Sequence record: HM035025
DNA: 64,000 nucleotides
Reading direction: 5' to 3' (one strand)
Origin: Shigella phage Shfl2
In this document: one piece after another, positions 1-64,000 of the stretch
How the letters are laid out: every line of letters starts with the position of its first letter
How positions within the stretch are numbered: the stretch's first letter is position 1
The notes under the pieces: model-generated
Told to the model about the DNA's origin: nothing
The model's database searches: none
Seen by the model: the letters and a program-made list of their open reading frames with translations, nothing else
Program-made: the position numbers and the translations under genes

Positions 1-1907
1 ACTTCATCTACACTGAAGTACTTCATCATAAAATCTAATTCAGGATACTTGATAATTTTATCAATATATCGTTTAGCTGAACTTGAATAACCTACATACT
101 TATCATAATCTACATCATCAAAAGCATCTACATATAAATCACGCAAAGCTTCAAAAATGCATTGGCACTGACCGAGTTCTTTTACCTTTTTCTGTAAAAG
201 CGGACGAATAACATAAAATTCATTAATGCCAATAAGATTAGCCATACGAATCAAAATATTCATAGATGGATGACAAAGAGATGTAGTACCATCCATAGAG
301 AAAATATCAGAACGATGCATATACGCTACATAACCAGTAATTTCATCTGCTTCTGATGTGAGCGTAAATAGTTCCTCTTTTTCCCATCGCCCATCTTTAA
401 TTTCAAATTTAAATGCTGTAGCAGCTTTAGGACGAGGAGCTTTACTTTTAACTACCTTTGGAATATAGCTTTTAACTAAAGCTTCAATTTCTGACAAATA
501 ATGAATGTTAACTTCATCATTTTCAAACATTGCCATAATATCAGGGAGTAAATCAATCTGTGATTCTACTTCCGGATTAATAAACAGAAGACGCTCATTG
601 TGATGAATATTTAAGGTGTTATTAAATTCACTATCATCTAATGCACGTGCTAATCCACGGACAATATTAACACGATTTTTAATATTATCAATAACGATAT
701 TAATTTTTGTTGTATTAATACCAAACAGACGATAACTTGATGCAATGGCTGAAGTTTCATGACTTTGCTTAATGCGCTTCAGTCGAGGGTCAAGATTTAC
801 TTCATACACAACCCCTGCATTACATAACTTACTATCAGGTTCAAACATACTCTGCATCTTCTTATATGACAGATTTTTAGTCGTGAATTTGACTGAATTA
901 CTAATCATATAATCTCGAGCAGAATACCCCATCTTCATCAATTCACGATATGTGTGACGAGGAGATGTAGATTCTTTAAATCGTTTTACATCTTCATTAA
1001 ATGCTTTCTCACTGAGTTCTTTAACTCGTTCAATGATATTTTTACGAGTGCGATCATCTAATGAAAGAGCTTCGCGTGATGGAGCAATATCCAGTGAACC
1101 CATTGGAAACTTAATGTAATTCACTTCATTGCGAATGCTTAACCAGTTGCGGTCTCTAATAACACCATCAATAGGATAAACAATACCACCATAGATAGCA
1201 TATAATCCACCACGATCAGGCCAGTATCTTTCTGGATTTACACCGTAATAATCATCAAAATCCGGAAAATAGTCAATTTCACGGTCAAGACCATTAATGA
1301 TAGCCAAATCTTTGAACGGTCGCATGATATAAGAAACTTCATAAGCAAAGTTTCTAAAGTCTTTTTCTTCAACTGGAACTACGATTTCAATACCAGTTTT
1401 ATCATCTGGACCCATTTCTTTTACGAATGTAGGTTTAATTTGTGGACCATCGCCATCCATGTAAGCTACATAACCACGAATTTCACCTTTATGATACGAA
1501 GTAATACTAAATGTATCAGTATAACTAAACGGAGATTTAGAACCTAAACCAAATCCGCCAATAAAGTCATTAGATTCGGCTTTAGATGAACTGAAGTATG
1601 AATTATACAGACCAGGAGAATTATCATCACCCTGAATATCAAAATCACTCATACCGGGACCAAAATCTCGGCAAACAAATCGTGGATCTAAACGTCCTGG
1701 AACTTGAATGATAAATTTTTCAGGATTTCCATTAAGAGCATGGGCATCAATCATGTTGGTAATCAATTCACGGACTACTGCGCGAATTTTGTTTGTATAC
1801 AAATCAGATGACAGAATTTTAAATACTTTAGGAGATGCTGTGATGCTAAATGCTTTTGATTTAGAACCATTACCAAGAATTGTTTCTTTTTCAGTGGTGA
1901 TAATCAT
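1..1907 (-). CDS. rIIA: rIIA protein, N-terminal part; C-terminus lies beyond window start
   Basis: Minus-strand translation from ATG at 1905-1907 reads [32 protein letters not shown]..., matching T4 rIIA N-terminus as recalled; GAGGA SD upstream; frame open to position 1; absent from ORF track because no in-window stop. Confidence 0.88.
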
Positions 1908-1917
1908 AATTTCCTCA

Positions 1918-2121
1918 TTAATTCATATTACGCTTAATAACTTCAGCAACTTCTAGCAGTTCATCTTTAGTTGCGGTGTCGGATTGAATTTTATCTCTAA
2001 TATCTTTAAAGCGGTTTTTAAATTCTTCGGCTTCTCCCATATCGAAAAAGCGTTGAATGATTCTATATTCTCGATGAACTGCTTTATCAAAAAGTTCTAA
2101 ATTTACTTTATATGATTTCAT
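1918..2121 (-). CDS. small conserved ORF upstream of rIIA (rIIA.1-like)
   Basis: 67 aa ORF at the position of T4 rIIA.1, between gene 39 and rIIA. Confidence 0.55.
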
Positions 2122-2146
2122 TTCAATATCCTCATTTGCCCAATTA

Positions 2147-2176
2147 ATTATACCACATCCTTGTGGTAAAGTAAAC
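2147..2176 (-). promoter_or_regulatory. T4-type early promoter (-35 GTTTAC / -10 TATAAT) reading into rIIA.1-rIIA
   Basis: Minus strand reads GTTTACT-17 nt-TATAAT; the spacer holds the palindrome CCACAAGGATGTGG; the -35 overlaps the gene 39 stop codon. Confidence 0.55.
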
Positions 2177-3996
2177 TACTGGCTCATCCATTCTTTACGA
2201 AGGTCAGCATTATCTCCCATGAGCATTTCAAAAAGCTCTTTCCAATTCTCAGGAAGTTTAACAACATCATATACTGGGTTTTGAATCATCTCACGATATT
2301 CAGATTTTTCCAAAGAGCCAAGTCCCTTAATATAACGGATGCTATGTTTAGGTAGAGCATCTTTGGCACTCTCATATTCAGCGACTGTATAAAACCATTC
2401 TTGTTTTTTACCGACCTGAGCGATGATTACAGGAGTTTTGACAAAGCGAATTCGTCCTTGCTCAAACAGTTCTGGCCAATTACTAAAAAACCCGAGCAGA
2501 GAAGGATAAATGCTTCCTAGACCATCATGGTCAGCATCAGTCATAATAGCAATATTATGATAATTCAAGTTTTCAGCTTTTTCACCGAGAACTAATCCAG
2601 TGATTGCGCAAATATCAAATAGTTCTTTGTTTTTAAGCATATCAGCATATGACATACCCCAACTGTTGAGAACTTTACCGCGCAATGGATAACCACCGTG
2701 AAGTTCTTTATCACGAACATCAATAAGATATCCGATAGCCGAATCACCCTCGGTTAAGAACAATGTAGTATCAGCATCTTTACCACAAAGATTCGCTTTG
2801 ATATGTTTATGAACCTTTGCCTTAGAAGCCTTTTTAGCTGCTTTAGTTTCTGCTGCTTTTTCTGCTGCCAATTTACGAGCTAATGCTGCTTCAATAATTG
2901 GCATCAAAATTGCTTCATTATTTAGAATAGCACGTGAAATCTTTTTAGCATCAAGTTGAATATGACTACGAATTTCACCAAAAGGAGAAGTAAGTCGTTC
3001 TTTAGTTTGAGAATCAAATCGCATGTTTTTCATATCACGGACAAACATAACGATAGTCAAACATTCTTTGACACGTGCTTTAGTTACATCAATTTTGAAC
3101 TTACGTTTGATTTGTGGAATAAGGTCTTCACAAATATCATCCATAACACAGTCAATGTGATGGCCACCATTCTTAGTGTGAATGTTATTCACATAAGTTA
3201 ATTGACGAAATCCATCTGGTGAACGACCAACCGCAATAGAACAATTTTCTTGTTCTTGAACAATAGCATGTTCATCATACTGTCGTGCATATTTCTTAAA
3301 ATTGCCCTGAACCTTTTTACCATTAAAGGTAAATTGAATATCAGGATAAACAACAGCAAGTGTCTGGAGACGATCTAGTGTAATGTCAAGATAAACTTGG
3401 GACAGCTCATTAGTTTCAAATGACATAAAATCAGGAATGAAAGTAACACGAGTTCCTTTCCATTTTCCTGGAATAGTTTCCCATGATTTATTTTCCATGC
3501 CATTTGAACAACGAACTACAATATTATTTTGACCGTCGCCAGTTTCACCAACAAACATCACAGAAAAAATGTTTGTCAAACTAGAACCAACACCATTCAT
3601 ACCGCCGGTGACACGTTCTTTATCATCACCGAAGTTACCACCTGCTTTTGGAATAGTCCACGCAGCAACAGGACCAGGAATTTCTTCACCGGTAGGTGTT
3701 TTAACCATCGCTTGTGGAATACCGCGACCGTTATCTTCAACTGTTACCTGATTATTTTTAATGTTAACATTAATTTTATTCGCGAATTTAAACTTAGTAC
3801 GAATACCTTCATCTACTGAGTTATCGATAATTTCATCAATAAGCTTAACAAGACCAGGTACATACTGAACACTTTCCCATTTACCAAACAGAAAGCGCTC
3901 ATGCATTTCATTAGCTGAAGAGCCAATGTACATGCCGCTACGCTTTTTGATATGTTCAATATCGCTCAGAATTTTAATTTCATTCTTAATCATCAC
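2176..3996 (-). CDS. 39: DNA topoisomerase II large (ATPase, GyrB-like) subunit, unsplit form
   Basis: 606 aa, starts MIKNEIKILSDIEHIKKRSGMYIGSS; GHKL ATPase motifs (VEDNGRGIP, GxxGxG); a single continuous ORF, unlike the T4 39 + 60 arrangement. Confidence 0.9.
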   Translation of the reverse strand: MMIKNEIKILSDIEHIKKRSGMYIGSSANEMHERFLFGKWESVQYVPGLVKLIDEIIDNSVDEGIRTKFKFANKINVNIKNNQVTVEDNGRGIPQAMVKTPTGEEIPGPVAAWTIPKAGGNFGDDKERVTGGMNGVGSSLTNIFSVMFVGETGDGQNNIVVRCSNGMENKSWETIPGKWKGTRVTFIPDFMSFETNELSQVYLDITLDRLQTLAVVYPDIQFTFNGKKVQGNFKKYARQYDEHAIVQEQENCSIAVGRSPDGFRQLTYVNNIHTKNGGHHIDCVMDDICEDLIPQIKRKFKIDVTKARVKECLTIVMFVRDMKNMRFDSQTKERLTSPFGEIRSHIQLDAKKISRAILNNEAILMPIIEAALARKLAAEKAAETKAAKKASKAKVHKHIKANLCGKDADTTLFLTEGDSAIGYLIDVRDKELHGGYPLRGKVLNSWGMSYADMLKNKELFDICAITGLVLGEKAENLNYHNIAIMTDADHDGLGSIYPSLLGFFSNWPELFEQGRIRFVKTPVIIAQVGKKQEWFYTVAEYESAKDALPKHSIRYIKGLGSLEKSEYREMIQNPVYDVVKLPENWKELFEMLMGDNADLRKEWMSQ

Positions 3997-4045
3997 TTAT
4001 CCTCGTTTGGTTTCGGGAATATTATACTCCGGTAATCATAAAGCT

Positions 4046-4063
4046 AAAGGCCCGAAGGCCTTT
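4046..4063 (-). terminator. stem-loop with CGAA/UUCG tetraloop downstream of lipoprotein gene
   Basis: aaaggcc-cgaa-ggccttt inverted repeat abutting the stop codon. Confidence 0.45.
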
Positions 4064-4335
4064 TATTTAAAACGAATAGTTGAATCCTTAAAGAACAGCC
4101 CAGAACATACTGTTCCTTCTACTTTCTGCCCGGTAGGTCCAATAGCACGAAATCCAGTATGTTGGAAATCATTTTCAGAGCAACCAAACCAATTGTATCC
4201 AGTGATTTCAATATTAGTAAACCCACTTGAAGACAAAACTTTGGTTGCATTATCAGCATCAGTACATCCTACTAAAGATACTGCTAATACTAATGCCGCG
4301 ATAGAACGATTAATATATTTCATAATTTCACTCAA
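4063..4335 (-). CDS. small lipoprotein (signal peptide plus lipobox LVGC)
   Basis: 90 aa; N-terminal hydrophobic segment ending LVGC then a Cys-containing mature part. Confidence 0.55.
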   Translation of the reverse strand: MSEIMKYINRSIAALVLAVSLVGCTDADNATKVLSSSGFTNIEITGYNWFGCSENDFQHTGFRAIGPTGQKVEGTVCSGLFFKDSTIRFK

Positions 4336-4699
4336 ATTTAATGGCTTGAAGAAGACTAATAATTCTCAAGCGACTTCTTTCATCTTTAACTGTAAAAGAA
4401 AGAGGGTCACCAGATTTCATAGTAATAGTACATTCAAAATCAAAATCTTCGGAAACTTCTTTGAAGAAGTCAAATTCTTCATCATAAATTAGAACATTAC
4501 TCTGACAACTATGAAGAATTTTTCCATCATTTCCAGATGCTGTACTAATCATCGTAACATTGCGACCTTTCATATCTTCAACGATAAATTCGCTTGTAGA
4601 TATTACAGCATTAATAGAACCATTCCTATAAATAGCAGACATTAGATATTTCTTTTCTTCGCCTTCGCGAATACGATATTTCTTACCGATTTTAAACAT
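4328..4699 (-). CDS. hypothetical protein
   Basis: 123 aa ORF tightly packed between neighbours. Confidence 0.45.
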   Translation of the reverse strand: MFKIGKKYRIREGEEKKYLMSAIYRNGSINAVISTSEFIVEDMKGRNVTMISTASGNDGKILHSCQSNVLIYDEEFDFFKEVSEDFDFECTITMKSGDPLSFTVKDERSRLRIISLLQAIKFE

Positions 4700-4701
4700 A
4701 A

Positions 4702-4878
4702 TTACCCTTTAAGTAAGTCGTAAAAACCACCATTCACATGCTTAGGAGCAGAAGGCCGATGAGTAGACAAACGATGACATTTAGGGCAAACATCATTTTC
4801 TCGTTCAGAAATCTTTTTAATTTTTTCATATTCATGCCCGCAATCTTCGGATTGGCATTTATAATCATACATTGGCAT
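4702..4878 (-). CDS. FmdB-family zinc-ribbon protein (58 aa)
   Basis: Hand-translated: MPMYDYKCQSEDCGHEYEKIKKISERENDVCPKCHRLSTHRPSAPKHVNGGFYDLLKG; two CxxC pairs; fills the gap exactly; below the 60 aa cutoff of the ORF track. Confidence 0.55.
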   Translation of the reverse strand: MPMYDYKCQSEDCGHEYEKIKKISERENDVCPKCHRLSTHRPSAPKHVNGGFYDLLKG

Positions 4879-4880
4879 AA

Positions 4881-5300
4881 TTATTCCTTAAAGTGTGCTT
4901 TCAACATCTGATACAAGGACCATGCCTGTTCATTATTTTCAATAGTAACTTTCATGACCGGGAATTCTGTGAAATCTTCTATTTGTTCTTGCTCTTCCTG
5001 CTTTTGCTCTTCAGATGCCTGGTATGGATTTTCTACTTCATCAAAGAACTCAGCTTCGTTAGTAGAAAGCCAGATAAAGTTTTCATCAAGGATATCACCA
5101 TGTTTTGCATATCCAATTGTGCCAGTAAATGACATAATTTTAGTAGGACGACCAAGATGGTCAGCATCTAAAATTTTAAAAGGATGCATACCTAAACGGC
5201 GTGCATAGATTCCGTTATCAGTATGGTCTTTAATAAAAGCTTCTTGAGCTTGTTTATTTTTAAATTGATACCATTTATTAACTTCAAATCTAATAGCCAT
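4881..5300 (-). CDS. hypothetical protein (position and size compatible with T4 goF)
   Basis: 139 aa; acidic Q/E-rich tail; assignment by synteny only. Confidence 0.45.
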
Positions 5301-5515
5301 TAATAAATTTCCTTCCAGTAAGTTGTGCCATCTTCAGTAATTTCACGAAATACACCGTAAATTGGTTGTTTATCACCAACCTTTTCATACACATAAACCG
5401 AAGTCAAGTGAGTAAACTTAACGGTATGTTCCTTTTGAACTACTACCAAATCTGGATCGAATAATACATCTTCAAATTCATCATTAGTGCAATTCTGAAC
5501 AATTTTACGTTTCAT
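5300..5515 (-). CDS. hypothetical 71 aa protein (size and position compatible with T4 cef)
   Basis: 71 aa; synteny and length only. Confidence 0.4.
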
Positions 5516-5528
5516 TACAATTTCCTCA

Positions 5529-5798
5529 TTAATTGAACAGTGGAGCGATGCGTTTCAGAAGAGTAGCAGCACCTTTGGCGAATTTTACATCATGAAAAAC
5601 AGTTTCTTCTTCCGTTACAACACGAGCTTTAATGTTTTCACAATCCCAATTTTTACGAACAATCTTCAAAAGCTGCAGTAAATCTTTACATTCAGCAATA
5701 TCGATAACACATCCACGAGAATCTTCCATTATCGCACGATAACCGTAAACCATACCATAATCGTTGAAAGATTGTTCGATGATAATTAAGTTTTCCAT
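5529..5798 (-). CDS. hypothetical protein carried on a repeated promoter/5'UTR cassette
   Basis: Likely start at MENLIII (GGAG SD); upstream leader resembles the cassette found at 25.3, 49.7, 51.2 and 54.8 kb. Confidence 0.45.
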   Translation of the reverse strand: MENLIIIEQSFNDYGMVYGYRAIMEDSRGCVIDIAECKDLLQLLKIVRKNWDCENIKARVVTEEETVFHDVKFAKGAATLLKRIAPLFN

Positions 5799-5895
5799 TT
5801 TATTCTCCAAGTTGTTTTCTGTATCAGTAGTTGATATTGATATAGTACCATAATCAACTACTGATGTATATAGTTTTATGAAAAAATTTTAAACT

Positions 5896-6387
5896 TTATG
5901 CATAGCGAGCTTTGCTATAGTGTTTAATCCAACTTTCAGGAATGACTTTGTATGTTCCTAAAAATACCACGTTGTACAACTTAACGCCATCTTCTACCCA
6001 CTGATCGGTAATGTATGCACACATAGCACGAGTGCGTTGTTTAGATCCTTTCTCGTCTTCAATAAATTCGAATTCATAAGGAGCAACGAACTTAATAGCC
6101 TGACCGAGTTTCCACTTAAAGTCTACACCTACATGCGAAGTATCAATCGTTTCAATTCCTTTAGCAGGAACAGCTTTCAAAAACGCAGACTCAAGAAATT
6201 TCGCACGAACATAGCCAAACTGAGGTTTAGACTTTCCATCTTTAGGAATGATACGCACTTTTACTTCAGAATCTTCATCTTTAACACCATGTTTAAGCTG
6301 AATACTTACAATTTCGACCAATTTTCCTGCTGCTTTAGAACGAGATTTATCAGATACACGAGCAATTTCACCAATATTAATAATCAT
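5896..6387 (-). CDS. motB-like protein
   Basis: 163 aa at the T4 motB position (T4 MotB ~162 aa); C-terminal region paralogous to the next ORF. Confidence 0.45.
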   Translation of the reverse strand: MIINIGEIARVSDKSRSKAAGKLVEIVSIQLKHGVKDEDSEVKVRIIPKDGKSKPQFGYVRAKFLESAFLKAVPAKGIETIDTSHVGVDFKWKLGQAIKFVAPYEFEFIEDEKGSKQRTRAMCAYITDQWVEDGVKLYNVVFLGTYKVIPESWIKHYSKARYA

Positions 6388-6462
6388 AGTTATCTCTCAC
6401 TTGTTAAAAAGATTTTATACTCCACGAGGGACCATTATACTCTGGTCCCAAGAGTTTGTAAA

Positions 6463-6963
6463 CTAGCTTACACGAACATTAATCACTGCGCTGCGAGGAA
6501 CTACAGAGTATTCTCCAGCATGAACTACATTAAGAAGTTCAACGCCATCTTCAATCCATTGGTCAGTTACCCAACCGCCGACCGGATTCGCAAATGGACG
6601 ACGAATGTAAACCGCCTTACACAACAAATCAGTCGGGTCTTCAATTTTTTCAACTGGTGCCACATACATAGAAACTAAATCCATATCAATATGGGATTTT
6701 TCCTCTTCTTTTTCAATTTCTGTCAATAGACTAAAATCTTTTTCATAAATAATAAGCGATGACACCATTCCATAATAGTTTCTAATTTCAATATACATCA
6801 TGCCGATAAGAATTCCGCTATTAACACTAATAACAGTAAAAGGATATCCGCCGGTTAAAGCAAGAAGTTCACAAAACTTATTATGAGCTGTATTAGATAG
6901 TACCGGAAAATTCTTAATTTCATCAAATTTTTTCAATTGATAAACAGCATTATTTTTAATCAT
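6463..6963 (-). CDS. hypothetical protein, C-terminal domain paralogous to motB-like ORF
   Basis: 166 aa; ...WVTDQWIEDGVELLNVVHAGEYSVVP vs ...YITDQWVEDGVKLYNVVFLGTYKVIP in 5896..6387. Confidence 0.45.
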   Translation of the reverse strand: MIKNNAVYQLKKFDEIKNFPVLSNTAHNKFCELLALTGGYPFTVISVNSGILIGMMYIEIRNYYGMVSSLIIYEKDFSLLTEIEKEEEKSHIDMDLVSMYVAPVEKIEDPTDLLCKAVYIRRPFANPVGGWVTDQWIEDGVELLNVVHAGEYSVVPRSAVINVRVS

Positions 6964-6973
6964 AATTTTCTCT

Positions 6974-7516
6974 TTAATCTAAAGTAATAAAGCCTTTTAA
7001 TTCAGCATGCGATTTACGGAACATTACTTGGTGTCCGCCAATTATAACTTCATCTTCAGGAACTTCGTATACAGCGAGATAAAATCCTTTAGAAGATAAT
7101 TCTTCACGCTCTTCTCGAGTGAACCATCTCATCATATCATATTCACTAGCGAAAGCAAAATGATAAAGAGCTATAAACCATCCTGGAATATAGTGATCTA
7201 CGCCTACATATTCCTCTTTCTCAAATTTAGTATTAATTGCTATATTAGCATTTTTAACTAATAATTTGTCTTCGCGCGGAAGAGGAATTCTTTTGTTATC
7301 ATTACTATGATGTGTAAAATTAGGTCTATCATAACCTACGTGTAATAACCACTCTTCGCTCCATGAATCTATTATACTCCTGTATGGCGTTATTTGAACA
7401 CAAAGATTTCGACGTATTGTTATAGCATCTTCACAATTAAGAATACTAAACGATGATTCAACACGATAAATTTTCATTTTATTATCCTCAGTAGCTATGG
7501 TGTTATAATACCACAA
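6974..7516 (-). CDS. hypothetical protein
   Basis: 180 aa ORF. Confidence 0.45.
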   Translation of the reverse strand: MWYYNTIATEDNKMKIYRVESSFSILNCEDAITIRRNLCVQITPYRSIIDSWSEEWLLHVGYDRPNFTHHSNDNKRIPLPREDKLLVKNANIAINTKFEKEEYVGVDHYIPGWFIALYHFAFASEYDMMRWFTREEREELSSKGFYLAVYEVPEDEVIIGGHQVMFRKSHAELKGFITLD

Positions 7517-7540
7517 CTAACCGAGGAAGTAAACAACTTT

Positions 7541-8224
7541 TTATCGTTTTGTTGGAAGAGATAGAGGATCGCACTCTTCCTCTGATGGAGCATCTTCAAG
7601 ACCCATAGCATATCGCAAAGCATACTTCATCATCAGGATGTCTTTCGCACAGTCATGAATAGAATCATGCGCAACGAATCCATCTAAAGTTCCCTTTGGA
7701 AGAGGACACGTGGTCATATCACGAACAAGCAGAAGTGCTTCAATTCTGGTACGAATATCACGTTGATTCCAGAATTTACATGGTTCTAACTTAAATGTGT
7801 CAAGTTCATTCTCAGAAACGCCGTTAAGACGCTGAATATCGCGAATAAGATCGACTAAAATTGGAAAATCAAATGACATTCCACGGCACCAGCCTTGAGA
7901 TTTCCAAGGATCGATGTTATGTGCATTAATGTAATCATTAAATTTTGCAATACCATCGATAGTGCTTACATCTTCATCTGATGGCGCAATATTTTTTCGA
8001 GCTTCAGGAGACTGATTTTTCCACCATTCGATAGTGCTTTTAGTAAAAAGACGATGTCCTTTTTGGCTTTTTAAATCAAACTTGATTTTAATGCCGCGTG
8101 AAACTAATTCATCAAATGTTTCAACTACTTCTGGATTAGGATCAAAGGCAATAACAGCTAAGTCAATAACAGCTGCTTTTTCACCGCTTCCCATTGTTTC
8201 AAAATCTATAATAAAATCAAACAT
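7541..8224 (-). CDS. dexA: exonuclease A (DEDDh 3'-5' exonuclease)
   Basis: 227 aa; starts MFDFIIDFETMG with DxE and later H/D motifs typical of DnaQ-like exonucleases; T4 dexA size and position. Confidence 0.82.
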   Translation of the reverse strand: MFDFIIDFETMGSGEKAAVIDLAVIAFDPNPEVVETFDELVSRGIKIKFDLKSQKGHRLFTKSTIEWWKNQSPEARKNIAPSDEDVSTIDGIAKFNDYINAHNIDPWKSQGWCRGMSFDFPILVDLIRDIQRLNGVSENELDTFKLEPCKFWNQRDIRTRIEALLLVRDMTTCPLPKGTLDGFVAHDSIHDCAKDILMMKYALRYAMGLEDAPSEEECDPLSLPTKR

Positions 8225-8499
8225 TAAATTTTCCTCGCTAAATCGCGAATTTGACCTACAGTATAATCTTGGATATAAACTTTATTAATGGGCTCATCAA
8301 TAAATTTTGCCATAGATTCAATATCTTTTTGTATCTCTTCAAGACTGTATACTATCTTTAAAGCTTTTTCGCGAATAGTAACATTATCAGGTCCTGAATT
8401 TTCTTGAATGACAGCTTTAACATTTGCCATAAGAGATTTAAACTGATGCAAACTTAATTCAATCATTAATAACCGCCTTATAAAGATGGCTAATTTCAC
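8224..8499 (-). CDS. hypothetical protein (dexA.1-like)
   Basis: 91 aa; paralogous to the next ORF (LEEIQKDIESMAKF vs LEEIERDLIALEFF). Confidence 0.4.
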   Translation of the reverse strand: MKLAIFIRRLLMIELSLHQFKSLMANVKAVIQENSGPDNVTIREKALKIVYSLEEIQKDIESMAKFIDEPINKVYIQDYTVGQIRDLARKI

Positions 8500-8719
8500 C
8501 TAAAACATAATCACTGATTGTAACAGTTTTCACTTCACCGCAAAAGAATTCTAATGCAATCAAATCTCGTTCAATTTCTTCCAATTGAAGCATTAACTTG
8601 CCTGATTCAGTTTTCACATTTTTGCGATTTTTGCTATAAGCTATTTCATAAATTTCGCTTACTTTATCTTGAAGAAGATAAAACTGGTCTTTAGTTATTT
8701 CCACGAATAGCTTCCTCAA
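8459..8719 (-). CDS. hypothetical protein (dexA.2-like)
   Basis: 86 aa; tandem paralog of 8224..8499. Confidence 0.4.
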   Translation of the reverse strand: MRKLFVEITKDQFYLLQDKVSEIYEIAYSKNRKNVKTESGKLMLQLEEIERDLIALEFFCGEVKTVTISDYVLGEISHLYKAVIND

Positions 8720-8951
8720 ATTTAATTAGTAATTTACAGACACTTTCATCTAGTGTAATTACCGTATCTGTATTACTGTGATATGATTGTTTTTCAATTC
8801 GTTTAATTGCTAATATAGTATCACTTATAAGATAAAGCTTATGAAGGAGCTCAGCTCCTGTTACCATAACATCGAGATTATCTTGCTTATTAGTATGCTT
8901 CCTTATACCATCTATTAGACGATTTAAATATTTTGAATTGATGTTAATCAT
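8691..8951 (-). CDS. hypothetical protein
   Basis: 86 aa ORF. Confidence 0.4.
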   Translation of the reverse strand: MININSKYLNRLIDGIRKHTNKQDNLDVMVTGAELLHKLYLISDTILAIKRIEKQSYHSNTDTVITLDESVCKLLIKFEEAIRGNN

Positions 8952-8957
8952 ATAGCC

Positions 8958-10277
8958 TCACACATAAAACACATCATAACGACCACGTGTTACACCAACA
9001 TAAAGAAGCTGCTGAGCTAGTTCAGCATCTGCATAATGAATGCAAGGTGTATAGATGAAAGCACGGTCTACAGACATACCCTGAGCTTTATGGAATGTTG
9101 ATGCAGGAAGTGCTTTCACTTTACTAAACTGTGATTTAGCATCCCAAAAATCACTCCACGGAGCTTTTCCGCCTTTGTTCCAATTTTTATAAGTTTCTGC
9201 CGTTTTACCTAAAAATAGGTTAAACTTATATAGCTCTTCATCAGATGAAATTATTTTAATCTTTTCACGATAATATTCATCATCACCATAAGTTTCTACT
9301 GTTAAATCCCAATGACGAATTAGGTATTCTCCAGAAACACCACGAGCTTTAACAAACGTCGATGTATACTCTGCTTCTATAATACGAACTAATTGTCCGT
9401 TATTAAAAATAATTTCTGACACAGGCTTTCCATCAATTTTATATGTTTTAATTAATGGTTCCTGCATTACAATAATTTCACCAACAATAAAATCTTTATC
9501 AGTTTCAAAAATCTTTTTGCGAATAATGCTATTTAACTTGTCAACGGATTTATTCGTAAATGCCATTACACGATTTTCAAACAAATCATCTAGCGATTTG
9601 ACGATTGAAAAATAATTTACCATAAAATCGCGTAAAGCGGTATCACCAGTAAATCCACGTACTCCATGCCCGTCAACAATTTTATCATAAATCCACTTAC
9701 CATTACGAACATCAGTAGCTACATCAATAATAGGAGCATTACTGCGTTTAACTTCAGTGAGTTCACACTGATAAAAATCTTTATGTGTAAAGAATGGACT
9801 GATATAAGCAGTGTTTTCTCCTGGGTCAACAGGTCTAATTTGCTTATTATCACCTATTCCAATTATAGTACACCACGGCGGGATAGTTGAAAGCAGAATT
9901 TTAAATAGCTTTCTATCATACATTGACACTTCGTCGCAGATTAATACCCTGCATTTAGCCAAATCTGGTACTTCTTTTTGCTCAAAAAGAACGTTTTCTT
10001 CGTATGTTACTGGGTTAATTTTAAGAATACTGTGAATAGTACTCGCTTCTTTCCCTGATAGTTTTGAAAGAATCTTTTTAGCTGCATGAGTAGGAGCTGC
10101 TAAAATAATGCCAGTTTCGCCCGTAGATATTAAGGCTTCAATGATGAACTTAGTAAGAGTAGTCTTACCAGTACCAGCAGGTCCATTAATAGTTACATGA
10201 TGTTTCTTTTCTTTGATAGCCCTCATAACGATGTTAAAGGCATTTTTCTGGCCTTCGGTCAAATCATCAAATGTCAT
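8958..10277 (-). CDS. dda: Dda DNA helicase (SF1B)
   Basis: 439 aa; Walker A GPAGTGKTT; starts MTFDDLTEGQKNAFNIV as T4 Dda. Confidence 0.92.
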   Translation of the reverse strand: MTFDDLTEGQKNAFNIVMRAIKEKKHHVTINGPAGTGKTTLTKFIIEALISTGETGIILAAPTHAAKKILSKLSGKEASTIHSILKINPVTYEENVLFEQKEVPDLAKCRVLICDEVSMYDRKLFKILLSTIPPWCTIIGIGDNKQIRPVDPGENTAYISPFFTHKDFYQCELTEVKRSNAPIIDVATDVRNGKWIYDKIVDGHGVRGFTGDTALRDFMVNYFSIVKSLDDLFENRVMAFTNKSVDKLNSIIRKKIFETDKDFIVGEIIVMQEPLIKTYKIDGKPVSEIIFNNGQLVRIIEAEYTSTFVKARGVSGEYLIRHWDLTVETYGDDEYYREKIKIISSDEELYKFNLFLGKTAETYKNWNKGGKAPWSDFWDAKSQFSKVKALPASTFHKAQGMSVDRAFIYTPCIHYADAELAQQLLYVGVTRGRYDVFYV

Positions 10278-10585
10278 CGTAAATTCCCTGCAATTGGTAT
10301 ACTAACAATACGCCCAGTATCTAAAATTCGCCGATATAATCTTTGTGTGTCTACATCAGGCTTAACGTGTTTAACTTCTATTTTATTAAACCAAAACTTG
10401 CGTGGAGTCTCAACTAATCTCGGAATTCCCATACCTAAAGCTAGTCGATACTGATCTTTAAGAGTAGTAAATACTTTATCAGCAATCTCCCTTTCAAAAA
10501 ATACAGCAGGACGATGTTCATCAAGAGGAACAGGCACCGCAAATCCATCTTTATCTCTATACACTATCGCATATACATAAAACAT
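10274..10585 (-). CDS. hypothetical protein (dda.1-like)
   Basis: 103 aa ORF. Confidence 0.4.
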   Translation of the reverse strand: MFYVYAIVYRDKDGFAVPVPLDEHRPAVFFEREIADKVFTTLKDQYRLALGMGIPRLVETPRKFWFNKIEVKHVKPDVDTQRLYRRILDTGRIVSIPIAGNLR

Positions 10586-10586
10586 A

Positions 10587-11333
10587 TTATCCTCGGATAA
10601 GTTTAAAAATTGAACAATTTAGCGGGTATCCTCTTTTCAGTTTAAGTTTATCAATAAAAGACAAGTTTTGATACCGCTCTACACCTTGAATAATTTTATC
10701 ACACATATCATATTGCATTTCTGCTTCTGACAACTTTTTCACAGTTTTCCAATCCGAGCCTTTAAGAAGAACGTTCAATTTAACAACTTCAGCGCCTTCT
10801 GCTATACGAGAACCATCAATACGAGCTTTGAGTGCTATAATCGTTAGCTTAACGTCAGAAGTTTGTTTTGATTTAGAAAGCTGAGAAATGTGCTCAATTC
10901 GGTTTTCACGTTTTTTCTGTATAGCTTTAATTTGATTATAAGTCTTTTTGATTTTAGCCCATTTCTTTTCATCTAAATTTAGTTTATGAACTTTTTTCGC
11001 AGATGAACGACCAATTCGCAAAGCAAATAAATCACGCTTTTCAATCAACTCTTCTAAAGTATAATCAGACCGAAATGTATTATACTTTTTCTTTACTGCA
11101 ATAACATTCCCTTTAATATATCCAACGTTATTATCAAAACGTTCTAATGATAATTTCTCTCCTTCAATACGATTATCAAAAGGTTCTCCTGAGTAAGCGC
11201 AAACTTTCTGATCTAAAATGTTCTTAATGTAATTGAAGTCTAAGTTAAAATCTTTAGAACGTCTTTTGGCAGATGCCTGAGTATGCTCTAGACGACGTTT
11301 AATTTTACGAATTTGATTATTAGACAGTTTCAT
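10587..11333 (-). CDS. hypothetical basic protein (size and position compatible with T4 srd)
   Basis: 248 aa; lysine/arginine-rich; synteny between dda and modA. Confidence 0.4.
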   Translation of the reverse strand: MKLSNNQIRKIKRRLEHTQASAKRRSKDFNLDFNYIKNILDQKVCAYSGEPFDNRIEGEKLSLERFDNNVGYIKGNVIAVKKKYNTFRSDYTLEELIEKRDLFALRIGRSSAKKVHKLNLDEKKWAKIKKTYNQIKAIQKKRENRIEHISQLSKSKQTSDVKLTIIALKARIDGSRIAEGAEVVKLNVLLKGSDWKTVKKLSEAEMQYDMCDKIIQGVERYQNLSFIDKLKLKRGYPLNCSIFKLIRG

Positions 11334-11449
11334 ATTTTTCTCACGGACGGGTTAACTACTTATACTATAACATTTTTACTTCAGCTTGTAAACAACTTTA
11401 TGAAAAATGCTTTAAAACTTTCATGGTATAATGAATCTAAGTCCTTCCA

Positions 11450-12052
11450 TTATAGATTAAATCCTTCAAAATCAAGAGTATAGATAGTGTATGTTGAATA
11501 CTTTTTATACTCGTATCTATCCGCAATTCTAAATACACTTCCAGCTGGTATCATTACTTCTTGTTCATCTGAAACTAATTCCATATTACGATAGCGATGG
11601 CTATCCGGAAATTTAAAACTCGGGCTATATTCTTTACAACGTAAAGCTTTTATAGCATACTCCTGGAAATTAAACACCATAGGAGCTTTGAATTCAAAAA
11701 TAACTTGTGTGTTGTATTCTAATCCAGAAGCAAAATGTAGAGCTATATTTTTATCATATGAAGCTGATACTACTTTATCAAATGTAATAATATCAATTCC
11801 TTGATTTAACACCTGCTTAGTCTCAACTGGAACACCTCTCCAAAGAGGTTTATCGTTTGGTTCCAAACGAGATTTGATTATTTCATTTAACCAAGAATGA
11901 TCGTCTGGCTTATTAGTAATACAATGAATTAAAAGTTCAATTTCGGATAAATTAAATCCTTCAGAAAGTAATTCTTCACGAATAGAAGCACGCACCGATG
12001 CATCCATTGATTTGATTTTAAAATCTTTTAATTGCATTGCTGAATATTTCAT
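11450..12052 (-). CDS. modA: ADP-ribosyltransferase ModA
   Basis: 200 aa; R...STS...E-x-E style ART motifs (RGV, SASYD, EQEVMIPAGS). Confidence 0.8.
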   Translation of the reverse strand: MKYSAMQLKDFKIKSMDASVRASIREELLSEGFNLSEIELLIHCITNKPDDHSWLNEIIKSRLEPNDKPLWRGVPVETKQVLNQGIDIITFDKVVSASYDKNIALHFASGLEYNTQVIFEFKAPMVFNFQEYAIKALRCKEYSPSFKFPDSHRYRNMELVSDEQEVMIPAGSVFRIADRYEYKKYSTYTIYTLDFEGFNL

Positions 12053-12684
12053 TCAACTACCTCAATATCATACACTTTAAATGTTCCAAACGAATCGTGT
12101 AATTTTTCTTTTGAAATAGAAGTTATTTTATACTTTCCAATTGGAATCATCCATTCTTGTTCATGTACAATCATCATTAAGTTATCAGTACGTTCTGAAT
12201 CTAATCCATCAGTATCTTCATATGTATACTTAAACTCAGTATTAGGAGAAGAAAGTATAATATCGCTGATATGGTCAGAGTAATTAAAAGCTTTATCAGT
12301 TTTTAAGCGAAGTACTATTTCAGTGAAATATTCAGCATAAGAAAAAGAACACGCTGTATGCAAACTAGTAGTAAATGAATCTACTCTGTTCGTTGAAAAC
12401 ACTTCTCCAACTTGTAAATCTTTAATGAGTTCTTTTGTCGATTTTGATATACCACGATATAGCTGATACGGCGATTTAGTTAAATGCTTTTTAACGATTT
12501 TATTCAACTGCCGATGAAGAGCTTCATTCTTTTTGGCTTCCATACATTGCCAAAGAACTGACTGCTCAAAGTCAGTAAATTTTTCACAGACCTTTTTATA
12601 CATATCATATTGAAAATCGACACTTTCAGCTTTTATAGATAACTGTTCAACATCTGCAGGATTAATAATCATGATAGCCTCCAT
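12049..12684 (-). CDS. modB: ADP-ribosyltransferase ModB
   Basis: 211 aa; paralog of ModA with YRGI, FSTNRV, HEQEWMIPIG motifs. Confidence 0.78.
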   Translation of the reverse strand: MEAIMIINPADVEQLSIKAESVDFQYDMYKKVCEKFTDFEQSVLWQCMEAKKNEALHRQLNKIVKKHLTKSPYQLYRGISKSTKELIKDLQVGEVFSTNRVDSFTTSLHTACSFSYAEYFTEIVLRLKTDKAFNYSDHISDIILSSPNTEFKYTYEDTDGLDSERTDNLMMIVHEQEWMIPIGKYKITSISKEKLHDSFGTFKVYDIEVVE

Positions 12685-12698
12685 ATACTTCAGAAGCT

Positions 12699-12728
12699 AT
12701 CATATCATCGTTAGAAAGGAAAGTAAAC
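12699..12728 (-). promoter_or_regulatory. T4-type early promoter
   Basis: Minus strand GTTTACT-17 nt-TATGAT upstream of the modB operon. Confidence 0.45.
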
Positions 12729-12739
12729 AACTTTTTGAA

Positions 12740-12922
12740 TTATTTTGCCCAGGGAGCCCAGGGCGGAGGGTCAAGATGGTATGAAGCTAGTTCTTCTAGA
12801 AGAGCATCTGGGGCTTCAATTCCATAATTCTGTAATACTATACGGTATTCTTTCTTATAATCACTAGAATCATTCTGGATATTCGTAGAATGATTATCTT
12901 CTAACATCTCAAATAAATCCAT
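12740..12922 (-). CDS. hypothetical small protein
   Basis: 60 aa ORF downstream of an early promoter. Confidence 0.35.
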   Translation of the reverse strand: MDLFEMLEDNHSTNIQNDSSDYKKEYRIVLQNYGIEAPDALLEELASYHLDPPPWAPWAK

Positions 12923-12930
12923 ATTAATTC

Positions 12931-13401
12931 CTAGCGATAAAAACCAAAATAACGATTAGTTTCAATAATCTTTCTTTCTTCTTCTGACATTCTCCAGCGT
13001 AGTCCAACATCAAAATGAGCCCAGACCATCTTAACAAATGCATTTATATCTTTAATATCTTCAATAATGAATGTTTTACTTTTAGAAGGTTGACTCGCTA
13101 ATTTAACTTTATCGTCTTCAAACAGGTCAAAAAGACCATATTCATGAGCTCTTTTATAGCCTTTAATAGTTAAAGCTTCAGAAGAAGAAAATGGTGAATC
13201 AGTATTCTGCAAAATATCTTCAGTATGTTTTATAATTAGAATAACATTTTCTGGATATTTTCTTTCTTTTATATCTTTAATTAAAAGATCCGGATTTTCT
13301 GCTAAAGGAATAATTAATGAGCACTTTTTATCAAGTGTATTTACTGATTTACCTTCTTTGGACATAAATTCTATTGAATAATGTTTTGCTACTTCAATCA
13401 T
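12931..13401 (-). CDS. hypothetical protein
   Basis: 156 aa ORF. Confidence 0.45.
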
Positions 13402-13546
13402 GTGATTTCCTCTTGCCTACTAATGGGCCGTCAGGAATTTTGTTTTCCTGGATATATTTCTCATTTTCTTCCATCATTTTACTGCCAATTTTAAGAAGCA
13501 AATCCAATGCTTCATTTGCTTTAGCCTTGGCCTCTTCTAGCGTCAT
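13397..13546 (-). CDS. hypothetical small protein (49 aa)
   Basis: Hand-translated [50 protein letters not shown]; stop overlaps the next start in an ATGA arrangement. Confidence 0.35.
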
Positions 13547-13554
13547 ATCTCTGT

Positions 13555-13758
13555 TCACGATTTATCCCCATAGATGTCTCTCATCAATTTAAGCGCTGAG
13601 CGTTCTAATTTCTTTTCTTTCTCAGCACTAATCATTGATTTCATCCATTCTTCTGATTCGTTCTGCATTTCTTTATTTGCTTGTTCAACCCAACCATCAT
13701 CAATGTACATTGAGTTTGGTCTACTGAACCATTCAAGCATTTTCTTCAGAACTTTCAT
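13555..13758 (-). CDS. hypothetical small protein
   Basis: 67 aa ORF. Confidence 0.35.
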
Positions 13759-14230
13759 TTGTTTTACCTAAAACAACAGTAGGAGCATCATCAAATTCAT
13801 GAATTTTTAGCAAATTTGGATGTAAACTATTCCATACAGAAGAAATAAAGTATGATAAAGCATCTTCACTCACAATTATAAATTTATTTCCTTTATCTAT
13901 TTTCCAGCTATATACTGAATCATACGAATAGAAAGATAAAGGTTTATCATTATATTGTTCTGCGCTAACATTAATGTATTCGGATTTAGTAAATGCTTCA
14001 ATTGCTCTAAACGGAATATTTGGTACAGTTTCAATAATTCCGATCTTTTTAAGTTTTATTTCAGCATCTTCTGGAACTGGCATTGAAACAAAATTTTCTA
14101 CGAGATACATTGGGTCACAATAACCCTTATCAATCATTACTGCTACGGTAATTGGAACGTCTTTAGCAAACGACATACTATTACTGCTAATATACATTTC
14201 AAACAAAATCGCTTCCATAATTTTCCTCAA
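13733..14230 (-). CDS. hypothetical protein
   Basis: 165 aa ORF. Confidence 0.45.
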
Positions 14231-14568
14231 TCACAAGATGTAGATGAACAACTAGAATCACAAGAACTTCCACACGAATCGCCCGTCCATACATGAACAG
14301 GAACATTAGTGTCATATGAATCAGAACTAGACTGTGTATTCTGCGTATTAGATGATGTAGTAGGTGTTGACCAGCGCCAAGGATTTTTATAATATTCTTG
14401 GGCTTCTTCATAAGTCATAGTAACTGCTTCTACTGTTCCATCTCCCATATAAACATATTCAACTACAGTTAAAGGGAGGTAGTCATTTGAAATAGGAACT
14501 ACACCTTCTCCGGGAGTTGTAGAGAAAAAATCCGTAAAGAAACTTTTAAACCAATTAAAGATAAACAT
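14227..14568 (-). CDS. hypothetical protein with Cys/Ser-rich C-terminal tail
   Basis: 113 aa; tail [18 protein letters not shown]. Confidence 0.4.
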
Positions 14569-14774
14569 TACAAAAAGCCTCTCTTGAATTCGACTTGCTT
14601 CTCGCCATAATCATATCGAATCTCTGCATTAAATTCGACAGAACCATCTGCGTACATCATAAATGAGTGCACAACAACTTCTGTAGACCATGACTGCAGT
14701 TCATATTTCTTCATTACATGCCGTGAAATGATAATATCTAAATCTTCATTTGGTTTAATCCAACGATTTAACAT
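14568..14774 (-). CDS. hypothetical small protein
   Basis: 68 aa ORF; early promoter upstream (gtaaac at 14825-14830). Confidence 0.4.
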   Translation of the reverse strand: MLNRWIKPNEDLDIIISRHVMKKYELQSWSTEVVVHSFMMYADGSVEFNAEIRYDYGEKQVEFKRGFL

Positions 14775-14840
14775 AGTACTCTCCTCTATAAGATAATTCT
14801 ATTATACCATACTCATTTTGGAAAGTAAACCAGTAAAATG

Positions 14841-14865
14841 AAAAAGGACTCCCGAAGGAGTCCTT
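14841..14865 (-). terminator. intrinsic terminator downstream of soc
   Basis: GGACUCC-UUCG-GGAGUCC hairpin followed by a U-run on the minus-strand RNA. Confidence 0.65.
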
Positions 14866-14869
14866 GAAT

Positions 14870-15115
14870 TTATTCACCAGTTACTTTCCACAAATCTTCG
14901 TTTGCAGTAATCCATTCAGTACGTTGATTTTCTTCATATACTGTAGAATATGCTGCTTTTTCTGAAGGGAATATCTGGTAATGAGCTCCAGAAATTTTGT
15001 GAACGTCAGAATAAAGAGGGAAAGCTACAGAAATTTCCTTTCCTTCAATTTTCTTATTTCCATCTAATTTCTGCTCAAATGTTTTGATATTAACATAACC
15101 GCGAGTACTAGCCAT
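14870..15115 (-). CDS. soc: small outer capsid protein Soc
   Basis: 81 aa; MASTRGYVNIKTFEQKLDGNKKIEGKEISVAFPLYSDVHKISGAHYQ... matches T4 Soc as recalled; AAGGAG SD. Confidence 0.93.
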   Translation of the reverse strand: MASTRGYVNIKTFEQKLDGNKKIEGKEISVAFPLYSDVHKISGAHYQIFPSEKAAYSTVYEENQRTEWITANEDLWKVTGE

Positions 15116-15131
15116 GTAATTCTCCTTTTAT

Positions 15132-15341
15132 TTAAATTACATGATTATTTATAATAAATTCTCGCGGAACGTTAAAATATCCGATTTTAGTTAATATAAC
15201 AACATCACCGTTAATAACTACCGGAGAATAATCGTCTGGAGCATTAAACTTCCAATGAGCTCTAATATTATATCCATCAGAACCAAATGCTCGACTAGCC
15301 GGTCTCCCGGCTTTTTGCCATGCATAAAAATCAAATTTCAT
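15132..15341 (-). CDS. hypothetical small protein (soc.1-like)
   Basis: 69 aa ORF. Confidence 0.4.
   Translation of the reverse strand: MKFDFYAWQKAGRPASRAFGSDGYNIRAHWKFNAPDDYSPVVINGDVVILTKIGYFNVPREFIINNHVI
15146..15153 (-). promoter_or_regulatory. late promoter TATAAATA upstream of soc
   Basis: Exact TATAAATA on the minus strand about 30 nt upstream of the soc ATG. Confidence 0.55.
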
Positions 15342-15538
15342 TTTGAATGCTCTATAATTAATTTTAAGGCTTCTTCATGCACCTTACCTAATTGTATATG
15401 TCCAGTTTTAATTGTGTAAGCTTTGTGGAGCTGATTAGATAAGAGCTCGTATGTGAGCTCCTTGTCATAATTTTTAAATAGCTGGTCAATACGTTTCTTG
15501 TGGGCTTTCTTAAGCTGGCGTTTATTTAAACGAGCCAT
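15338..15538 (-). CDS. hypothetical small basic protein (soc.2-like)
   Basis: 66 aa ORF. Confidence 0.4.
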   Translation of the reverse strand: MARLNKRQLKKAHKKRIDQLFKNYDKELTYELLSNQLHKAYTIKTGHIQLGKVHEEALKLIIEHSK

Positions 15539-16056
15539 TAATAACCTCGGTCTTGACGAGCGAAGTTTTCAGCATTTTTCAGATAATAAAGTTTAAAGAT
15601 TTCTTCAGCTGACATTCCAAGAGCAATGAATTTATTCATGAAAAAGTGAAATTGATCAATCAATTCAAATTTAATTTCAAGTTGATCTTCAGGAGATAAA
15701 TCTTGAATTTTCTTGGATTGCATTTCAGAATAACGTTTCTTCCAAGGTTTCCATACAGCAGAAGCTTCTTTTTCGCCATTGCTCATACCACCAAGAGAAG
15801 TATATAGCTCGCGAGTTTCGTCTGCGATATAATCGTCTTGGTTTCGCAACCAAGCAAGAACTTCTCCTGCAGTTTCAAGTGAATCAGGATGACGATTTGT
15901 TTCTGGTTTATCATTAGCCAAACGAATCTGTAAATGCCGCTGCATATCAAGCATAACCTGCAGTGGGTCAATATTGTGCATAATATTCTCAGCATATGCA
16001 CGATTTGCTTTATCAACACCTTCGATCAAATGAGCACATTCATTAAAGTAAGCCAT
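15538..16056 (-). CDS. 56: dCTP pyrophosphatase (MazG-like), gene 56
   Basis: Start set at internal MAYFNECAHLIEGV (SD AAGGA upstream), giving 172 aa; EE/D metal-binding motifs; the track's longer 203 aa form adds a hydrophobic extension that overlaps the plus-strand ORF. Confidence 0.75.
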   Translation of the reverse strand: MAYFNECAHLIEGVDKANRAYAENIMHNIDPLQVMLDMQRHLQIRLANDKPETNRHPDSLETAGEVLAWLRNQDDYIADETRELYTSLGGMSNGEKEASAVWKPWKKRYSEMQSKKIQDLSPEDQLEIKFELIDQFHFFMNKFIALGMSAEEIFKLYYLKNAENFARQDRGY

Positions 16057-16127
16057 TATTTTTCCTTTCAATTCATGGGTTAGTAGATTAATTATACAAT
16101 AAATATATAAAGCAATAAGGAGGACAT

Positions 16128-16328
16128 ATGGTACAAAAATTAATGGCACTTGTTAATGCCATCAAAGGTAATAAAAAACGTATAGCTTTTACTATTTCTG
16201 CTATGGTAGGAATTTTACTCTGGAACTTTATTTTATCACCTGTTGCAATTGCACATGGTATTAATATTCCAGTAGTTACTCTTGATACATTTGTAGATTT
16301 AGCATTTGCTTTAGTTGGGTTAATTTAA
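16128..16328 (+). CDS. plus-strand small two-helix membrane protein
   Basis: 66 aa; AAGGAGG SD 4 nt before ATG; two hydrophobic segments; lies where no minus-strand ORF exists between 56 and 61. Confidence 0.4.
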   Translation: MVQKLMALVNAIKGNKKRIAFTISAMVGILLWNFILSPVAIAHGINIPVVTLDTFVDLAFALVGLI

Positions 16329-17353
16329 ATCTTAGCATATTTAGATAGCCGCATTTTAGCCATTAACCCCTGCGCAATATTATTTTTCATATATTCCATA
16401 ATCTGTTCAGGGGTTGCACCTTCCTTTCTAATCATATCATTGACATCTTTTGATTTCCAGGGAGATTTATCCCAAAACATAACCCTTTCTCCTGCATCAA
16501 CTAATTTAGTCATTCGCTTGATAGTGTCAGGGTGACGAGGTTCATTATCTAAGACCCACACTCGTCTATCTTTAAATGGAACAACTTCTAGGTCTAATTG
16601 ACCACCCGTAATAGCTATACCATTTTCAATAAAAAGCGAATCTATAGGTCCTTCTAGAACATATACATCACCATCTTTAACTCGTTCAACACCGTAAATT
16701 TTTGTTGCCTCAGGATAAGCTTTGATGGTGATATACTTTTGTGGAGCATCTTTCTTTAATGCACGTCCTTGAAAAGACTCAGCTTTTCCATTTGCATTAT
16801 AAATTGGAATAACAAGACGAGGCTCAGAAATTTCCTTTTTGTATGTTCCCGGTGCTATGCTATTAACTAATTTAGGCCATTCGGTTGTAAACCAAAGATA
16901 TTTCCATTTATCCTTTGGAATACAACGAGCTTTTACATATTTTATAATTGGATGGTCTTCCGCCAGTTTATCTAATCTAACACATGACGGAAGAGATTTA
17001 ATTATTTTCTTCTCAGGTTGTTTAGGAAGTTCTTTAGGTTTTTCTACTGGACGACTTTTACCTTTTTCTTTTCTTATTTCAAAGATATACTCACGATATA
17101 AATCAGGTTCAAACTCCTTTAAATATATTCCGATTGGTGCGTGATAGTTACAGTTATAACAATGAATATTTCCTTCATTATTATCACCATAATACCATCC
17201 ACGGGCTTTATTTTGGTCGGTTTTTGAATCTCCACAAACAGGACATCTAAACCGCAATTTAAAAGTTGAACTATTATTTACTTGTGTGAATTTAGGTAAA
17301 TGAGCTAATGCACGATATGCAAACTCATTATCAATCCAAGGTATTGATGACAT
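16325..17353 (-). CDS. 61: DNA primase
   Basis: 342 aa; zinc ribbon CPVCGDS...CYNC and TOPRIM-like C-terminal region; size matches T4 gp61. Confidence 0.92.
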   Translation of the reverse strand: MSSIPWIDNEFAYRALAHLPKFTQVNNSSTFKLRFRCPVCGDSKTDQNKARGWYYGDNNEGNIHCYNCNYHAPIGIYLKEFEPDLYREYIFEIRKEKGKSRPVEKPKELPKQPEKKIIKSLPSCVRLDKLAEDHPIIKYVKARCIPKDKWKYLWFTTEWPKLVNSIAPGTYKKEISEPRLVIPIYNANGKAESFQGRALKKDAPQKYITIKAYPEATKIYGVERVKDGDVYVLEGPIDSLFIENGIAITGGQLDLEVVPFKDRRVWVLDNEPRHPDTIKRMTKLVDAGERVMFWDKSPWKSKDVNDMIRKEGATPEQIMEYMKNNIAQGLMAKMRLSKYAKI

Positions 17354-17355
17354 TT

Positions 17356-17520
17356 TTACTCTTCTTTTTCTTTAGATTCCTCTTTTTTCTTTTTAGGAAT
17401 CTGTTCAGGACCTTTATTTACTATAGCACCTGACGTTGTTCCAGTGGAGATATTTTCAGGATTACCACCTGAATCTCCAGCTACCATATCTTCTTTGATA
17501 AATTCTTTATATGTTTTCAT
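17356..17520 (-). CDS. small acidic/lysine-rich peptide with capsid-targeting-sequence-like N-terminus
   Basis: Hand-translated MKTYKEFIKEDMVAGDSGGNPENISTGTTSGAIVNKGPEQIPKKKKEESKEKEE; GAGG SD; first 10 residues resemble the T4 internal-protein CTS MKTYQEFIAE. Confidence 0.4.
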   Translation of the reverse strand: MKTYKEFIKEDMVAGDSGGNPENISTGTTSGAIVNKGPEQIPKKKKEESKEKEE

Positions 17521-17521
17521 A

Positions 17522-17878
17522 TTAACCTCTATTCATAAAAGCATTAAAAATTTGGTCATCAATTGATGGAACAGCAACCTTTTCTACATCATTTAACAAA
17601 TCATTAATTTCATCAGATAGCATAACGCATGTACCTTTATTTCCTGTAATTGTTACTGCGCAATTACGAACGTTTTCTTTATCAAATTTTAGGTTAATAT
17701 TTTCGTAGTGAAAATCCTTTAATGCCGAATATATTTTTAAAATGAAATTGTCTTTTACTACAATAAAACCGACTTCACTATTAAAACGCGGCTCATGAAA
17801 ACTGTAATAAACCTTTTCATCTATAAAATCGTATGAAATTTTTTCCATTTTTAAATATGAAAATTCAGAACTATACAT
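17522..17878 (-). CDS. hypothetical protein (61.1-like)
   Basis: 118 aa; C-terminus ...SIDDQIFNAFMNRG shared with the next ORF. Confidence 0.45.
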   Translation of the reverse strand: MYSSEFSYLKMEKISYDFIDEKVYYSFHEPRFNSEVGFIVVKDNFILKIYSALKDFHYENINLKFDKENVRNCAVTITGNKGTCVMLSDEINDLLNDVEKVAVPSIDDQIFNAFMNRG

Positions 17879-17879
17879 A

Positions 17880-18506
17880 CTAACCTTTATTCATAAAAGC
17901 ATTAAAAATTTGGTCATCAATAGAAACATTTACTTTAGACTGTTTTTCTGATGGTAATTCATATCCACATATTACAATTTTGTGATCAATATCAAAATAC
18001 ACAGAAGCAATATGATTAATGATGTTTTCAGTAAAGTCTAAATCAACATCAATATCTTTTTGACCACAGCCCAAAGGATAAATAATGCGAGTAATTCGAT
18101 TATCTTTAACAAATATTCCACCGACATACTCTGTGCTGCGTTTAAAGTCTACACGCCGACGAAATGAAAAATATTCAGGCTCTCTATGAGCTCGGCTCAT
18201 AGGACACAACGAGTAACTAGAATAAGAGATGTCAAATCCTACGCCTTCAATATGAGCCAAAGTGTCATGATTAAACCAATTATAATCGTACGCCAAATCC
18301 ATTAGATTATAATATGTAAAAGGCACCGGATTAACATCATTAGTCACAAGCATGTAATTAGCAACTGCTATAATTTCATTGTTTTTAACGAATACAAACC
18401 GTGATTGATGCGAATGACCTGGACCCGCGTTTTCACGATTAATGATATAACACTGGGCACCTTTATATTTGTATGTATCTTTGCACTTGTGCATTTGATA
18501 GAGCAT
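17880..18506 (-). CDS. hypothetical protein (61.2-like)
   Basis: 208 aa; C-terminus ...SIDDQIFNAFMNKG. Confidence 0.45.
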   Translation of the reverse strand: MLYQMHKCKDTYKYKGAQCYIINRENAGPGHSHQSRFVFVKNNEIIAVANYMLVTNDVNPVPFTYYNLMDLAYDYNWFNHDTLAHIEGVGFDISYSSYSLCPMSRAHREPEYFSFRRRVDFKRSTEYVGGIFVKDNRITRIIYPLGCGQKDIDVDLDFTENIINHIASVYFDIDHKIVICGYELPSEKQSKVNVSIDDQIFNAFMNKG

Positions 18507-18799
18507 TATTCACCTACCACTTCAGCGATGATATTTTTATTATTAAAGTTTTTATCACAATACAGAACGTAATTGTATTGCATTACACCACCGGACTTAA
18601 GCTGTTTTTGTACTTCAGCTTTCATTTCAGGACGATCACGCTCAACGATATTCATAATATCCGCTTCAATTTGAGTTTCAACTTCAGTCTGATCTGCAGT
18701 CATAGACCATTCACACAAATCTTTATCATATCCTGCCATAGCAGGCTGAGCAGCACAAAAAGCTAAAGCAAAAATTGCAGCAAAAACAAATTTTTTCAT
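18506..18799 (-). CDS. sp: Spackle periplasmic protein (superinfection exclusion / lysozyme inhibitor)
   Basis: 97 aa; signal peptide MKKFVFAAIFALAFCAAQPAMA followed by GYDKDLCEWSMTADQ..., matching T4 Sp (61.3) as recalled. Confidence 0.82.
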   Translation of the reverse strand: MKKFVFAAIFALAFCAAQPAMAGYDKDLCEWSMTADQTEVETQIEADIMNIVERDRPEMKAEVQKQLKSGGVMQYNYVLYCDKNFNNKNIIAEVVGE

Positions 18800-18856
18800 G
18801 ATAATCTCCTCAGTAGTTTATGTTTATATAGTATCTCAATTTCTAACAAAAGTAAA

Positions 18857-19111
18857 CTATTTTATTTCCTCAAGTTCGTTAATCAATAAAAGTTCTCTGA
18901 CGCTAAAAACAAAGAAAAATGTGTTCCCATCAACCAGAGCATGACCGCTAATAGAACACCCTCTGCGGAATTTAGAAACTTCACAATCTAGAACTGTAAA
19001 GGGTTTTAATCCTATGACTTTAGCTGTGCGTCTATTCAGTTCACAACCACTTGCGAATTTTTCCAAATCTTCTTCTGATTTAAACTGATATTCTCTATTA
19101 ACTAGCATCAT
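18857..19111 (-). CDS. hypothetical protein in the sp-dmd island
   Basis: 84 aa ORF with its own early promoter (gtaaac at 19159-19164). Confidence 0.45.
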   Translation of the reverse strand: MMLVNREYQFKSEEDLEKFASGCELNRRTAKVIGLKPFTVLDCEVSKFRRGCSISGHALVDGNTFFFVFSVRELLLINELEEIK

Positions 19112-19174
19112 TTTCTTTTCTCCGCGATTAGCTGATAGAATTACTATAACACAACTCTATCAGCTTGTAAACTA

Positions 19175-19417
19175 CTATTTTACTAGCATCAATAACTGTT
19201 TCTCTAATTTGACGATTTTACGAAAGTATCTTTTGCATTGGCGAATCTGTCGCTTCGTAGGGCGCACAGCAAACTTAATAAATTCCACTCGACCAAATGG
19301 AGGACTTTCTTCTGCTGGAATATCTAACACCAATTCCCACGTATCTGCAACAAGTGCTTTGAATTGAGTATTTTTCCTGACATTATACGGAGTAGGTTTA
19401 AATAAAACAATATGCAT
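19175..19417 (-). CDS. hypothetical small basic protein (61.4/tifA-like position)
   Basis: Start set at MHIVLFKPTPY (GAGGA SD), 80 aa; immediately downstream of dmd. Confidence 0.45.
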   Translation of the reverse strand: MHIVLFKPTPYNVRKNTQFKALVADTWELVLDIPAEESPPFGRVEFIKFAVRPTKRQIRQCKRYFRKIVKLEKQLLMLVK

Positions 19418-19418
19418 A

Positions 19419-19601
19419 TTATCCTCGACAATCAACTTCACATACTTTCTTGTCATCAATGAAAGCTTTAACTAGCGCTTTATTAACTTCAGCATATTGA
19501 GTAGTAGCCCATTGAACGTCATCTTTCATCATTGTGATTTCTTTAGTAAACATGCTTTCATTCTTAAACCACCCCATAAAAACTACCTTTACCAATTCCA
19601 T
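19419..19601 (-). CDS. dmd: Dmd antitoxin (discriminator of mRNA degradation)
   Basis: 60 aa; MELVKVVFMGWFKNESMFTKEITMMKDDVQW...; size and position of T4 61.5. Confidence 0.78.
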   Translation of the reverse strand: MELVKVVFMGWFKNESMFTKEITMMKDDVQWATTQYAEVNKALVKAFIDDKKVCEVDCRG

Positions 19602-19659
19602 AACAATCTCCTCATTTAACCAACAAGACTACTATACCATAGTCTTGTCGGCTTGTAAA

Positions 19660-21087
19660 CTAAAATTTTAATTCATTCGCTAAAGCATCTAACTGAGCTC
19701 GAGTGGATTCGTTTCTTTGATAGCGATTCTGCTCAGCCTGAATCTGTTGTGAACCTGCTACTTCGTTCACTTCTGTTGGAGTAGAATCTTGTTCAATTTC
19801 TACCCATTTTTGATTTCCTTTTTGAACACCCATCAAAAACTTATTCCACTTATTCTTATCACCATATCGTGATTTGATTTGCTTAATGAGTTGTTGTTCA
19901 GCAGCTGCTAGCTCCTCGGTTTCAATGACCGCAAGCATAAAATCAGCTGTTGCTGGAAGACCAGCAGATTCTGCAATATCGCTCATGTTAACATCGGAAG
20001 AGTCCCAAGCTTGTTTACCGACCTGTGCTGCAGTCCAAAGAACAGTTTCGGTTTCAACAGCAAGAGCACGCAATTCCTCTGCAATAGCTTTAACAGTTGT
20101 GTAACTATTTTCTGAATAAACTCTAATGCGGCAAGATTTACAAATACCCAGATAGTCGACAATAATGATTGTTGGAACAAAATTCTTTTTGAGCTTCAAT
20201 TCGTTTAAAAGTGATCGAAATGTATTAGCATCTGCTCCACCAGTAGGATACTGTTTAACGATTAAACGACCAAGGGTAGATTTCTCACGCCATTTTTCCA
20301 TTTTTCCTTTATACTCAGCGTAAGAAATATGCCCATCATCAATGTCATCAAGAGAAACATCAAGCATATTAGCATCAATACGTTTAGCACAGACTTCTTC
20401 TGCCATTTCCATGGAAATGTAAAGAACATTATGTCCGAGCTGTAAATAATCTGCTGCTAATGAACAAAGTCCTAATGATTTACCAACGTTAACACCAGCC
20501 ATTAAAACGTTCAATGTTCCAGTTTCAGCTCCGCCTTTAGTAATTTTATTTAGAATTTTGAGTCTAAATGGAACCTTACGAGCTTTATTCATATAAGATA
20601 GCCAACGTGCTTCGTAGTCATCCATCCAATCATGACCAACATAGCTATCAAATGAAATTGATAATGCTTGGCGCATGATGTCAGGAATAGCACCAACATC
20701 CGGCATTTTCTTATTTCGTTTTTCTGGAGGAAGCTCAGCATTAGTTTGAATTTCGATTATTTTAGACGTAGCATTAAACATCGCCCTTTGCTGAACATAT
20801 TTTTCTGTTTCTTTTACTAACCAGCTGTGGTCTTCTGGAGAATCAGCCAGTTTTGAAATAAGTGTTTTTACACCAGAATATTCTGTTTCAGTAAATGAAC
20901 TATTTTCTAATGCAACATTTAACGCATTAATAGATGGAACGCTATGGTACTCATTAACATGAGATTTAATTAATTTGAATGTATTTTTAGCTGGACCACT
21001 TTCAAAATATTCTGAATCCATATATGGCCAAACTTTTGAAAAATAAGCTTGATCAAATATAAGATGAGAAAGAATAATTTCTACCAC
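19660..21087 (-). CDS. 41: replicative DNA helicase (DnaB family)
   Basis: 475 aa; Walker A GVNVGKS; size matches T4 gp41. Confidence 0.95.
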   Translation of the reverse strand: MVEIILSHLIFDQAYFSKVWPYMDSEYFESGPAKNTFKLIKSHVNEYHSVPSINALNVALENSSFTETEYSGVKTLISKLADSPEDHSWLVKETEKYVQQRAMFNATSKIIEIQTNAELPPEKRNKKMPDVGAIPDIMRQALSISFDSYVGHDWMDDYEARWLSYMNKARKVPFRLKILNKITKGGAETGTLNVLMAGVNVGKSLGLCSLAADYLQLGHNVLYISMEMAEEVCAKRIDANMLDVSLDDIDDGHISYAEYKGKMEKWREKSTLGRLIVKQYPTGGADANTFRSLLNELKLKKNFVPTIIIVDYLGICKSCRIRVYSENSYTTVKAIAEELRALAVETETVLWTAAQVGKQAWDSSDVNMSDIAESAGLPATADFMLAVIETEELAAAEQQLIKQIKSRYGDKNKWNKFLMGVQKGNQKWVEIEQDSTPTEVNEVAGSQQIQAEQNRYQRNESTRAQLDALANELKF

Positions 21088-21096
21088 ACTTACTCC

Positions 21097-21459
21097 TTAA
21101 AAGAATTTAAATTTTTTCTTTGACCTTTTATTAAATGCATCTTGTAGTTGCATTGTAATACATTTTTCTACATGAGGAGCTAACTCAGCTTTTCTTTCTT
21201 GGTCAAGAACAGCAAAGTCCATTACAACCTTTCCATCAACCCAATCTAATTTTGTCACATACACAATGTGTGTAGAACCATCTTCTAGTTTAATGACAAT
21301 CTCCTGGATAACATTTTCCATGGCAGATTTAATTATCTTAAGAGATTCATTAAAAAGACGTTCTTTTCTTTCTTCTTCCCCCTCCGAAGAGGGGGATTCG
21401 TCGATAATTTCTAGATCTAAATCCAAATCATCTTTATTCATTAAATTCTTCCATATCAC
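21097..21459 (-). CDS. hypothetical acidic protein at the T4 gene 40 position
   Basis: 120 aa between 41 and uvsX; start overlaps the uvsX 3' end so the true start may be an internal Met. Confidence 0.5.
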   Translation of the reverse strand: MIWKNLMNKDDLDLDLEIIDESPSSEGEEERKERLFNESLKIIKSAMENVIQEIVIKLEDGSTHIVYVTKLDWVDGKVVMDFAVLDQERKAELAPHVEKCITMQLQDAFNKRSKKKFKFF

Positions 21460-22615
21460 TTAACTGATCTAGGTCAGTTTCTAAATCAGCTGCTGATTTA
21501 CTTTTACTTTCTGGAGATTTAAATTTTTCAACCTTTGAGTTAATCAATTCATCAACTTCAGCTTCAACAATTTCATTGCTATCAATAGCACCTAACTGAT
21601 AAGCACGTTTAATAGCATCTCGGAATGGTTGATGCTTAAATAAAGGACCCCAGAATGTAGTGCAATTGGTATCTTTTGCACGCCAAGATTTTTCTTCGCG
21701 AATCATCTCGCCGGTTTCTTCATCAAGAAATTCACGAGCATACCAACCATTTTTAGGTTTTACTACAAATCCTAATTCAAGAGCCATATCTAACAATCCA
21801 GAATAAGGATCGATGCCACCGTCAAATTTAACATCAATAAAGAATTTACTTTTTTCTTTAACGGTACGAGATTTTTCTACATTTAGAACAAATTGATACC
21901 CCTGAAGATCAGAACCATCTTTAATCTGACGCTTACCGATAATGAATACAGTATCAGCCGAATACATTACGCCTGTACCACCTGTCATCACGGTTTTACT
22001 AAACATTTCAATTGTTTCAATTGTGTGGTTAACCGCAACACATGGAATGTTTTTAATACTAAAATAAGGAGTAACAATACGGAATAATGACTTCAGTGAT
22101 TTAGCACGAGTCATATCTGCCACAGATTTTTCATTCAAGGCATCTTCCGTTTCTTTCTTGGAAGCCATATTACCGATTGAGTCGATGAATACAATAACCT
22201 TTTCACCGCGCTCAATAGCTTCAAGCTGATTCACCATATCAATTTTCAGCTGTTCAACTGACTGAATCGGCGTATGAATTACTCGTTCTGGGTCAACCCC
22301 CATGGATCGCAAATAAGCTGGAGTAATACCAAATTCGCTATCATAGAATAGACACACCGCGTCAGGATATTTGTTCAAATATGCCGCAACCATAGTCAAA
22401 GACATATTTGATTTAAAGTGTTTAGAAGGCCCTGCGAAAATAGTTAAACCAGACTGCATACCGCCATCAATTGCACCAGAAATAGCAATATTAAGCATTG
22501 GGATTTTTGTACGAATTACATCCTTTTCATTAAAGAATTTAGATGTAGTCAGTTCAGCAGTCATTTTAGAAGTGGAAGCTTTAATCAAACGGGATTTTAA
22601 ATCTGCAATAGACAT
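21434..22615 (-). CDS. uvsX: UvsX recombinase (RecA family)
   Basis: 393 aa; Walker A GPSKHFKS; MSIADLKSRLIKASTSK... as T4 UvsX. Confidence 0.95.
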   Translation of the reverse strand: MSIADLKSRLIKASTSKMTAELTTSKFFNEKDVIRTKIPMLNIAISGAIDGGMQSGLTIFAGPSKHFKSNMSLTMVAAYLNKYPDAVCLFYDSEFGITPAYLRSMGVDPERVIHTPIQSVEQLKIDMVNQLEAIERGEKVIVFIDSIGNMASKKETEDALNEKSVADMTRAKSLKSLFRIVTPYFSIKNIPCVAVNHTIETIEMFSKTVMTGGTGVMYSADTVFIIGKRQIKDGSDLQGYQFVLNVEKSRTVKEKSKFFIDVKFDGGIDPYSGLLDMALELGFVVKPKNGWYAREFLDEETGEMIREEKSWRAKDTNCTTFWGPLFKHQPFRDAIKRAYQLGAIDSNEIVEAEVDELINSKVEKFKSPESKSKSAADLETDLDQLSDMEEFNE

Positions 22616-22692
22616 TCATTTTTTCCATAGGCAACATTATATTTTCCTCACTGGTTAAAGATAGAGTAATTATAACACAATAAATTTAGGCA

Positions 22693-23541
22693 TTAATCAA
22701 CTGCTATTGGATGAATAGCATTAAACTTATGAAATGCTTCTGATTTTTCTTTACGCGAAACACACATGCGAAGAACCTTTAATGGCTCGTCTTCTTCACC
22801 CAACGATTTTCGTTTTTCAATATTAGAAGTTTTCCAACGAGCTTGCTCTGGAAACTCTCTATTGATTTGCTCAAGCGCTCTATTATGTTTAGAATTACTA
22901 CGAATTGAACTGCACCCGCCAGGAGCTTGTGCTTTTCCAGATACAACCAGATATTTGAACAAGGCCAAATGCGGATAACCTTGATTAATTAAATTGAGAA
23001 ATGCATACATATCTTCACATAAATCAATTTTTCCATACCCAATTTGTTCTGTCGTAAGTTTTCCGAGGTCATACCATGTATTCGTGAATCCATATGAATT
23101 TTCACGATAATTACCCCAAGATGAAGTAATTTTAAAAATAGGTAGACGAGCATGGCCATGATAATACCCACAATCCATGGCATCTTCAACGTATTGAATC
23201 AATTCATAGAACTGTTCACGAGTCAATTGATTGACTTTATCCACACAACGACGATCATCTCTTTTTCGCATTGAACTCATACGAATAGTAGTATCATCAT
23301 CAATCATCCAGATTCGTTGACCTGCATACATATCAGTAATTGCTTTACGAGTACCAGCAATTCCATTAACATCATCAGGAATAGTTATAATTTTAGCTCT
23401 AGACCCGTAAGCGTCATAATAAGCTTTTTCTTCGTGTTCACGTACTACAATATGAGGTTCATAATCAGATGGAAACATATCAAGGGCAGAAACTGCCCCT
23501 ACGCGTTGATAGCTTGGAATTACGAATTGAATCATTTCCAC
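22693..23541 (-). CDS. GT-A-fold glycosyltransferase at the beta-gt locus (likely HMC-DNA glucosyl modification)
   Basis: 282 aa with IDDD (DxD) motif; unlike T4 beta-gt in length and sequence; position between uvsX and 42. Confidence 0.55.
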   Translation of the reverse strand: MEMIQFVIPSYQRVGAVSALDMFPSDYEPHIVVREHEEKAYYDAYGSRAKIITIPDDVNGIAGTRKAITDMYAGQRIWMIDDDTTIRMSSMRKRDDRRCVDKVNQLTREQFYELIQYVEDAMDCGYYHGHARLPIFKITSSWGNYRENSYGFTNTWYDLGKLTTEQIGYGKIDLCEDMYAFLNLINQGYPHLALFKYLVVSGKAQAPGGCSSIRSNSKHNRALEQINREFPEQARWKTSNIEKRKSLGEEDEPLKVLRMCVSRKEKSEAFHKFNAIHPIAVD

Positions 23542-24272
23542 TCACCGTTATAATCTTTTTTCGCAATATGAGTTTCGCCAGTTTTCCACCAATGGTCAAC
23601 CAAATAAAAATGACGGGAATACACATGAAGGCTCCCGACATTCCATATAATGGAACCTGCTTTATACTGACGAGTTGAATCACCTGCATTCAAATCAGAT
23701 ACTAATTTATCTAGTACATATTTTTGCCATGCATAATCATTACGGAATCCGAAGACCACGTCATTTGAACGCATGTTAACCACTGCATTAATTTTCTTAT
23801 CACGAATCAGGTACTGTACTGTATTAGTACACATGAAATCCGACATGCCATCTTTATTGTAGTCAAACTGCATGGATGGACGAGTATAAATCATGATACC
23901 GCGTCGAGAATCAGGATTTTGACCAAGTTCAGCTAAACACATATCATACTGGGCATAGTTATCTTCTGACCAGATGGCCCAACCATAATTCGAGTTAATT
24001 TCGCCTTTAGAAGATGCTACCTGCTGCCAAATCTTCGGCGTTTCACCTGGAATATCTTTAACAAACAGACTTTGAGACTTATACCATTCAAGTTCACGCT
24101 GAATGTATTCATCATTAAGAGCGCCAAAAATAAAAGGTTCATCTGCTACAAATGATGCACCAATAATTTCAATAGTTTTAACCCCGGTTTTATCAATTAC
24201 GAAATCTTTTTCCTTTAATGCAAGACCCAAATCAAGACGGATTTCTTCAACTGTCATATAATCGTTAATCAT
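23532..24272 (-). CDS. 42: dCMP hydroxymethylase
   Basis: 246 aa; thymidylate-synthase-like fold signatures; T4 gp42 size and position. Confidence 0.93.
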   Translation of the reverse strand: MINDYMTVEEIRLDLGLALKEKDFVIDKTGVKTIEIIGASFVADEPFIFGALNDEYIQRELEWYKSQSLFVKDIPGETPKIWQQVASSKGEINSNYGWAIWSEDNYAQYDMCLAELGQNPDSRRGIMIYTRPSMQFDYNKDGMSDFMCTNTVQYLIRDKKINAVVNMRSNDVVFGFRNDYAWQKYVLDKLVSDLNAGDSTRQYKAGSIIWNVGSLHVYSRHFYLVDHWWKTGETHIAKKDYNGEWK

Positions 24273-24425
24273 TTAAACCTCAATTGATGCATTCATATTT
24301 AATTTGTAACAGTAATAAACTCCAACCTATAATAAGTGGCGGAATCATAAGAGGAACTGTTACGCTATAGTATATACTTATTATAATCATCAAGATTAAA
24401 AGCAATACTGCTAAAATTTTGCTTT

Positions 24426-24677
24426 TCATTCCTTCTCTCTGATGATAATTACTTGATTTTGCTGTACAGATTTTTTAGTTTCACCTGCAATTGACCAAAT
24501 AAAAGTAATAAACCAACCAATGATTGACCAGTTAAACAGTAAAGATGTGAAAAAGATTCCTACTGTCGATTTTGACCCACGCATCAAGGCGATGAACCAT
24601 GGAAGCATGTATATAATAATAGCCAACACGCCTGAAACTAAAACCATAAAAATTGAACCTGCTACTAAAGTTTCCAT
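24426..24677 (-). CDS. imm: immunity protein Imm (membrane, superinfection exclusion)
   Basis: 83 aa; two hydrophobic helices; METLVAGSIFMVLVSGVLAIIIYMLPWFIALM... Confidence 0.88.
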   Translation of the reverse strand: METLVAGSIFMVLVSGVLAIIIYMLPWFIALMRGSKSTVGIFFTSLLFNWSIIGWFITFIWSIAGETKKSVQQNQVIIIREKE

Positions 24678-24684
24678 GTTTTCC

Positions 24685-25065
24685 TCACTTAGTCAAATTT
24701 TTTACACATGAATTATAAGAATTCACTACATACTCCATCGGAGCATTTTTACCTGTACGCCATTGGTAATTATTAGCCCAATTGGCCCAAAGCTCAGCGC
24801 AGTAGTTTTCAATTTTTTCTTCGCGTGTAATTACATCTGAATTACGATATGCTTGAGCAGATTCATCTGGGCGAATAGCTTCGTCAAAATTCGCCTGCAT
24901 CTGTTCTACTGTCTGTTTTGGAGCTTCTTTATAACACTTAACATTAGGATTATAAAATTTGCTTGAACAGTTTACAATTTTTCCTACATCAGATTGATTT
25001 ACTACCGGTCCTTGAGCTACACAGCCAGTAAGACCTAATGCAATAACCAAAATAGCGATTTTCAT
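24685..25065 (-). CDS. lipoprotein (signal peptide plus lipobox LTGC)
   Basis: 126 aa; MKIAILVIALGLTGC... Confidence 0.5.
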   Translation of the reverse strand: MKIAILVIALGLTGCVAQGPVVNQSDVGKIVNCSSKFYNPNVKCYKEAPKQTVEQMQANFDEAIRPDESAQAYRNSDVITREEKIENYCAELWANWANNYQWRTGKNAPMEYVVNSYNSCVKNLTK

Positions 25066-25075
25066 AATAATTTCC

Positions 25076-25312
25076 TCAAATACAAGTAGTAATTACTCCA
25101 GTAGTGCTTACACAGGTATTACCTAATTGAACACCCAACGTTCCATTAGTATTCATATGAAGATTATCATCAATTTTTGTTGATACTTTACCATTCATGT
25201 GAATAATAGTATTAGATTCAATCACATTCTGAGTGTCATTTTCAATATCAATAAATGGAACAGTTGCTAATGCAACTAAACACACTGCTAAACAACCATA
25301 AACAATTTTCAT
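25076..25312 (-). CDS. small secreted protein carried on a repeated promoter cassette
   Basis: Start at MKIVYGCLAVCLVALA (GGAG SD); signal peptide; the upstream 52 nt are identical to the leader of the AAA+ gene at 51.15 kb. Confidence 0.5.
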   Translation of the reverse strand: MKIVYGCLAVCLVALATVPFIDIENDTQNVIESNTIIHMNGKVSTKIDDNLHMNTNGTLGVQLGNTCVSTTGVITTCI

Positions 25313-25377
25313 TTTATTCTCCAAATCCGTATCAGTTGATAGTTGTATAGTACCATGGAAGAACGGGGATGTAAACA
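25305..25377 (-). repeat. repeated early-promoter/5'UTR cassette, copy A
   Basis: Minus strand GTTTACA-17 nt-TACTAT then CAACTATCAACTGATACGGATTTGGAGAATAAAATG; 52 nt identical to 51148-51199. Confidence 0.7.
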
Positions 25378-25457
25378 GTTTTGTGAAAAATTTTTAATGA
25401 ATTTACAGGACCTAGAATCATCTATTTTTCCTAAGTATAGATTTATATTACTTGTAT

Positions 25458-25480
25458 GAAAAAGGGACCCGGAGGTCCCT
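25458..25480 (-). terminator. intrinsic terminator downstream of gene 43
   Basis: GGGACC-UCCG-GGUCCC hairpin followed by UUUUU on the minus-strand RNA. Confidence 0.65.
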
Positions 25481-25492
25481 AGATTTATTCTA

Positions 25493-28189
25493 TCAGCCAA
25501 ACAGGAAGTCTAACGAAGCTTTTTCCTCATAGTCCATACCTGCCGATTCACACATGCCCGCAAGCGGTTTAACAAACGATTTTTGGAACAAAGTTGAGTA
25601 GTCAATCCAAGATAGTACGTCAGAACGAATTTCTTTTGGAAGTTCCGTACCCGATGGCCAAGCAATGCACTTGTCACCAAATGGATTTCCCTCACGTAAC
25701 GGAAGAACCATTACCTTATTTCCATCCAAAATTGGAGCTACACCTAAACCGCTAACAGCTCGACGATAAGTTAGCACCCCACGAATATGGAACGGGCATT
25801 TAAACCCTGGCCAACCTTTATCGTCATATTTCGCTATATCGTTCGCGGTTTTTACTTCAGCAATAACTTTATAGTCAAGTTGACGGTATTCTTTCTCAAA
25901 GTTCTTATAGTATTCTTGAACAGACTCTTCGCCTTCCTGAAGAATACGACGAATACTTTCTTCGAGAGCTTCTTGTACTGCTTTTGGTGTTGAACTCTGC
26001 TGAGTTTCCATACCCATGATTTTTAGATGTGGTTCAGCAAATCGCTTATCTTCCATATCATAAACGTTCAGAGCATAACGTTTTTTCGCTTTCCAAAATC
26101 CACCAACACCCTTTGAACCAAGTGGAGGGCAAGAAATAGCTTCACGGTCCATATGCATCAGATGCTCGCGATTATTCATATAATCACATAACTCACGATA
26201 TGCAACATCAATCATAGGTTCCATCTTTTTCTTACCAAACTGATTCATGAATTCAACTAAATCATTTTGTTCTTTAAAGCGGTCAAGACCTACTTTTTCA
26301 ATTACTTTATCTACACAAACATATACCGAATCAGTATCACCTGCTGCGATGAAATCTTCGCCATTAGTTCCACATACTTTATTCAGATACTCATTAATTT
26401 TACGAGCAATCCACTGAATACCAACTTGACCAAAAATTGTGATAGCAGTAGCATTTCGCAAATCATAGTAACGGAAATGAATATTACCAAGAGCACCATA
26501 AAGACTGTTAATAAGAATTTTACGGTTCAGCTGATTTGTGTTAGCAAGTGTAGCTGCTTTTTCACATTCTTCAATCAAACTATTGAGAACAGATTCAGTA
26601 TAATTCGATAGTTCATTTAAGAAATCATTACTGAACTTAACATATCGTTCAACTTCCGGTTTAGTTGAACAAGACCCTGCGCCTTTCATAATAATCTTTT
26701 TAATAGCTTCGGCATTCATTTCTTCAGCGAACATTTTCTTTTTCCAATCTTTACGCTGGAAAAATACTTTAGCGATTTCCTTTGGAATGATACCTTCTTG
26801 ATGCTTATCATACATCCATCCATTCGGAGAACAAGAATATTCATCACTCGGTTTAGGAGCTGTTCCTGCGATATATTCATGAATTGGATGAACTTTAAAC
26901 TGACCACGAATAGTCTCAGGACTAATGTTAACCTGACGAATAATGCTCGGATACAGAGACGTCAAGTCAAAACTCATAATGTATCGACGAGCAATTGGTT
27001 TAGGTTCAAATACAAATGCACCCGGAAAACTCTGTTTAACGTGTGAACCTTGTTGAGGAATAACCTTATGTTCACCTTTCAATGAGTTAAAAATAATAGC
27101 ATCCCAAGTTTTAATAGGACTCATTACACCAGAAAAAGGCATTTTAGCGTAATAAGACATACTTAAAACTAGATCGATAAACCCGCGAATTTTATCAATT
27201 GCTTGAACTGATTCTACGTCAATGATGTTATAACTAATGTATCGTTGATGATTAGTCTCACGAAGTTTATTAATAGGACCGTCGTATGGTAATTTACCTT
27301 TTTTGGTTTCATGTTGAGCAACTGATTCCAAAGAGAATGATGGCAAATTAGTAAATGCGAATTTTTTGTACAAATCTAAATAATCAAGAATAGATACGCC
27401 ATCAATAGAATAAATTTCTTTGCTACCGTACATATTTTGAATTAGTTTAGATTTTACTCGACCGATTGGAGAGAAGCGTTTCATACTACGTTCACCGAGA
27501 ACCATTTTAACACGATTCATGATATACGGAACGTCAAATCCCTCAATATTCCAACCGGTAAAAATAGCAGGTCGTTTCTGTTCCCAGAGATTAATATATT
27601 CCATGAGCATATCGCGCTCATTATCAAATGGCATATAAATTACTCGGTCAAGAATTTCTTGAGGAACTTCATCACCACCTTCACAGTCAAGCTTAGCAGC
27701 TAACTTTGCATCCCATTTTGATACTGAACCGTACATTGAATTCAACAAATCAAAGACGTAAAAACGGTCGTCAATTGAATCATAATGAGTGATAGCATCA
27801 ATTTCATATTCTGCTTTCATTGGGTCAGGAAATTTATCACCAGTAACCTCAATGTCACAGTTAGCTACACGAACAAATTTTCGGTCATAAACAATTTCTG
27901 AACCATATGTATCACTGATATAAGCGAGTTTAAAATCGTTCATACCGAGAGCTTCGAGACCGATGTCTTCCATTCGCTTCATCCAGTCTCGTGCATCTTT
28001 CATTGATGGAAATTTTTGAGGAGCACAGTTTTTACCATAAATGTCTTTGTATTTTGACTCTTCCTTACAATGCCTAAACATAGTCGGAAGATATTCTACT
28101 TCACGAGTACGTTCCTTTCCGTTTTCATCAATATAGCGCTCAACAATGTTATTTCCGACTGTTTCGATAGAGATATAAAATTCTTTCAT
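25493..28189 (-). CDS. 43: DNA polymerase (family B)
   Basis: 898 aa; exonuclease and polymerase motifs (DTDS, KILINSLYG); exact T4 gp43 length. Confidence 0.97.
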   Translation of the reverse strand: MKEFYISIETVGNNIVERYIDENGKERTREVEYLPTMFRHCKEESKYKDIYGKNCAPQKFPSMKDARDWMKRMEDIGLEALGMNDFKLAYISDTYGSEIVYDRKFVRVANCDIEVTGDKFPDPMKAEYEIDAITHYDSIDDRFYVFDLLNSMYGSVSKWDAKLAAKLDCEGGDEVPQEILDRVIYMPFDNERDMLMEYINLWEQKRPAIFTGWNIEGFDVPYIMNRVKMVLGERSMKRFSPIGRVKSKLIQNMYGSKEIYSIDGVSILDYLDLYKKFAFTNLPSFSLESVAQHETKKGKLPYDGPINKLRETNHQRYISYNIIDVESVQAIDKIRGFIDLVLSMSYYAKMPFSGVMSPIKTWDAIIFNSLKGEHKVIPQQGSHVKQSFPGAFVFEPKPIARRYIMSFDLTSLYPSIIRQVNISPETIRGQFKVHPIHEYIAGTAPKPSDEYSCSPNGWMYDKHQEGIIPKEIAKVFFQRKDWKKKMFAEEMNAEAIKKIIMKGAGSCSTKPEVERYVKFSNDFLNELSNYTESVLNSLIEECEKAATLANTNQLNRKILINSLYGALGNIHFRYYDLRNATAITIFGQVGIQWIARKINEYLNKVCGTNGEDFIAAGDTDSVYVCVDKVIEKVGLDRFKEQNDLVEFMNQFGKKKMEPMIDVAYRELCDYMNNREHLMHMDREAISCPPLGSKGVGGFWKAKKRYALNVYDMEDKRFAEPHLKIMGMETQQSSTPKAVQEALEESIRRILQEGEESVQEYYKNFEKEYRQLDYKVIAEVKTANDIAKYDDKGWPGFKCPFHIRGVLTYRRAVSGLGVAPILDGNKVMVLPLREGNPFGDKCIAWPSGTELPKEIRSDVLSWIDYSTLFQKSFVKPLAGMCESAGMDYEEKASLDFLFG

Positions 28190-28247
28190 AGATATTCCTT
28201 AGTTTATAGCCCGAGTTATTAGGCTCTTGATATATTATACTCCAAAT

Positions 28248-28265
28248 AAGGGGCCGAAGCCCCTT
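28248..28265 (-). terminator. stem-loop with UUCG tetraloop downstream of regA
   Basis: aaggggc-cgaa-gcccctt inverted repeat. Confidence 0.5.
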
Positions 28266-28267
28266 GC

Positions 28268-28636
28268 TTAATTACCAATCGTATATTTAGGAACGAGTTT
28301 CCATTCGTGTTTTTGTTTAAAAGAAATAACTCGGAAGTTATTGGTTAAATCTTTCATAAAAGTTCTTTGACCAGGAACGATTTCAATCAGCCCCCAATCT
28401 TCTAACAGCCACGCAATCGAATCACGACGAACTTCATCTTCTTCTGTCATTTCAACCTGACGGCCATCCATACGAAGCATTTCTTTAAAATGAACGATAT
28501 AATATAGTCCTTTTTTCTGGAGAATGTGGCAGGACTGATACAGAACTTTATCTTTATTATTAGCAATTCCCATACGAGTCAAAGTTTCTTTTACTTTCAG
28601 AAAATCTTCAGGTTTTTTAAGAGTAATTTCAATCAT
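28268..28636 (-). CDS. regA: translational repressor RegA
   Basis: 122 aa; MIEITLKKPEDFLKVKETLTRMGIANNK... as T4 RegA. Confidence 0.93.
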   Translation of the reverse strand: MIEITLKKPEDFLKVKETLTRMGIANNKDKVLYQSCHILQKKGLYYIVHFKEMLRMDGRQVEMTEEDEVRRDSIAWLLEDWGLIEIVPGQRTFMKDLTNNFRVISFKQKHEWKLVPKYTIGN

Positions 28637-28637
28637 T

Positions 28638-29201
28638 TTACCATTCCAATGCTAGTTTTTTGAGTTGTTTCTGTTCTTTTACATTCTTAGTCACTTCTTT
28701 TAAAAAATCATCCGTGACTAAACCTTTTAGTTCTTTTAATACTAAAGGAAGTTTTCCATTTTTAGTAAGAATTGATTTATAGTTAATTGCATCATTTGTA
28801 TTAACTTGATACCGCTTAGCAAGTAACTTAATAATCAATACTTCAGTAGAATCTTCGACCAGTTTTGCCCATTTACCATATCTTTTACCCCGAGGAACAG
28901 CAGCCATCAGGTAATTAAAATGGGCTTCATCGCTTAAACCTGATCCAATTAAATTCATAGCATATACAGCTGGCATGCATTCAGGAAATTGTGATAATGC
29001 ATTTTCAACCATGAATTTTGAATAATCTTTTTGAGCAATAGAGCATTTAGTTTTATTATTAATAGCTCCAATTATTTCAAAAAACTCATTTTCAGCTTTT
29101 TCTTTAAAAGAATCAGCAGCGGATTGGACAGCTGTCCAATCTTTTGAATACCAAGCAACTTGATGCTCGTTTAATTGAATATCATCTTCAAATAAGCTCA
29201 T
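28638..29201 (-). CDS. 62: clamp loader small subunit
   Basis: Start at [22 protein letters not shown] (187 aa) as in T4 gp62; the track's 194 aa form starts 7 codons earlier. Confidence 0.88.
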
Positions 29202-29202
29202 A

Positions 29203-30162
29203 TCACTTCCACTGCATTTCACATGCTAACTGAATGAAAAGATAAGCTAAATGCAATTCAGTATTAGCTGCAATACCATGATACTGATTATTTTCGCCGA
29301 CAATTTCGTACATACGAATAATACTCTGTGGAGTTACACGTGAATAGATTTCTTCGGCAAGTTTACCCACGAACCACGAATAATCGGCTGCATATTTTGG
29401 TGCTAAAGCTCTGAGTTGTTTAACATCTTTATTTTTGAGAGACTCAAGAACATCATCAATAGCACCACGATCGTTAGTAACCAGTGATAAAATACCAGCA
29501 TCCAAAACACCTTTAGATGAATAACTATCGAGCTCGCCAATAGTTTTACGAAAATCAGGAAAATTCTTTTTAACCAAAGCTGCTACAACTTTCATATCAG
29601 CTATAGCAATTCCTTCATGCTTGCAGATTTCAGTCAATCGACGAATCATCTGCTTCATCATTTCAATTTTATCTTCATCGGTTGGTTGACCGAATGTAAT
29701 AACTCGGCAACGTGACTGAAGTGGTTTAATAATACCATCAATATTGTTAGCAGTAATAATAATACTACAGTTTGAACTATAAGCTTCCATAAAGGAACGA
29801 AGATGTCGCTGAGATTCTGCTAATCCTGAGCGGTCAAATTCATCAATAACGATTACTTTTTGACGACCATCAAATGAAGCGGCGCTGGCAAAATTAGTCA
29901 AAGGACCACGAACGAAATCAATTTTACAATCTGATCCATTCACAAACATCATATCAGCATTTACATCATGACACAATGCTTTTGCTACAGTTGTTTTACC
30001 TGTTCCTGGAGAAGGAGAATGAAGAATAATATGTGGAATCTTACCTTTACTTGTAATAGATTTAAAGGTTTCTTTATCAAAGGCGGGAAGAATACATTCA
30101 TCGATAGTAGATGGACGATATTTCTGTTCAAGAATGTGTTCTTTTTCATTTACGGTAATCAT
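29203..30162 (-). CDS. 44: clamp loader ATPase subunit (AAA+)
   Basis: Start at [17 protein letters not shown] (319 aa); Walker A GTGKTT; SRC motif. Confidence 0.93.
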
Positions 30163-30194
30163 AATTTCCTCATTCAAGTTTTAGTGTAAATTAT

Positions 30195-30210
30195 AAAGGG
30201 CCGAAGCCCT
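30195..30210 (-). terminator. stem-loop with UUCG tetraloop downstream of gene 45
   Basis: agggc-cgaa-gccct inverted repeat. Confidence 0.45.
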
Positions 30211-30213
30211 CTA

Positions 30214-30900
30214 TTAAAAATCATGGGTAGAATCAGCTTCAAGAGCTACTACATAATTCGCGTGTTCACCTTCAAATTTAGCAGCACCTTGTTTACCTTT
30301 TGCCCAGAGCAGAAGTTTATAATTTCCTGGTTGCATTTTCATATTTGCCATATTGATAATGAAATTAAATGTATTTTCACCATCATAATCACCAAGAGTC
30401 AAAGAATATTTAACACGGGTCAGAGCAGAATCTTCTACTTTATTAAAACCGTTAATTACAATTTTACCTTCTTTTACCGTGATAGCAATTGTATCAATCT
30501 GCAGACCACGAGATACACGCAATAGCTGTTGAAGGTCTTCAGCTTTAATTTCAGTAACAACAGATGCTACCGGGAATGGAATTGGTTTATTAGGAGCAAC
30601 TACTGTACTCGGATCGGCTGCTGGCCAAAAAATTGTTGAACGAGCATCAGCAATTTTAATATTTCCATCTTCTGACTGAGAAATTTCTGCATCATCATTA
30701 ACTAGAGACAGAATACCGAGAAAACCGTTCAAATCGTAAATTGCTACATCAAAATCAATAACGTCAGAAATATTTGCTTCCGCATAAGTTGTACCATTAA
30801 CTGCACGAGTCATAATAAATTGACCGGATTTAAGCATAATACCAGAGTTAATAGTAGCGAAATTTTTAAGCAGAGCAGTAGTATCTTTAGACAGTTTCAT
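30214..30900 (-). CDS. 45: sliding clamp
   Basis: 228 aa; MKLSKDTTALLKNFATINSGIMLKSGQFIMTRAV... as T4 gp45. Confidence 0.95.
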   Translation of the reverse strand: MKLSKDTTALLKNFATINSGIMLKSGQFIMTRAVNGTTYAEANISDVIDFDVAIYDLNGFLGILSLVNDDAEISQSEDGNIKIADARSTIFWPAADPSTVVAPNKPIPFPVASVVTEIKAEDLQQLLRVSRGLQIDTIAITVKEGKIVINGFNKVEDSALTRVKYSLTLGDYDGENTFNFIINMANMKMQPGNYKLLLWAKGKQGAAKFEGEHANYVVALEADSTHDF

Positions 30901-30917
30901 GTAATTTCCTTCAATTC

Positions 30918-30955
30918 AAATGAGATTTAATTTTATAACTAATTTAATAAAGCAA
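30918..30955 (-). promoter_or_regulatory. MotA-dependent middle promoter upstream of gene 45
   Basis: Minus strand TTGCTTTA (MotA box) followed by a TATAAA-like -10. Confidence 0.45.
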
Positions 30956-31345
30956 TTAACGATTAAAATCAGCCGCAATTGTTTCCGCAACAATTTGAGC
31001 AGCAACAATTAGACGTTCATCTGCATTACCACAATAATCATCTTCAAGGCGTTCACCACATGAAGTCATAATAAACTTAGCACCAGCATTTAAAGATTCT
31101 GTCGTATGTTTGCGCATTAGTTCAATCCATTTATCACTCACTTCACGATCGATAGCTTCATAATACGCATGACGAGCAGGTGCAGATTTAATTTTGTTCT
31201 GAATAACTTCCATTGCGTTATCAGAAAGAGACAAAACCCATGCTCGACGAATTTTATTTTGGTTTTGTGGATTTGATTCAGAACGCACGTGTTTTGGCTG
31301 AATATCTTTTACATCAACAGTATAATTCACAGTAATTTTAGTCAT
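30956..31345 (-). CDS. rpbA: RNA polymerase-binding protein RpbA
   Basis: 129 aa at the T4 rpbA position and size. Confidence 0.75.
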
Positions 31346-31354
31346 AATACACCT

Positions 31355-31543
31355 TTAGTCATAATAATCAGTAACAGTCCAAGCTTCATTTCTATTGGAC
31401 ATTATTTTTGTATATTCTGCTTTAAATGCATTCCTAAGCATAGATTCAGTAACTATATGCTCTTCATTAGAAAAATTATTTCTCAGAATATATCGTTTTA
31501 TTTCAGGAAAAGTTAATAAATGCTGTCCAGTTGAATATTCCAT
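31355..31543 (-). CDS. hypothetical small protein
   Basis: 62 aa ORF. Confidence 0.4.
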   Translation of the reverse strand: MEYSTGQHLLTFPEIKRYILRNNFSNEEHIVTESMLRNAFKAEYTKIMSNRNEAWTVTDYYD

Positions 31544-31598
31544 GTTTTTCCTCCATAGAGATTATACTCTAATAAATTAAAGCATAATCTCTTATAAA

Positions 31599-33281
31599 TT
31601 AAACCATTACAGTAAATCGACCAACTTTCTTCATTTGAAGATGCTGACCATATTCTTGTGGGTCATGGTCTTTATGCGAAATTATAAAAACATTAGTATT
31701 TTTCATTGAATTTATAATATTCGCTACACCTTTAATACCTTCGGCATCAAATGACCCATCAAATACTTCATCGAGTATTAATGTACTAATACTAACACCA
31801 GATACAATAGAAGCAATATCACGCCAAGTAAATAAAAGAGCAATATCAATTCGTGCTTTTTCACCTTCACTAAATGAAGCATAACTAAAATCTTCACGAC
31901 CACGGGATTTAATTGTCTCATTAAATTCTTCATCTAATGTAAACACATAATCCGCTTCCATTATTTTAAGATAATGGTTAATCTGCTTATTAAATAATGG
32001 AATGTACTTTTTAATAATAGCACCTTTAATACCAGAATCTTTGAGCATATCAGTCAAAATTCCTCGGTGGTATTTTTCCATTACTAAATTAGTTTTTGTC
32101 TTAACAATTTTATCAAGTTCTTCTTGAAGCAGTGCTATTTCATCAGCATGGTCAATAAACTCAGAAGATGCTTTTTCTATAGCCGCTTTAACCTTTTTAG
32201 CTTTATCTACCGTCGTGATTAGAGATTGCTTTTTATTGCGAATATCATTTGCCAACGACTGCTGGGTTTTAATATTATCTCGGTATTCATCAACAAGAAC
32301 TTTTAAATTATCACGATGTGTTGAAAGCTGTTCAAACGAATGCGTGCATTCAGAAACTTTATCTTTAATTTTAGAAACAACTTTATCACCGGAACTTAAT
32401 TGTGACAAGCAGGTTGGACATAATCCACCTTCGTGATACATATTAATGACTTTATTATACGAGTCAATTTTTGATTTAATTAAAACTGCTTCTTGACCGA
32501 TTTTATTAAATGCATCAGTCGGGTCTTCGTCTAAAACAATATTAACTAATCTTTCATTAGCTTCTTCTATTTCCGATTTTAGCGTTCTAGCTTCTTTTGC
32601 CAAATCATCATACATATTTTGAAGACGAGTAAGGTTGTCACCCGTTAATTTTTTCTGGCGTTCAACGTTATCATTATATATTTTAATTTGTTGGATAATA
32701 CTATCTTTTTTAACATCAAGCACTTGGTTTTGTGAATTTAATTCACGTATTAGTGCTTTATTAAGCTTATCCATTTCAGCTAATGTTCCTACCTCAAGCA
32801 GGTCTTCCACAAGCTTTCTTCGTGCAGGGGTCGACAAACCCATGAAAGGGGTATACCCTGCTGTACCAAGGACAACAATCTGCTTGAAACTGGCATATGA
32901 CATTCCGATAAGCTGTTCAAATTCTGCTTGGAAATCTTTACTGCTGGCAGATTCATTAAGACGTGTACCGTTAACGGTGATTTCGAAAACGTTTGGTTTT
33001 TGTCCTCTTTTGATATAGTACTTTTTCTCATCATATTCCATCCACAGTTCAACTAAAAGTTCTTTCTTATTTGTGCTGTTTATTAATTGACCTTTCTTTA
33101 CATCACGAAATGGCTTGCCAAAAAGCCCAAATGTGATGGCTTCTAACATAGTAGACTTACCACCGCCATTTCGTCCAGTAATAAGAGTTTTTTGAACCTT
33201 ATCTAGTTGAATGTCAATAGGATTTCCACCTACTGACATTATATTTTGATACCTAACTCGGTTTAGTTTAAAATTCTTCAC
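31599..33281 (-). CDS. 46: recombination nuclease ATPase subunit (Rad50/SbcC-like)
   Basis: 560 aa; Walker A GRNGGGKST, central coiled coil with CPTC zinc hook, signature/Walker B at the C-terminus. Confidence 0.95.
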   Translation of the reverse strand: MKNFKLNRVRYQNIMSVGGNPIDIQLDKVQKTLITGRNGGGKSTMLEAITFGLFGKPFRDVKKGQLINSTNKKELLVELWMEYDEKKYYIKRGQKPNVFEITVNGTRLNESASSKDFQAEFEQLIGMSYASFKQIVVLGTAGYTPFMGLSTPARRKLVEDLLEVGTLAEMDKLNKALIRELNSQNQVLDVKKDSIIQQIKIYNDNVERQKKLTGDNLTRLQNMYDDLAKEARTLKSEIEEANERLVNIVLDEDPTDAFNKIGQEAVLIKSKIDSYNKVINMYHEGGLCPTCLSQLSSGDKVVSKIKDKVSECTHSFEQLSTHRDNLKVLVDEYRDNIKTQQSLANDIRNKKQSLITTVDKAKKVKAAIEKASSEFIDHADEIALLQEELDKIVKTKTNLVMEKYHRGILTDMLKDSGIKGAIIKKYIPLFNKQINHYLKIMEADYVFTLDEEFNETIKSRGREDFSYASFSEGEKARIDIALLFTWRDIASIVSGVSISTLILDEVFDGSFDAEGIKGVANIINSMKNTNVFIISHKDHDPQEYGQHLQMKKVGRFTVMV

Positions 33282-33541
33282 AAAAGATTCCTTTTAATGT
33301 ATCTTTTAGACCATTCTATCATATCATCATAATCTAAAAAGTATTCATCAAATTCAGCCATGCAAACAACACCTTGTGCTGCTTTTGATGTGATATAAAT
33401 TATTCCAACATATCTAGAATCTTCTTCGGTGTAATCAATATTTGCTATGAATTCATCATTAATGTCAAATGTCGAAAACTTCACAGTATGCATCCTTAAT
33501 ACAAGATACAGCCATATCTTGTAATGATTTAGGTGTGTCAT
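33278..33541 (-). CDS. hypothetical small protein (46.1-like)
   Basis: 87 aa ORF; overlaps the next ORF so the start is uncertain. Confidence 0.35.
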   Translation of the reverse strand: MTHLNHYKIWLYLVLRMHTVKFSTFDINDEFIANIDYTEEDSRYVGIIYITSKAAQGVVCMAEFDEYFLDYDDMIEWSKRYIKRNLL

Positions 33542-33728
33542 TATCTAAAATGTTGAAGTTAAAAGATACAGCCCAATCTGTACAGACCGTAACCTTTTTA
33601 ATACAATTATCTTCAACCTCTAACGGTTCAAACCAATATTCAATAATTTCTTTATGACCAATATCATCTTTTACTTCGCATTCAAAATGCTTACTCATCA
33701 TAACATTTTTAAATTCATCAAAAGTCAT
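33465..33728 (-). CDS. hypothetical small protein (46.2-like)
   Basis: 87 aa ORF. Confidence 0.4.
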   Translation of the reverse strand: MTFDEFKNVMMSKHFECEVKDDIGHKEIIEYWFEPLEVEDNCIKKVTVCTDWAVSFNFNILDNDTPKSLQDMAVSCIKDAYCEVFDI

Positions 33729-34744
33729 TGTGCTGCCTCTACATATAGCTGGTTTGCATATTGAATAAGTGCTTCACGGTCAGAATCAGTGATGTCTGGA
33801 ATTGCATTAATGTATTCTTCCATCAACGTCTGAAGAGATTGAACTTCAACTTCTTCACTGTCATCTGACTCGACAGAGTTATCAATCTTTGACACAACTC
33901 GTAATGAATGCACAACTTTTTCTAGTTCAGATTCGAACTTCGTTAGATTTTTGTCTACTTCAGTTACTATAACACGTACTGATAGATTTGTAAAATCTTT
34001 ATAGTCAATTTTTCCTTTAAATGGATAATGAATTCTACGATGCCAGGTAGTATTGTTTGGAATAAATTCCATTCGTTCTGTTTCTGTATCAAACATCCAG
34101 AACCCGCGAGGGTCATTCTCGTCACCTGCAGTTAGTGTCCATGGTGTCCCAATATATCTGACGTTAGCAGCCTCAGAGATAGTATGGAAGTGACCAGACC
34201 ACACTTCTTTATAAGTCTTAAGGAAATCAGGTTCAAGACCATGAGATTTCATTCCTTTATAAAAATAAAATCCATTCAGTTCCCAGTGACCAACACAAAA
34301 AGAAGCAGATGAAGTTTTGATGTGCTCAAGAATTTCACCAGTATTTTCTTCACACATCCAAGGAATTAAATCAATTAAACATCCGTCAAAATCTACTGTT
34401 GTAGGCTTATCATACACTTTAACATTGGGATATTTAGCCAAAAGCTCAGTAGAGGCATTTGGAGTTAAAGTATTTTTAAAGTGCATATCATGGTTTCCTA
34501 CAACAGTATGTAGGGTAATACCAGCATCATCAAGCATTTGAACTATTTCACGGGCGAACTCCATAGTTTTATGCGTGATTGCTTTTCGCACATCAAAAAT
34601 ATCGCCGTATTGAATCCATGTAGTAATTCCATTTTTCTTAGAATATTCTATTGCTTGTTTAATTCCATCCAACTGAATAGATTGAACCCACTCATCATCA
34701 GCTTTAACGCCTAAATGCCAATCACCTAAATTTAAAATTTTCAT
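33725..34744 (-). CDS. 47: recombination nuclease subunit (Mre11/SbcD-like phosphoesterase)
   Basis: 339 aa; calcineurin-like motifs (DWHLG, GDIFD, GNHD). Confidence 0.95.
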   Translation of the reverse strand: MKILNLGDWHLGVKADDEWVQSIQLDGIKQAIEYSKKNGITTWIQYGDIFDVRKAITHKTMEFAREIVQMLDDAGITLHTVVGNHDMHFKNTLTPNASTELLAKYPNVKVYDKPTTVDFDGCLIDLIPWMCEENTGEILEHIKTSSASFCVGHWELNGFYFYKGMKSHGLEPDFLKTYKEVWSGHFHTISEAANVRYIGTPWTLTAGDENDPRGFWMFDTETERMEFIPNNTTWHRRIHYPFKGKIDYKDFTNLSVRVIVTEVDKNLTKFESELEKVVHSLRVVSKIDNSVESDDSEEVEVQSLQTLMEEYINAIPDITDSDREALIQYANQLYVEAAQ

Positions 34745-34881
34745 ATATCAAGAACCGTCATTGAAATGCAAAATAAAATTATTGAAATAAACCCATCTGG
34801 CGTGCTAAAGAACCCAATCCAACATGCTCTAGTGAATAGATAAAATGCAAGAAAAAGTATCACATATCCAAGAAATATCAT
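34741..34881 (-). CDS. small hydrophobic membrane peptide (46 aa)
   Basis: Hand-translated MIFLGYVILFLAFYLFTRACWIGFFSTPDGFISIILFCISMTVLDI; stop overlaps the gene 47 start (ATGA). Confidence 0.3.
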   Translation of the reverse strand: MIFLGYVILFLAFYLFTRACWIGFFSTPDGFISIILFCISMTVLDI

Positions 34882-34904
34882 TATATCAAACTCCGTATAA
34901 AGCT

Positions 34905-34922
34905 AAAGGGCCGAAGCCCTTT
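34905..34922 (-). terminator. stem-loop with UUCG tetraloop at the 3' end of alpha-gt
   Basis: aaagggc-cgaa-gcccttt inverted repeat overlapping the stop codon. Confidence 0.5.
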
Positions 34923-36123
34923 ATTTTGTAATAATGTCAAACTGTTCTTTAAAGCAGAAGCTTGAATCTTGATGCTGATACAAAAATTCATAAGCTTTTT
35001 CGCGTTCACGGTCATAAAGAGCTCGGTCAGATGACAGTTCTTTAATACGTTCAAATGTTGATTCCATGTCATTTTCATCAAACCAAACGATACCGCTATC
35101 ATGTGAAATTAACGGAGTATTATCAACACGGAATTTTAAATTTTCGCCAGTAGATTTCCAAAATACTGGAATTGTTCCACATGCACCGAGCTCGAGATGA
35201 GTATATTCTAAAGAACGTTGTAGATATTTTTTGTCCAACTTACTCAGCTGATAACCAAATCCGGATTTACTCATGCGTTCAAGCATTTCGCTATTTACAT
35301 AACGGTCAAGAATTTGCGTTGGCAAATTAGGAGCAATTTTAATTTGGTCTACTTGATGAAGACGATAATACTCGTATGGAATTCCTTTTTCTTTAATAGG
35401 AATGAACGCTGGAGAACGTTCCAGACCTTCCATAATAGTACTTAGTCCTGCGGGTTTAAGATGTTTTTCATGAAAATCAAACATCTGATAAAAACCTTTC
35501 CATGTAGTCGTACGACCAATCCAACGATTGATATTCATGTTAATTTCAGAAACATCTTTCCAGTAGGTTGACCGAACCTTCGCAATATCCATAGGAGGCT
35601 GAAAGTTATATACGGTCGGTGCTTCTTCAATGTCATCAAACAGAGAAACAGTTTCTGGATACCATTCTTTCATCAGAACTTTATTAAAATCACCATTATC
35701 AGAATGGCTAAAAATAACATCAGCTCGACGAACAGTTTCTTCTAATCCCAAATTTCGGCGCAAAGAAAGAGAAGAATGGTCATGTTGATAAACTACAACA
35801 CGAACAGAAGGTTTAATGTTATCAATAATTTTTTTATAGTTATTAATAGTGTCTTCTTCAACCGAAGTAGCAGGAACTGAATTGATAATTAGAATATCAC
35901 AATCATTTACCAGCTTAAGTGTTTTATCATATTCTTTTGCCAATAAAACCGGAATTGAAAATGATTTATAATCATGCGCACAATTACGAGTAAATGATTT
36001 ATCTTTAGCATAAACCAAAGTTACTTCATGACCATTTTTAATAAACCAATCACGTTGCTCGAGTGAGAATTTTGTTACACCACAACCTTCAAGACCTCGA
36101 GCCATAAAAATACATACTTTCAT
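34921..36123 (-). CDS. agt: DNA alpha-glucosyltransferase
   Basis: 400 aa; starts M[K/R]VCIFMARGLEGCGVTKFSLEQRDWFIKNGHEVTLVYAKDKSF... as T4 alpha-gt. Confidence 0.93.
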   Translation of the reverse strand: MKVCIFMARGLEGCGVTKFSLEQRDWFIKNGHEVTLVYAKDKSFTRNCAHDYKSFSIPVLLAKEYDKTLKLVNDCDILIINSVPATSVEEDTINNYKKIIDNIKPSVRVVVYQHDHSSLSLRRNLGLEETVRRADVIFSHSDNGDFNKVLMKEWYPETVSLFDDIEEAPTVYNFQPPMDIAKVRSTYWKDVSEINMNINRWIGRTTTWKGFYQMFDFHEKHLKPAGLSTIMEGLERSPAFIPIKEKGIPYEYYRLHQVDQIKIAPNLPTQILDRYVNSEMLERMSKSGFGYQLSKLDKKYLQRSLEYTHLELGACGTIPVFWKSTGENLKFRVDNTPLISHDSGIVWFDENDMESTFERIKELSSDRALYDREREKAYEFLYQHQDSSFCFKEQFDIITK

Positions 36124-36142
36124 TTAATATCCTCTTTGTTTT

Positions 36143-36172
36143 GGTTTATTTTACCAAAAATTTATAAAGCAA
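36143..36172 (-). promoter_or_regulatory. MotA-dependent middle promoter upstream of alpha-gt
   Basis: Minus strand TTGCTTTA MotA box followed by GGTAAAAT -10-like element. Confidence 0.4.
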
Positions 36173-36173
36173 T

Positions 36174-36193
36174 ATAGGAGCCGAAGCTCCTAT
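36174..36193 (-). terminator. stem-loop with UUCG tetraloop
   Basis: ataggagc-cgaa-gctcctat inverted repeat. Confidence 0.4.
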
Positions 36194-36366
36194 CCGCATA
36201 ATACGCCATACAGAGGCTCATTAGAACTTTTAAATTTTATGCGCTTATATGTTATAGTTCCTTCTGCTTTAGCTTTATCATGAGACTCTTTAAAGCGTCT
36301 CATCATTTCCTCTTTAGAGGAACGAATTTTATTATAATCTATTTCAGAAGTCTGGGTGTTCATCTT

Positions 36367-36573
36367 TCATAACTGCCACCATTTTTTGACTTGATAAGAA
36401 TCAACCCACACTTTCATATTAGGGTCTGCTCTTACAATAGGAGGATTAACTTCTTTAATTGAACTATCATGGTATTCTTTTTCAGAAATTTTCACACAAA
36501 GATGACCATTCAAAGATTCAGTAAATCCTGCATTAATTTTAAGACGCTTGAATTTTACGTGTGTAAGCATCAA
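36367..36573 (-). CDS. hypothetical small protein
   Basis: 68 aa ORF. Confidence 0.4.
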   Translation of the reverse strand: MMLTHVKFKRLKINAGFTESLNGHLCVKISEKEYHDSSIKEVNPPIVRADPNMKVWVDSYQVKKWWQL

Positions 36574-36856
36574 TCATATCCTCAATTTGCGATCTAGTAG
36601 TCTTCCAAAGAATACTGATGAGTTCATCGTTATATGGCTGTTTTAGAATATCCCGACTTTTCTTGATAGCATATTCGTATTGAGCAAAATTATTATTTTC
36701 AGCTGCGATCTGAGCGTGCTTATAAAGACGATTCAGTTCGCGTTTGTTTTTAGACAATAACTTATTTGCTTTTCTTTCTGCTTCAAGACGGTTCTTTTCT
36801 TCAATAGAAGAAATAAGCTTTTCCACTTCATCATTAATTTCGGGTTTATCAGTCAT
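36539..36856 (-). CDS. hypothetical protein
   Basis: 105 aa ORF. Confidence 0.4.
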   Translation of the reverse strand: MTDKPEINDEVEKLISSIEEKNRLEAERKANKLLSKNKRELNRLYKHAQIAAENNNFAQYEYAIKKSRDILKQPYNDELISILWKTTRSQIEDMIDAYTRKIQAS

Positions 36857-36857
36857 A

Positions 36858-37076
36858 TTATTTCTCTAATATAAAATAAAAATCATCATCTGTTAAATGA
36901 TACCGATAGTTTAATTCTACACCATTAGATTTAAAAGCGGTATCATACGGATTTTCTGGATCAATATCAATGTCAAGAGCTAAAACTTCCCTGAGATACA
37001 TTTTAAGTAAATAGGGAATAGCTTCAACTTCAGGTATTTCTTCCAAGAATCCGGAGAGGTTAATCGTTAGCCTCAT
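36858..37076 (-). CDS. hypothetical small protein
   Basis: 72 aa ORF. Confidence 0.4.
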
Positions 37077-37617
37077 ATAAAAAATCCAAACTAGGAGAAT
37101 CGTCTACAACACTTTTCTTTTCAGCCCCCGGTGTTCTATAGGTTGATTCTTCGTAATGCGTCATTTTATCATAGATGTCTTGAATAAAAGTTTCATCTAC
37201 TAACGCAACCATATCGTCGTCACGGCTGTCATAGACATTGTGAACGAAGTAACTATATTTCTTTGCAACTTCCTTACGTTCTTTTTTAATACGTTGGACG
37301 AATGCATTAAAACAAGCTTGAGTTATATATGCATGTGGGTTTTTATATTTCGTTTCATCAAAATTGTGAAGCCCCTTAATAGAAGCTTCTATACCATCTG
37401 CAATCATTTCTTGTTTCCAAGACTGGGTGTATCCTGAAAAGTTGAAACGTTTAGATAAGCCTTCTGCAATAAGCATAATGGCTAATCCGATAGTATCATT
37501 TTGACGAACTACTTTATTTGGGTCTTTATTATTTGCTAATTCTGTTTTCCAATCAATAATAGCTTGTAAAAGCTCTTTATTGTTTACGTAATTATATTTA
37601 GGCTTAGTTTCTGACAT
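37060..37617 (-). CDS. 55: late-transcription sigma factor gp55
   Basis: Start at [24 protein letters not shown] (185 aa) as T4 gp55. Confidence 0.92.
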
Positions 37618-37695
37618 TTTCACCTCTTAGCTCAATTCATAGATCTATTATATCATAATATTTGAAGATCTATCTTAAAGCATAGAGGATATCAG

Positions 37696-37965
37696 TTATC
37701 TAAGTAAACAGTATGCTTGGAACACTTTCTCCATCATCTTTTTAAATTCATGAATATCTATATAATGACTAGTTAGATCAGCATGATATAAAAAGTCTAA
37801 AAACTTTTCATGTGTACTAACATATTCGCTTTCATTTAATTCAGAAACATGGCTTTCCCAATATCCAACACCAGTCTTATTTGGGAAAAATGAAATTTTC
37901 ATGTATTGGTCAACATAGAAAATGCCATAATTTTCAATAGTAATAGAAATATTAATAAATTTCAT
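37696..37965 (-). CDS. hypothetical protein
   Basis: 89 aa ORF. Confidence 0.4.
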   Translation of the reverse strand: MKFINISITIENYGIFYVDQYMKISFFPNKTGVGYWESHVSELNESEYVSTHEKFLDFLYHADLTSHYIDIHEFKKMMEKVFQAYCLLR

Positions 37966-38177
37966 ACATTCATCAACTTAGCCGCTTCAAGAGCTGCATC
38001 TAGTGAATCAAATTGGTCAACATATTCAATCAATTCGCCGTAATTAGCGTATAACCACCATTGACTGAATTCATATTCAAGGATAAATCCATTTCCCTCA
38101 ATTTGAGTTAAACCAATGCCATTTGTATTTACTTCATATCCGGCAAGACGCAAATCATTAATAAGAGCTTCGTTCAT
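37962..38177 (-). CDS. hypothetical small protein
   Basis: 71 aa ORF. Confidence 0.4.
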   Translation of the reverse strand: MNEALINDLRLAGYEVNTNGIGLTQIEGNGFILEYEFSQWWLYANYGELIEYVDQFDSLDAALEAAKLMNV

Positions 38178-38179
38178 AA

Positions 38180-38506
38180 TTATGCCTTAGTAATTTTCAG
38201 GTCAGCAAATTTTTTCTTGCGTTGATTTTTCATGCGACGAATAGTTTTATCGGAAATTTCATGCTTTTGATAAGCTTTAGATTCTACACCAAAAGCTTTA
38301 ACATCAAATTCTGACAAGATATATTGAACCAACAATTCACGGACAGTATTGCGTCCAATCTTCTGATCATTCTGTTTCATCGTTTGATGAAGCTCTTTTT
38401 CCCATTTATCCAAAATTTGAGGAGTTACAATATCGCCTTTTTCTAACAAAGAAACTACTTTATCATATGCGTAAGAATTGATGGCGTTTTTAATTTGAAT
38501 AGTCAT
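38180..38506 (-). CDS. hypothetical protein
   Basis: 108 aa ORF with basic C-terminus. Confidence 0.4.
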   Translation of the reverse strand: MTIQIKNAINSYAYDKVVSLLEKGDIVTPQILDKWEKELHQTMKQNDQKIGRNTVRELLVQYILSEFDVKAFGVESKAYQKHEISDKTIRRMKNQRKKKFADLKITKA

Positions 38507-38541
38507 ACATTATCCTCAATTGCGTTAAAATTTTATTATCC

Positions 38542-38560
38542 AAAAAGGGCCGAAGCCCTT
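38542..38560 (-). terminator. stem-loop with UUCG tetraloop
   Basis: aagggc-cgaa-gccctt after an A-run on the plus strand. Confidence 0.5.
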
Positions 38561-38759
38561 AGCTAAACTGTTTGGCACCCTTCCAGCCTTCGTACATCAT
38601 TGCGGCTGATATTAATATTGCTCCTGCGCATTTTGAATATTTGTGATTCCAAAACCAGTTCAGAAAAACTTCGTCATCAATACCCTGGGCTATCATATTT
38701 TCAAAGAACTGGCGACGAGCTTCAGCAATTCGTTGCGATAATTTAGATTCAGGATTCAT
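38559..38759 (-). CDS. hypothetical small protein
   Basis: 66 aa ORF. Confidence 0.4.
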   Translation of the reverse strand: MNPESKLSQRIAEARRQFFENMIAQGIDDEVFLNWFWNHKYSKCAGAILISAAMMYEGWKGAKQFS

Positions 38760-38975
38760 TTAAATTTTCCAGTTACCATTTTCATCAATAAATTTAATCC
38801 AGTCATTTACTGACCACTTGGTCGTATCGCCTTTTGGAGCAACATTTAAAGTATATAATCCCTGCTTAAAAAGCATTCGTTTGATATTCATATTTTCCTC
38901 AGCTGTAACGATAACACTCGTTTGATTTACGTTTAGCAACTCGTTGAGAAGTATTATAATCAAAATCATCGTCAA
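38760..38975 (-). CDS. hypothetical small protein
   Basis: 71 aa ORF. Confidence 0.35.
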   Translation of the reverse strand: MTMILIIILLNELLNVNQTSVIVTAEENMNIKRMLFKQGLYTLNVAPKGDTTKWSVNDWIKFIDENGNWKI

Positions 38976-39237
38976 TGTAAACTGATTTTTTCAACTTTCT
39001 TACTTCACCGCGTAATTGACGATTTAGCTCATCTTTAACTTCTGAATCAATACCTTTCATTCTACGCCATTTATCTGAGCGAAAAATGTTTTCAACCATA
39101 TCTTTATGACTTACACCATCAGGAGCTTTACGCTTTCCGAAATAGTCATAATCACGCACTTTTAAGTCTTTACGACGATACGTTTTACCCATGGAGTTTA
39201 ATTTCCTTAGCAACTGAACTAAATACAGCACGATCAC
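38899..39237 (-). CDS. hypothetical basic protein
   Basis: 112 aa ORF; true start probably the internal MGKTYRRKDLK. Confidence 0.4.
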   Translation of the reverse strand: MIVLYLVQLLRKLNSMGKTYRRKDLKVRDYDYFGKRKAPDGVSHKDMVENIFRSDKWRRMKGIDSEVKDELNRQLRGEVRKLKKSVYIDDDFDYNTSQRVAKRKSNECYRYS

Positions 39238-39486
39238 AAATCATACGTTTGTTCCATTTAATCACAGTATAATGAACATCTAAATCATCGACTGCTGTAA
39301 CAATAACGATATGTCCGTTAACACGATAGTACTGGTCAATTTTAATCTCTTTATCAACCATATCAATTCCTCAAAGGTAATTCATATGTTAATAATACCA
39401 CGGTTTGAACTTGTTGTAAACAACTTTGTGAAAAATATTTTAGGGAATGATAAGAAAGGAACGATAGCTTAGAATGGTAATATACA

Positions 39487-39506
39487 GAATGTGAGAAAGA
39501 AAGGCC
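39487..39506 (-). terminator. GC-rich stem-loop downstream of nrdH
   Basis: ggccc-aga-gggcc inverted repeat. Confidence 0.45.
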
Positions 39507-39519
39507 CAGAGGGCCCGTC

Positions 39520-39828
39520 TTAATCTTCTATGATATCTCTATCATATCCAAGTGAAATGAGAGTTTCTTTGAAGTGTTTAATGTTCTTTTGTCTAGAATC
39601 ATTGATGAAAATGACTGGATAACGAATGTTAAGAGATGTGAATCCAGCGCGTTTAGCAAGAGATACAATCAGTGGACGATCATACTCAATCTTACCATTA
39701 TTTGTAAGAACTTTATAGAAAGTAAAAGGAGCATTGAGCTCCTTTAGAAGTTTTGTAACTGATTGACATCCAGGACAACGACCTACTTCATCTGGAATTC
39801 CATAGACTTCAATCTTGTTTTGTTTCAC
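39520..39828 (-). CDS. nrdH: glutaredoxin-like protein NrdH
   Basis: 102 aa; CPGC redox motif. Confidence 0.82.
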   Translation of the reverse strand: MKQNKIEVYGIPDEVGRCPGCQSVTKLLKELNAPFTFYKVLTNNGKIEYDRPLIVSLAKRAGFTSLNIRYPVIFINDSRQKNIKHFKETLISLGYDRDIIED

Positions 39829-39830
39829 AA

Positions 39831-40043
39831 CTATTCCTTACTAAGAGCAGCATTCAGCTTATTAGTAATTTTATCCAGACGCTCATTGAACTCACTAGAA
39901 GATAGTCCTTTTTCTGGAGAAATCAAACTAATCACGAAAAATATAGCAATAAAAGGAATAAGGAAAATAGCTCCAACTGCCATAAACAGAAAGAATGTTA
40001 CAGTTGTAAGAAAATCAGCTAAACCTTTACGAAATTTATACAT
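39831..40043 (-). CDS. small membrane protein
   Basis: 70 aa; one long hydrophobic segment. Confidence 0.45.
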   Translation of the reverse strand: MYKFRKGLADFLTTVTFFLFMAVGAIFLIPFIAIFFVISLISPEKGLSSSEFNERLDKITNKLNAALSKE

Positions 40044-40161
40044 TTACCTTTACCTTTAATTGATTAACCAAGCATTGATAAGTACTAAACTATATTGTGA
40101 ATAAAATTCTGGACCAAAATGAAAAATCATATCATTTATAGTATCCATAATGTAATTCAAT

Positions 40162-40632
40162 TTAATCATGTTTCCACACCCCATCGGTATTTGACCAAAG
40201 TCGCTGATTATCTGATCCTCGCCACAGCTTTTTAGTCGGAAGATTTTTCTCATACTTCCCATCAATAATAACATCAACATATTTAAGCATTTCTAGTTGT
40301 TTAATATCTTCAAACTTATATCCTGTCCACAACCAAATGCTTTTATTGGGATAAAGATTTTTTACTGTTTGAACAATACAATGAATAACATCGCGGTTAT
40401 CAGGATAAAGAGGGTCACCTCCAGTTATAGTTAATCCTTCTATATAATCATTATTCAAACATTCAATTAATTGTTTTAGTGTTTCACCAGTGAATGGAAC
40501 GCCATTTCTAGCATTCCATGTTGATTTATTATAACACCCTTCGCATTTATGCAAACAACCTGTAACGAAAAGAACGACCCTGCAACCAGGGCCATTCACA
40601 AAATCGCAAGGATAAAATCTATCATAATTCAT
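40162..40632 (-). CDS. nrdG: anaerobic ribonucleotide reductase activase (radical SAM)
   Basis: 156 aa; CxxxCxxC cluster (GCLHKCEGC). Confidence 0.92.
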   Translation of the reverse strand: MNYDRFYPCDFVNGPGCRVVLFVTGCLHKCEGCYNKSTWNARNGVPFTGETLKQLIECLNNDYIEGLTITGGDPLYPDNRDVIHCIVQTVKNLYPNKSIWLWTGYKFEDIKQLEMLKYVDVIIDGKYEKNLPTKKLWRGSDNQRLWSNTDGVWKHD

Positions 40633-42446
40633 TGGTGTTTAACCCTATGCATGATTTCTTTATTTTTGCCAAGATTAAATCCGCGCTCGTTCGGATTTCC
40701 CAAATAACCACATGTTCTTCTTATTGTGTTCATCTTTTTAGGATCAGTTTCTCCACAGATAGAACAAACAAATCCGTTTTCAGTAGGAGTCATTTCATGG
40801 GTACTTCCGCATGTAAAACACTTATCTACTGGCATATTAACACCAAAATAATCTAAATGCTGTGCAGCATAATCCCACACGGCCTCAAGACCTTTTAAGT
40901 TATTTTTCATATCAGGAAGTTCAACATAAGAAATGTGACCACCTGTCGCAATGAAATGATATGGCGCTTCACGAGAAATCTTTTCAAACGGAGTAATATT
41001 TTCTTCTACTGAAACGTGGAAACTGTTAGTGTACCAGCCTTTATCGGTAACATCTTTTACACTTCCATATTTTTCTGTATCAAGTTTACAGAAGCGGTAA
41101 CAAAGGTTTTCAGCAGGAGTCGAATATAAACTAAAAGCAAATCCGGTTCTTTCAGTCCACTGCTTAAGACGAGCATTCATTTTAGTTAAAATTTCTTGTC
41201 CAATATCACGACCGACAAGAATATTCAATTCGTGAATACCAATGTATCCCAAAGACACTGAACTTCTGCCGTTTTTAAATAACTCAATTATATCGTCATC
41301 AGGTTTAAGACGAACCCCGAATGCACCTTCTTGGTAAAGAATAGGAGCAACAGTCGCTTTAACTCCTTTTAAGGAACTAATTCTACACATCAATGCTTCA
41401 AAACATAAATCCATTCGCTCATTGAATAATTCAGTAAATTTCTGTTCATTGAACTGTGTTCCAATATAAGAATCTAACGCGATGCGAGGAAGATTCAGTG
41501 TTACAACACCAAGATTATTACGTCCATCAAGAATTTCATTACCAGTCGAATCTTTCCATACGCTCAAGAAACTACGGCAACCCATTGGAGAAACAGGAAC
41601 AGATGAACCAGTGATAGCTTTATTGTTCTTAGCCGAAATGATGTCAGGATACATTCTTTTGCTTGCGCATTCTAAAGCAAGCTGCTTAATATCATAGTTC
41701 GGATCGTCTTTATAAAGATTAACACCTTCTTCAACGAACATAACAAGTTTAGGGAAAATAGGAGTTATCCCGTCACGACCAAGACCTTTAATACGATTTT
41801 TCAGAATTGCTTTCTGAATCATTCGTTCAGTCCAGTCAGTTCCCGTACCAAATGTAATTGTTACAAAAGGCGTTTGCCCGTTTGAACTAAAAAGAGTATT
41901 TACTTCATATTCATAAGCTTGAAATGCATCGTATACGTCTTTTTCTGTTTTAGATTGAGCATAATTCAACGCATCAGCGATTTGCCATTTTTCTGCATCT
42001 TCAATATGTTTTGCATAGGTGCGTTTAACATAAGGAGAAAGTACTTTATCTACATTCGCAAAAGTCGTTCCGCCGTATTGATGGGAAGCAACCTGTGCAG
42101 TAATTTGTGCCATAATTGCAGTAGCAACACCGATTGATTTAGGAGTTTCAATCTGTGCATTACCGAGCTTAAATCCGTTCTCAAGCATTCCTTTTAAATC
42201 TACTAAACAGCAATTAGTAAATGGAAGAGCAGGGGAATAATCAATATCATGGAAATGGATAATTCCGCTTTCATGTGCTTTCATAATAAAAGACGGGACC
42301 ATATTTTTGGCAATGTGCTTAGACACAATACCAGCCATAAGGTCCCGTTGAGTTGGAAAAACACGAGAATCTTTATTAGCATTCTCGTTTAAAAGGTCTT
42401 TATTAGTTTTATGAATCAATCCTTCAATTTCTTTTTCAATTGTCAT
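40629..42446 (-). CDS. nrdD: anaerobic ribonucleoside-triphosphate reductase, uninterrupted
   Basis: 605 aa; C-terminal zinc ribbon and glycyl radical region; continuous ORF with no intron. Confidence 0.95.
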   Translation of the reverse strand: MTIEKEIEGLIHKTNKDLLNENANKDSRVFPTQRDLMAGIVSKHIAKNMVPSFIMKAHESGIIHFHDIDYSPALPFTNCCLVDLKGMLENGFKLGNAQIETPKSIGVATAIMAQITAQVASHQYGGTTFANVDKVLSPYVKRTYAKHIEDAEKWQIADALNYAQSKTEKDVYDAFQAYEYEVNTLFSSNGQTPFVTITFGTGTDWTERMIQKAILKNRIKGLGRDGITPIFPKLVMFVEEGVNLYKDDPNYDIKQLALECASKRMYPDIISAKNNKAITGSSVPVSPMGCRSFLSVWKDSTGNEILDGRNNLGVVTLNLPRIALDSYIGTQFNEQKFTELFNERMDLCFEALMCRISSLKGVKATVAPILYQEGAFGVRLKPDDDIIELFKNGRSSVSLGYIGIHELNILVGRDIGQEILTKMNARLKQWTERTGFAFSLYSTPAENLCYRFCKLDTEKYGSVKDVTDKGWYTNSFHVSVEENITPFEKISREAPYHFIATGGHISYVELPDMKNNLKGLEAVWDYAAQHLDYFGVNMPVDKCFTCGSTHEMTPTENGFVCSICGETDPKKMNTIRRTCGYLGNPNERGFNLGKNKEIMHRVKHQ

Positions 42447-42916
42447 TTTAAACTCTTTCTAAGCTGCTTCTTGAATGAAGCTATTAACTGTGTTTTTGTG
42501 TCAGATTCATTATATTCAAATCCTCTTTGAAGCATCTCGGCCATCATTTCCTCTTTTCCTAAACGAGAAAATTCCTTTGATTTATCTCCAACGAAGTTAG
42601 GGTGAATATTATTTTGGGTGTAATCGGATTTTAAATAAGTAAGTAAATTTTCTAACCATTCAAGATAATCAACACCTTGTCCCTTTAAGCCAGAACGATT
42701 AAATTTGTGCTTCATTTGACCTTCTGCGGCATTACAGAGATTACAAAGCAATCCACGTACCTTTCCTGCTTTTGGTCCATTTAATTCATGGTCATGGTCG
42801 AGGTGATTAGCTTGAACATCAGGATTTAGTTCTCGTTGGCAAATTAAGCATTTACCGTTTTGTGCATCATAAAATTTCTGTTTTTCTTCTTTATATAATT
42901 TGCCAGTCAATAACAT
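42443..42916 (-). CDS. 49: endonuclease VII (Holliday junction resolvase)
   Basis: 157 aa; MLLTGKLYKEEKQKFYDAQNGKCLICQREL...; Cys-rich zinc site; T4 gp49 size. Confidence 0.92.
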   Translation of the reverse strand: MLLTGKLYKEEKQKFYDAQNGKCLICQRELNPDVQANHLDHDHELNGPKAGKVRGLLCNLCNAAEGQMKHKFNRSGLKGQGVDYLEWLENLLTYLKSDYTQNNIHPNFVGDKSKEFSRLGKEEMMAEMLQRGFEYNESDTKTQLIASFKKQLRKSLK

Positions 42917-42957
42917 AATAAACCCTTACCTTAAATAGATAAGGGTATTTATTATTT

Positions 42958-43461
42958 TCAAGTATTGTAAAACATTTGATTCAATCGCTTATATTGCCGA
43001 ATCTTTTGGTCAGAAAAAGAAATTTGGGTTTCAAGCCATTCAATATATTCTGCCGCAGCTTGCATCAAATTTCCTTCATAGCCATCGTTATTTTCTTGTG
43101 CAGCTAATTTAGCTAATGCGTATGGAATACGTTCACCTTGAAAATCGGCTTTAGGCTTCTGAACAACTTGATTAGTTCTCTCTACAACTTCTTCAATTTC
43201 ACCATTTTCTACTGATTCAGTATTCCACAAGCACCAATACGTAGTTGGCTTATCGTAGATGTTAATAATCTTTCCATCAGAAAGTTCAATTTCAATAATT
43301 CCAGTATCAGGTTCTATATCATCTTCACATTCTTTTGCAAGTTCACGAACTTTAAAGACAGTACCTGCACTAAGTTCCGGCCAGTAATTACATAGCTCTT
43401 TATCAGCACGATTAATTCTAAACCACTTATCTACTGTAATCATGTCCCATCTCCATATCAA
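42958..43461 (-). CDS. hypothetical protein (size and position compatible with T4 pin)
   Basis: 167 aa; synteny only. Confidence 0.35.
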   Translation of the reverse strand: MIWRWDMITVDKWFRINRADKELCNYWPELSAGTVFKVRELAKECEDDIEPDTGIIEIELSDGKIINIYDKPTTYWCLWNTESVENGEIEEVVERTNQVVQKPKADFQGERIPYALAKLAAQENNDGYEGNLMQAAAEYIEWLETQISFSDQKIRQYKRLNQMFYNT

Positions 43462-43565
43462 TTAAGTCATTTATTGTAGGTTCATTATATACTGTTTCTT
43501 CATCAGTGTAAACCGGTTCTTCCGGCTCTGGCTCTACAGTTTCCCATCTAGCCGCCCACCAAGGT

Positions 43566-43775
43566 TTAACCCCGAAGCTTATTAAGTTCTTCATAATCAA
43601 TCCAGGATTCTAGTCCTGATGGCAAATCAGATTCAATTTCCCAAAGAAGTTCTTCAATTTTCTGAAGACGATCTAGTTCTTCGGCTGGAATAGTAACCAT
43701 TGACGGAGCTCGTGATACATTAATATCGTAAATCATATTTACCCCAGTTTGACCATGCAATCGCCGTATTTCCAC
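43566..43775 (-). CDS. hypothetical small protein
   Basis: 69 aa ORF. Confidence 0.4.
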   Translation of the reverse strand: MEIRRLHGQTGVNMIYDINVSRAPSMVTIPAEELDRLQKIEELLWEIESDLPSGLESWIDYEELNKLRG

Positions 43776-43954
43776 TTAGAAATAGACTTTTCACCGTTAG
43801 AATAATAAACTTCGAGTTTAGCACGATTATTTTTAATTTGAATAACCTTTGCTGTCATCAAAGTTCCATACCCATAGTAAACTGCAACTTCATCACCTAC
43901 ATATACCGCGCTTCCGCGGTAATCGTGAATATAGTCAGTTCCTTCGAGCATCAT
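43739..43954 (-). CDS. hypothetical small protein
   Basis: 71 aa ORF. Confidence 0.4.
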   Translation of the reverse strand: MMLEGTDYIHDYRGSAVYVGDEVAVYYGYGTLMTAKVIQIKNNRAKLEVYYSNGEKSISKWKYGDCMVKLG

Positions 43955-44214
43955 TTAAAATATTCTCGCAGTTGGTCAAATCCACCAATATGACTTCCAT
44001 CAGGAGCAAATACCTGAGGCATTGTCAAGCCGATTTGAGTATCACGACCTAGTTTCGTTAGAAGCTCAGCGATTTTCTCATCATCAAAAACACCTTTTTC
44101 CGGCATAATGTTGATAAATTCAAATGGCTGTTTCTTCACGGTCAAAAGACGTTTTGCATTATCGCAATACACACATTTGTGGATGTTGCTATCATAGCCA
44201 TATACTTTAAACAT
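43951..44214 (-). CDS. nrdC: thioredoxin/glutaredoxin NrdC
   Basis: 87 aa; CVYC active site; MFKVYGYDSNIHKCVYCDNAKRLL... Confidence 0.9.
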   Translation of the reverse strand: MFKVYGYDSNIHKCVYCDNAKRLLTVKKQPFEFINIMPEKGVFDDEKIAELLTKLGRDTQIGLTMPQVFAPDGSHIGGFDQLREYFK

Positions 44215-44215
44215 A

Positions 44216-44458
44216 TTATTCCTTAATTCCTAGTACTTGTTTAAAAGTCTCGTCGTAATCAAGACTTTGGCCCGTTTGTTCTTTATGTTTGTATATAATA
44301 TCACTTACTTCTGATAGCATATTTTTATATGAACGAGTTAAAGCAGATTTAAGCACGCTGTATCTATCAGGAAATTTACCATGTTCATTATAATAAGCTA
44401 TTGCTAATTCACGGACTGCCTTTTCAGCAGCCTCCATATATTCTTTACGCTTGGTCAT
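44216..44458 (-). CDS. hypothetical protein
   Basis: Start probably [15 protein letters not shown] (81 aa); the track's longer form overlaps the next ORF. Confidence 0.4.
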
Positions 44459-44762
44459 TTTCTTCTCGGTCAAATCGGTGTTTACAATGGCGGCATTTAT
44501 AACGAAGATTACTAGTCTGCCAATGGACCAATTGCACCTGTTCAGTTCCACATTCAGGGCAATTAGGAACGTTTTTAGAAGCCCTTTCGCGACGTTTAAC
44601 CATAGCCATAATGGCATCCCATGCTGGAGGTTTAAAATCTAAATCGTCACAACCATGAATCTTTCCACGCATTTCCATATCATCTTCCTCACCAGCCATA
44701 ATAATTTTAATTAAACTGGAATTACTTGAAGCTGCAATGTCTTCTAATAGACGCTTTTTCAT
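44445..44762 (-). CDS. zinc-ribbon protein
   Basis: 105 aa; CPEC...CRHC pairs. Confidence 0.45.
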
Positions 44763-45688
44763 TTCAATACCTCAATAGCATTACGTAAACCATTTGCTTT
44801 TGCATTAAGAGCTTTTAACAATTTGGTGTGTTCTGCAATTTGGGCTTCAACTTCAATCAAACGAGCATTGAGATATTCGCGTTCTTCACTCAGATTATCA
44901 ACCTTTTCTACTTTAGGCTCTTTTACAACTGTCTTATATGTATTAGGGTTCTTCAGTTTAATTAGAATGCGTGAACTGTATAACATTGAACCATTATCTT
45001 CGGTTTCGTCATACATTTCTACTACATCCATAATTTTTAACATCATGCGGAGTTTATAAGACAACGAACGAATAGTTTTGTTGTGCTTATTAATTTCTTT
45101 AGCTGTCATGGTGCCGAGATTACGTGAGTAATAATAAGGAACCTGGATATTAATTAATACTGATGAACCACCTGGCTTGTGTGTTACTTCATCAGCAATA
45201 ACCCAATCCTTAACATGAACTGTATTTGTACGGTCATCGCCCGCGGTAAATAGTTTGCGAGCATGCTTAAAAAGCATATTCACTTGGTCATTGAATTGAC
45301 AAGCAAATTTATCAGCAAATTTAGTTTCAGGAATGGTAGATAACCAATCAGCCAAATGGGTCTTTTTAACATCGTTAACAATAGTAAATTCAACCAAATC
45401 AGTTATAGATGTCTCAGATTTAATAAAGCTCGGCTTCATAAAGTTTTTAATGTTATCGCGAGCTACAGTAGAAGATAACATACGAGAACGTTTAAACCAT
45501 TGAAGCAAATTGCCCAACGAATGAGAATAAGCGTTTTGAGTATCTTTACAGATATGATTTTCCTGGCCAACATATTGAAGGAAATCACGAAGAATATTAT
45601 TGATTACTGCTCTGTGTCCGATCTGATAATTACGGTGTTTAGTAATAAGACTGTCAAAATAATCAATATAATGTTTACGAGTTTTCAT
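44759..45688 (-). CDS. paralog-array protein 1 (C-terminal coiled coil)
   Basis: 309 aa; starts MKTRKHYIDYF; shares a central block and C-terminal heptad-rich tail with the next three ORFs. Confidence 0.55.
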   Translation of the reverse strand: MKTRKHYIDYFDSLITKHRNYQIGHRAVINNILRDFLQYVGQENHICKDTQNAYSHSLGNLLQWFKRSRMLSSTVARDNIKNFMKPSFIKSETSITDLVEFTIVNDVKKTHLADWLSTIPETKFADKFACQFNDQVNMLFKHARKLFTAGDDRTNTVHVKDWVIADEVTHKPGGSSVLINIQVPYYYSRNLGTMTAKEINKHNKTIRSLSYKLRMMLKIMDVVEMYDETEDNGSMLYSSRILIKLKNPNTYKTVVKEPKVEKVDNLSEEREYLNARLIEVEAQIAEHTKLLKALNAKANGLRNAIEVLK

Positions 45689-45740
45689 ATTCTTCTCACT
45701 TGGTTAATGATTTATACTCCGAGCCATCCCTGGCTTTAAA

Positions 45741-46742
45741 TTACTTAATTAACTGTAAAGCTTGTTCAAGACGATCAAGACGATTAACGGATTCTTCCCA
45801 AATCTTTTTAGCCTGCTCATATTCTTTCTGCGCTTTATTAGAAATTTCTAGAACTTCTTTATAAGCTTTTTCTAGTGCAATAACTTCTGGACGAATTTCT
45901 ACCGGTTCAGGAGAATCATCAAGATTATCCATTAGTTCCTCAAGGGTAGTTTCTTCTTTAGGAGTATTCACAATTTCATCACATTTTTGTTGGTAAATTT
46001 CTTTATCAGTCGGTGAGTACGCACACTTTACTTCACGAAGACTAACTACAATTTTATATCCTTCCCAACCGCATATATTCTTAAAAGGATATGTATGAAT
46101 ATTTTCTACTGTTTCCATACAAAGTAATGCAGTCTCTAACTGACGAGTTATAGTGCTAGCAATTGAGAAAAATTTATTAATATTCTTTTGGTTAGCGTTT
46201 GGTGTAAAAAATCCATAATTCACAAAAATAGCTACTTTATTTTCATCAAGCTCATATTCTTTTACGATAATCATATCAGAAGCCAAAGGATGAATTTGAC
46301 GATAATCACCATAACATAATTTAGAAGCTGATTTTAGAATTTGCTTCTTAAAAAGTCTGAAATTACTAATCCAACGACGAGTAAAAATATTCTCAGGGTC
46401 TTCTTTATTATTAAGATGATAAGAATTAACATCACCGAACCAATTATATCCTACTACATCTTTGGTTCGTTTAATTTCTTTCCCAAAATTACCAAGAATA
46501 TCCCGATTAACCAAATATGAAAGAAGACGAGACTCTTTAAAGGTTTTCTTGATAACATCTTTATCTACACGACTAGAAATTTTACGAATTTCATGAATAA
46601 ATTTAGTAGAAGAAACAATACTTGCATCAACACTATTGAGCCATTGATTGATAATAGAAAGAACGATATTTTGACCAAACATCGGTATAGCTTTATCATC
46701 AATAACGCTATTGAATGATTTGATATATTCGTTACGAGTCAT
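45741..46742 (-). CDS. paralog-array protein 2
   Basis: Start probably MTRNEYIKSF (333 aa); central block RWISNFRLFKKQILKSASKL. Confidence 0.55.
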   Translation of the reverse strand: MTRNEYIKSFNSVIDDKAIPMFGQNIVLSIINQWLNSVDASIVSSTKFIHEIRKISSRVDKDVIKKTFKESRLLSYLVNRDILGNFGKEIKRTKDVVGYNWFGDVNSYHLNNKEDPENIFTRRWISNFRLFKKQILKSASKLCYGDYRQIHPLASDMIIVKEYELDENKVAIFVNYGFFTPNANQKNINKFFSIASTITRQLETALLCMETVENIHTYPFKNICGWEGYKIVVSLREVKCAYSPTDKEIYQQKCDEIVNTPKEETTLEELMDNLDDSPEPVEIRPEVIALEKAYKEVLEISNKAQKEYEQAKKIWEESVNRLDRLEQALQLIK

Positions 46743-46770
46743 ATTAATCTCCTCATTAGAAAGTAAGAAC

Positions 46771-46800
46771 ATTATACCACATCCTTGTGGCGAAGTAAAC
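46771..46800 (-). promoter_or_regulatory. T4-type early promoter, near-identical copy of the rIIA.1 promoter
   Basis: Contains the same 19 nt TTATACCACATCCTTGTGG and AAGTAAACTA as 2148-2180. Confidence 0.55.
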
Positions 46801-47825
46801 TAGTTTAGTGCATTTAGTGCATTGTTCAGTTTAGAACGTTGCTTTGTCAGATTTTGAACCCTTGACTGAGCTTGTTCTAACACCTTTTCAGCTTCTAGCA
46901 CTTCATTGGTCGCTTTAAAGAGTTCATCATCTACTGCCTTAAGAGACTTCTCAATCGCGTCAGCGTGCCATTTTTCTACAGGTTTAAGACTCGGATTTTC
47001 AACAGGAAGAAAATTCACTTTATTGAATTTCCATGCATCATTATTACCTGAACTATACATCCAAAATTTAGAATCGTTTGATGAGCAATTGGATAAATTT
47101 AAATTTAAGTTATCTTGCACTTCTTGCTTTTTCTCTTGCGGGACTTCGTCCTTTCTCAAAAAATCGTATTTAAATGAAACAATCATATCAAGTTCATATG
47201 TTGTCGTATCTAACTTAAATCGTTCAAAACGAGGTAAAATCTTAGATTGAACAGCAGCAACAACATCCATATACTTAAATGCTTCTGTCAACTGTGATTT
47301 AAGGCATTCACAAATTGAAAGAGAATTTTTTGTATTAGGTTTAAAGCTAATTCGTGCAGTTCTATTATTTTCTTTTAATGGTCTTACTTCCATCTGAAGA
47401 GTATAACCATCAAATTTCAGATTCTTTAAGTTAATATCAGAACCTTTTAATCGACTCGCAGTTGATAAAATTTGCTTTAATTGTCTACGGAACAGAGCAA
47501 TAAATCTCCATTCAATACGATAATGATTTGGATTGAAAAATCCAGATGATAAATCGACCTTACTTTGACCAACGCCTTGAACAAATAGAGGATTTTTATA
47601 ATCAATAGTTTTACAGAAATCGGTGAGCTGCTCACGAGCAGTCATTTGTGTAATATACCCCGCTTTACTAAAATGACGTAACCATTCACTGCTATTCATA
47701 TATTTAAAGTGAATATCACGATTAACTTTATCAGGGTCTAAATTATTTTGGCACAAAAATGTCATAACATCACGAGTATAGCTGGCATTACGAATCATAT
47801 CTTCAATTTGAGAACGAGTTTTCAT
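46800..47825 (-). CDS. paralog-array protein 3
   Basis: 341 aa; starts MKTRSQIEDMI; central block EWRFIALFRRQLKQILSTASRL. Confidence 0.55.
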   Translation of the reverse strand: MKTRSQIEDMIRNASYTRDVMTFLCQNNLDPDKVNRDIHFKYMNSSEWLRHFSKAGYITQMTAREQLTDFCKTIDYKNPLFVQGVGQSKVDLSSGFFNPNHYRIEWRFIALFRRQLKQILSTASRLKGSDINLKNLKFDGYTLQMEVRPLKENNRTARISFKPNTKNSLSICECLKSQLTEAFKYMDVVAAVQSKILPRFERFKLDTTTYELDMIVSFKYDFLRKDEVPQEKKQEVQDNLNLNLSNCSSNDSKFWMYSSGNNDAWKFNKVNFLPVENPSLKPVEKWHADAIEKSLKAVDDELFKATNEVLEAEKVLEQAQSRVQNLTKQRSKLNNALNALN

Positions 47826-47833
47826 GGTGTTCC

Positions 47834-48760
47834 TTAAGATTTAAGTAAATCAACAATTTTAATTAACTTTTCACGCTCAGATTTAGCTTTACTACTCAAT
47901 CCAGATAGTCTAAAAATTTCATCATCATATTGTTGAATAGAAATATTCAGCTCTTCAATCTGTTTATTAAAATAATCAATTTGTTCAGAATGTTTTTCGT
48001 TACTACGAACTGGTACAGGTTTTGTAGGCAATGTAGTTGAACTGGATTCATTCGGGCGATAAATTAAAATACAACTTGAACCAATAGGGCATTTTGCACC
48101 AGATGAATATTCTAATGTTCCAGCTTCTTTTAAAACTTCAAAAGCTAAACAGAGATGATGCCCCATATTAACATAATCTGTAGAGTGAGCTCTGATGTAA
48201 TAATCATCGCCACGAATACTAAATTTAAAGCATTTAAGGTCTTCTGTATTATTGGTCTTAAAAATCATTTGTTTATCTAGACCTTTAGCTAATCGAGCGC
48301 CTAATGCTAATAATCGGCGTTGATTTTCCCACAAATCCGCAATCATTTGATCGAATGATAATTTTGGCATCAGTCGACCATAAAGGTCATATCCTTTATT
48401 ATAATTACGAAGAATTTCACTCGCATTAATACGAGACAACGCTCCAATTTTATTAAGGGCTTTCATAATGCGATTAGATAAACTCATTCCAGACCCGTTT
48501 GTTCGCTGCAAATGTTTTTCTAATCCAAATCCAATATCAACTTTAAATTTATCTAAAATTTCGGCATGAACATCTCTGTCAATAACATTCAAATCCAAAG
48601 TTGAGTTAAATCTATGAAAAAATTTATCTGGCTCTGCACTGCGAAATACAGTCCATTCATTCATCATTTTTTTATTAACTAAAGATTTAATTACTGCATT
48701 GACATTATTAATTACTACTGACATATTTTCCTCACTCAATTTCAATTTTACTAAATACAC
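47834..48760 (-). CDS. paralog-array protein 4
   Basis: 308 aa; central block LWENQRRLLALGARLAKGL; C-terminal coiled coil. Confidence 0.5.
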   Translation of the reverse strand: MYLVKLKLSEENMSVVINNVNAVIKSLVNKKMMNEWTVFRSAEPDKFFHRFNSTLDLNVIDRDVHAEILDKFKVDIGFGLEKHLQRTNGSGMSLSNRIMKALNKIGALSRINASEILRNYNKGYDLYGRLMPKLSFDQMIADLWENQRRLLALGARLAKGLDKQMIFKTNNTEDLKCFKFSIRGDDYYIRAHSTDYVNMGHHLCLAFEVLKEAGTLEYSSGAKCPIGSSCILIYRPNESSSTTLPTKPVPVRSNEKHSEQIDYFNKQIEELNISIQQYDDEIFRLSGLSSKAKSEREKLIKIVDLLKS

Positions 48761-49139
48761 AGAATATGATTGAACAGACTACATAAGCACCACACACAGA
48801 TTGAACTAATACCATCCCAAAGAACCAAACAATATTATCAAACAGTGTCTGTTTTACGTCGAAAGGACGTAAACTTACAGTAATATTATCACCTTTTTCT
48901 ATTGAAGAATACATCTCTGGGGAAATATATTCACTAAATCTATAACCGTCTTTAAGTTCATATACGGCAATAAACGATAAACTAGACCCTTTTCCTTGTG
49001 TTCCTGTAATGGTATTAACTACAGTAACATCATAATCTTTATAATGCATATAATCATTAATTGCGTAATAACCGTATGCAACTACTACACATAAACAACA
49101 TATCAATAAATTCAATCTTTTAATTATCAACTGTTTCAT
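48732..49139 (-). CDS. membrane protein
   Basis: 135 aa; hydrophobic segments at both ends. Confidence 0.45.
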   Translation of the reverse strand: MKQLIIKRLNLLICCLCVVVAYGYYAINDYMHYKDYDVTVVNTITGTQGKGSSLSFIAVYELKDGYRFSEYISPEMYSSIEKGDNITVSLRPFDVKQTLFDNIVWFFGMVLVQSVCGAYVVCSIIFCVFSKIEIE

Positions 49140-49194
49140 AATAATCTCAATTAAAAGGGCTTAGAACCATTATACCATCCTTGGTATAAAGCGG

Positions 49195-49722
49195 TTATGC
49201 GAGTACCGTCTTTAACCGTTCTTCAAACTTCCGAAGAGTATTTTGGCGTTCAGCTCTTTGCTTTTTGTAAGTTTCAATACGCTCTGAAATGAGAGTGTAT
49301 CGTTCATTTACTGATTCTTTCATAAAATCAGGAATTTCACGAGAAGCTTTAATCTCATCAAATTTATCAATAACAGCTTGCTCTTCAGCAATTAAGTTAT
49401 CATACATTAAAATATCTTTCTTGATGAACTCAATATCTTCTTGAGTTACACGAGATAATTTAGATGCTTTATCCTTTTTGTACTGTTCGTTAGTATCACG
49501 AGACCAGTGTAATGTACGATTTTTATTCGTATTTTTGTAAATTTCTACAATACCAATTTCATCAATAATAACGATCCAATTCCAACGGGATTTGTAAATT
49601 TGTCCTCCATCAACAGTGATTTCACCTCCGATTGAGATGTCATTAAAGAACTTACTCTGTGCTTCAGATTTAAATTTACCATCGTTGTAATTTACTAAGT
49701 TGAAAATATCTTTAGCGTTCAT
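49195..49722 (-). CDS. hypothetical protein carried on a promoter cassette
   Basis: Start at MNAKDIFNLV (175 aa); the track's N-terminal extension is translation of the cassette leader. Confidence 0.5.
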   Translation of the reverse strand: MNAKDIFNLVNYNDGKFKSEAQSKFFNDISIGGEITVDGGQIYKSRWNWIVIIDEIGIVEIYKNTNKNRTLHWSRDTNEQYKKDKASKLSRVTQEDIEFIKKDILMYDNLIAEEQAVIDKFDEIKASREIPDFMKESVNERYTLISERIETYKKQRAERQNTLRKFEERLKTVLA

Positions 49723-49780
49723 TTTCTGTTCCTCCGTAGTTGATAGTTGTATAGTACCACAGAGGAACAGTCTTGTAAAC
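49720..49780 (-). repeat. repeated early-promoter/5'UTR cassette, copy
   Basis: gtaaac -35 at 49775-49780 and shared tatagtacc -10/leader block. Confidence 0.6.
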
Positions 49781-49782
49781 AA

Positions 49783-50097
49783 CTAAAAGAAACTTCTTTC
49801 ACAATTTTTTCCACTGAACCAAGCACTTACCGCTTTCTTAGTCTCAGGAGCAGTGTTATCCATAAACCATTCAAAGGCAGCCTTTTTATGATTCTGGAGG
49901 GCTTCTCGGGCTTTAATCTGCTCACGGTCTATTAACACTAACATATGAGCCTTTCTTGTCACAATGGGCTTCTTATGATTTTTTGAATACTCCCAATCAT
50001 TTGTCCATCGCATTGTCGTTGCGAACTGAAATACTGCTTCTTTAATTTTAGTTTCGTAAATTTCACGAGCCTTTGAGTATAACATCACTACCTCCAT
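49783..50097 (-). CDS. hypothetical protein
   Basis: 104 aa ORF. Confidence 0.45.
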   Translation of the reverse strand: MEVVMLYSKAREIYETKIKEAVFQFATTMRWTNDWEYSKNHKKPIVTRKAHMLVLIDREQIKAREALQNHKKAAFEWFMDNTAPETKKAVSAWFSGKNCERSFF

Positions 50098-50186
50098 TCA
50101 CCAGTTTAATTCTAGTCATCTTTTTGATGGCAGTCCATATAATCTATTTCTGAACTGCCTTTTTGTCATAGAAGTCCTCTTATGAA

Positions 50187-51155
50187 TTATTTCAGAAGAG
50201 TAACTTCAGCGATTTCTTCCCAACCGTTTTTGTCGGTCATAATAAAGTCAGCAAGATAAAGAGCAGTACGCAGTGAAACATTGCGTAAACGATTAACATT
50301 AACTTTCATCCATGATAATGCTTTATAAGTTTCTTCATCAGAAAGACCGCGCTTTTGCATCATGTCAGTTGAAAGAATAACATCTTCAACCCTGACCATA
50401 ATTTCTTCATTAGTGTGAACACCCAAATCTAAATAAACTGAGCGGGACACTAATGCTTGTAAGTGTGGAGCAAGTTTAGTACCACGGTCTAATTCGCGGT
50501 CAATGTCAACGTTTGTGATAAAAACAATCGTTCCTTTAAATTCAAACTCACGGTCAATGCCTTTTTCTTCTAAGTAAGAAGATGCAGTGCTCCAGCAGAC
50601 TTTACGGGTCTCTCCGGTGTCCAGAGCGGCTTTTAGAAGATTAAGAATGTCCATATCAGAGAAAACATCCACATCATCAATCAAAAGGACAGAATTCTCT
50701 TCACGATTATTCCAAAGCTGCTCATAAAGACCAATACCAGAGATTTTACCATTAATGCTTTTATATTCAATGTATCCAATATCATTTGCTTTATTTAAAG
50801 CTTTATCTAAAGAATACGTTTTACCAATACCTGCTGCGCCAGAGATAATCAATGAACGAATATTTCCGTTAATAATACCATTCGTCATCATTCCCATAAC
50901 ATTAAATCTTTTATTAATGCGGGTTTTCATATCTTCATACGATTCTTTAACTTCTTCAACTTTTACACCATCATATGAAATATCTGATTTGTAAACCCAA
51001 ACACCGCGACGTTTACCGTCAATTTCAACAAAAACTTTACCATCTCCTTGTGCATCTACCGGAGCATTATCTGGGAACCATTCGCCTAAGAGCTCAAAAG
51101 TTCCAGAGATTTCTTTACCGAAGTAGATACCCTTATTGATAGTTACAGTTTTCAT
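50187..51155 (-). CDS. P-loop NTPase, AAA+-like
   Basis: Start at MKTVTINKG (322 aa); Walker A GAAGIGKTY, Walker B VLLIDDVD, sensor-1-like IVFITN. Confidence 0.6.
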   Translation of the reverse strand: MKTVTINKGIYFGKEISGTFELLGEWFPDNAPVDAQGDGKVFVEIDGKRRGVWVYKSDISYDGVKVEEVKESYEDMKTRINKRFNVMGMMTNGIINGNIRSLIISGAAGIGKTYSLDKALNKANDIGYIEYKSINGKISGIGLYEQLWNNREENSVLLIDDVDVFSDMDILNLLKAALDTGETRKVCWSTASSYLEEKGIDREFEFKGTIVFITNVDIDRELDRGTKLAPHLQALVSRSVYLDLGVHTNEEIMVRVEDVILSTDMMQKRGLSDEETYKALSWMKVNVNRLRNVSLRTALYLADFIMTDKNGWEEIAEVTLLK

Positions 51156-51262
51156 TTTATTCTCCAAATCCGTATCAGTTGATAGTTGTATAGTACCATC
51201 CAAATCCGTATCAGTTGATAGTTGTATAGTACCATAAAGCTTTATGCCTGTAAACCGTTTTG
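51148..51262 (-). repeat. promoter/5'UTR cassette with internal tandem duplication (2 x 36 nt)
   Basis: CCAAATCCGTATCAGTTGATAGTTGTATAGTACCAT occurs at 51164-51199 and 51200-51235 and again at 25321-25356; gtaaac -35 at 51251-51256. Confidence 0.75.
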
Positions 51263-51279
51263 TGAAAAATTTTTAAAAT

Positions 51280-51302
51280 AAAAAGGGAGCCCGAAGGCTC
51301 CC
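51280..51302 (-). terminator. intrinsic terminator
   Basis: GGGAGCC-UUCG-GGCUCCC hairpin followed by a U-run on the minus-strand RNA. Confidence 0.6.
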
Positions 51303-51304
51303 TA

Positions 51305-52318
51305 TCATTTATAATAACTTCGGTGGTTTTCAAGATAAACCCTCTCAAGGAAGTCATCCCAGAAACCCATGTCTACTTTTTGCTGCATACCGTTCTTAGA
51401 AGCTTCAATAGATGCTGCTTCTACTTGATCGACCACATCTTCCAAAAACTCTTGAACAGTTTTAAATGGGTGTTTACCCAGCTTCACGTCGAGAATAAAT
51501 GGAGCGTCTTGAAGTGGATAGACTAAGTCACCAGTTTTGTAAATTTCCAATAGTTGGAGTCCACCACGACAAGCATGGCTCAGAGCTTTCCAGTCAATAC
51601 CTTCATTCGCTTCAGCCTTACGAGCACGTTCACCATATTCAGCATCTAATTTGTTCAGTGACTGCTTAAGCTCAATAAGAGAAAGCGTTGTCTGATATTT
51701 ACGACCCAATACAGTGTAGAACGTTTGTGGACCTGTTTTCTCATGATTATGGAACACCCATTCACAGAATTCGTTTTCTGGAAGACGATTCTTAATATCT
51801 TCAACTTTAGTGCGACGCTGCTTAATAGAACCATCTTCTTGGTAATCAACCCATTGCTCAGGGATTTGATTAACTACTTTCAATACATCGCGTAATGCAG
51901 CCAAACGAGAACCCTTGACACCGTATTTAGAAGCTTGCTTGCGGACATATCCTAAATAGGATTTCATGTTAGTCGTATAAAAACGAGAACGGTTGTCTTG
52001 AATAAACTTCCACACATCAGGCAAATCAGATTTAACCACTAGTTCAGGCGGAGTGTGAAGCATATCCAATGCTACAGTTTCACCATCTGCTGCTAATTTA
52101 AAGAAATACTTAAGACTGTATAGTTCATGGTCAATATCATCTTTAGTGTTTTTAGATGATGTGTTGTTAGTGTTTTTACTCATGTGCTCTTTAACATTTC
52201 CGATAAGAATATCGCGAGCAGGAGGAACAAAAATTTCTTTAAAATCTACATCAGATTCTGGGGTAGAAGTTCCATAAAGATGACTACCAAAATAGCTTTT
52301 CATTACTGTTTTCATCAT
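51305..52318 (-). CDS. Pol-beta-superfamily nucleotidyltransferase-like protein
   Basis: 337 aa; N-terminal FGSHLYGTSTPESDVDF fits the hG[GS]-x9-13-DhD NTase signature, with a possible third acidic residue in ALDMLH. Confidence 0.5.
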   Translation of the reverse strand: MMKTVMKSYFGSHLYGTSTPESDVDFKEIFVPPARDILIGNVKEHMSKNTNNTSSKNTKDDIDHELYSLKYFFKLAADGETVALDMLHTPPELVVKSDLPDVWKFIQDNRSRFYTTNMKSYLGYVRKQASKYGVKGSRLAALRDVLKVVNQIPEQWVDYQEDGSIKQRRTKVEDIKNRLPENEFCEWVFHNHEKTGPQTFYTVLGRKYQTTLSLIELKQSLNKLDAEYGERARKAEANEGIDWKALSHACRGGLQLLEIYKTGDLVYPLQDAPFILDVKLGKHPFKTVQEFLEDVVDQVEAASIEASKNGMQQKVDMGFWDDFLERVYLENHRSYYK

Positions 52319-52776
52319 TCAGCCTTATATTCAATAACAGGACATACTTTAGCTTTACGAGCTTTTAAAAATTCGACGATAATAGATTTCTTGGGTTGAA
52401 TAGGAGGTAAACCTTTATACGCCCTATCAATATTTTCTACGTGTAAAGCATAATCCTTTTTCCATTTATAATCTTTATATTTTTCACGCAAATGTGCAGG
52501 AATAACAAATGAACCGATAATAAGTAAAACAACCAAAAGCGCAAGTATAAATGCCGATGGAAGAAGAGTCCATAAACTACCGAAAATAATCCAACGCTGT
52601 AGGCTTTCTGCACAAATAATTGTTAACCCTACGAGTATAGCACACCCAAAAATAGAAACGAAAAATGTAGGTATGGCAATAGACCAAAAATATGCGCATA
52701 GTGTCTTAGGTCGTTGCCATTCATCGTTAAACAATTTGAATAATTTATAGTGCCAAGAGTTTTCATTAATAATCAT
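52315..52776 (-). CDS. integral membrane protein
   Basis: 153 aa; two or three hydrophobic helices. Confidence 0.5.
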   Translation of the reverse strand: MIINENSWHYKLFKLFNDEWQRPKTLCAYFWSIAIPTFFVSIFGCAILVGLTIICAESLQRWIIFGSLWTLLPSAFILALLVVLLIIGSFVIPAHLREKYKDYKWKKDYALHVENIDRAYKGLPPIQPKKSIIVEFLKARKAKVCPVIEYKAE

Positions 52777-52778
52777 AA

Positions 52779-53300
52779 TTATCCTTTCATTGAAGGCGTA
52801 ACAGTTGTTAAATACTTAATCATAGCTTCAGCTTCTGATTTTGATAATGAAATTTCTCCATTGTTTTGACGAATAGAAATAAAATCCGGATGACGGTCAC
52901 CACCAGCTTTTAAAATACACATATAAGTATCAGTTTCATCTTCAATATCTGAAATGATTGAAGCAGTTCCGCATGAATGTGGTTTTTGATAAATCAATGC
53001 AGCTTTTCTTCCACCGTTTGACTGTTCATAAACTTTTAACACATCAAACAAATCACTTCTTTTATCAATAGCTAAAATGTTATTTTCATCTTCAATGTTA
53101 AATCCTTCGGATACTTCATAAAGTGTTACCCATAAATCACCAATGTCAATAACAGCATTTACGTTTCCACGGCTTTCAAGAGTATGACAAATTTTCTTGA
53201 TTTCATCATAACTCATTTTAATAATATCATCTCCTTGAATAAGGAAGATGTCATTTTTAAATTCAACGCGAATTAAACCGCTTCCACTTGAAATAAACAT
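52779..53300 (-). CDS. hypothetical protein, paralog pair member
   Basis: 173 aa; C-terminus ISLSKSEAEAMIKYLTTVTPSM matches the next ORF. Confidence 0.45.
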   Translation of the reverse strand: MFISSGSGLIRVEFKNDIFLIQGDDIIKMSYDEIKKICHTLESRGNVNAVIDIGDLWVTLYEVSEGFNIEDENNILAIDKRSDLFDVLKVYEQSNGGRKAALIYQKPHSCGTASIISDIEDETDTYMCILKAGGDRHPDFISIRQNNGEISLSKSEAEAMIKYLTTVTPSMKG

Positions 53301-53306
53301 ATTTCC

Positions 53307-53864
53307 TCACTTTGAAATCATAGTTGGAATAACAGAATCAAGATAAGTCTTTAGTGCAATAGCTTCGTCTTTGTTTAATGTAATGATATGTGATCGAAAA
53401 TCGTCAATTTGACGAATAGATACTACATCTCCCTCTTCATAGCATTTTGACACATTTAAAATAGTTTCATCATTCTGATTACAGGAGTTAGTAATAATAG
53501 CATTACATTTTTTAAACCATTTTAAATTATGTTTTCTTTTAGTAGAATCATAAAAATATTTAATGTTAGTTATAAAATTATCCCAATTATTAATTGATAA
53601 GCACATTGACTCGCTTTTAATATTAAATCCTGGGCATGAAGAATAAAAATGAATTTTATGCTCATCATTAATGTTTACAATTTTATCAGTGTAAGCATAT
53701 TCAATTTGGGTTAAACGAACAATTTCACTAGGCGTAAAATATAACATATCATCTTCTTGCGTCAAACGATACATGTTATTTACTTTTTCGATCGCTAATT
53801 CACCAAAAAGCACACTATCTTCTAATACTAATCGTTTCATATTGATTCTCTTCGACTCACTCAC
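53307..53864 (-). CDS. hypothetical protein, paralog pair member
   Basis: 185 aa; C-terminus ITLNKDEAIALKTYLDSVIPTM. Confidence 0.45.
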   Translation of the reverse strand: MSESKRINMKRLVLEDSVLFGELAIEKVNNMYRLTQEDDMLYFTPSEIVRLTQIEYAYTDKIVNINDEHKIHFYSSCPGFNIKSESMCLSINNWDNFITNIKYFYDSTKRKHNLKWFKKCNAIITNSCNQNDETILNVSKCYEEGDVVSIRQIDDFRSHIITLNKDEAIALKTYLDSVIPTMISK

Positions 53865-54194
53865 AATTACATACTCCTTTGAATAATATCAATAATGTTG
53901 TTCACCAGATTATAAGTAAACATCGGGTGATAATATTGAATCATCACATACACAACAAACAAAATTTTCATTCTCTTCTCCTTGGCAGTTGACAAGATTA
54001 CTATACCATAACCTTGCCAACTTGTAAACCATTAAATGACGTTTTCAATAAAATTCTGAAGCTTTGTGTGAGCATCAACCATGATTTTCATTTCTTCCTT
54101 TGCGAAAGCTGTACCTCTTTCTCGAGCAGAATACTCATAGTCAGAAACTGCATTAGCATATTCTTCAATTAGCTTCATTAAAAACATCTGCTTT

Positions 54195-54389
54195 TCAGTT
54201 TTCATTATTCCACCTAATCATTTCAAGATATTGAACTAACTTAGCTTTGGATTTATCCAAATCCTTTTTAGCTGCTTCTATACCATCGTACGAATATCCT
54301 TCACAATGCTCAACTGCCAATTGGTATGAATCTATTTCAATATCACGTGCTAATTTAATGATCTTTTCAAACTGTTCACGTGTTAGCAT
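54195..54389 (-). CDS. hypothetical small protein
   Basis: 64 aa ORF. Confidence 0.35.
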   Translation of the reverse strand: MLTREQFEKIIKLARDIEIDSYQLAVEHCEGYSYDGIEAAKKDLDKSKAKLVQYLEMIRWNNEN

Positions 54390-54391
54390 AC

Positions 54392-54631
54392 TTAAACTCT
54401 CGTATTATGATCGATAATTTCATCAAGAAACATATCTAAAGCTTCTACAGCATTATCAACTTTAGCTTCAAGTTCTTCAGCGCCTTTATTTGCAATGCCT
54501 GCCGAAAACCAAGCAAAGTCACTAAGTTCCTCGTCTGCTTTGCGAATTAAAGCTACCAATTCTTTAATTTTATCTGCTTGTTCGATACTAATCATTATTC
54601 CACCACATATGAAAGAGAGAATATTGCACAC
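54392..54631 (-). CDS. hypothetical small acidic protein
   Basis: 79 aa ORF. Confidence 0.35.
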
Positions 54632-54783
54632 GCCATGTGAGTTGCAACTTCATCACACATATTATAACGTTTCTTAAGAAGTTCTACAAGTTCTTCACTA
54701 GTAACTTCATCCATGTCGACGAAAAAATCACCATTAATGATGACGTAGATATTTCCTTCTTGATTGAGTGCTTCAATTTTCAT
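54595..54783 (-). CDS. hypothetical small protein carried on a promoter cassette
   Basis: Start at [11 protein letters not shown] (62 aa); the track's extension is translation of the cassette leader. Confidence 0.4.
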
Positions 54784-54841
54784 GATGTTCTCCTCTTTAT
54801 CCGATAGTTGTATAGTACCACAGCTCAAACGGAAAGTAAAC
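54781..54841 (-). repeat. repeated early-promoter/5'UTR cassette, copy
   Basis: gtaaac -35 at 54836-54841 and shared gatagttgtatagtacca block. Confidence 0.6.
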
Positions 54842-54851
54842 CGGTAAAATG

Positions 54852-54874
54852 AAAAAAGTCTCCCGAAGGAGACT
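54852..54874 (-). terminator. intrinsic terminator
   Basis: AGUCUCC-UUCG-GGAGACU hairpin followed by a U-run on the minus-strand RNA. Confidence 0.6.
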
Positions 54875-54878
54875 AATG

Positions 54879-55265
54879 TTATTCGAGGGAAAGAAGATAT
54901 TTACTCTGGTAAAACATTCCAGTAATATCATCTATCGTGCTTTGAATGGCTGGAGGCATTTCTTTATAAATGCTGTTAGATTGGTCTAGTATACGATCAA
55001 TCATTTTAATTGTGTCGGTAGGAAGTTTACTAGCATCTGGAATTGAAGGTGTGTATTTTCTACCAGAATACCCCAAATATTGCTCACCAAATTTATCAAT
55101 CAAATCTGGCAACTCAGAGAAAATAAAATCGTATGCTTTGTGTCTAGCATAACTTTTAGTTTCAAAATGTGCAGAATGAAAATAAGCTTGTGCAGCCATT
55201 AATAAACCTAAGTATTCATCTGCCTTTGAAGGTTTTCCACTTTGTGAAAAGTCGCTGAATTTCAT
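54879..55265 (-). CDS. hypothetical protein (rI.-1 position)
   Basis: 128 aa directly downstream of rI. Confidence 0.45.
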
Positions 55266-55555
55266 TCAGTCTCCAATTTAATGTTCATAATTCTAGCGTA
55301 TGATTGTGCCATCTCCGCGCCTCGCTCTATACATTCAAAATCAGAAGAGCACGGGTCATTTTTATAGGTCGTTCTCATAAAACTATAGAATTGTTCAGAC
55401 GATTCTACGCTTTTATTTTCAAAAAGTGTATAAACGTGCCTAATACCAGATTCCATAAATTTATCAAAATGAGGATCGACATTCGCTTCAATCGGTGGAG
55501 ATAAAGCAAATGCTAATCCTAGCATGGCAAATAGTGCCGTTGCTTTTAAGGCCAT
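55262..55555 (-). CDS. rI: lysis inhibition regulator RI
   Basis: 97 aa; MALKATALFAMLGLAFALSPPIEANVDPHFDKFMESGIRHVY... as T4 RI with SAR-type N-terminus. Confidence 0.85.
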   Translation of the reverse strand: MALKATALFAMLGLAFALSPPIEANVDPHFDKFMESGIRHVYTLFENKSVESSEQFYSFMRTTYKNDPCSSDFECIERGAEMAQSYARIMNIKLETE

Positions 55556-55567
55556 AAAGGCCTCCTA

Positions 55568-55780
55568 TCATTTTTGTCCTGTATTTACTTTATGCCGATG
55601 CACGGCCTTAACTTTATCAAGGTATTTTTCAAAATTTCGCAATCTAGTATAGTCTGCCGGAGATTGGTTGAGTGATACTTCTCGACGCAAAGCTGAAATG
55701 ATATTTCCAACTTCCCTACGAATTTCATCTAATTGAAGCACAGTAAGATTGCGAAGTTGCTTTTCAGTTAATTGTAGCAT
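55568..55780 (-). CDS. hypothetical small protein (rI.1 position)
   Basis: 70 aa ORF. Confidence 0.45.
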
Positions 55781-55805
55781 ATATACCCCTTTAGTTAGAT
55801 AAATC

Positions 55806-55813
55806 TATTTATA
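55806..55813 (-). promoter_or_regulatory. late promoter TATAAATA upstream of rI.1/rI
   Basis: Exact TATAAATA on the minus strand between tk and rI.1. Confidence 0.5.
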
Positions 55814-55822
55814 ACTTTTGCA

Positions 55823-56404
55823 CTAACCGAGCTTTTTAGTTAATTCATTCCAATGTTTTCTACACAAAGAAACATAAATTTCATCACCAATACAGATTTG
55901 ATTACCTTCTTTAACTGGTGTTCCATCTTCCATTAATCGAGCTGTCATAATCGCTTTTTTACCGCAATGACAAACTGCCTTCAGTTCAATAAGTTTATCT
56001 GCAATCGCCAAAAGTTCTTTAGAACCTTCAAACAATTTTCCAGCGAAATCAGTCCTTAATCCATAAGCCATAACAGGAACATTATATGTATCAACAATTC
56101 GACTCAATTGATGCACCTGTTCAGTTTTTAAAAATTGGGCTTCATCTACAAATACGCAATGAATATCTTTTTGTGCTTCAGCCCATTTATAGAACTCGAA
56201 AATATCCATATCATCTGTAATAATATTCGCTTCCTGTTTAATTCCAATGCGAGAAACGACTTCACAGACAGAATCGCGAGTATCAATAGCAGGCTTAAGA
56301 ACTAATACACTCATTCCACGTTCTTTATAATTATGCGCAGCAGTTAAAAGAGAAGCAGATTTTCCAGCATTCATTGCTGCATAAGTAAAAATTAAACTCG
56401 CCAT
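55823..56404 (-). CDS. tk: thymidine kinase
   Basis: 193 aa; Walker A AMNAGKS; C-terminal zinc-binding Cys cluster. Confidence 0.93.
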   Translation of the reverse strand: MASLIFTYAAMNAGKSASLLTAAHNYKERGMSVLVLKPAIDTRDSVCEVVSRIGIKQEANIITDDMDIFEFYKWAEAQKDIHCVFVDEAQFLKTEQVHQLSRIVDTYNVPVMAYGLRTDFAGKLFEGSKELLAIADKLIELKAVCHCGKKAIMTARLMEDGTPVKEGNQICIGDEIYVSLCRKHWNELTKKLG

Positions 56405-56413
56405 ATCACCTTC

Positions 56414-56599
56414 TTAAAGCGTATTCACATAAGCTATTAATTCGTTTTCTTTCTTATCAAACCGATCAGCAAATTCTTCTTGCTGTTCGGGAGATAGCGG
56501 GCCGTATTCATCATAAAAGGTGTTTGCTTCTGTATGCTCATCTAGAAGTTCATGGATAAGCTCAAACAATTTATCTTTTTGTTCTTTACTCAGACTCAT
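56414..56599 (-). CDS. hypothetical small acidic protein
   Basis: 61 aa ORF. Confidence 0.4.
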   Translation of the reverse strand: MSLSKEQKDKLFELIHELLDEHTEANTFYDEYGPLSPEQQEEFADRFDKKENELIAYVNTL

Positions 56600-56765
56600 A
56601 TATTAATTTCCAGGAGTTTTAAAATAATTCGCTTTTGCTTAAATATTTCCATAGTTAAATGACCAGTATCTTTTTGACCGATTCCAATGGCAAAACCTTT
56701 ATTAACAGCGAGTTCAATTAAATTATCAAGCTCACGTAACACTTCGTATTGTAACTCAAAACTAT

Positions 56766-56993
56766 TCATTTTGGTTTACCTTCTTTAACGAAATCAGGAT
56801 AAGGATAAAATCCTGAATAAAATCCTTCACCTTTATGATTGATGCATCCTTTATTAGAACAATAGCACCAATAATCGAAATCACAAGCCATTTCATCGTT
56901 GCATAAAGCAAAAACAACCGGCCACTTACACTTTTCACAATGAGCATTTTTAAGAATACTAGTTTGGCTCATAACCATGTAACCTTTAAACAA
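56766..56993 (-). CDS. Cys-rich small protein
   Basis: 75 aa with about 10 Cys (CEKC, CNDEMAC, CYC, GC); the overlapping ORF 56762..56947 is judged an alternate frame. Confidence 0.4.
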   Translation of the reverse strand: MFKGYMVMSQTSILKNAHCEKCKWPVVFALCNDEMACDFDYWCYCSNKGCINHKGEGFYSGFYPYPDFVKEGKPK

Positions 56994-57181
56994 TATTCTT
57001 CTACGTGCTGTTTACGACCTTTCTTATCAATAAAGGTATATTCAACGAATGTTCCAATATAGTCTTTATCTACATCATGAGGACTATTAATTGGGCATTT
57101 AGTACGGCAAATGCGTTCCCATTGACGAATAATTTCTGCTTTGTTTTTAGGATCAAACGGATGTGGGTAATGTACTTTCAT
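56969..57181 (-). CDS. hypothetical small protein
   Basis: 70 aa ORF. Confidence 0.4.
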   Translation of the reverse strand: MKVHYPHPFDPKNKAEIIRQWERICRTKCPINSPHDVDKDYIGTFVEYTFIDKKGRKQHVEEYCLKVTWL

Positions 57182-57632
57182 AATCCACCACTATTAAATC
57201 AATATCAGGAGTAAACATGTCGATTAATTTAGAAACCTTATCCCAATCACCGCCAGCAATACCACAACCTATGCGTGGAATGTAAATTACTGGTTTAAAC
57301 AAAAGGGTCTCTGCCTGTAGATTTAATTCTATCATGCAGTTTACTAAAGCACCATAATCAAGATTAGGACCCGGTTCGTATTGCGTATACAGGTTATAGC
57401 ACATACTAAATCCTGTAGGATTATGTTTAAAAACAATAGACATATCGCCTAATTTATCACGAGAACCATATTCAGTAGTGGTTTTATCTATTTCTAAAAT
57501 TTTAGGATAGGCCCTTGCTAATTGACCCGCTACACCTGAACCCATAGTATGAAAACAATTGCACCCGTGCGCAATAATATTACCTTGAAGAAATAGGGCG
57601 ACAATATCGCCCTTGATATATTTTACAATCAT
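57153..57632 (-). CDS. macrodomain protein, TARG1/DarG-like (putative ADP-ribose hydrolase)
   Basis: 159 aa; KGDIVALFLQGNIIAHGCNCFHTMGSGVAGQL and PRIGCGIAGGDW resemble the two signature segments of TARG1-type macrodomains. Confidence 0.55.
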   Translation of the reverse strand: MIVKYIKGDIVALFLQGNIIAHGCNCFHTMGSGVAGQLARAYPKILEIDKTTTEYGSRDKLGDMSIVFKHNPTGFSMCYNLYTQYEPGPNLDYGALVNCMIELNLQAETLLFKPVIYIPRIGCGIAGGDWDKVSKLIDMFTPDIDLIVVDYESTLPTSV

Positions 57633-57976
57633 CTAGTACTCAATCCTCGATTATAAGAATCTACTAAACGGTCAACCATTGAATGACAAGCGGCTTTATC
57701 TTTCTCCTCCGCAACTGAACATTCTAAGGTATTCCACTTTTTAGCATATCGTTTTAACAATGTATCATTTTTATATCTACTTGATTTATCTCTTTCTCCG
57801 TCTTTATATGCATATATTAATTTCTGCGCAAATTCAGCTTGGCATGCTTTATTTTTCCCACAATAATCTGCCGCAGTGCGGTTTACATATTCTCTAATTT
57901 CAGTATATGATGTATCTGCTGACGCATAAGCAGAAAATGAAATTAATCCTATACATAAAACCAAAATTTTAGTCAT
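57629..57976 (-). CDS. small secreted protein
   Basis: 115 aa; signal peptide MTKILVLCIGLISFSAYASA; four Cys in the mature part. Confidence 0.45.
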   Translation of the reverse strand: MTKILVLCIGLISFSAYASADTSYTEIREYVNRTAADYCGKNKACQAEFAQKLIYAYKDGERDKSSRYKNDTLLKRYAKKWNTLECSVAEEKDKAACHSMVDRLVDSYNRGLSTR

Positions 57977-58514
57977 TTACTATTTCCAAAAGTTTATTAT
58001 TTTTAAGGTAGTTAGCCTTTTCTAGGACTTCAGAAGCATATTTAGAACCTGCTTTAACATTCCATCCCGAATTATAAGAGGATATTGCTTTTCTTATATC
58101 GCCCTTATGTATATTTAACCAATAAGAAAGTTCAATGTACGCCCAGGAAGCTGAATTGGATCGTTTATTCAACATTCTTTTTATTTCAGCATCGGTCATA
58201 TTATAACCAAGTTCCTTAACTCTTGCTCGCATAGTAGGCAAATAATTTTGGAACATTCCATAAGCGTGATGCTTTGGTTTAGATTTTAAATTAACTCCGC
58301 CAGAGCTTTCTTGCCATAAAATAGCAGCCATTATATGACCTAATCCGCTCTTGTGGATATTTTTATGTGTTTTATATTTTCCATCCTTAGAAAATTGTTC
58401 CCCGAATTGATACGCGTAACGCATGTTATCGAGTTGGACATTACTGAAAGTATGCTCGGAGCTATGTGCCATCATTGAAATGGCCAATAGACCAGCGAGT
58501 AGTGCTTTTCTCAT
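57969..58514 (-). CDS. secreted lytic transglycosylase-like protein (SLT domain)
   Basis: 181 aa; signal peptide; ...WQESSGG...AYGMFQ resembles the SLT catalytic E-S and GLMQ motifs. Confidence 0.5.
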   Translation of the reverse strand: MRKALLAGLLAISMMAHSSEHTFSNVQLDNMRYAYQFGEQFSKDGKYKTHKNIHKSGLGHIMAAILWQESSGGVNLKSKPKHHAYGMFQNYLPTMRARVKELGYNMTDAEIKRMLNKRSNSASWAYIELSYWLNIHKGDIRKAISSYNSGWNVKAGSKYASEVLEKANYLKNNKLLEIVND

Positions 58515-58521
58515 GCTTACC

Positions 58522-58983
58522 TCATTGAGTTTTAATTACTGCTTTAGAAGCCTTTCCTGGTAAACGACGACTATTGATAATTGCCATCCTGCACTGAAGT
58601 GACGGGTCTTTGAACTTCGCATTAGGTTTACAAACTGTAAATCCAAGCCAAAGATTTCCATCTGTGATTTCTAAACGTCCAGGACGATATTCAACCCCAT
58701 CAATAAAATCCTCGTCAATGTCAGGACGCGGAGGCATACTTAGGAATTCATTAACTTCTAAAACATGGTCTTTTATTTTATGGAATAATTCAAAAACGTA
58801 TGTCTCATCAATCTCCCGTTGAATTGCGCGATCAAGAAGATGTTGAGAATATTTTAGATGAAACGATGAGACTCCTGCTGCTTTTGATGCCTCACGAATC
58901 TCATTGTTGATTTGACGAAACTCCGACTCAAAGTGACGACGAAGCTTATTTCGACGGATAAAAACTTCTGTGTTGATAGTCAT
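58522..58983 (-). CDS. regB: RegB endoribonuclease
   Basis: 153 aa; MTINTEVFIRRNKLRRHFESEFRQINNEIRE... as T4 RegB. Confidence 0.88.
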   Translation of the reverse strand: MTINTEVFIRRNKLRRHFESEFRQINNEIREASKAAGVSSFHLKYSQHLLDRAIQREIDETYVFELFHKIKDHVLEVNEFLSMPPRPDIDEDFIDGVEYRPGRLEITDGNLWLGFTVCKPNAKFKDPSLQCRMAIINSRRLPGKASKAVIKTQ

Positions 58984-59042
58984 GTTATTCTCCTCTTAAC
59001 TGATAGAAAAATTATACCACAGTCAAGAGGAAAAGTAAACAA

Positions 59043-59363
59043 TTATTCTTTAAATCTAATCAATTTATTCATAGACTTTGAAACTTCTGCACGAACCTCA
59101 TGTAGGTTTTTGAGTTGCTCAAGACGCTGCTCATAGTAAGCAATTTCATCTTCTTCGAGACAGTCCTGTGAATCTTCTTTAAGATAGCGTGCATAATCCT
59201 GGAAAGCGTTACGGACTACTTCCTGGAAGTCATCAAGACTTTGAATTTTCTTAGGAGCAACAGATACACGACGAGGGGCAGTATAATACTCATAACCAAA
59301 CCCTGCGCTTAATTGAGCCATTAATATTTTTCCTCTGGTTGGAACACAGCACGACAAGCCCAC
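59043..59363 (-). CDS. hypothetical protein
   Basis: 106 aa ORF. Confidence 0.4.
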
Positions 59364-59587
59364 ATACTGGCTTCTTTGAGTTTCGTTTTAGCAATAGTTA
59401 ACTGATCGAGGCTTTCAGCATAATTCTTCGCGAATTCACAGTCTTCACAATTATCTAGTGCTTCCCAAAATTCATCGTATAAAGCATCAAAGATAAGTCC
59501 TAAACGAACTTCAGCATCTTTAATAGCATTCACTTTACCGATTTTCTCTTCAGTATGTGGCTTATAACCCTTAATATCTTCAATCAT
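59321..59587 (-). CDS. hypothetical small acidic protein (vs.4-like position)
   Basis: 88 aa ORF. Confidence 0.4.
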
Positions 59588-59801
59588 ATTTTACTTCCTC
59601 ACCAGTACCTAAATCATATTCAACTAAACGAATAGGCTCATGAATTCCATATCCTTGAACAGAAATTTCTGTCGTAGGATAAATTCCGTTAATATCGCCC
59701 ATGTTCCACGCTTCATTAAATTGCTGTTCGCCTGAATTACTAAACCATTCAGCGAAAGCATTTAGCACATCTTCAGAACCTTCAATAATTATCTTTGCCA
59801 T
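59580..59801 (-). CDS. hypothetical small acidic protein
   Basis: 73 aa ORF. Confidence 0.4.
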   Translation of the reverse strand: MAKIIIEGSEDVLNAFAEWFSNSGEQQFNEAWNMGDINGIYPTTEISVQGYGIHEPIRLVEYDLGTGEEVKYD

Positions 59802-60163
59802 TACAGGCTCTCAGTAAAGGTACGAGCGATAACGTCGCGCTGCTGTTCCGGAGTCAGAGAGTTAAAGCGAACTGCATAACCGGATACACGGATGGTCAGC
59901 TGCGGATATTTTTCCGGATGCTTAACTGCATCTTCCAGAGTTTCACGACGCAGAACGTTTACGTTCAGGTGTTGACCACCTTCAATTTTAACCGTAGGTT
60001 GTGTTTCAATTTCAATTTCACGGGCATACAAACCATAGAAAATTTCTGGGTCTACAAAAGAGTCCTCTTTAAAAGTTTTAGAGACAATAATTCTTACTTG
60101 AATACCGTCTTCAAAATAAATAGTACCTTTATGCGTGCCTTCAAGAATTTGATATGCTTTCAT
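59801..60163 (-). CDS. autonomous glycyl radical cofactor (GrcA/YfiD-like), chimeric
   Basis: 120 aa; C-terminal ~65 aa ([59 protein letters not shown]) match E. coli GrcA as recalled, including RVSGY; that part is GC-rich (59805-59995), the N-terminus is phage-like AT-rich. Confidence 0.8.
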
Positions 60164-60170
60164 ATAAACC

Positions 60171-61084
60171 TCAATTAGAAAATAAATTTATCCAAGATTG
60201 TTCTTTAATTAAAAATGGCTCAGAATCATATGCCATTAAACTTTGTGTAATTAGTCCTTTAAAAGGCCCATCAATAAATTCCATGGTAAAATATGGAATT
60301 TTATTCATTAGCCGTGCATTAGGAGCCGTGCACAAAACTCTGCATCCTTTGAATACGCCTTTTTGTAATTTGTATTGCTTAAGATAAAATTCGCTCAAAA
60401 TGTTATTTTTTGCCAAAATTTCAAAATGATTCACCAATTTATTTTTAATAGTTTTTGGCGAAAAATAAAGATATTCGAAAAGTTGCGAATCTGTCATCAT
60501 TGCATTCCAATCACAAAAAATTGAGGACGAGTAATACCACCAATGCAACATTTACTATTGCAGCAGTACTGTACAGTGTCAATATGAGCATCATAAATCT
60601 TATCCATATCAGGAGATTTGACAGGCTCATCAATTATATACAAAATTCGCGAAAGCGATAAACCTCTGAACTTGCTTCCTTTATTACCAATAAAACTGCG
60701 CACAGAATCAGTAAATAAGCGGAATCGAATATCATCATTAGAATAACGCGAAAATTCCTTTTTAATGTTATTTGCAGAAATTTTAGCGTAAGCTGAAGTA
60801 TTAGAAAGAACAATAACTGTTCCGCCATCATACAACCAATTAGCAGCAAAGTTAGTCACAGCAATTGATTTACCGGATTGACGTCCACCATCTAGTCGAA
60901 GTGTACAATACTGTTTAAGTAAGTCTTCAAATGATAGGATATAATCGTTTTTACAAATTTCTTCTACTCTAGCATCAGAATGGTGTGTAAAAGCATTCAT
61001 CAGGATAGATAAGGACCAGTTAAAAATGTTCTCATTTCTTCTCTCTCTAAGTTTGGGCCATTCCATGGCGCATGAATTGTCCAT
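60171..61084 (-). pseudogene. terminase-like P-loop ATPase split into two overlapping frames (possible frameshifted remnant)
   Basis: ORF 60497..61084 has Walker A GGRQSGKS and Walker B ILYIIDEP but no SD and an N-terminus that runs through a leader hairpin; ORF 60171..60551 continues in the -1 frame; overlap contains an A6/T6 run (60515-60520). Confidence 0.35.
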
Positions 61085-61130
61085 TTCTGTATTTACCCAT
61101 TACCGCACTTGGGCTCGACCTTATTACAGG
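61040..61130 (-). repeat. repeated leader element with 9 bp hairpin, copy 1
   Basis: TAAGTTTGGG-CATTCCATGGCGCATGAATTGTCC-TTTCTGTATTTAC-CATTACCG shared with 61690-61770. Confidence 0.6.
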
Positions 61131-61189
61131 TTGGCGGGAATCCCTCACAAAATCATGAGGTCCAGGTTGTTCCCATATTTCTTATTTGC

Positions 61190-61663
61190 TTATTTGAACG
61201 ATTTAACGTACTGAATAGAACCTTTACTATTCACGAAAGCGATTTTACCATTTTTATTATACATGGTAGCAGTACGCTGATAGCCGTAAGTTTGCTTACC
61301 AGATTGATAACCAACTAATGCAAAATTATCTTCACCCATTTTATTCTGTTTAGCGCGAATGCGTTCATGACCATGTGCCATAAGAACCTTAGCATCACCA
61401 GTTGCAATGGATCGACGAGTTTTTTCATCTTCAACTGTATTAACAAAGTCGTCAAATGAATCAAATTTAGCGTGAGATTTATTATACAGTTTTCCATCTA
61501 CTGCATAATTATATCCCTGTACATCCATCTCAACTTCTGTACCATCATCCAATACAGCAGTGATTTTCTGTCCTTTTTTAAATTTCAAAAGATCAGTAAA
61601 AGATTCAGCAATAATTTGAGAATTAATAGCTGCTTCAGTAATAAATTCTTGATATGTTTTCAT
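61190..61663 (-). CDS. internal protein (IP) with capsid targeting sequence
   Basis: 157 aa; starts MKTYQEFITEA, i.e. the T4 IP CTS (MKTYQEFIAE) with a gp21-type cleavage context; body unlike T4 IPII as recalled. Confidence 0.6.
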   Translation of the reverse strand: MKTYQEFITEAAINSQIIAESFTDLLKFKKGQKITAVLDDGTEVEMDVQGYNYAVDGKLYNKSHAKFDSFDDFVNTVEDEKTRRSIATGDAKVLMAHGHERIRAKQNKMGEDNFALVGYQSGKQTYGYQRTATMYNKNGKIAFVNSKGSIQYVKSFK

Positions 61664-61689
61664 GTGTTTCCTTTAAATGTAAATAGTTT

Positions 61690-61770
61690 TATTCTTTAAG
61701 TTTGGGACAATTCGCACGCATGAATTGTCCGTTTCTATATTTATCTATTACCGGGTTCGAACTCGGCTTT
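61690..61770 (-). repeat. repeated leader element with 9 bp hairpin, copy 2
   Basis: GGACAATTC-gcacgcat-GAATTGTCC hairpin and conserved flanks upstream of the ipII-like start. Confidence 0.6.
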
Positions 61771-61771
61771 A

Positions 61772-62350
61772 TTAAGAATTACCACGGGCTGCATTAGCAA
61801 CGGCATACGCGTACTGAACATTAGCGTCTTTAAACGTACCTTTAGAGGTATCTATTTCTGCCTTAAAGCCGCCTTTAGTCATAACATCGGCAAATTCTTT
61901 ACGGAAAGCCATTGCATCAAGACCTTTCCATGATGATTTATGCTTGGCGAATTCAAGACCAGCGTAGTTGACAGCCTTAGCTAATTTATTATCAATAACC
62001 CATTTACCAGCTTTAGGCACAAACTTCGGGCCTTTCTGTTTAGAGAACAGTTTTAAATTCCAGCGGCGAAGGTCACTGTCGGCTTTAACAAAAGCTGCGT
62101 CTAAGTTACTAGCAACAACATCTTCAATATGAGCAAATTTAAGTCCGTCAACTTCAATATTTAGATCGGTACGCCAGCGAAGTCCTTCCCAAGCGAAGGC
62201 TTTAAAATCGGAAGCTTTTGTAGCTAAGTATCGTTCAATAGGGGCTGTTTTAGGGTCAAAGCCGTTTCCTCGGTAAGTCCACTCGTCTTTATTAATGCCT
62301 TTGGCCTTTTCAACAGAAGCTTCAGCGATAAATTCTTTATACGTTTTCAT
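61772..62350 (-). CDS. ipIII: internal protein III-like
   Basis: 192 aa; starts MKTYKEFIAEA (CTS); size matches T4 IPIII. Confidence 0.7.
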   Translation of the reverse strand: MKTYKEFIAEASVEKAKGINKDEWTYRGNGFDPKTAPIERYLATKASDFKAFAWEGLRWRTDLNIEVDGLKFAHIEDVVASNLDAAFVKADSDLRRWNLKLFSKQKGPKFVPKAGKWVIDNKLAKAVNYAGLEFAKHKSSWKGLDAMAFRKEFADVMTKGGFKAEIDTSKGTFKDANVQYAYAVANAARGNS

Positions 62351-62421
62351 GTGTTTCCTTTAAATATTTTAATTAGTAACTGTGAATATACTATCACAGT
62401 TCCAAGAGAAAGTAAACAACT

Positions 62422-63390
<969 letters not shown>

Positions 63391-63409
<19 letters not shown>

Positions 63410-63879
63410 TCAGTGATAAAGTTATTTAAATTTTGAGCATATTTCTTTTCATCAAAAATCTTTTGTTGTCTGCGTAACCGCCATGGCATTTCAATGAACA
63501 TGCGCCATATTCCTGATAATACTGCTACTGTAAAAATATTAACAAGTATAGTTAAAAGAACCCAATCTCCTATTCTGTCCATTGGATTTTTTATAAAAAA
63601 GTAAAATACGAACGATGATATAGGAAGACTAATGATATACCACAGAAGAACCTTCTTATCTGTGAACCAATCAGCATTCGTTAACTTAGCGCGACCATTT
63701 TGAATACACACGAATTTATCATCTGTTACAGTAAATGGCTTAGCTGCTTGATATCCCATTCTAAACTCCCTAATTAATCGTTTCTTTGTATCTTCGGAAC
63801 AACCATTCCAGTCAACTCTATCAACTGGAATGCCATCATCCCCATCATCTAAATCGTACCAGCGAGTTTTTAAAATCAT
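63391..63879 (-). CDS. hypothetical membrane-associated protein
   Basis: 162 aa; central hydrophobic segments. Confidence 0.45.
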
Positions 63880-64000
63880 TTAATTTTCCTGCAATCGCTC
63901 ACAAACTCTTTCATTGATTCATTTTCAATATAAGACATGTAGCTATTATATTCTTTTAATTGTATTTTGTAATCTTTTTTTCTTTGCCAATTTATTTTAA

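Follow-up and report, generated by a model that had tools for sequence, protein, structure and literature searches.

The 64,000-nt stretch of the Shigella phage Shfl2 genome analyzed here (sequence record HM035025), below called the window, contains a short gene whose two halves differ in base composition and whose 3' half encodes a glycyl-radical domain like that of the E. coli protein GrcA (YfiD). The locus raises the question of how this mosaic arose, that is, whether a host domain was joined to an unrelated phage peptide, as proposed in the initial annotation, or part of an existing phage gene was replaced, and which enzyme the product would serve. Neither the gene nor its function is new, both having been described in phage T4 under the names vs.6 and Y06I. 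As for its history, it is very probable that vs.6 is an old phage gene for a spare part of pyruvate formate-lyase (PFL), in which the portion encoding the radical domain was overwritten by E. coli grcA, apparently recurrently. The features of the locus, numbered by position in the window, are as follows.

59801..60163, minus strand: GrcA-type gene of 120 aa, ortholog of vs.6 (Y06I); open reading frame (ORF) with an ATG start, assigned from Pfam, PHROG, and the comparison with T4
60169..60172, minus strand: GAGG Shine-Dalgarno sequence, located 5 nt before the ATG and sharing bases with the stop codon of vs.7
59986..60163, minus strand: AT-rich 5' half of phage lineage, ORF nt 1-178 (GC 0.32; N-terminal homology; conserved in T4-like phages)
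59811..59985, minus strand: host-derived patch, ORF nt 179-353, aa 60-118, encoding the glycyl-radical domain (175/175 to an E. coli grcA allele)
59876..59890, minus strand: RVSGY glycyl-radical motif, aa 92-96, from the translation and the alignment to PFL 697-759 and 6OWR
59879-59881, minus strand: codon of Gly95, the equivalent of PFL Gly734
59801..59810, minus strand: last 10 nt including the TAA, in the phage-type state, forming the 3' junction (alignments; ORF nt 354 is G)

The window is a Tequatrovirus sequence. Its vs.1-vs.8 block (57901-61178) is 96.6% identical to T4 at the nucleotide level, and a synteny comparison demonstrated the T4 gene order, vs.8-vs.7-vs.6-vs.5-vs.4-vs.3-regB-vs.1. 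The encoded protein shares 116 of its 120 residues with T4 vs.6, the four substitutions being V23A, Y46H, T54P, and R73H, of which only R73H distinguishes the two glycyl-radical domains. The placement of the ORF at 59801-60163, given in the initial annotation, proved exact (minus strand, 120 aa), and the RVSGY motif that it named lies at aa 92-96. The T4 homolog that it cited, Y06I, is actually an ortholog that occupies the same vs.8-vs.7-vs.6-vs.5 position.

The same annotation described a GrcA-like "spare part" protein, and this is borne out by the family assignments. The Pfam domain Gly_radical (PF01228) was detected in residues 60-101 with E=2.2e-18 and a score of 67.2 bits, the cut-off being 22.2. 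Gly95 lies within RVSGYAVRF and aligns to Gly102 of GrcA and Gly734 of PFL, the alignments to 6OWR and 1H16 (697-759) being ungapped; the corresponding E-values are 2e-41 for the GrcA NMR structure 6OWR and 4e-26 for PFL 697-759. The product is a small stand-alone protein of the GrcA type (~14 kDa) that has no catalytic barrel and is unrelated to the products of its neighbors vs.7 and vs.5; the structural features of GrcA, namely the domain, the motif, the size, and N-terminal homology, are all present. The full-length match (1-120, E=1.7e-62) to PHROG 1209 leads to a family that is still labeled "unknown function". By far the best family is the NCBIfam equivalog TIGR04365 ("spare_glycyl", E=1.1e-44), although the score of 151.8 bits lies under the curated cut-off of 170, compared with 233.9 bits for E. 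coli GrcA, because the N-terminus is diverged. RefSeq names T4 vs.6 (NP_049730) "autonomous glycyl radical cofactor GrcA", although the window ortholog scores below the TIGR04365 cut-off. In all, 1,586 phage records, some of them from T5-like and jumbo phages, have an annotated homolog.

The gene is predicted to be expressed from phage signals rather than from the promoter and leader of grcA, because it has its own GAGG and there is no E. coli similarity 5' of ORF nt 179. Inspection of the sequence shows that its TAA stop and the vs.5 ATG overlap, and a scan for promoters and terminators around the gene yielded none above the expectation from shuffled sequence.

The similarity of the 3' half to E. 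coli goes far beyond the protein level. The C-terminal 60 residues (E61-L120) are identical to those of E. coli GrcA, so the near-exact match noted in the initial annotation stands with a run of 60 rather than ~65 residues. Over ORF nt 179-363, 184 of 185 positions agree with the grcA allele found in 589 records, among them E. coli FDAARGOS_497; the sole mismatch is ORF nt 354, which leaves nt 179-353 identical throughout (175/175). Every one of the 5,426 complete E. coli genomes has a match of 95% or more to this tract, and in a megablast search of the entire window against these genomes the tract was the only match. The next-closest genera in the bacterial panel are Citrobacter (about 91%) and others with lower values. 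Judged from the sequence, the 3' half is E. coli DNA and not merely similar to it, because it is identical to GrcA in all residues and 99.5-100% identical to grcA in nucleotides, whereas PFL shares 49 of 63 residues and NrdD shows no significant similarity.

Base composition and codon usage change at the same place. The GC content is 0.492 in the tract and 0.320 in the 5' half (Fisher p=8.8e-4), whereas 185-nt windows across the 64 kb average 0.344 (sd 0.039). The level of the tract is reached only by windows that overlap it (fraction 0.0002), and the maximum for the 64 kb, 0.503, is also found there. The GC content at third codon positions (GC3) rises from 0.20 in the 5' half to 0.44 in the tract (p=0.006). 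Codons of the tract are of the E. coli style: Leu is encoded by CTG (6/6) versus CTT/TTG in the 5' half, Pro by CCG (3/3) versus CCA/CCT, Ile by ATC (2/3) versus ATT (8/8), and Arg by CGT/CGC. Thus, the GC-rich coding 3' half and the AT-rich N-terminal half described in the initial annotation were both recovered, the former as the most GC-rich of all 185-nt stretches in the window; the shift in GC is significant, and the 3' half aligns far better to grcA (184/185 nt, 60 aa) than to PFL (49/63 aa).

Identity to E. coli collapses directly 5' of ORF nt 179 and directly after the stop codon. The 5' junction is located where similarity between the phage and host genes resumes, at TTGAAGGTGG (EGGQHLN). 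At the 3' end, the states 354G, 357T, 358T, and 360A are found in outgroup phages and in none of the aligned E. coli alleles. Both junctions of the patch are therefore inside the coding region, in stretches conserved between the phage and host genes. Identity of 100% to a host is also what contamination by host reads or a chimeric assembly would produce. The chance of such an artefact is practically negligible: the T4 reference and 641 phage records obtained independently all show this in-frame mosaic with identical junctions, no break interrupts the reading frame, and translation of the gene is coupled to that of vs.5.

How the N-terminal half is interpreted decides between the two histories of the gene. 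The initial annotation regarded this half as unrelated to GrcA and hence the gene as a chimera, in which the C-terminal domain of host GrcA was recently captured, by what would have been an illegitimate event, onto an unrelated phage peptide. When the N-terminal halves alone were compared by hhalign, with profiles built from 13 phage sequences and 20 bacterial GrcA N-termini, the phage and bacterial families were aligned colinearly from end to end over 45 columns (Prob 85.5%, E=5.6e-6). The pairwise BLASTP comparison of these halves gave E=1.2e-4, and an intermediate phage sequence, L107, links the phage and bacterial N-termini with E=3e-12 and 2.7e-11 (BLASTP). A GrcA-type N-terminal region, the part of GrcA that is needed for efficient radical installation (PMC13450708), is thus present in the vs.6 ortholog, the match being weak but significant and colinear, and the N-terminus is a diverged homolog of that of GrcA rather than a foreign peptide.

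The same N-terminal family was found in T4-like relatives (the IMG/VR loci L095-L106 and the Klebsiella phage phiKp16), in which the 3' half has a GC content of 0.39-0.49 and is only 78-85% identical to any bacterial grcA of the panel, which contained no K. pneumoniae. Full-length homologs without a host-like tract are also present in T5-like, Aeromonas, and jumbo Yersinia phages. Although the sharp break in composition and identity at ORF nt 178/179, together with an identity that, in a comparison limited to E. coli and the window, ends with the stop codon, is what a capture chimera would display, this origin is very unlikely: the N-terminal half shares ancestry with that of GrcA, the gene is equally full-length in the relatives but has a 3' half there that is not host-like, the 3' junction lies inside the gene, its last 10 nt sharing the states of outgroup phages, and both junctions are in stretches conserved between phage and host, as predicted for homologous replacement. 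From the earlier proposal of host capture, the derivation from E. coli DNA is retained, whereas the capture of a domain is not. We conclude that vs.6 is most plausibly an old, full-length phage homolog of grcA with an internal replacement patch from the host, since the relatives are full-length with a phage-like 3' half and the last 10 nt are phage-type. The character of both junctions argues for homologous or homeologous replacement, i.e., gene conversion, rather than illegitimate capture.

To estimate how often such replacement took place, alleles from 10 Tequatrovirus and 5 Mosigvirus phages were compared with 7 grcA alleles of E. coli and 1 of a cryptic Escherichia sp. Between nt 179 and 353, each of the 15 phage alleles is in essence an E. 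coli sequence, and the 5' junction is common to all of them. Four single-nucleotide polymorphisms (SNPs) segregating among E. coli grcA alleles are also found, base for base, in the phages.

204A/T: in E. coli, A in the FDAARGOS_497 type and T in BL21 and most others; in phages, A in the window and KIT03 and T in the rest
219C: in E. coli, K-12; in phages, RB69, F27, and L089
192G: in E. coli, strain 7784; in phages, L089
282A: in E. coli, 485 genomes; in phages, L092

The sharing of 282A was found by a directed search, and the rough hypergeometric p for the sharing of SNPs lies between 1e-5 and 1e-2, according to which mutational universe is assumed and whether 282A is left out. The states 204T and 219C had been considered as ancestral phage states or marks of the tract border; this reading was dropped when more alleles identified them as E. 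coli polymorphisms (BL21 and K-12 types). SNPs 192 and 204 are located only 13-25 nt from the 5' boundary of homology, which is short for a crossover. Other phage SNPs are private: 261T and 273T of LF82-3 occur in none of the 5,426 E. coli genomes, which implies that phage alleles also mutate independently, and neither the full SNP combination of L089 nor 237G of L092 was found in the E. coli genomes, the 282A of the latter being present in 485 of them. Parallel mutation or recombination between phages could account for part of the SNP sharing in this small set of 15 phage and 8 Escherichia alleles.

Divergence between the two phage genera is far lower in the patch than elsewhere in the gene. 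Tequatrovirus and Mosigvirus alleles differ on average at 12.3 of 59 third positions in the 5' half and at 2.1 of 58 in the patch (~6-fold); for T4 versus RB69 the numbers are 12/59 and 1/58, respectively (Fisher p=0.002). Between the window and RB69, the gene block and flanks are about 79% identical versus 97-100% for the patch. The distribution of the tract in the phage database is bimodal, with 641 records at 95% identity or more, one between 90 and 95%, and 104 between 80 and 90%; those of the last class that were sampled in a spread listing are all from Klebsiella phages.

These Klebsiella phages provide a parallel case with another host. In the Jiaodavirus phages OM02 and JY1, isolated on K. 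pneumoniae, the GC content is 0.37 in the 5' half of the gene and 0.56 in the core, and the encoded proteins contain the Klebsiella-type LLDAVEH, where E. coli has LEDAVKH. Klebsiella-type grcA alleles were collected by a pattern search for bacterial context in (gut) metagenome contigs; the commonest allele, found in 18 of 36 contigs, encodes exactly the K. pneumoniae GrcA protein (GRCA_KLEP7). ORF nt 181-287 of OM02 (107 nt) and 181-281 of JY1 (101 nt) are identical to this allele, the tract being about 100-107 nt across the phages, and both tracts begin at the same 5' junction as the E. coli patch. An earlier estimate, in which the Klebsiella phages were only 86-91% host-like, was obtained with the panel lacking K. 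pneumoniae and was abandoned once the metagenome allele had given identical tracts. The Klebsiella phage tract represents an independent event.

Two further phages extend the picture. The gene of phage PKO111, whose host is K. oxytoca, is more diverged and not closer to K. oxytoca-type alleles; host tracking is therefore not perfect. In an uncultured phage contig (L109), a 56-nt exact run within about 74 nt of near-exact similarity to Haemophilus grcA was observed, while its sibling contigs have about 10 differences from the Haemophilus host over the same stretch; a Haemophilus-derived patch is possible in this phage.

The shared SNPs, the ~6-fold lower divergence of the patch, and the Klebsiella tract at the same junction point to repeated conversion, and host-to-phage exchange at vs.6 thus appears to be recurrent. 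An alternative is that capture or conversion happened only once, in an ancient phage ancestral to both Tequatrovirus and Mosigvirus, that strong constraint then preserved the near-identity to E. coli, and that the shared SNPs go back to homoplasy or recombination between phages; this would fit the 5' junction shared by 15 of 15 alleles, the complete conservation of the domain, which indicates strong constraint on the protein, and the private SNPs of some phages. Constraint on the protein, however, has no bearing on ~58 synonymous sites or on the ~6-fold lower divergence at third positions. Furthermore, phage alleles from both genera carry four polymorphisms known from E. coli, of which two are transversions, RB69 is reported not to recombine with T4-type phages (PMC6024577), and the Klebsiella phages had an independent event at the same junction. 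A single ancient event is therefore unlikely, and we favor recurrent conversion. The stronger proposition that the radical-domain segment of vs.6 is in ongoing concerted evolution with grcA of the current host is somewhat more probable than the contrary. In the mostly open-access literature that was searched, no prior description was found of host-phage conversion at this gene, of the nucleotide patch, of the shared SNPs, or of the Klebsiella patch.

With regard to function, T4 Y06I is described as receiving its glycyl radical from the PFL-activating enzyme (PFL-AE) and as then restoring O2-cleaved PFL in vitro by forming an active complex with it (Wagner et al., 2001, as summarized in PMC8683613 and PMC13450708). 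According to the same two reviews, Y06I and E. coli YfiD/GrcA are the only two validated spare-part proteins, and none is known for other glycyl-radical enzymes (PMC8683613, PMC13450708). A literature search returned no in vivo phenotype for vs.6.

The initial annotation correctly noted that nrdD and nrdG, which lie at 40629-42446 and 40162-40632, are in the same 64-kb window, and suggested that the protein could repair oxygen-cleaved phage NrdD or host PFL. That NrdD, after loss of its C-terminus to O2, and not host PFL, is the partner of this spare part is most unlikely. Besides the presence of both genes in the window, this assignment can draw on the Pfam Gly_radical domains of both proteins, on a role in nucleotide metabolism guessed in an early comparative paper (PMC1524935), and on the Yersinia jumbo phage fHe-Yen9-04, in which the homolog is encoded two genes downstream of nrdD. 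It is opposed by the sequences themselves: the BLASTP similarity to NrdD of the window is not significant (E=2.6) and leaves the radical sites unaligned, the radical site of NrdD reads RRTCGYLG, with only some 25 aa after it, and the domain mimics PFL, being identical to that of E. coli GrcA and sharing 49 of 63 residues with PFL 697-759. Rescue of PFL is, moreover, the only activity demonstrated for Y06I (PMC8683613, PMC13450708).

With host PFL as the preferred partner, the following scheme can be proposed. Phage transcripts would yield the protein after infection, and the host radical-SAM activase PflA would install the radical on Gly95, as it does for the T4 ortholog in vitro. The activated domain would dock on host PFL that had been cleaved by O2 at Gly734 and replace the lost C-terminal domain, so that the repaired PFL could resume the conversion of pyruvate and CoA to acetyl-CoA and formate. 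The presumed benefit to the phage is that fermentative energy and acetyl-CoA metabolism would continue in microaerobic infection. The supply of formate would continue as well, formate being the reductant of class III RNR, which is encoded here by nrdD and nrdG.

For the gene itself, overwriting of ORF nt 179-353 by E. coli grcA would have proceeded via homologous or homeologous recombination. Host DNA fragments generated during T-even infection, combined with recombination-dependent replication, may patch a similar phage sequence. The first, homeologous event would have taken place at ~80% identity; re-conversion would then be far easier, because the first patch gives perfect homology.

Several consequences follow from these results. 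The gene is better described as a full-length, diverged homolog of grcA than as a fusion, a correction that is relevant to studies of the enigmatic N-terminal region of GrcA: the phage protein is a naturally occurring variant whose radical domain is identical, whose N-terminus shows only ~31-34% identity, and for which activation by PflA is known from the T4 ortholog. The host-identical tract, the shared SNPs, and the Klebsiella patches suggest measurable, continuing recombination between the host chromosome and lytic T-even phages, which is usually assumed to be negligible. If concerted evolution is true, vs.6 would be a sequence-readable reporter of recombination from the host to virulent phages and of the recent host history, even for phages that break down host DNA and contain modified cytosine. 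Overall, the gene is a known one, and the evolutionary side result is moderately interesting and testable.

Among the known systems, the closest is T4 vs.6/Y06I, which is alike in length, in its placement between vs.7 and vs.5, and in its mosaic structure with E. coli grcA; the T4 patch is of the 204T type and has the private R73H, whereas that of the window is of the 204A type with 0 differences in the core. E. coli GrcA (YfiD, 6OWR) shares with the phage protein the last 60 aa (175 nt), the RVSGY motif, the small stand-alone format, and a homologous N-terminal region. It differs in that the N-terminal ~58 aa of the phage protein are only ~31-34% identical to it and 7 aa shorter, and in that the phage gene has neither the grcA promoter and leader nor the ung-grcA-eamB context. 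The C-terminal domain of PflB (1H16, 697-759), the part that the spare part replaces, has 49 of 63 residues in common with the vs.6 protein and shares the core. In contrast to PflB, the vs.6 protein has no catalytic barrel and no Cys418/Cys419 and is thus no enzyme by itself. The radical site of T4 NrdD belongs to the same Pfam Gly_radical superfamily, is likewise liable to cleavage by O2, and has its counterpart encoded in the same window, but the pairwise similarity is not significant, the motif is RRTCGYLG, and the activase is NrdG.

With respect to evolutionary mode, the nearest analog is psbA of cyanophages, for which intragenic recombination with host psbA has reportedly been described (Zeidner, 2005; Sullivan, 2006). 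Both are phage copies of a host metabolic gene that contain host tracts, show a shift in GC content, and imply repeated recombination between host and phage. The present case is different in that it concerns a virulent, hmC-modified T-even phage that degrades host DNA, and in that the vs.6 patch is confined to ~175 nt, keeps an invariant 5' junction, and matches present-day host alleles at up to 100%.

The vs.6 genes of two Klebsiella Jiaodavirus phages, vB_VIPKPNOM02 and JY1, contain a GC-rich patch of their own (GC 0.56), and were compared with a gut-metagenome contig (L183) encoding a K. pneumoniae-type grcA.

L181, 223-585: vs.6 of vB_VIPKPNOM02
L182, 223-585: vs.6 of JY1

The identity between this grcA and the Jiaodavirus patch is 100% across 101-107 nt, and the patch starts at the junction used by the E. 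coli patch in the window. A third host-specific conversion tract may be present in the vs.6-like gene of IMGVR_UViG_3300008607_000007 (L109), which shares an exact run of 56 nt (~74 nt near-exact), located within its final ~90 nt, with grcA from a Haemophilus sp. MAG (L072). Over this stretch, the sibling contigs L110 and L112 differ from the Haemophilus gene at approximately 10 sites.

The 3' end of the E. coli patch in the window falls in a short stretch near the end of vs.6.

59806-59812 (nt 352-358 of the vs.6 ORF): GAGAGCC

A synonymous change (GAA to GAG) accounts for the phage-specific G at nt 354 of the ORF. The resulting GAGAG stretch lies 7 nt upstream of the vs.5 start codon (ATG), which overlaps the end of vs.6, and it may be retained as a ribosome-binding site for vs.5. 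Such retention could explain why the patch ends just short of GAGAG in 14 of the 15 phage alleles.

Comparison of the window with T4 and the Mosigvirus RB69 (region noted, 59043-59587 on the minus strand) revealed local drops in identity to RB69, down to 37-50%, in the 5' part of vs.7 (~60340-60490) and at the vs.4/vs.3 junction (~59385-59500). These are local hypervariable segments on either side of the highly conserved vs.6. Upstream of vs.8 (61085-61189 and the gene listed below), an internal virion protein is encoded instead of the ipII and denV of T4; denV was not found by tblastn anywhere in the 64-kb window.

61190-61663, minus strand: internal virion protein (157 aa, PHROG 3155) bearing the MKTYQEFI capsid-targeting leader

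The window vs.6 protein (59801-60163, minus strand) scores 151.8 bits against the NCBIfam GrcA equivalog, under the curated cut-off of 170, and its PHROG (1209) is labeled "unknown function" despite the biochemically characterized T4 ortholog. Phage records name the homologs variously "hypothetical", "pyruvate formate-lyase", or "GrcA". Among IMG/VR contigs classed as viral, L116 carries a bacterial, Yersinia-type grcA (MITGIQITK...), and the products encoded on L157-L168 are C-terminal portions of full-length PFL. All of these contigs seem to contain host DNA, representing either prophage flanks or misclassification.

A vs.6 homolog is also present in T5-like phages (Demerecviridae) of E. coli and Salmonella (TrudiRoth, L006, and L130-L156). 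No host-like patch was observed in these homologs, the best bacterial identity being ~0.75, and their MKAYQ N-terminus is common to T5-like and T4-like phages; therefore, transfer of the gene between phage families has taken place without conversion.

Follow-up and report, generated by a model that had tools for sequence, protein, structure and literature searches.

The ip4 locus

The window analyzed here, by which we mean the whole stretch of 64,000 nucleotides from Shigella phage Shfl2 (HM035025), comes from a Tequatrovirus, and over positions 59000-64000 its closest record is phage ECML-134 (95.7%). Toward the end of the window, an open reading frame (ORF) whose product begins MKTYQEFITEAAINSQIIAESF in the ORF listing is set among neighboring genes and repeats, arranged from upstream to downstream as follows.

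62422..62916, minus strand: gene e, a T4-type lysozyme and the upstream boundary of the polymorphic locus
61772..62350, minus strand: ipIII, 192 aa, 95% identical to T4 IPIII, the neighboring cassette with a capsid-targeting sequence (CTS)
61693..61774, minus strand: ipIII-ip4 intergenic junction, with a near-consensus late-promoter box GATAAATA and a hairpin (repeats D1 and D3)
61625..61678, minus strand: shared 5' end of the cassettes, consisting of the ribosome-binding region TTTAAAGGAAACAC, the ATG, and the CTS codons (repeat D2)
61190..61663, minus strand: ip4 coding sequence, an ATG ORF for a 157-aa precursor (the end coordinate takes in the stop codon)
61044..61126, minus strand: repeat of the junction on the downstream side of ip4, where it overlaps the vs.8 homologue at its 5' end
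60497..61084, minus strand: vs.8 homologue, 195 aa, P-loop-like, the downstream boundary (86% identity to T4 vs.8 residues 26-219)

Identification of the window ORF as Ip4

Comparison at the sequence level makes it virtually certain that the window protein is Ip4, the named internal head protein of T2- and K3-type phages. The entire product (residues 1-157) matches positions 1-158 of Pfam profile DUF7412 (PF24183) with an E value of 5.7e-96 and 319 bits, the curated cutoff of this profile being 27 bits, and PHROG 3155, annotated as "internal virion protein," is likewise matched over the full length (E value of 6e-102). Together with the recovery of Ip4 by tblastn in 469 of 50,697 phage records, these full-length matches establish ip4 as a real gene and not a chance ORF. 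Copies at least 99% identical to that of the window occur in 289 records (the T2 copy is 100% identical), and about 160 further records hold relatives at 60 to 80% identity, mostly in T4-like phages of Klebsiella and Salmonella, with Serratia phages and others also represented. Overall, the family is distributed among phages of Escherichia, Shigella, Klebsiella, Salmonella, Serratia, Erwinia, and Proteus, at identities of 61 to 100%. Existing record labels read "Ip4: internal virion protein" (ime09) and "ipIV: internal head protein 4" (Kha5h), and a Foldseek search of the AlphaFold model against BFVD returned Q38388, "Ip4 [Enterobacteria phage K3]," at 99% identity and a TM score of 0.87. The profile, tblastn, and K3 matches all point to the known Ip4 rather than to a new internal protein (IP); the K3 and T2 proteins have the same length, leader, and locus as the window protein, and we see no difference of substance.

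The original prediction had described this ORF as a divergent, CTS-bearing internal protein with a 157-aa body and had suggested that its distinct body implies a distinct target. The coordinates that it gave (61190..61663) are exact, MKTYQEFITE↓A stands at the N terminus (the arrow marks the presumptive cleavage point), and the length is right, except that 157 aa describes the whole precursor, leader included, and not the body. The body is neither divergent nor distinct, the protein being Ip4, which is identical in T2 and nearly invariant in about 300 Tequatrovirus records. A comparison with known IP families, which had been proposed as a check, yields a 99 to 100% ortholog of a named internal protein, although not of one whose function is known. 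The earlier interpretation is thus partly supported, in that the class is right and the function plausible, whereas the protein is neither divergent nor new. The window gene is a textbook copy of ip4 that adds nothing new about the target of Ip4, and its practical value lies in its correct annotation as Ip4.

Leader and predicted processing

The Ip4 precursor is divided into three parts.

61634..61663, minus strand: CTS MKTYQEFITE, codons 1-10, ending in the gp21 motif I-T-E↓A, a predicted cleavage point read from the sequence
61604..61633, minus strand: disordered linker, codons 11-20, with another candidate gp21 site, I-A-E↓S, of putative use, at its end
61190..61603, minus strand: predicted mature Ip4 body, residues 21-157, with a mixed alpha/beta fold

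Mutagenesis of the IPIII CTS assigned targeting to positions 4 and 7 and processing to positions 8 and 10, with L/I-x-E as the processing motif (PMC9026906). The key residues are all intact in the Ip4 leader, which has Y4 and F7 for targeting and I8 and E10 for processing, and placement of the protein in the class of CTS-bearing internal proteins, as originally predicted, is correct. Ip4 contains only two L/I-x-E motifs, at residues 8-10 and 18-20; the body has none, against an expectation of about 0.5 per sequence in a set of sequences that are related to each other. Across 14 members of the Ip4 family, M1, K2, F7, and E10 are invariant, as is E20, and residues 10-19 are predicted to be disordered (pLDDT of <50). 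The presence of two motifs within the first 20 residues, the invariance of E10 and E20, and the disorder between them suggest that the mature protein begins at A11 or, more likely, at S21.

Whichever start is used, mature Ip4 would have a computed mass of 15.5 to 16.5 kDa and a pI of 9.1 to 9.3, small and basic like the other internal proteins. The form starting at S21 is calculated at approximately 15.5 kDa, with a pI of about 9.3, a net charge of about +4.7, and 22 lysines and arginines in 137 residues. The internal proteins of T4 are basic and have propeptides of 10 to 19 residues (PMC9026906). T4 IPI* (Ip1), whose structure has been solved by NMR, resembles Ip4 in having a CTS and a compact basic body, and both may undergo N-terminal processing in two steps, IP propeptides reaching 19 residues and that of Ip4 being predicted at about 20.

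The body of Ip4 and its relatives

Full-length Ip4 aligns significantly with T4 IPII (E value of 7e-07), but the alignment is confined to the leader, and its significance is due to that shared leader. After removal of the first 11 residues, the best BLASTP E value was 0.067, and we rejected homology of the Ip4 body to IPII or IPIII; in this respect, the original prediction, which had noted that the body does not resemble IPII, is borne out. T4 IPII nevertheless parallels Ip4 in its leader, in its slot beside ipIII, and in its small basic body, and it is presumably packaged, processed, and injected in the same way, although it is only 100 aa long (versus 157 aa for Ip4) and unrelated in its body.

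A word-indexed sequence search recovered 14 clusters, all at least 61% identical to Ip4, and an exhaustive profile search, run against 1.8 billion representatives, contributed just three more relatives (P0015, P0016, and P0017) at 33 to 41% identity. These three come from uncultured phages known from metagenomes and have a variant leader, MNF(E/K)(Q/D)FLNE↓S, that contains the same protease motif; in P0016 and P0017, E20 of Ip4 is aligned with another L-N-E↓S. By these profile matches, the Ip4 family reaches into uncultured T4-like phages with a variant capsid-targeting sequence. The exhaustive search, covering 1.8 billion representatives, returned no cellular homologue. A tblastn search of the GenBank phage collection found no isolate phage carrying P0015 or P0016: the matches to P0015 were the Ip4 copies already recovered, at 35 to 39% identity, and P0016 had zero matches.

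The AlphaFold2 model of Ip4 (mean pLDDT of 77.5, pTM of 0.72) predicts an N-terminal beta-hairpin followed by three helices and a C-terminal sheet. In the Foldseek search of BFVD, the sole significant match to this model was Ip4 itself, no structural similarity to the solved structure of IPI* was detected, and a sequence search of solved structures produced only spurious weak matches. As modeled, the Ip4 fold has no convincing structural relative.

Two histidines, H64 and H99, are invariant in the close Ip4 family and lost in the distant relatives, among which no catalytic-looking residues are conserved and no enzyme-like motif is evident. Because the histidines are lost and an enzyme-like motif is lacking, Ip4 is more likely to be a binding protein than an enzyme, as judged from its alignment. 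The PADLOC models of defense systems gave no match.

Cassette structure of the locus

Additional IP ORFs, their 11-aa leader, and their conserved flanks were reportedly first described by Repoila et al. In the window, ip4 occupies the slot between e/ipIII and vs.8 in which T4 has ipII, and the slot is flanked by repeats. The direct repeat D2 (54 nt), which spans the shared 5' end of the cassettes, has a second copy at 62312-62365, ahead of ipIII (87% identity). The 3' junction of about 80 nt (repeats D1 and D3) has two copies, one between ipIII and ip4 and the other downstream of ip4, that are 79 to 88% identical; within the first copy, GATAAATA is located at 61745 and a hairpin of 9 to 10 bp at 61705-61730. 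PeSL-like elements have been described at IP loci and proposed to have a role in cassette shuffling (PMC2839356, citing Repoila et al., 1994).

The interval from e to vs.8 (60497..62916) is an array of cassettes, for which Tequatroviruses show at least five arrangements, as follows. The order in T4 is e-ipIII-ipII-denV-vs.8; the window and ECML-134 have e-ipIII-ip4-vs.8, an order found in only 12 records; T2 and Bas43 have e-ip4-vs.8; phiD1 and many others have e-denV-ip4-vs.8; and Bas37 has e-denV-vs.8, without any ip gene at this site. Compared with the usual neighborhood of ip4, the window differs in that ipIII lies directly upstream and denV is missing (denV is absent from the entire 64-kb window). 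Since Ip4 is nearly invariant and the sets of cassettes differ, variation lies in the presence of cassettes: what varies between phages is the cassette content of the locus and not the sequence of Ip4. The Ip4 cassette is also the more widespread of the two that occupy this slot in the window and in T4, with 469 records versus 198 for IPII.

Several minor features adjoin the array. The first 40 or so codons of a T4-type vs.8 are present at 61029..61148 (minus strand; GTG ORF at 61047..61148) in a frame that differs from that of the 195-aa ORF, so the gene has been frameshifted or restarted relative to that of T4; this displaced stretch of vs.8 is the same stretch that is duplicated between ipIII and ip4. 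Further downstream, the vs.6 homologue (59801..60163, minus strand) has a C-terminal glycyl-radical motif, and related records call it GrcA, autonomous glycyl radical cofactor. A tRNA scan found no tRNA genes in the window, as expected from the position of the tRNA cluster past gene e, an arrangement shared with the related phage KarlGJung.

Internal proteins with established targets

Internal proteins enter the cell with the phage genome and, hence, act ahead of any phage gene expression, and they determine the host range of T4-like phages, a common ingredient of the cocktails used in phage therapy. The anti-restriction function that the original prediction offered for the window protein is the default hypothesis of the field for CTS proteins, and it has already been partly tested. 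Ip1 inhibits the GmrSD of CT596, Ip2 inhibits the GmrSD/BrxU of ECOR21, and Ip3 inhibits the two-gene GmrSD of ECOR17, each acting on one GmrSD type without cross-protection (PMC12373910); IPIII is required on ECOR17 and is active without its leader (PMC9391042). Bas37_0260, a CTS protein of KarlGJung, inhibits McrBC (bioRxiv 10.1101/2025.11.20.689424), which extends the range of IP targets beyond GmrSD. All four of the characterized internal proteins are inhibitors of type IV restriction nucleases.

Identity of Ip4 with Bas37_0260 was considered and rejected. Translated from the KarlGJung genome (Bas37, MZ501089), Bas37_0260 is an unrelated protein of 77 aa encoded at the ipI locus; its leader (MKTYQEFIAE↓T) and its membership in the injected class are like those of Ip4, but its size, sequence, and locus differ.

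Proposed function of Ip4

If Ip4 follows the biology of the T4 internal proteins, its leader would attach the precursor to the prohead's scaffolding core, where the prohead protease gp21 would cut after E10 and probably also after E20. Mature Ip4 would then stay in the head in many copies (the T4 virion holds about 300 copies of each of its internal proteins) and accompany the DNA into the cell on ejection. In the cytoplasm, it would bind and block, stoichiometrically and with great specificity, one host nuclease that attacks DNA containing glucosyl-hydroxymethylcytosine.

The window phage has genes for gp42 (dCMP hydroxymethylase) and for two glucosyltransferases, alpha-gt and beta-alpha-gt, and no T4 beta-gt was found in it.

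22693..23541, minus strand: beta-glucosyl-HMC-alpha-glucosyltransferase (PHROG 842), flanked by uvsX and gene 42, the position of beta-gt in T4
34924..36123: alpha-gt

The combination of the PHROG 842 gene with alpha-gt leads us to expect glucosylation of the T2/T6 type, and, on this gene content, the DNA of the window phage should contain T2/T6-type glucosylated hydroxymethylcytosine, a substrate of type IV enzymes.

The reading that we prefer, by analogy, is that Ip4 inhibits a type IV restriction enzyme of a further subtype, as do Ip1, Ip2, Ip3, and Bas37_0260. We propose a type IV target because the characterized CTS proteins, four of four, hit type IV nucleases one to one, and we judge this reading to be about evenly poised between right and wrong. 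Silas et al. assayed ip4 to ip10 against additional GmrSD variants and observed no reproducible inhibition (PMC12373910). T2 is restricted by the GmrSD of ECOR21 and by that of ECOR17 (PMC12373910), and since T2, which has no Ip2, carries Ip4 and is restricted all the same, these two enzymes are not targets of Ip4. Among the papers searched, none discussed the function of Ip4, and the name "Ip4" occurred solely in the legend of a supplement to PMC12373910. Conservation as strong as that of Ip4, with a spread over phages of at least six host genera, is unusual in an arms-race protein and could just as well reflect a housekeeping function in the capsid.

The same conservation bears on the possibility that Ip4 is an injected antidefense protein whose target is not of type IV, such as another fast-acting immune system or a host factor that is common in Enterobacterales. 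The spread of Ip4 over phages of the genera listed above at 61 to 100% identity suggests that its target is conserved and not an enzyme variant peculiar to certain strains, Ip4 was negative on the GmrSD panel (PMC12373910), and its predicted fold is unrelated to that of IPI* or of any solved inhibitor. We nonetheless regard a target outside type IV as unlikely, given that every internal protein with an identified target hits a type IV nuclease and that the diversity of GmrSD is very large, with few subtypes tested (PMC12373910). A bolder version, which we put forward tentatively and consider rather doubtful, is that Ip4 inhibits a widespread and unrecognized first-response defense of Enterobacterales, either a modification-dependent nuclease unrelated to GmrSD or a system that is not a nuclease. 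A target of this kind would explain both why Ip4 is the broadest and most conserved IP cassette and why the GmrSD panel was negative; if it were real, the orphan fold of Ip4 would represent a new inhibitor architecture and offer a handle for finding the defense in question.

Ip4 might instead have no host target at all and serve mainly as a structural or physicochemical component, that is, as a basic, DNA-associated head protein that contributes to core assembly, charge neutralization, packaging, or ejection. Its net charge of about +4.7 and its very high conservation within Tequatrovirus are compatible with such a role, as are the slower head assembly and smaller burst of IPIII mutants (PMC9026906) and the contacts that lysines of internal proteins make with DNA phosphates. 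On the other hand, ip4 is dispensable at the population level, with many Tequatroviruses (T4 and Bas37 among them) lacking it, and the occurrence of other cassettes or none at the same site is typical of a host-range gene of accessory nature; furthermore, charge neutralization would not require a globular body that is folded and conserved, loops included. On balance, a purely structural Ip4 seems improbable to us. Least credible, and in our view highly improbable, is that cassette shuffling has left the leader behind as a relic and that Ip4 goes unpackaged and acts only when expressed inside the cell: the CTS codons do lie within the 54-nt repeat, a probable mediator of recombination that could be retained at the level of DNA, and a CTS-like start is also found on the gp61.1 homologue in the window, but the leader residues are kept at the protein level even in relatives of 61 to 70% identity, and the relatives at 33 to 41% keep a variant leader with the same protease motif.

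Ip4 is the commonest IP cassette still without an assigned target, the four others having type IV targets, and its target, once found, would probably reveal a defense variant common in clinical Enterobacterales.

Other ORFs with CTS-like leaders

The window contains one more ORF whose leader is CTS-like (MKTYKEFIKE↓DMVAG...); the rest of its product is a low-complexity tail rich in lysine and glutamate. This 54-aa ORF (17356..17520, minus strand) lies just upstream of the primase gene and is the homologue of T4 gp61.1 (PHROG 1823), which starts with MKTFKEFIKE in T4; we found no mention in the literature searched of an IP-type leader on gp61.1. Two CTS ORFs are also present upstream of the tRNA cluster in KarlGJung/Bas37 (locus 13029..14191), where both carry the annotation "hypothetical" and neither is related to Ip4, even though the second has the same length: bas37_0243 encodes 187 aa beginning with MKTYAEFLTE↓A, and bas37_0244 encodes 157 aa beginning with MKSYTQFLNE↓AVLNE↓A.
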